NCBI GenBank assembly: GCA_044868695.1
Contig: JBIOWP010000101.1
Span: forward strand, 1-20,477
DNA from: a bacterium
GTDB taxonomy: Bacteria; Sysuimicrobiota; Sysuimicrobiia; Sysuimicrobiales; Kaftiobacteriaceae
Direction of reading: 5' to 3'
DNA length: 20,477 nucleotides
The translations under genes were made by a program, and so were the position numbers. The notes beneath the pieces were generated by a model. It searched no databases. It was not told where the DNA came from and worked only from the letters and a program-made list of their open reading frames with translations. Shown here in pieces: positions 1-20,477 of the stretch (within the stretch, counting starts at the first letter, position 1; every line of letters starts with the position of its first letter).

Positions 1-850
<850 letters not shown>

Positions 851-964
851 CTTATGAGTGCCTCCAGAGCCACCCAGCCGCCAGTCCAGGCTTTGCAACC
901 AGCGTCACTGGGGGCGGTTTGAATATCCTCTGCGCTCCCGTCACACTACACTACTTCAGTATAA

Positions 965-1014
965 TGACTCGTGAGCCGCGAACCGCGGACCGCGATTCAC
1001 GAATCACGAGTCAC
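965..1014. repeat. Heptamer tandem array closed by a 10-bp inverted repeat
   Basis: gactcgt gagccgc gaaccgc ggaccgc gattcac gaatcac gagtcac; TGACTCGTGA (965-974) pairs with TCACGAGTCA (1004-1013). Confidence 0.7.
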
Positions 1015-1019
1015 CCGGC

Positions 1020-1095
1020 TGGAGCCCACGACCGGATTCGAACCGGTGACCTTGTCCTTACCAAGGACACGCTCTGCCACCTGAGCTACGTGGGC
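1020..1095 (-). tRNA. tRNA-Thr(GGT)
   Basis: Reverse complement GCCCACGTAGCTCAGGTGGCAGAGCGTGTCCTTGGTAAGGACAAGGTCACCGGTTCGAATCCGGTCGTGGGCTCCA; cloverleaf, anticodon GGT, encoded CCA; upstream of tuf as in thrT-tufB. Confidence 0.97.
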
Positions 1096-1109
1096 GCGTT
1101 GCAACCCGT

Positions 1110-1138
1110 ATTATAGGAGGGGTATATACCCATTTCAA
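1110..1138 (-). promoter_or_regulatory. Sigma70-type promoter for tRNA-Thr/tuf
   Basis: TTGAAA (1138-1133), 17-bp spacer, TATAAT (1115-1110); the spacer contains the perfect palindrome GGGTATATACCC. Confidence 0.8.
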
Positions 1139-1165
1139 GCGGCGCGCGCCGGGGGAGGGAGTCGT

Positions 1166-1231
1166 GTGGACTGGGTTGGGCTGCTGGTTGTGGGGCTGCT
1201 GATTTGGTTTCTCTTCTTCCGAAAACCATAA
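1166..1231 (+). CDS. Putative 21-aa single-pass membrane microprotein MDWVGLLVVGLLIWFLFFRKP
   Basis: GGAGG (1154-1158) 7 nt before GTG; uninterrupted hydrophobic stretch followed by RK; TAA at 1229-1231. Confidence 0.5.
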   Translation: MDWVGLLVVGLLIWFLFFRKP

Positions 1232-1245
1232 GGGCTCAGTATAAT
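1217..1245 (+). promoter_or_regulatory. Promoter for tRNA-Gly/Cys
   Basis: TTCCGA (1217-1222), 17 bp, TATAAT (1240-1245), 13 nt before tRNA-Gly. Confidence 0.65.
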
Positions 1246-1258
1246 GAAGAACAGGTTT

Positions 1259-1333
1259 GCGGGAGTAGCTCAGTGGTAGAGCGTCTCCTTGCCAAGGAGA
1301 AGGTCGCGGGTTCAAGTCCCGTCTCCCGCTCCA
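1259..1333 (+). tRNA. tRNA-Gly(GCC)
   Basis: GCGGGAGTAGCTCAGTGGTAGAGCGTCTCCTTGCCAAGGAGAAGGTCGCGGGTTCAAGTCCCGTCTCCCGCTCCA. Confidence 0.97.
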
Positions 1334-1349
1334 GCGTTCGACCGGTCAG

Positions 1350-1424
1350 GGCGGCGTAGCCAAGAGGCAAGGCAGGGGTCTGCAAAACCCCCACTCCCCG
1401 GTTCGAATCCGGGCGCCGCCTCCA
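1350..1424 (+). tRNA. tRNA-Cys(GCA)
   Basis: GGCGGCG/CGCCGCC acceptor stem, anticodon arm GGGGT-CTGCAAA-ACCCC, U73 discriminator, CCA. Confidence 0.97.
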
Positions 1425-1477
1425 CACGAACCGCGGGGAACGCGGGATCGCCAGAACGCGAACGGATAGATTCCACT

Positions 1478-1511
1478 GACCAGGGCCGGTCTGCCTGGTC
1501 GTTCCGCTTTC
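1478..1511 (+). terminator. Possible terminator or processing hairpin between tRNA-Cys and tRNA-Leu
   Basis: GACCAGG...CCTGGTC stem followed by a weak T-tract (gttccgcttt). Confidence 0.3.
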
Positions 1512-1526
1512 TGACTGGGTATGCCC

Positions 1527-1532
1527 TATAAT
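1527..1532 (+). promoter_or_regulatory. -10 element for tRNA-Leu
   Basis: Perfect TATAAT in a GC-rich context, 7 nt before the tRNA 5' end; no clear -35. Confidence 0.55.
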
Positions 1533-1539
1533 CGGGACT

Positions 1540-1628
1540 GGGCGGGTGGCGGAACCGGAATACGCGGAGCTCTTAAAAAGCTCTGGTCCGAAGGGACCTT
1601 GAGGGTTCGACTCCCTCCCCGCCCACCA
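1540..1628 (+). tRNA. tRNA-Leu(TAA)
   Basis: GGGCGGG/CCCGCCC acceptor stem, GAGCT-CTTAAAA-AGCTC anticodon arm, long variable arm, A73, CCA. Confidence 0.96.
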
Positions 1629-1637
1629 CGAACCCGC

Positions 1638-2165
1638 CTAACTCTGCAGCCTGTGATTTTCCCGTAAGGCAGGAAGATAGCGCTCCAGAAGCGCGAAGCC
1701 GCCGAAGAGGACTGCCACGTAGGACAGATCGCCAAGGACGGTGTTCCGGAAGAACGGCAGCGCCGCCAGGTACGCGGTCGCAAGGCCGGCCCACGACTTT
1801 GAGTAGAGCGTGCCGGTTGCCCATACCCCGAAGTTGGTGACCAGGAAGAAGAGGACCGAACTCGCCACCGCAGCAATTGTGACCGGGACCAGGGCCTTCC
1901 CCCTGCGAAGCCGGGAGCCTATCAGCACGATCAGCGCAAAGCTTACGTAGACGAACGGCAGCGTGCCATGAAACCCCAGGACCAGGTCGCTCAGAGCCAT
2001 CGCCGCGAGGGGCACAAGGTACGCAGCGGCGGGATTGGCAAAGTGCGCTCCTCCAAAGAGCGCCATCGCAGCGATCGGTGTGACGTTGGGAGGATGAGGC
2101 ATCAGGCGTGACGCCGCGGCGAGCACAATCCCGGCGATCAGGATCAGAGGACGCGTGGAAACCAT
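1638..2165 (-). CDS. DUF6580-family putative transport protein (S-component-like membrane protein)
   Basis: Several TM helices; motifs RLMPHPPNVTPIAAMALFGG, SDLVLGFH, FFLVTNFGVW, ALPFFRNTVLGDL; GAGGTG RBS before ATG 2165. Confidence 0.75.
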   Translation of the reverse strand: MVSTRPLILIAGIVLAAASRLMPHPPNVTPIAAMALFGGAHFANPAAAYLVPLAAMALSDLVLGFHGTLPFVYVSFALIVLIGSRLRRGKALVPVTIAAVASSVLFFLVTNFGVWATGTLYSKSWAGLATAYLAALPFFRNTVLGDLSYVAVLFGGFALLERYLPALRENHRLQS

Positions 2166-2205
2166 CAACAGATCACCTCGTTCCAGGAATTTGCTGCCGA
2201 AGACC

Positions 2206-2784
2206 TTAAGACCTCTTGCCCTCTACAATGGCCAGGAACTCCGCTCGTGTGCGAGGGTCGTCTCTGAAGATCCCGCGCGTCGCCGACGTCACGACCTTGC
2301 TTCCTGGTTTCTTAATTCCTCTAATCGTCATACACAAATGCTCGGCTTCAATCACAACACCGGCACCTGCAGCACCCAAGCCGCCCTGGCACAGGAAGTC
2401 TGCAATCTGTGAAGTGAGCCGTTCCTGCACTTGCGGTCTCCGCGCAAGGATTTCTACCAGACGTGCCACTTTGCTGATCCCGAGAATACGGCCCTGTGGA
2501 ATGTACCCAACATGTGCGATGCCGATGAAGGGCAGCAGATGATGTTCACAGAAGCTGCTGAAGGGAATGTCCTTGACGACGACCATCTCGTGATGATCTT
2601 CGTCGTCGAACCCTACTTCTAGCAACTCGCGTGGGTCCTCCGTCAGACCTGAAAACAGCTCCTCGTACATGTCGGCGATCCGCCGCGGAGTATCGATGAG
2701 CCCCTCGCGTTTTCCGTTTTCGCCGATGGCCTCGATAATATCTTTGACCGCCTGCTCGATCGCGGACTTATCCAACGATGTCAC
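2206..2784 (-). CDS. folE: GTP cyclohydrolase I
   Basis: [44 protein letters not shown]. Start is GTG 2784 or TTG 2775 (GGAGGTG RBS favours 2775). Confidence 0.97.
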
Positions 2785-3983
2785 CTCCGAAGTTGAGCGG
2801 GCGCGGGCTGCCGGTAGCCGCAGAAAAACTCCATCATCCGCGCCACGCGGACCATCGCCTGCACGTCGTGCACCCGCAGCATGTTGGCGCCCTGCGCGAT
2901 GGCGAACGCCACGGCCGCGGCGGTTCCTTCCAGCAGTTCGTCGGGATGCAGCCGCAAGAGATCCCGGATGTAGTCTTTCCGTGATGTGGCCACGAAAATT
3001 GGGAAGCCCAGGCTGCGCAGCTCCGGCAGCCGGCGCATCAATTCGATGTCGCGCGACGGGTGTTTGCCGAAGTTGAGCCCCGGATCGACGAGGATGCGCT
3101 CCCGCGCGATCCCCGCTGCCATCAGGTCCTCGGTCCGCCGCTTCAAAAAAGCAGCTACCCAGTCCATCATCGAGGGAAGGTCCAGGTCGTCGTAGTGATG
3201 CTTGGGACGGCCGTGAAGGTGCATGATGACGATACCTGCCTGACTCTGGGCGACCACCCGGACCATCTCCGGGCTGGAGACCCCGCTGATGTCGTTCACC
3301 AGTACGGCGCCTGCCTCGATCGCGGCCTTGGCGACCTCGGGCTTGTACGTGTCGACTGCCACCGGCCGGTCGCAGCGGCGGGCCAACTCGGCGATAAGAG
3401 GCGTCACCCGCCGGATCTCCTCTTGAACCGGCACCGGATCGCCCTCCTGAGCCGTTTCTCCCCCGACTTCAATCACATCGACGCCTTCCTGCACCATCTC
3501 CTCCGCACGCGCCAGCGCCGCTTCTATGCCGTAGTGACGCCCGCGATCGTAAAATGAGTCCGGCGTGTTGTTTAGGATTCCGGCGATGTAGACGCGCGAC
3601 GCAAAGTCGAAGCGGTGGCGCCCGAGGGTCACCGCGGGCGGCGGGCTCGTCACGGCCCCCAGCGTGGACCGGAGGGCATCGGCAACCGCTGGATCTGCCT
3701 TGCCGAGGAACTGCTCAAACTGAGCCACACTTCCCCCCAGCACTGCCTGCAGGCGGTCCTGCAGCGGCGGACCCGCCGGCGCCGGCCCCGAGGCCGCGCC
3801 GCCGTAGCGCACAAAATCCGCCACTGCGCGGCGCAACGGTCCTTCCGGCGCAATCAGCCGGATCCGCGCGAATGACGTGCCGGCCGGGGTCTCGCGATCC
3901 GGTAGCGGCGTCAAGGCCCACGCCCAGTACAACCCGTTCGGTTCAGTCACGGTATCACTCAACGGGAGATGTGGAACATCCAT
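2781..3983 (-). CDS. folP: Dihydropteroate synthase-like protein with long N-terminal extension
   Basis: [42 protein letters not shown]. Start most likely ATG 3983, because the ORF-track start at 4190 overlaps the MFS gene. Confidence 0.85.
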
Positions 3984-4002
3984 TCCAGTATACCGAAAGA
4001 CG

Positions 4003-5286
4003 TTATTCGGCGGGTTCGGGGATGGCGCGCAGCGCCCGCACGGGTGAGAACGCGACCCACAGGAAAGCCAGCGCGCCTCCAGCGACGGAAATGGCGATGG
4101 CCGGGCGGAGCCCCAGCGCCTCGCCGAGCACACCGCCGGCCAGCCCGCCCAGCGGCATCGTGCCCCACACGAGAAACCGCATTGTGGCATTCATGCGGCC
4201 CTGCAATCGGTCCGGTGTAATCGCCTGCCGCAGGCTGACCTGGTTGATGTTGTACACCGGATTCGCGAAGCTTGTCAGCAGCCCCGCGAGGACCAGCACG
4301 AGAAACGCGGTCGCGCGTGTCGCGAACGGGATCGAAATCAACCCGAGCCCATCAATCAGGGTCGCCGCGAGGATCGTGTGGCCGACCCCGAAGCGGGCAG
4401 CCAGCCGGCCGGCCGTGAGCGCACCCAGGAGCCCGGAGACGTTGCTCAGGCTGAAGATGACGCCGATTTGCGCCGGGCCTAACCCGAGTTCACGCGTCGC
4501 GAACAGAATATACAGTGTGGACAGCGCGGAAGTGAAGAAGTTGAACGTCCCGGTGCACCCGGCAATAGAGCGCAGGAGCCTATTGCCGAAGACGACGCCC
4601 AGCCCTTCCCGCACCTCCGCGAGCATGGCGCCGCGCGCGGAGCGCGCGACGACCGGTTCCCGCCCTCTGATCAGCGCGATGAGCCCGCCGGAGACGACAA
4701 ACGACGCCGCGTCCAGCACGATCGCCAGCGGGGCGCTGAGCAGTTGAATCACCACGCCAGCGATCCCGGGCCCGGCGAGGTTGCCCAGCGACCGGGTCGC
4801 CTCGAGTTTGCTGTTGCCTTCCACCAGCTGCCGGCGGTTCACCAGCGCGGGGAGATAGGCCTGATACGCGACGTCAAAGAACACGGTCAGAATGCCCACG
4901 AACAGCCCAACGGCATACAGGTGCGGCATGCTCAGGCCCGCGGTGAGGGCGGCGAACGGAATAGTCAGCAGTACCGCGGCGCGTCCGAGATCCCCGGTAA
5001 TGAGGATCGGCCGCCGGGGCAACCGGTCCACCCAGACGCCGGCGAACAGGCCGATCAACAGAAAGGGCGCCCGCTCCACCGCCGTGAGGATCCCCATCTG
5101 CCCGGCCGTCGCATGGAGCGTCAGCGCGGCGATCAGCGGAATGGCCAGACCCGTGAACTGATCGCCGAAGACCGAGATGGTCTGCGCCGTCCACAGCTTC
5201 ATGAAGTCCGCGTGGCGCCACAGCGGAGCGCTGTCGCGCGGTAGCGCAGTCGCAGCAGAGCGCAGGGTGTCTTCGCGCTGGTCCAT
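4003..5286 (-). CDS. MFS transporter (DHA3/macrolide-efflux-like)
   Basis: FMKLWTAQTISVFGD, motif A GVWVDRLPRRPILI, SLRQAITPDRLQGRMNA, about 12 TMs; ATG 5286 directly after the ABC stop. Confidence 0.92.
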   Translation of the reverse strand: MDQREDTLRSAATALPRDSAPLWRHADFMKLWTAQTISVFGDQFTGLAIPLIAALTLHATAGQMGILTAVERAPFLLIGLFAGVWVDRLPRRPILITGDLGRAAVLLTIPFAALTAGLSMPHLYAVGLFVGILTVFFDVAYQAYLPALVNRRQLVEGNSKLEATRSLGNLAGPGIAGVVIQLLSAPLAIVLDAASFVVSGGLIALIRGREPVVARSARGAMLAEVREGLGVVFGNRLLRSIAGCTGTFNFFTSALSTLYILFATRELGLGPAQIGVIFSLSNVSGLLGALTAGRLAARFGVGHTILAATLIDGLGLISIPFATRATAFLVLVLAGLLTSFANPVYNINQVSLRQAITPDRLQGRMNATMRFLVWGTMPLGGLAGGVLGEALGLRPAIAISVAGGALAFLWVAFSPVRALRAIPEPAE

Positions 5287-5287
5287 G

Positions 5288-6280
5288 TCAGTCGCGCAGC
5301 CGCCGCCCCGTGAGGGCAATGAAGACATCTTCGAGCGACGCCTCAAACAACTGCACGTGGCGCACGCGCAGTCCCGCGTCGCTGATCGCCTGCACCGCCT
5401 TCGGCATCGCGGCGTTCACCTCGGCCAGTTCCACGGTCACGTCCCACGCGCCGTCCATCGGGTGCTGGTCCACAGTTACCTGCGTCACGCCGGAGAGCGG
5501 CCGCAACGCCGGAGCGATGCGATCGGCGGCGCCTTCGACCTCCATGCGCAGGATCATGCCGCGCTGGTGCGCCCGCTTCAATGCCTGCGGGGAGTCCAGC
5601 GCGATGACGCGCCCATGATCGATGATGCCGACCCGTTCGCAGAGCTGATCGGCCTCTTCCATGTGGTGCGTCGTGAGGATGATCGTCTTCCCGCCTTCGC
5701 GATGGAGCCGGCGGATCAGCTCGCGGATATTGCGAGCCCCCTGAGGGTCGAGTCCCGTGGTCGGCTCGTCAAGCATCAGGACCGGGGGATCGTGCAGGAT
5801 GGCCTTGATCAGCGCCAGACGCTGTCGCATCCCGGTGCTGTACCGCTCGACCAGATCGTCGGCGCGGCCGGTGAGCTCGACCGCATCGAGCAGCGCCGCA
5901 ATGCGGGGACCCGCAACGTCCCTGGGGACCTGGTACAATTCCGCAAAGTATTGGAGGTTCTCCCGACCGGTGAGCTTCCAATACACGGATCGCTCGCCGG
6001 CCAGCAGGACGCCGATGTGGCGCCGGACTTCCTCCGGGTTGCGGATGATGTCGTACCCCCACACCCACGCCGTCCCCTCCGTGGGGAGGAGCAGCGTGCA
6101 CAAGAGGCGGATGGTCGTCGTCTTCCCGGCGCCGTTGGGTCCGAGGAGCCCAAAGAGCTCACCACGCGCGATCCGCAGCTCGACGCCGTCCACCGCGGTG
6201 ATGCCGGCTGAGGCAGGGGGGTACGCGGCAAACCGCTTGGTCAGCCGCTCGAGCCGGACGGCGTGGTCGGGCAGGGTCAC
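5288..6280 (-). CDS. ABC transporter ATP-binding protein (DrrA/NodI-like)
   Basis: Walker A GPNGAGKTT, signature YSTGMRQR, Walker B MLDEPT, H-loop TTHH, C-terminal SLEDVFIALTG. Confidence 0.95.
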   Translation of the reverse strand: MTLPDHAVRLERLTKRFAAYPPASAGITAVDGVELRIARGELFGLLGPNGAGKTTTIRLLCTLLLPTEGTAWVWGYDIIRNPEEVRRHIGVLLAGERSVYWKLTGRENLQYFAELYQVPRDVAGPRIAALLDAVELTGRADDLVERYSTGMRQRLALIKAILHDPPVLMLDEPTTGLDPQGARNIRELIRRLHREGGKTIILTTHHMEEADQLCERVGIIDHGRVIALDSPQALKRAHQRGMILRMEVEGAADRIAPALRPLSGVTQVTVDQHPMDGAWDVTVELAEVNAAMPKAVQAISDAGLRVRHVQLFEASLEDVFIALTGRRLRD

Positions 6281-6621
6281 TCGACGATGACCTCCACTGA
6301 CGCGCCGCTTGGCTCGCGAATGTCCACCAGAGGCCCGGACGTTTCACCTTCCTGCACAGCCCGGAGTAGCTCGTCGAGGTTGACCCCGCGCTCCAGAAGC
6401 TTTTCGCGCGCGCCGGCGGGGAGCAGTCCCAACATGGACCCTGCGATGGCCACGGGAATGGAAAACTGCATCTTCTGTCCGTTGGGGCTCTGGATGCGGA
6501 CGCGCAGGTGCCGCGCGGGGCCGCGCGGGGCGCGGTCGAGCTCCTCGAGCAGCCTGGCGCCTTCCTCCGGCGTGACCTTGCCGTCTTTCACCATTTCGAG
6601 GATCCGCAGCCGCTCATTCAT
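6277..6621 (-). CDS. Small SHOCT-like (YvlB/LiaX N-terminal-like) domain protein
   Basis: MNERLRILEMVKDGKVTPEEGARLLEEL; 4-bp overlaps with both neighbours. Confidence 0.8.
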   Translation of the reverse strand: MNERLRILEMVKDGKVTPEEGARLLEELDRAPRGPARHLRVRIQSPNGQKMQFSIPVAIAGSMLGLLPAGAREKLLERGVNLDELLRAVQEGETSGPLVDIREPSGASVEVIVE

Positions 6622-7808
6622 CGGGCGCCCCGGATGCTGATATCGCCGCTCGTCGTACGCAGTGTCATGGCCGCTCCCGGGCCGCCGACCAAGCCGCGCA
6701 GGCTTCGCCGGTCACCGGTGCGGTTGACTAGCGGAAGCGCACAGTCGATCTCCCCGGACTGCACGGCCGCGTCAATTTCGCCGCGGGTTCCCTCCGGCAG
6801 GATCAGGCCGACATCGCCGCTCAACGTCTCCAGTGAGACGGCGCCGTCCGGCGCCAGCGCCGCCAGGCCGGCTTCGATGTCGCCGGACAGGGTCCGGGCG
6901 CGCAGGGTTCTGGCGCGAACGCCGCGGAACATGAGATCGCCATTCTTCCCCTCGACGGACACGTCGCCGCCGGCCTCGTCGATCGCGACATCGCCGCTGA
7001 TAACGTCCAGCGAGACTCCGCCGGCCCGCTCGACCCTCACGTCGCCGCTGAGGACCCGGCCCGTCACCGTCCCCTCCACGGCGCGCACGTCAACGTCACC
7101 GCTGCGAACGTCCAGGGAGATGCTGTTCGCAACCGCCTGCAGCGACATGTCGCCCCGCATGAGGTCCACGTCGAGTGGTCCGGACAGTCCGGAAGCCTGG
7201 ACGTCCCCTTTCGCCAGCTGCAGCGAGACGGCGACGCCCGCCGGCACGGCCAGCTCGAGATCCACGCGCACGCGCCGCTGTTCCACCTGCGGCACGTCCA
7301 CGAGGACGTCGGCACCGCTGCGGCGCGGGGCCACCATCAACGCCTGGGCCAGCTGCTGCGCGTCGTCCGCCGTCGCTGCCCAGACTCGGCGGAGCGCCCG
7401 CAGACGGAGGTGGCCGTCAGGGGATCCTTTGATCTGAACGTCGCCCCACACGTTGCGCACGGTGAGGCGCTCCCCTGCGGCCATCGGTTCTTCCGCCGAC
7501 GTTTCGGCCTGCCCTTCACCCAGACCCCACAGCGCCTGCAGCGCGCCGAGGAAGCCTGGGCGCAGGATGTCCTTGGTCCGCTTCAGCTCCCGCATGACCT
7601 CTTTCGGGATGGACTCGACCAGCTCGTTAAAGACGCCGCGCAGCTCCGCCCGGAGCTCGGGCGTCTCGGGGAGATCGCCAGGCGCGGGCGAGGGGGACCG
7701 TTCGGCGTCGCTCTCTTCTTCCAGCGCATGCAGCAACGCGTCGGCCTCTTCAACCGAGACCTTGCCTTCCTTCAACATCCTAAGGATCATCTCGCGCTCT
7801 TCGTCCAT
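6618..7808 (-). CDS. DUF4097 beta-strand repeat protein with N-terminal SHOCT-like domain (LiaX/YvlB-like)
   Basis: EREMILRMLKEGKVSVEEADALL, then repeated SGDV-type beta repeats ending TLRTTSGDISI; GGAGG RBS before ATG 7808. Confidence 0.88.
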   Translation of the reverse strand: MDEEREMILRMLKEGKVSVEEADALLHALEEESDAERSPSPAPGDLPETPELRAELRGVFNELVESIPKEVMRELKRTKDILRPGFLGALQALWGLGEGQAETSAEEPMAAGERLTVRNVWGDVQIKGSPDGHLRLRALRRVWAATADDAQQLAQALMVAPRRSGADVLVDVPQVEQRRVRVDLELAVPAGVAVSLQLAKGDVQASGLSGPLDVDLMRGDMSLQAVANSISLDVRSGDVDVRAVEGTVTGRVLSGDVRVERAGGVSLDVISGDVAIDEAGGDVSVEGKNGDLMFRGVRARTLRARTLSGDIEAGLAALAPDGAVSLETLSGDVGLILPEGTRGEIDAAVQSGEIDCALPLVNRTGDRRSLRGLVGGPGAAMTLRTTSGDISIRGAR

Positions 7809-7838
7809 ACCCGCCTCCAAGAGTGTCGGCCGATCTTG

Positions 7839-8219
7839 TCACGCCTTGGCCTCGCGCAGCAGCCGCAGCGCTTCCTCCGCGCTTATCGTTCCGGCATCCA
7901 GCGCGTCGAGCACTTCGCGCCGCCGCCGCGTGGTCTCCGGCTTCCGCTCGGGCTCGACCGCGTACCCGAGCGCAACGAGCAATCCGTCGAGGCGGTTGCG
8001 CACAGTGGGATACGAAAGACCTAGCTCGCGTTCTACTTCCTTGATGTTGCCGCGGGCCTTCAGGAACAGGTCCAGAAACGCAAGTTGCTCGGGATCCAGC
8101 CGGCTGAACTTCGCAGGTTCGAAGTGTCCTTCAACCGCCGTGCCGCAGTTCGTGCACTGCAGCCTGACCACCTCGAGGTCGTGACTACAGACCGGGCATT
8201 TCCCCGGTGCGTGTGGCAT
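7839..8219 (-). CDS. DUF2089-family protein (Zn-ribbon + HTH + SHOCT-like), putative regulator
   Basis: CPVC...CTNC, GNIKEVERELGLSYPTVRNRLD, EVLDALDAGTISAEEALRLL; GGAGG-rich RBS before ATG 8219. Confidence 0.9.
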   Translation of the reverse strand: MPHAPGKCPVCSHDLEVVRLQCTNCGTAVEGHFEPAKFSRLDPEQLAFLDLFLKARGNIKEVERELGLSYPTVRNRLDGLLVALGYAVEPERKPETTRRRREVLDALDAGTISAEEALRLLREAKA

Positions 8220-8403
8220 CAGGCGGGATCCTCCCTCCACTGCCGGATGCGGCCGAGGCCTGCTCAAGGGCGCGGGCGATCCTGCTCCAGATCGAGCTGC
8301 GCGGCGGCTCGGCCTTCCGAGCCAGCCTCATCTGCTCAGCCAGACGCAGCTGCTCCTGGATCCGCTCTTGCGCCAATCTCTCAAGGAACAGCTGGTTGTA
8401 CAT
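8185..8403 (-). CDS. Small hypothetical helical protein, first gene of the DUF2089 operon
   Basis: Strong RBS GAGGAGGAG before ATG 8403; MYNQLFLERLAQERIQEQLRLAEQMRLARK; overlaps the DUF2089 start by 35 nt. Confidence 0.55.
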   Translation of the reverse strand: MYNQLFLERLAQERIQEQLRLAEQMRLARKAEPPRSSIWSRIARALEQASAASGSGGRIPPDATRTGEMPGL

Positions 8404-8448
8404 CGCTCTCCTCCTCAATCCTCACATATAATCATCAGAGCATCATAA

Positions 8449-8477
8449 ACATTAATATATGACTTCCATTTTGTCAA
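8449..8477 (-). promoter_or_regulatory. Sigma70-type promoter of the DUF2089 operon
   Basis: TTGACA (8477-8472), 17 bp, TAATGT (8454-8449) in an AT-rich intergenic region. Confidence 0.65.
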
Positions 8478-8540
8478 TATGCAGCGCTAGATTAGTCGCA
8501 TATCGTACGTGTGTACGCATATATTGAGAGGGCATGGAAA

Positions 8541-9257
8541 TCACGAGGCGTGAAGGACAGCTGTATCGATTCCCTCGCTCTCCAGCAATCGACGCTTCAG
8601 TGACGTTCCGCCCCTGAGCGAGTAGCCGCCGAGGCCTCCGTCGCTGCGAACCACCCGATGGCAGGGAACGATCAGCGGCACAGGGTTCTTCGCGCATGCG
8701 TTGCCAACGGCCCGGACGGCCCCGGGGTGCCCGATCTCGCGGGCGATATCGCGATAGGTCCGGACCTGCCCTTTCGGGATCCTGCGGAGCTGCTCAAGGA
8801 CCATACGTTCAAACGGACCGACCATGGACAGGTCCACGGGCCCGGCGAATCCGCTCAACGATTCGAAAAACCGGCGCAGGCCCTGCCGCAGCGCCTGCGG
8901 CGGGTGCGCGTCTCGCACCACCGGGCGATGGTACTTCCGGTACAGCGATCGGGAGAACGTGTCGTCTCCCGGAGCCAGATCCACGGCGCTGACTCCGAGG
9001 TCCGTGTAGGCGACGTAGACAGTGCCCAGCGAGCTGGCAAACGACGTGTAGCGCAGCATCTCTTCTGCCCTCCCCGGCCGTTTGGCCGTGTGGTGTGCGT
9101 ACTGCAGCACGAACGACTCCAGATCGTCCTCCGCCAGCGGCGTCAGGGCCGCGGCCGGCTTGCCGCGCAACGTGATGATCACCGGCTCACCACCCATGGC
9201 ATGGCGCAGCAGTTCGTTGGTCTTGTTCTTCAGCTCCACCGTGTTGGCCACCCGCAT
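8541..9257 (-). CDS. ogt: Fusion: Phd/YefM antitoxin-type DNA-binding domain + methylated-DNA-protein-cysteine methyltransferase (Ogt/MGMT)
   Basis: N-terminal MRVANTVELKNKTNELLRHAMGGEPVIITLRGKPAAAL (Phd pattern); C-terminal IPKGQVRTYRDIA, RAVGNACAKNPVPLIVPCHRVV, LLESEG; GGAGG RBS at 9263-9267. Confidence 0.9.
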   Translation of the reverse strand: MRVANTVELKNKTNELLRHAMGGEPVIITLRGKPAAALTPLAEDDLESFVLQYAHHTAKRPGRAEEMLRYTSFASSLGTVYVAYTDLGVSAVDLAPGDDTFSRSLYRKYHRPVVRDAHPPQALRQGLRRFFESLSGFAGPVDLSMVGPFERMVLEQLRRIPKGQVRTYRDIAREIGHPGAVRAVGNACAKNPVPLIVPCHRVVRSDGGLGGYSLRGGTSLKRRLLESEGIDTAVLHAS

Positions 9258-9272
9258 CTCAGCCTCCAAATT

Positions 9273-9322
9273 ACATGGCTATTTTCATAGCTATGTTACT
9301 CCTGCAGGTCAGCGGCTGTCAA
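9273..9322 (-). promoter_or_regulatory. Promoter and tandem-palindrome operator of the Phd-Ogt gene
   Basis: TTGACA (9322-9317), 18 bp, TAACAT (9298-9293); palindromes CATAGCTATG (9286-9295) and CATGGCTATT (9274-9283). Confidence 0.7.
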
Positions 9323-9340
9323 TACCGAACGGGATATGGC

Positions 9341-11224
9341 CTAGCGGATCACCTCGTCCTTGTAGCGGACGTCCGGATGCTCGCGCAGGTAGTCGGACAC
9401 CTTTTGCGCCATCTTCGGCCCGACGATCTCGGCAATCTGGTCTAGCGTGGCCTGGCGTACGTGGCGCACCGACCCGAACCGGCGGATCAGATCGCGCTTG
9501 CGCTTCTCCCCGATCCCCTTGATCTCGTCCAGGACGGAGAATACGATCCGCCGCTCACGGAGCTTCTGATGGTAGGCGTTTGCGAACCGGTGGGCCTCGT
9601 CACGTACGCGCTGCAGCAGCCGCAGCGCATGGGAGTCGCGGGGCAGTGCAATAGGATCGGCGCTCTCCGGGGTGACGATAAGTTCCTGTTGTTTGGCCAG
9701 GCCGATGGCCGGAATCGTGACGTTGTATTCGAACAACACCTCCCGGGACGCGTTCAGCTGACCCCGGCCTCCGTCGATCAAGATGAGGTCAGGCATCACC
9801 GACCACTTGACAGGAACCGCCTCGTCCTTGTCGAGTTTCTCCTGCTCCTCCCGCGCCGTCGCGAACCGCCGGCGCAACATCTCCTGCAGGCTGGCATAAT
9901 CGTTGGGCCCATCCACCCACTTCATCTTGAAGCGGCGGTAGTCGCGTTTGTGCGGCAGGGCTCCCTCGAAAACGACGAGCGAGCCCACTGTTTCCCCGGC
10001 CTGGAAGTTGCTCACGTCGTAGGCTTCGATGCGAAACGGCACGTGCTCCAGGCGCAGGATCTCCTGCAGCTCTTTGATCCCGGCGCCGGCCGCGCCGGAG
10101 ACCCGGGCGCGCTCCTGTGTGAGGTACAGCGCGGCATTCTCCGCGGCCATGTCGACCAGGCGCCTACGCTCTCCGCGCTGGGGCACGATGACGTCGACCT
10201 TGCCGGCGCGCTTCTGCGCGAGCCACTCGGCGATCAGCGCCTCCTCCGCCACCGGCTCCTGCACGATGAGCTCGCGGGGCACGCTGGGAGCCTCCTGATA
10301 GTACTGCTTGAGGAACTCCCCAAGGGCTTCCCCGCGCGGCAGCCCGCGGGTCCCCTCGAGCATGAAATGCTCCTGACTCTGGAGCCGGCCCGCCCGGATG
10401 TAGAACATCTGCACGCAGGACATGTCGCCCGCCTGGGCCAGCGCGGCGATATCCCGGTCTTCCAGCCCGACGCTGGCGGTGCGCTGCCGTTCGTAGATGG
10501 CCTCCATCGCCTGGATCTGGTCCCGCAACTGCGCCGCGCGCTCGAACTGCAGGGCCTCCGCGGCCTGCGCCATCTCCGCGCGCAACTCATCCAGCAACGA
10601 CTCCTGCTTTCCCTCGAGGAACATCGCCGCCTGGCGGACCTGCTCCCCATACTGCTCGGCGGAGGCCCCCCAGGCCACGCACGGCGCGGTGCACTGGCCG
10701 ATGTAATAGTCCAGGCACGGACGCGGCAGGTCCCGGGTGATCTCGATGTTGCACGACCGGAGCTTGAAGAGCTTGCGGATCGTGCGGATGGTCCGGGTCA
10801 CGAGCTTCGGCTCGTGGTACGGATAGGGCCCAAAGTACCGGGCCCCATCGCGGAGCACACGCCGGGTCATGAGGATCTTGGGGTACGGTTCGTTGGTGAG
10901 CTTCACGAACGGGAAGGCCTTGTCGTCGGCCATGCGGACGTTGTAGGGGGGCCGGTGCTGTTTGATGAGGTTGGTTTCCAGGATGAGCGACTCCACCTCG
11001 TTCTCGCAGGCGATGACCTCCACGTCGGCGATCTTTGACATGAGGTGGCGGATCCGCGGGCTCTCGAGATGCCCGCTGTCCTGAAAGTACTGCCGGACCC
11101 GGTTGCGCAGCGAGGCCGCCTTCCCGACATAGATCACCCTGCCGGAGGCGTCCTTCATGAGATAGACGCCCGGCCGGACGGGCATGAGCTTCAACTTCTC
11201 TTCAACGTTCTGGAGGTCGGGCAT
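9341..11224 (-). CDS. uvrC: Excinuclease ABC subunit C
   Basis: GIY-YIG PGVYLMK...IYVGKA, four-Cys cluster, UVR domain FERAAQLRDQI, IEAYDVSN, LILIDGGRGQ, RDEAHRFA, HhH. Confidence 0.98.
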   Translation of the reverse strand: MPDLQNVEEKLKLMPVRPGVYLMKDASGRVIYVGKAASLRNRVRQYFQDSGHLESPRIRHLMSKIADVEVIACENEVESLILETNLIKQHRPPYNVRMADDKAFPFVKLTNEPYPKILMTRRVLRDGARYFGPYPYHEPKLVTRTIRTIRKLFKLRSCNIEITRDLPRPCLDYYIGQCTAPCVAWGASAEQYGEQVRQAAMFLEGKQESLLDELRAEMAQAAEALQFERAAQLRDQIQAMEAIYERQRTASVGLEDRDIAALAQAGDMSCVQMFYIRAGRLQSQEHFMLEGTRGLPRGEALGEFLKQYYQEAPSVPRELIVQEPVAEEALIAEWLAQKRAGKVDVIVPQRGERRRLVDMAAENAALYLTQERARVSGAAGAGIKELQEILRLEHVPFRIEAYDVSNFQAGETVGSLVVFEGALPHKRDYRRFKMKWVDGPNDYASLQEMLRRRFATAREEQEKLDKDEAVPVKWSVMPDLILIDGGRGQLNASREVLFEYNVTIPAIGLAKQQELIVTPESADPIALPRDSHALRLLQRVRDEAHRFANAYHQKLRERRIVFSVLDEIKGIGEKRKRDLIRRFGSVRHVRQATLDQIAEIVGPKMAQKVSDYLREHPDVRYKDEVIR

Positions 11225-11230
11225 GTCGGG

Positions 11231-12382
11231 CTATAGGGTCCGCAAGAACTCTCCCGTGCGCTGCAGTCCCTCCTCGAGCCGGTGCATCTCGCCACCATAC
11301 CCGATCCGGAGGTATCCGTCCATCTTGAAATGATCCCCGGGTACCACGAGGACCTCTCGCTCCTTGCGCAGGCGCGTGGCGAGCTCGGTGGAGTTGACCG
11401 CGGGCCGGTAGCGTACGAACGCGATCGCACCGGCCTGCGGGGGGACCCAACTGACGACGCCGTCCATCGCATCGACCCACTTCGTGACCACGGCCAGGTT
11501 CTCGTTTAGGATCAGCCGGGTGCGGGCCGCCAGACGCTGGGAGGCGCGAGGCCCGAGGGCGACGCGGGCCAGGTGGTCGCTGAGGAGGCTGGGAGCGATG
11601 GTCGTGTAGTCGTGGTACCCCCATAGGACTTCAACCATCTCGTGGGGCGCAAGAATCCATCCCACCCGGAGCCCCGCCAGGCCGTAGGCCTTGGAGAGCC
11701 CGCCCACGACGATTGCCCGCGGGTACCGCCCCCAGAACGAATGCGTCGGGTGCCCGTCCAGTTCCGCGCCGCGATAGACTTCATCGGCTACGACCCACGC
11801 ATTCACCCGCGCGGCCGCCGCGCACACGGCGTTCATCGCCTCCACGGACAGCACGGCACCGGTGGGGTTGTTGGGATTGCACACAAAGATCGCGCGGGTC
11901 TTCGGCGTGACGAGCCGCTCCAGTTCGTCCAGGTCGGGCGCCCACTGCGCAGGCTCACGCAGCCCCGTACCAGGGCCTTCCAGGCCCGGTACAGGGCGCA
12001 GCCACCACCCTTTGACGTCCACGCCCCAGCCCGGCGCCAGTTGCGGAATCTGCATGTAGTTGGGCAGCATGACCACCGCCTCGTCGCCGCGCTCGGCCAG
12101 GGCCCAGGTGATGAGAAAGTTGGCCTCCGCCGCGCCCGTCGTCACGAGCACGTGCTCGGGCCCGGCGGCATGGTACAGTCCGGCGACCGCCGTGCGCAGC
12201 TCCTCGCTGCCGTTGGTGGACCCGTAGCCGATCTGTTCGCGTGAGAGCACTTCGCGGATCCAGGAGTGGTCGACCAGCGCGGCCAGCGTAATGGGGTACA
12301 CGCCGCTGTCGGCGAGGTTGAACGGCACGGCGTTCTCCCACGTCGATTGATACCGCTCCATCTCGAAGCGCTCAATCTTCAT
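11231..12382 (-). CDS. PLP-dependent aminotransferase class I/II
   Basis: CNPNNPTG, ADEVY, GLSKAYGLAGLRVGW; start MKIERFEMER at 12382. Confidence 0.93.
   Translation of the reverse strand: MKIERFEMERYQSTWENAVPFNLADSGVYPITLAALVDHSWIREVLSREQIGYGSTNGSEELRTAVAGLYHAAGPEHVLVTTGAAEANFLITWALAERGDEAVVMLPNYMQIPQLAPGWGVDVKGWWLRPVPGLEGPGTGLREPAQWAPDLDELERLVTPKTRAIFVCNPNNPTGAVLSVEAMNAVCAAAARVNAWVVADEVYRGAELDGHPTHSFWGRYPRAIVVGGLSKAYGLAGLRVGWILAPHEMVEVLWGYHDYTTIAPSLLSDHLARVALGPRASQRLAARTRLILNENLAVVTKWVDAMDGVVSWVPPQAGAIAFVRYRPAVNSTELATRLRKEREVLVVPGDHFKMDGYLRIGYGGEMHRLEEGLQRTGEFLRTL
11958..12003. repeat. In-frame 39-bp palindromic insertion with 7-bp direct repeat CGCAGCC
   Basis: CGCAGCC at 11958-11964 and 11997-12003; hairpin spanning 11962-11997. 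Confidence 0.65.
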
Positions 12383-12451
12383 GGGAGCCCCCTTGAACCG
12401 CGAAATCAGGGATCCGGGATCAGGGATCCGAAACGCATGCCCCAAACGCAG

Positions 12452-15403
<2,952 letters not shown>

Positions 15404-15424
15404 CCCCCTGCTCCCGTTCACACA

Positions 15425-15494
15425 GTCATTGCGAGGCCGCAGGCCGAAGCAATCCCCTCCTGACAGGAGATCGCTTCGCTACGCTCGCGATGAC
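15425..15494. repeat. REP/RPE-like palindromic element
   Basis: GTCATTGCGAG...GAAGCAATCCC...GAGATCGCTTC...CTCGCGATGAC nested inverted repeats filling the uvrB-uvrA gap. Confidence 0.8.
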
Positions 15495-15496
15495 GG

Positions 15497-17620
<2,124 letters not shown>

Positions 17621-17626
17621 AAAGCG

Positions 17627-17635
17627 ATTATACCA
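17627..17635 (-). promoter_or_regulatory. Extended -10 promoter, probably giving a leaderless uvrB mRNA
   Basis: TGGTATAAT, then 6 nt (CGCTTT), then ATG; no Shine-Dalgarno. Confidence 0.7.
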
Positions 17636-17653
17636 TCGGGGCGAAAACGCTGG

Positions 17654-18307
17654 CTACCGGTCCCCCTCAGGGCCGGATGAGGACTGTTCGGTGGCGGAGG
17701 TTGCGCTGACGAGGAGCTCCTGCCACAGCAGCTCGACCTGGCGGCGGGTGTCCTCCACCGTGCCGGAGTTGTCGATCACCCAGTCCGCCTCGGTCTCCTT
17801 CTCGGCGGCCGGCCGCTGCGCGGCCAGGCGCTGCTCCGCCGCTTCCTGGGAGAGCTTGTCGCGGCGCCTCAGCCGGTCGACCTGCTGCTCGCGACCGGCC
17901 GAGACCACGATCACCCCCTCGAGATCGAACGCCTCCGGGCCCGTGGTGTCCAGCAGCAGCGGGATGTCAATCACGACGATGGCGCCGGGGTTGGTGCGGC
18001 GCAGACCCTGGACCTCCTCCTGGATGCGCCGGCGGATTTCCGGATGCGTAATCGCGTTGAGCCGCCGGCGGGCGATGGTGTCCCGAAAGACGATCTCGGC
18101 GAGCTTCTTCCGTTCGATCGTCCCGTCCCGCCCGACGACCTTCTTCCCGAACACCTCGACGATCTTCCGGTGCGCCTCTGACTGTGGAGCTACGACCTCC
18201 CGGGCCACCCGGTCGGCCTCGATGACCACCGCGCCCAGGTCCCGGAACATCTGGGCCACCGTGGTGACCCCTGTCGCGATCCCGCCGGTGAGGCCAATGA
18301 CTTTCAT
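17654..18307 (-). CDS. coaE: Dephospho-CoA kinase (atypical P-loop)
   Basis: MKVIGLTGGIATGVTTVA, LNAITHPEI, DIPLL, ADWVIDNSGT; located downstream of polA. Confidence 0.92.
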   Translation of the reverse strand: MKVIGLTGGIATGVTTVAQMFRDLGAVVIEADRVAREVVAPQSEAHRKIVEVFGKKVVGRDGTIERKKLAEIVFRDTIARRRLNAITHPEIRRRIQEEVQGLRRTNPGAIVVIDIPLLLDTTGPEAFDLEGVIVVSAGREQQVDRLRRRDKLSQEAAEQRLAAQRPAAEKETEADWVIDNSGTVEDTRRQVELLWQELLVSATSATEQSSSGPEGDR

Positions 18308-18316
18308 GGCGGACTG

Positions 18317-18412
18317 ACGGGCCTCGGGCACCGGGTCCCGGGCACCGTGGCAAAGCCACACATGGCAGGGGCTGATTCCGTCGGAGCCCGAAGCCCGAAG
18401 CCCGGAGCCCGT
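18317..18412. repeat. Inverted heptamer arrays between polA and coaE
   Basis: cgggcct cgggcac cgggtcc cgggcac ... gagcccg aagcccg aagcccg gagcccg, with inner hairpin GTGGC-AAA-GCCAC. Confidence 0.75.
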
Positions 18413-18416
18413 TCGT

Positions 18417-20477
18417 TCATGCCAGTGGCTCCATCTCGCGCCAATTCGGGCCGGCCTTGGTATCCACTCGCACGGGCACGGAGAGCGGAAACGCCCGCTC
18501 CATCACCGGGGTGACCTCCGCTGCGAGGGTCCGCAGGAGGGCCTCGGGGACCTCGAAGAGCAGTTCGTCGTGCACCTGTAGGGTCATGAGCGCGTCCGGA
18601 AAGCGGGGCAGCACCTGGCGGGCGAGGTCCACCATCGCCTTCTTGATGATGTCCGCGCTGCTGCCCTGAATGGGCGTGTTGATGGCCGTCCGTTCCGCCG
18701 CCTCGCGGATCGGCCGGTTGCGCGTGTGGACCTCAGGGATGTATCGCCGCCGGTTCAGCAACGTGGTGACATACCCGGTCCGCCGCGCCTGCTCAACGAT
18801 GTCGAGCATGTACTGACGCACCTTGGGGTAGCGCTCATAGTACCGCTCTATGTAGGCCTTGGCCTCCGTGCGGCTGATTCCGAGCTGCGCGGCCAGGCCG
18901 AATTCACTCATGCCGTACGCTACGCCGAAGACGATGGTCTTGGCCCGCCGGCGCAGCTCGGCAGTCACCTCCGCCCGTGGAACGCCGAAGACCTCGCCGG
19001 CCGTCACCGCGTGGATATCGTCGTTCCGGGCGAAGGCCTCCACGAGCCCGGGATCTCCCGTGATGTGCGCCAGGACGCGCAGATCGATTTGCGAATAGTC
19101 GGCGCCCAGCAGCAGGCGGCCGGGTGCGGCGACAATCGCGCGCCGGATCTTCCGTCCCTCCTCGGTCCGGATCGGGATATTCTGGAGATTGGGGTCGGTG
19201 GTGATGACCCGGCCCGTCGCCGCCACGGTCTGATTGAACGTCGTGTGCACGCGGCCCGTGTGCGGATGGACTAGCGCCGGCAGCACGTCCACATAGGTCG
19301 TTTTCAACTTGGTCAGCTCACGGTGGGCCACGATCTTCGCCGCGACCTCGTGCTGCGGGGCCAGGGACTCGAGGACGTCCGCGTCGGTCGAGTAGCCGGT
19401 CTTCGTCTTCTTGACGGGCGGGAGCTGCAGTTTCTCGAACAGGACGAAGGCGAGCTGCTTGGGGGAGCTGATGTTGAATTCCGTACCGGCGAGCCGGTAG
19501 ATTTCCGCCGTCAGCTCTTCTAACCGCCCGTCCATCTCCGCGGCCAACTCTTCCAGGTATGGCACGTCCACGGCCACGCCCGCCGCCTCCATCGCCGCCA
19601 GGACGGCCGCCAGGGGCATCTCAATGTCGGTAAACAGCTCGTAGACCTGTTTCTCCTTCATCCGGTCAATGAGCACCGGACGCAGGCGGCGGAGCACATC
19701 GGCGGCTTCGCAGGCCTCCGCGACCTCATCCCGTCCCAATCGCAGCCCCTGCTCGCCCTCGTCCTCTTGGTCCATGCGCAGCCGCCAGCCGAGATACTCC
19801 CACGCGGCCGATCCCAGCGTGTGTGTGCGCCGTCCCGGATTCATCAGGTAGGAGGCGACCGCCACGTCAAAGTCGAACCCGCGCGGCCGCAGCCCGAAGC
19901 GGCGCAGCGTCAGCAGGTCGGCCTTCGTGTCGCCGCTGACCTTGACGGCCTGGCCCTCGACCAGCGGTCTGAGGACGCGGGGAACGCGGTCGTCGGCGAC
20001 CGGCAGGTACAGCGCCTTCCCCGGCATGGCGCACACGGCAAGCCCGGTGAGCGGTGCAGAGATCGGATGCCCCTCGCCGCGGCCCAGATACACGCCCACC
20101 TCCTCCGCCCCGGCCGCCACGGCCAGCTCGGCGGGATCCGCCGCGCGTCGGTATTGCCCCTCGGGCTGCTCCTCGACGACGCCGACGCGTTCCAGCAGGC
20201 TCTTAAACTCCAGGTCCGCGAAGAGCGCCTGCAGCCGCTCGTGGTGGGGCGGGCGGCGGCGCAGGTCGTCCCACGACACCTGGACCGGCACGTCGGTGAC
20301 AATGGTCGCCAGGTGCTTGCTCTGCAAGATCTGCCCGCTGTGCGCGCGCAGCGGATCGTGTAGCTTCGCCGGCGCCCGGTTGACCTGTTCGAGCAGGTCC
20401 TCGACGCGGCCGAACTGCTGGATCAGCTGGCCGGCGGTCTTCTCTCCGACACCCGGGACGCCGGGAATGTTGTCGGT
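18417..20477 (-). CDS. polA: DNA polymerase I (5' end outside the window)
   Basis: Frame is open to the window edge (TDNIPGVPGVGEKTA, H3TH motif); PNLQNIP, DYSQIDLR, RRRAKTIVFGVAYG, QVHDELLFE. Confidence 0.99.
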   Translation of the reverse strand, partial: TDNIPGVPGVGEKTAGQLIQQFGRVEDLLEQVNRAPAKLHDPLRAHSGQILQSKHLATIVTDVPVQVSWDDLRRRPPHHERLQALFADLEFKSLLERVGVVEEQPEGQYRRAADPAELAVAAGAEEVGVYLGRGEGHPISAPLTGLAVCAMPGKALYLPVADDRVPRVLRPLVEGQAVKVSGDTKADLLTLRRFGLRPRGFDFDVAVASYLMNPGRRTHTLGSAAWEYLGWRLRMDQEDEGEQGLRLGRDEVAEACEAADVLRRLRPVLIDRMKEKQVYELFTDIEMPLAAVLAAMEAAGVAVDVPYLEELAAEMDGRLEELTAEIYRLAGTEFNISSPKQLAFVLFEKLQLPPVKKTKTGYSTDADVLESLAPQHEVAAKIVAHRELTKLKTTYVDVLPALVHPHTGRVHTTFNQTVAATGRVITTDPNLQNIPIRTEEGRKIRRAIVAAPGRLLLGADYSQIDLRVLAHITGDPGLVEAFARNDDIHAVTAGEVFGVPRAEVTAELRRRAKTIVFGVAYGMSEFGLAAQLGISRTEAKAYIERYYERYPKVRQYMLDIVEQARRTGYVTTLLNRRRYIPEVHTRNRPIREAAERTAINTPIQGSSADIIKKAMVDLARQVLPRFPDALMTLQVHDELLFEVPEALLRTLAAEVTPVMERAFPLSVPVRVDTKAGPNWREMEPLA

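Follow-up and report, generated by a model that had tools for sequence, protein, structure and literature searches.

Transcriptional control specific for alkylation damage in bacteria is described, as far as the cited passages of two reviews go, as activation of the Ada type through a phosphotriester zinc switch (PMC10779285, PMC4437013). Ada is an activator that is switched by methylation of Cys38 in its phosphotriester-repairing zinc domain and drives alkA, alkB and aidB (PMC10779285, PMC4437013). Ogt, an O6-alkylguanine-DNA alkyltransferase (AGT), is given as not inducible by alkylation, and the AGT fusions named in the same 2023 review, AGT-EndoV and C. elegans AGT-2, carry nuclease or histone-like domains and no repressor in the part cited (PMC10779285). 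In Actinobacteria, the ECF122 and ECF203 sigma factors have an O6-methylguanine methyltransferase at position +1, a link that is one of gene context only in the sections cited (PMC7826278, PMC8999054). On the side of the antitoxins, the YefM operator consists of paired palindromes 12 bp apart and the Phd operator of two 8-bp palindromes 13 bp apart (PMC1802561). The disordered tail of free Phd hinders a second dimer (negative cooperativity) until Doc folds the tail (PMC10135005).

The window analyzed here, a stretch of 20,477 nucleotides from a genome of the Sysuimicrobiota (G000; 2.6 Mb, 95% complete), contains a gene that joins a Phd/YefM-type N-terminus to an Ogt. This fusion is real and conserved, and it is apparently undescribed so far. 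The features discussed below are the following.

8541..9257, minus strand: Phd/YefM-Ogt fusion gene, 238 aa (single open reading frame, profile matches, 65 full-length clusters)
9132..9257, minus strand: predicted DNA-binding and dimerisation domain of the Phd/YefM fold, residues 1-42 (TIGR01552, structure model, dN/dS)
9096..9131, minus strand: third helix, residues 43-54, where similarity to the donor antitoxin ends
9057..9095, minus strand: variable linker, predicted to be flexible, residues 55-67 (low pLDDT, dN/dS, length spread)
8568..9056, minus strand: two-domain O6-alkylguanine-DNA alkyltransferase, residues 68-230, with Y168, R182 (RAVG), N191, C199, H200 and E228
8661..8663, minus strand: codon of the acceptor Cys199 (PCHRV), placed by sequence position
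9263..9267, minus strand: Shine-Dalgarno sequence GGAGG, read from the sequence
9275..9294, no strand assigned: predicted operator, two 8-bp palindromes, ATAGCTAT (9287-9294) and ATAGCCAT (9275-9282)
9293..9298, minus strand: -10 hexamer TAACAT, sharing two bases with operator box 1
9317..9322, minus strand: -35 hexamer TTGACA (promoter scan)
9341..11224, minus strand: uvrC, upstream neighbour of the fusion (Pfam scan), separated from it by 83 nt

The initial annotation had read this gene as an uninterrupted frame of 238 amino acids with a Phd/YefM N-terminus and a complete Ogt, and all three readings held. The frame translates without any break. Residues 8-43 score 37.1 bits with TIGR01552 (phd_fam) in the NCBIfam scan, for a cut-off of 20.8, and RAVG begins at R182. 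The Pfam profiles that the annotation had named gave a mixed outcome: DNA_binding_1 matched at 116 bits and PhdYeFM_antitox at 28.9 bits (E 1e-6), slightly below its cut-off of 29.8, and Methyltransf_1N had no match at E<=0.01. TIGR00589 matched at 101 bits (cut-off 46.4). Names given to the fusion proteins in the databases cover one half only, either Phd or Ogt.

Residues 1-56 were modelled at pLDDT 89, and all the structures listed as matches belong to the Phd/YefM family. The closest is the N-domain of VapB46 (6jqy; rmsd 1.2 A over 43 columns), and P1 Phd (4zm0/4zm2) and YefM also match. Profile and model both point to the beta-alpha-alpha-beta-beta DNA-binding fold of Phd/YefM antitoxins, and the predicted recognition-helix residues L9, K10, N11 and N14 are the same in all 65 fusions. 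The third helix is donor-like in family f1, to which the window belongs, and degenerate in several fusions of family f5. Similarity to the donors stops near residue 54; the C-terminal region with which these antitoxins neutralise their toxins is absent, about 30 further donor residues being missing.

The model of the Ogt part has the two-domain AGT fold. It matches E. coli C-Ada (1sfe) over 169 columns with a target TM of 0.83 and an E of 4e-13 (34% identity over the aligned part), and other AGT structures match as well. Y168, R182, N191, P198-R201 and E228 are invariant in 65 of 65 fusion clusters, and the sequence holds the full Ogt/AGT set of PCHR acceptor, arginine finger, Tyr, Asn hinge and Glu-His dyad; we take Y168 and N191 to be the catalytic Tyr and the Asn hinge. 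The fusion is the only PCHR alkyltransferase detected in this 95%-complete genome. An alkyltransferase-like protein in which PWQRV replaces PWHRV is encoded elsewhere in it (G000:C34:374-1555, minus strand). Between the two parts, residues 55-64 of the linker have a pLDDT <50, and linker lengths spread over 18 residues among the fusions. This variation in length and sequence argues against tight allostery.

A search with residues 1-110 returned 79 proteins, 65 of them full-length fusions with 60-88% identity and an invariant PCHR; the other 14 comprise fragments, one deletion form and seven antitoxins that stand alone. Across the class (94 genomes), long frames with a strong Phd match were present in 19 of the 22 of family f1, including that of the window, and in 26 of the 34 of family f5 (45/56 together); the fusion was found in none of the 38 genomes of the five other families. 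Intact fusions that read through to PCHR number 18 in f1 and 25 in f5, or 43 separate genomes. The remaining cases are one frameshifted copy (G020), one cut by a contig end (G006), one unmatched (G015) and one without the Phd strands (G010), and G077 enters the f5 count by its Phd match, outside the read-through count. Two unpublished genomes, G033 and G077, each raise the f5 count by one, and the conclusions stand without them; G033 (locus L019) also contributed to the operator matrix, to the counts over 36 loci and to a single dN/dS pair. The initial annotation had allowed that relatives with two separate genes might expose an artefact. The 65 full-length clusters, with the 43 intact fusions in separate genomes, rule out an error of assembly or sequencing. 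Over 15 disjoint pairs, dN/dS was 0.084 for Phd residues 2-42, 0.078 for the catalytic domain and 0.49 for the linker.

Of the 28 fusion records from GTDB, those with informative names read CSP1-3, ANGP1, Armatimonadota/Armatimonadetes, Ca. Geohabitans and Ca. Fervidifonticultor. The last two are placed in the Sysuimicrobiota (PMC11604079), so that the carriers likely belong to this phylum. Independently formed Phd-Ogt fusions were absent from the best 150 of 44,747 matches, where divergent ones could be missed; 81 of these 150 were domain-scanned (fragment P0041 was left out) and Phd appeared only in P0080 and in fragment P0206. There were likewise none in the 80 loci kept of 176 from GTDB and none in a weak search of longer proteins. 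Among the matches listed, the open-access literature (subscription papers and bioRxiv supplements lie outside it) contained neither a Phd-Ogt fusion nor a repressor-type alkylation response, in line with the remark in the initial annotation that no characterised example was known. The fusion is unnamed in the cited passages of the alkylation-repair reviews (PMC10779285, PMC4437013) and unmentioned in the main text of papers on the Sysuimicrobiota (including PMC11604079), as far as the portions cited go.

The promoter and operator at 9275-9322 had gone unmentioned in the initial annotation. The only promoter-like site within 8000-9500 is the sigma70-like TTGACA-18-TAACAT (0.4 expected), and a TTGAC-like element lies 26-30 nt ahead of the operator in 23 of 35 loci. 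The predicted operator of the window, ATAGCTAT-GAAA-ATAGCCAT, has box centres 12 bp apart, overlaps the -10 hexamer and follows the consensus ATRGCYAT-N4-ATRGCYAT. Scored with a matrix built without the window's own site, it reached 33.2 bits; the runner-up anywhere in the 2.6-Mb genome had 12.8 bits, and a simulated genome contained zero sites at >=14 bits. In leave-one-out scoring, a site of at least 14 bits stood upstream of 27 of the 29 fusion loci with upstream DNA (L027 is not counted, its contig having none), and outside the operator position the best score in fusion loci was <=2.9 bits. Fusion loci outside the training set of the matrix all scored 19-34 bits (14/14). Scores were <=1.8 bits at 17 of 17 plain ogt or ada loci and <=8.4 bits at 14 further ogt loci. 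The boxes keep their 12-bp period while the flanks diverge and the proteins are only about 50% identical. At several f5 loci, the 3' end of uvrC harbours the promoter and the TAG of box 1 serves as the stop codon of uvrC. Some fusion loci have a third box.

This arrangement, a predicted paired palindromic operator over the gene's own promoter, agrees with those of YefM and Phd. Its conservation makes it very likely that the fusion protein represses its own gene. A 209-aa form without the Phd strands (G010) keeps a site of 20.5 bits, not far below the 23.3 bits of an intact congener. The frameshifted copy in G020, broken after codon 33 and possibly an assembly error, has a perfect operator. No TTGAC-like element was found upstream of this 209-aa form without Phd beta-strands (L024 in G010; P0079). 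A comparison in which the fusions seemed to have stronger operators than the donors (perfect in 14/35 vs 4/52) was discarded as biased, the consensus having been drawn from the fusions.

Exact paired sites in 61 genomes numbered 15, of which 14 precede fusions and one precedes a phd-parE operon; G000 has a single site, and no exact paired site was found in the 61 genomes beyond these two kinds of location. There is therefore no sign of a regulon, and control would be limited at most to the fusion and the genes abutting it downstream. Extra sites with one mismatch, at a distance from fusions and phd operons, were considered as a regulon and rejected, being mostly of the ATGGCCAT type and about as frequent as in a reversed-pattern control. 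The initial annotation had proposed a repressor-type adaptive response: the conserved operator on the gene's own promoter speaks for the repressor, and the reach of the response, with no regulon, would be narrower than that of Ada. Elsewhere in G000 (C142, about 320-870), a RelE/ParE-like toxin gene precedes a Phd-like antitoxin gene, and the pair is preceded by ATGGCTAT-AAT-ATAGCCAT, boxes of the fusion type at an 11-bp period. Cross-talk between the two sets of boxes, or specificity based on spacing, is possible.

The fusion N-terminus is 66-68% identical over 56 residues to two donor antitoxins. Of its stand-alone relatives, the closest are antitoxins of mostly 80-88 aa, spread over many phyla (52 of the 80 loci kept, out of 176 found). 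An abutting frame was present in 44 of the 52, ParE/RelE-like by eye in 43, and the three that were scanned all match PF05016. A fusion-type site of at least 14 bits occurs at 41 of the 52 loci; 35 fit the 12-bp period and none fits 10, 11, 13 or 14. The site is common to donors and fusions, hence promoter, operator and about 54 codons appear to have been transferred together, without toxin or tail. The idea of a domesticated antitoxin, raised by the initial annotation, thus gains a donor: the fusion operator is that of donor Phd-ParE operons, and the N-terminus is donor-like. These operons are scattered over many phyla, whereas the fusion is vertical in two families and fixed beside uvrC. A foreign base composition was sought in the Phd part and none was seen (GC 0.65).

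In the Phd tree, fused and stand-alone domains separate with weak support (0.46). In the Ogt tree, all 35 fused Ogt domains group together (weakly on their own, support 0.51; 0.95 with P0081), and the sister of this clade (0.99) consists of Ogts with N-terminal extensions, some with zf-HC2 and often with a C-terminal Ada-zinc domain; plain Ogt and Ada of the order are distant. The IQ-TREE topology, without supports, agrees with FastTree. The gene would have arisen once, by replacement of the N-terminal part of an Ogt of the ECF-sigma-linked type with the promoter, operator and first 54 or so codons of a phd-parE operon. The outgroup proteins are the best matches to the fusion profile, a biased sampling that makes the ECF-linked ancestry a lead. 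One extended Ogt with a C-terminal Ada-zinc domain directly follows an ECF sigma gene (L131, G031:C176), and N-terminally extended Ogts, some with zf-HC2, that end in Ada-zinc occur at L188 (G074) and L189 (G073), as P0082, P0088 and P0120, and in others; many end in AA, AV or SA. They are candidate anti-sigma alkylation sensors. The resemblance to the ECF122/ECF203 systems is that the fused Ogt branches with such extended proteins, one of which follows an ECF sigma gene; the fusion has neither a sigma partner nor an Ada-zinc domain, and in the window uvrC, not an ECF sigma gene, lies directly upstream.

The likeness to E. coli Ada lies in a suicide O6-meG transferase joined to a sequence-specific DNA-binding domain, predicted in the fusion, and in action on its own promoter. 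In contrast to Ada, the fusion protein has no Pfam match to the Ada zinc domain or the AraC helix-turn-helix, PCHR is its sole acceptor motif, no regulon was found, and its site overlaps the -10/start region, as for a repressor; NF011964 matched the Ogt part only, at 97 bits for a cut-off of 345. Strong Ada_Zn matches (96-111 bits) were found in 0 of 45 fusion genomes vs 24 of 49 others, in line with the proposed independence from Ada, an exclusion that rests on a few related families whose members are not independent. Three of the 24 carriers were read and are Ada-type. Two of the 45 fusion genomes (G073, G074) also hold an Ogt with a C-terminal Ada-zinc domain, and the 12 genomes of family f4 have neither fusion nor Ada. 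The catalytic machinery is that of constitutive Ogt, AGT-EndoV and C. elegans AGT-2. With YefM-YoeB, Phd-Doc and the donor Phd-ParE/RelE operons the fusion shares the N-terminal fold, the paired-palindrome operator and its position at the promoter; it differs in having a folded enzyme instead of the toxin-neutralising tail and no toxin gene.

We propose that the fusion is a self-repressing alkyltransferase in which alkylation of Cys199 would derepress the gene and refill the spent enzyme, an explanation to which we give, as a whole, a probability of about 0.6. Two fusion dimers would, in all likelihood, occupy both boxes and shut off the promoter in the manner of YefM and Phd. Methyl transfer may then destabilise the Ogt domain: alkylation lowers the melting points of AGTs by 17-35 degrees (PMC10779285, PMC5751216), and alkylated AGT is degraded in eukaryotes and archaea, which is "yet to be established" elsewhere according to the passage cited (PMC10779285). 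The tethered repressor could then be degraded. Alternatively, unfolded Ogt tails could stop two dimers from sharing the operator, like the tail of toxin-free Phd. The folded Ogt, in place of that tail, could serve as a co-repressor within the protein itself, and the promoter would be freed when it unfolds or is proteolysed. Repression by spent enzyme would block its own resupply, which favours release upon alkylation, and by analogy with other AGTs and with Phd such release through unfolding or turnover is probable. The variable linker, the lack of a regulon, unlike Ada, and the G010 site that outlasts the loss of Phd count against it. ClpX, ClpP and Lon motifs are present. The proteins end in AS in 33 of 65 clusters, for a background of 3.6% A[ASV], all within family f1, whose members are kin and not independent; as a degron, this ending is a lead only.

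Autorepression might instead serve homeostasis only, the Phd part capping or evening out the level of a repair protein that binds DNA non-specifically, while the alkylated form goes on repressing or disappears too slowly for real induction. The operator and conservation data fit this equally, the flexible, variable linker and the single site without regulon suit it, and excess unmethylated Ada likewise damps its own promoter (PMC4437013). A spent enzyme that kept repressing would, on the other hand, deprive a damaged cell of its only alkyltransferase; alkylation makes AGTs unfold or aggregate (PMC5751216), and the distribution is nearly complementary to that of Ada. We regard homeostasis alone as unlikely.

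The repressor could also be drawn off its operator by binding of the Ogt to damaged or bulk DNA, with no need for catalysis. Alkyltransferase repair is fast and consumes the lesion, so any such sequestration would be brief, and we hold this titration to be improbable, even if the flexible tether is consistent with it, the AGT helix-turn-helix binds DNA non-specifically and Cys-mutated AGT binds O6-meG stably (PMC10779285, PMC5751216).

A ParE-type toxin acting in trans as co-repressor, or proteolysis of the antitoxin part under stress, might control ogt instead. The adjacent cognate gene of a type II toxin-antitoxin system is missing, as the initial annotation had stated: with two donor toxins as queries, no ParE-type match was found in 36 fusion loci, that of the window included, over 304-1921 nt of downstream flank. 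Helix 43-54 is donor-like in f1, and cognate phd-parE operons with the same type of site coexist with the fusion in G079, G080 and G082 (L184, L183 and L185) and, with a frameshifted toxin, in G025 (L031), all of one genus; G000 has its second RelE-like/Phd pair with similar boxes. Against this, the fusion lacks the last 30 or so donor residues, much of f5 has a degenerate helix 3, and a donor-toxin query of the 61 genomes gave, in those with the fusion, only matches of 27-35%, the G025 remnant aside. A role for a toxin or stress protease is very improbable. In that genus, the recognition region of the fusions is altered (STAELK) and their second box is weaker. That Phd merely dimerises the Ogt into a two-headed DNA-scanning enzyme, with the operator a leftover of the captured promoter, is barely credible given boxes held at a 12-bp period amid diverging flanks, even inside uvrC, and invariant L9, K10, N11 and N14, for all that AGTs bind DNA cooperatively (PMC5751216) and the G010 site persists after Phd loss.

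There is about an even chance that the self-repressing alkyltransferase constitutes a second, independently evolved alkylation response, with a repressor-enzyme of the "use it and lose it" kind: the acceptor Cys would itself be the sensor, and a captured Phd operator would be switched by the folded enzyme, which takes the place of the toxin. If so, two families of an uncultured phylum use a repressor-enzyme instead of Ada, an ogt-ABC ATPase unit is under its control in many carriers, and the related ECF-sigma-linked Ogts point to further alkylation sensors. The logic, if the switch is confirmed, would be opposite to that of Ada, a repressor being released via the O6-meG acceptor cysteine. The locus would be a clear example of how the promoter, operator and DNA-binding domain of a toxin-antitoxin system are domesticated as a set, and would offer a transcriptional read-out for whether bacteria clear alkylated AGT. 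The 238-aa protein with its defined 20-bp site suggests a one-gene alkylation biosensor.

The fusion had been placed just downstream of uvrB-uvrA-uvrC. It does adjoin uvrC, and in 21 of 36 loci the end of uvrC is no more than 250 nt from the start of the fusion, but a class I/II PLP-dependent aminotransferase (11231-12445, minus strand; best NCBIfam match PRK07324, below cut-off) separates uvrA from uvrC, with a gap of 6 nt on either side. The gene 3' of the fusion encodes a DrrA-like ABC ATPase in 17 of the 36 loci and DUF2089 in 11, and is unassigned in 8. The ATPase gene starts within 100 nt of the fusion stop in 16 of 36, and the two may share a transcript. In 11 loci, the window included, a DUF2089 cluster stands between fusion and ATPase; it is missing there in many relatives. 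In the window, 4003-8418 (minus strand) holds a short open reading frame, a DUF2089 regulator, SHOCT-DUF4097 and SHOCT proteins (Lia-like) and the DrrA-like ABC ATPase, after which comes an MFS transporter in place of an ABC permease. An 86-aa open reading frame at 15418-15678 (minus strand), which overlaps the end of uvrB and the start of uvrA in a different frame, is probably no gene. The dihydropteroate synthase frame at 2781-4190 (minus strand) has about 200 residues ahead of its pterin-binding domain.
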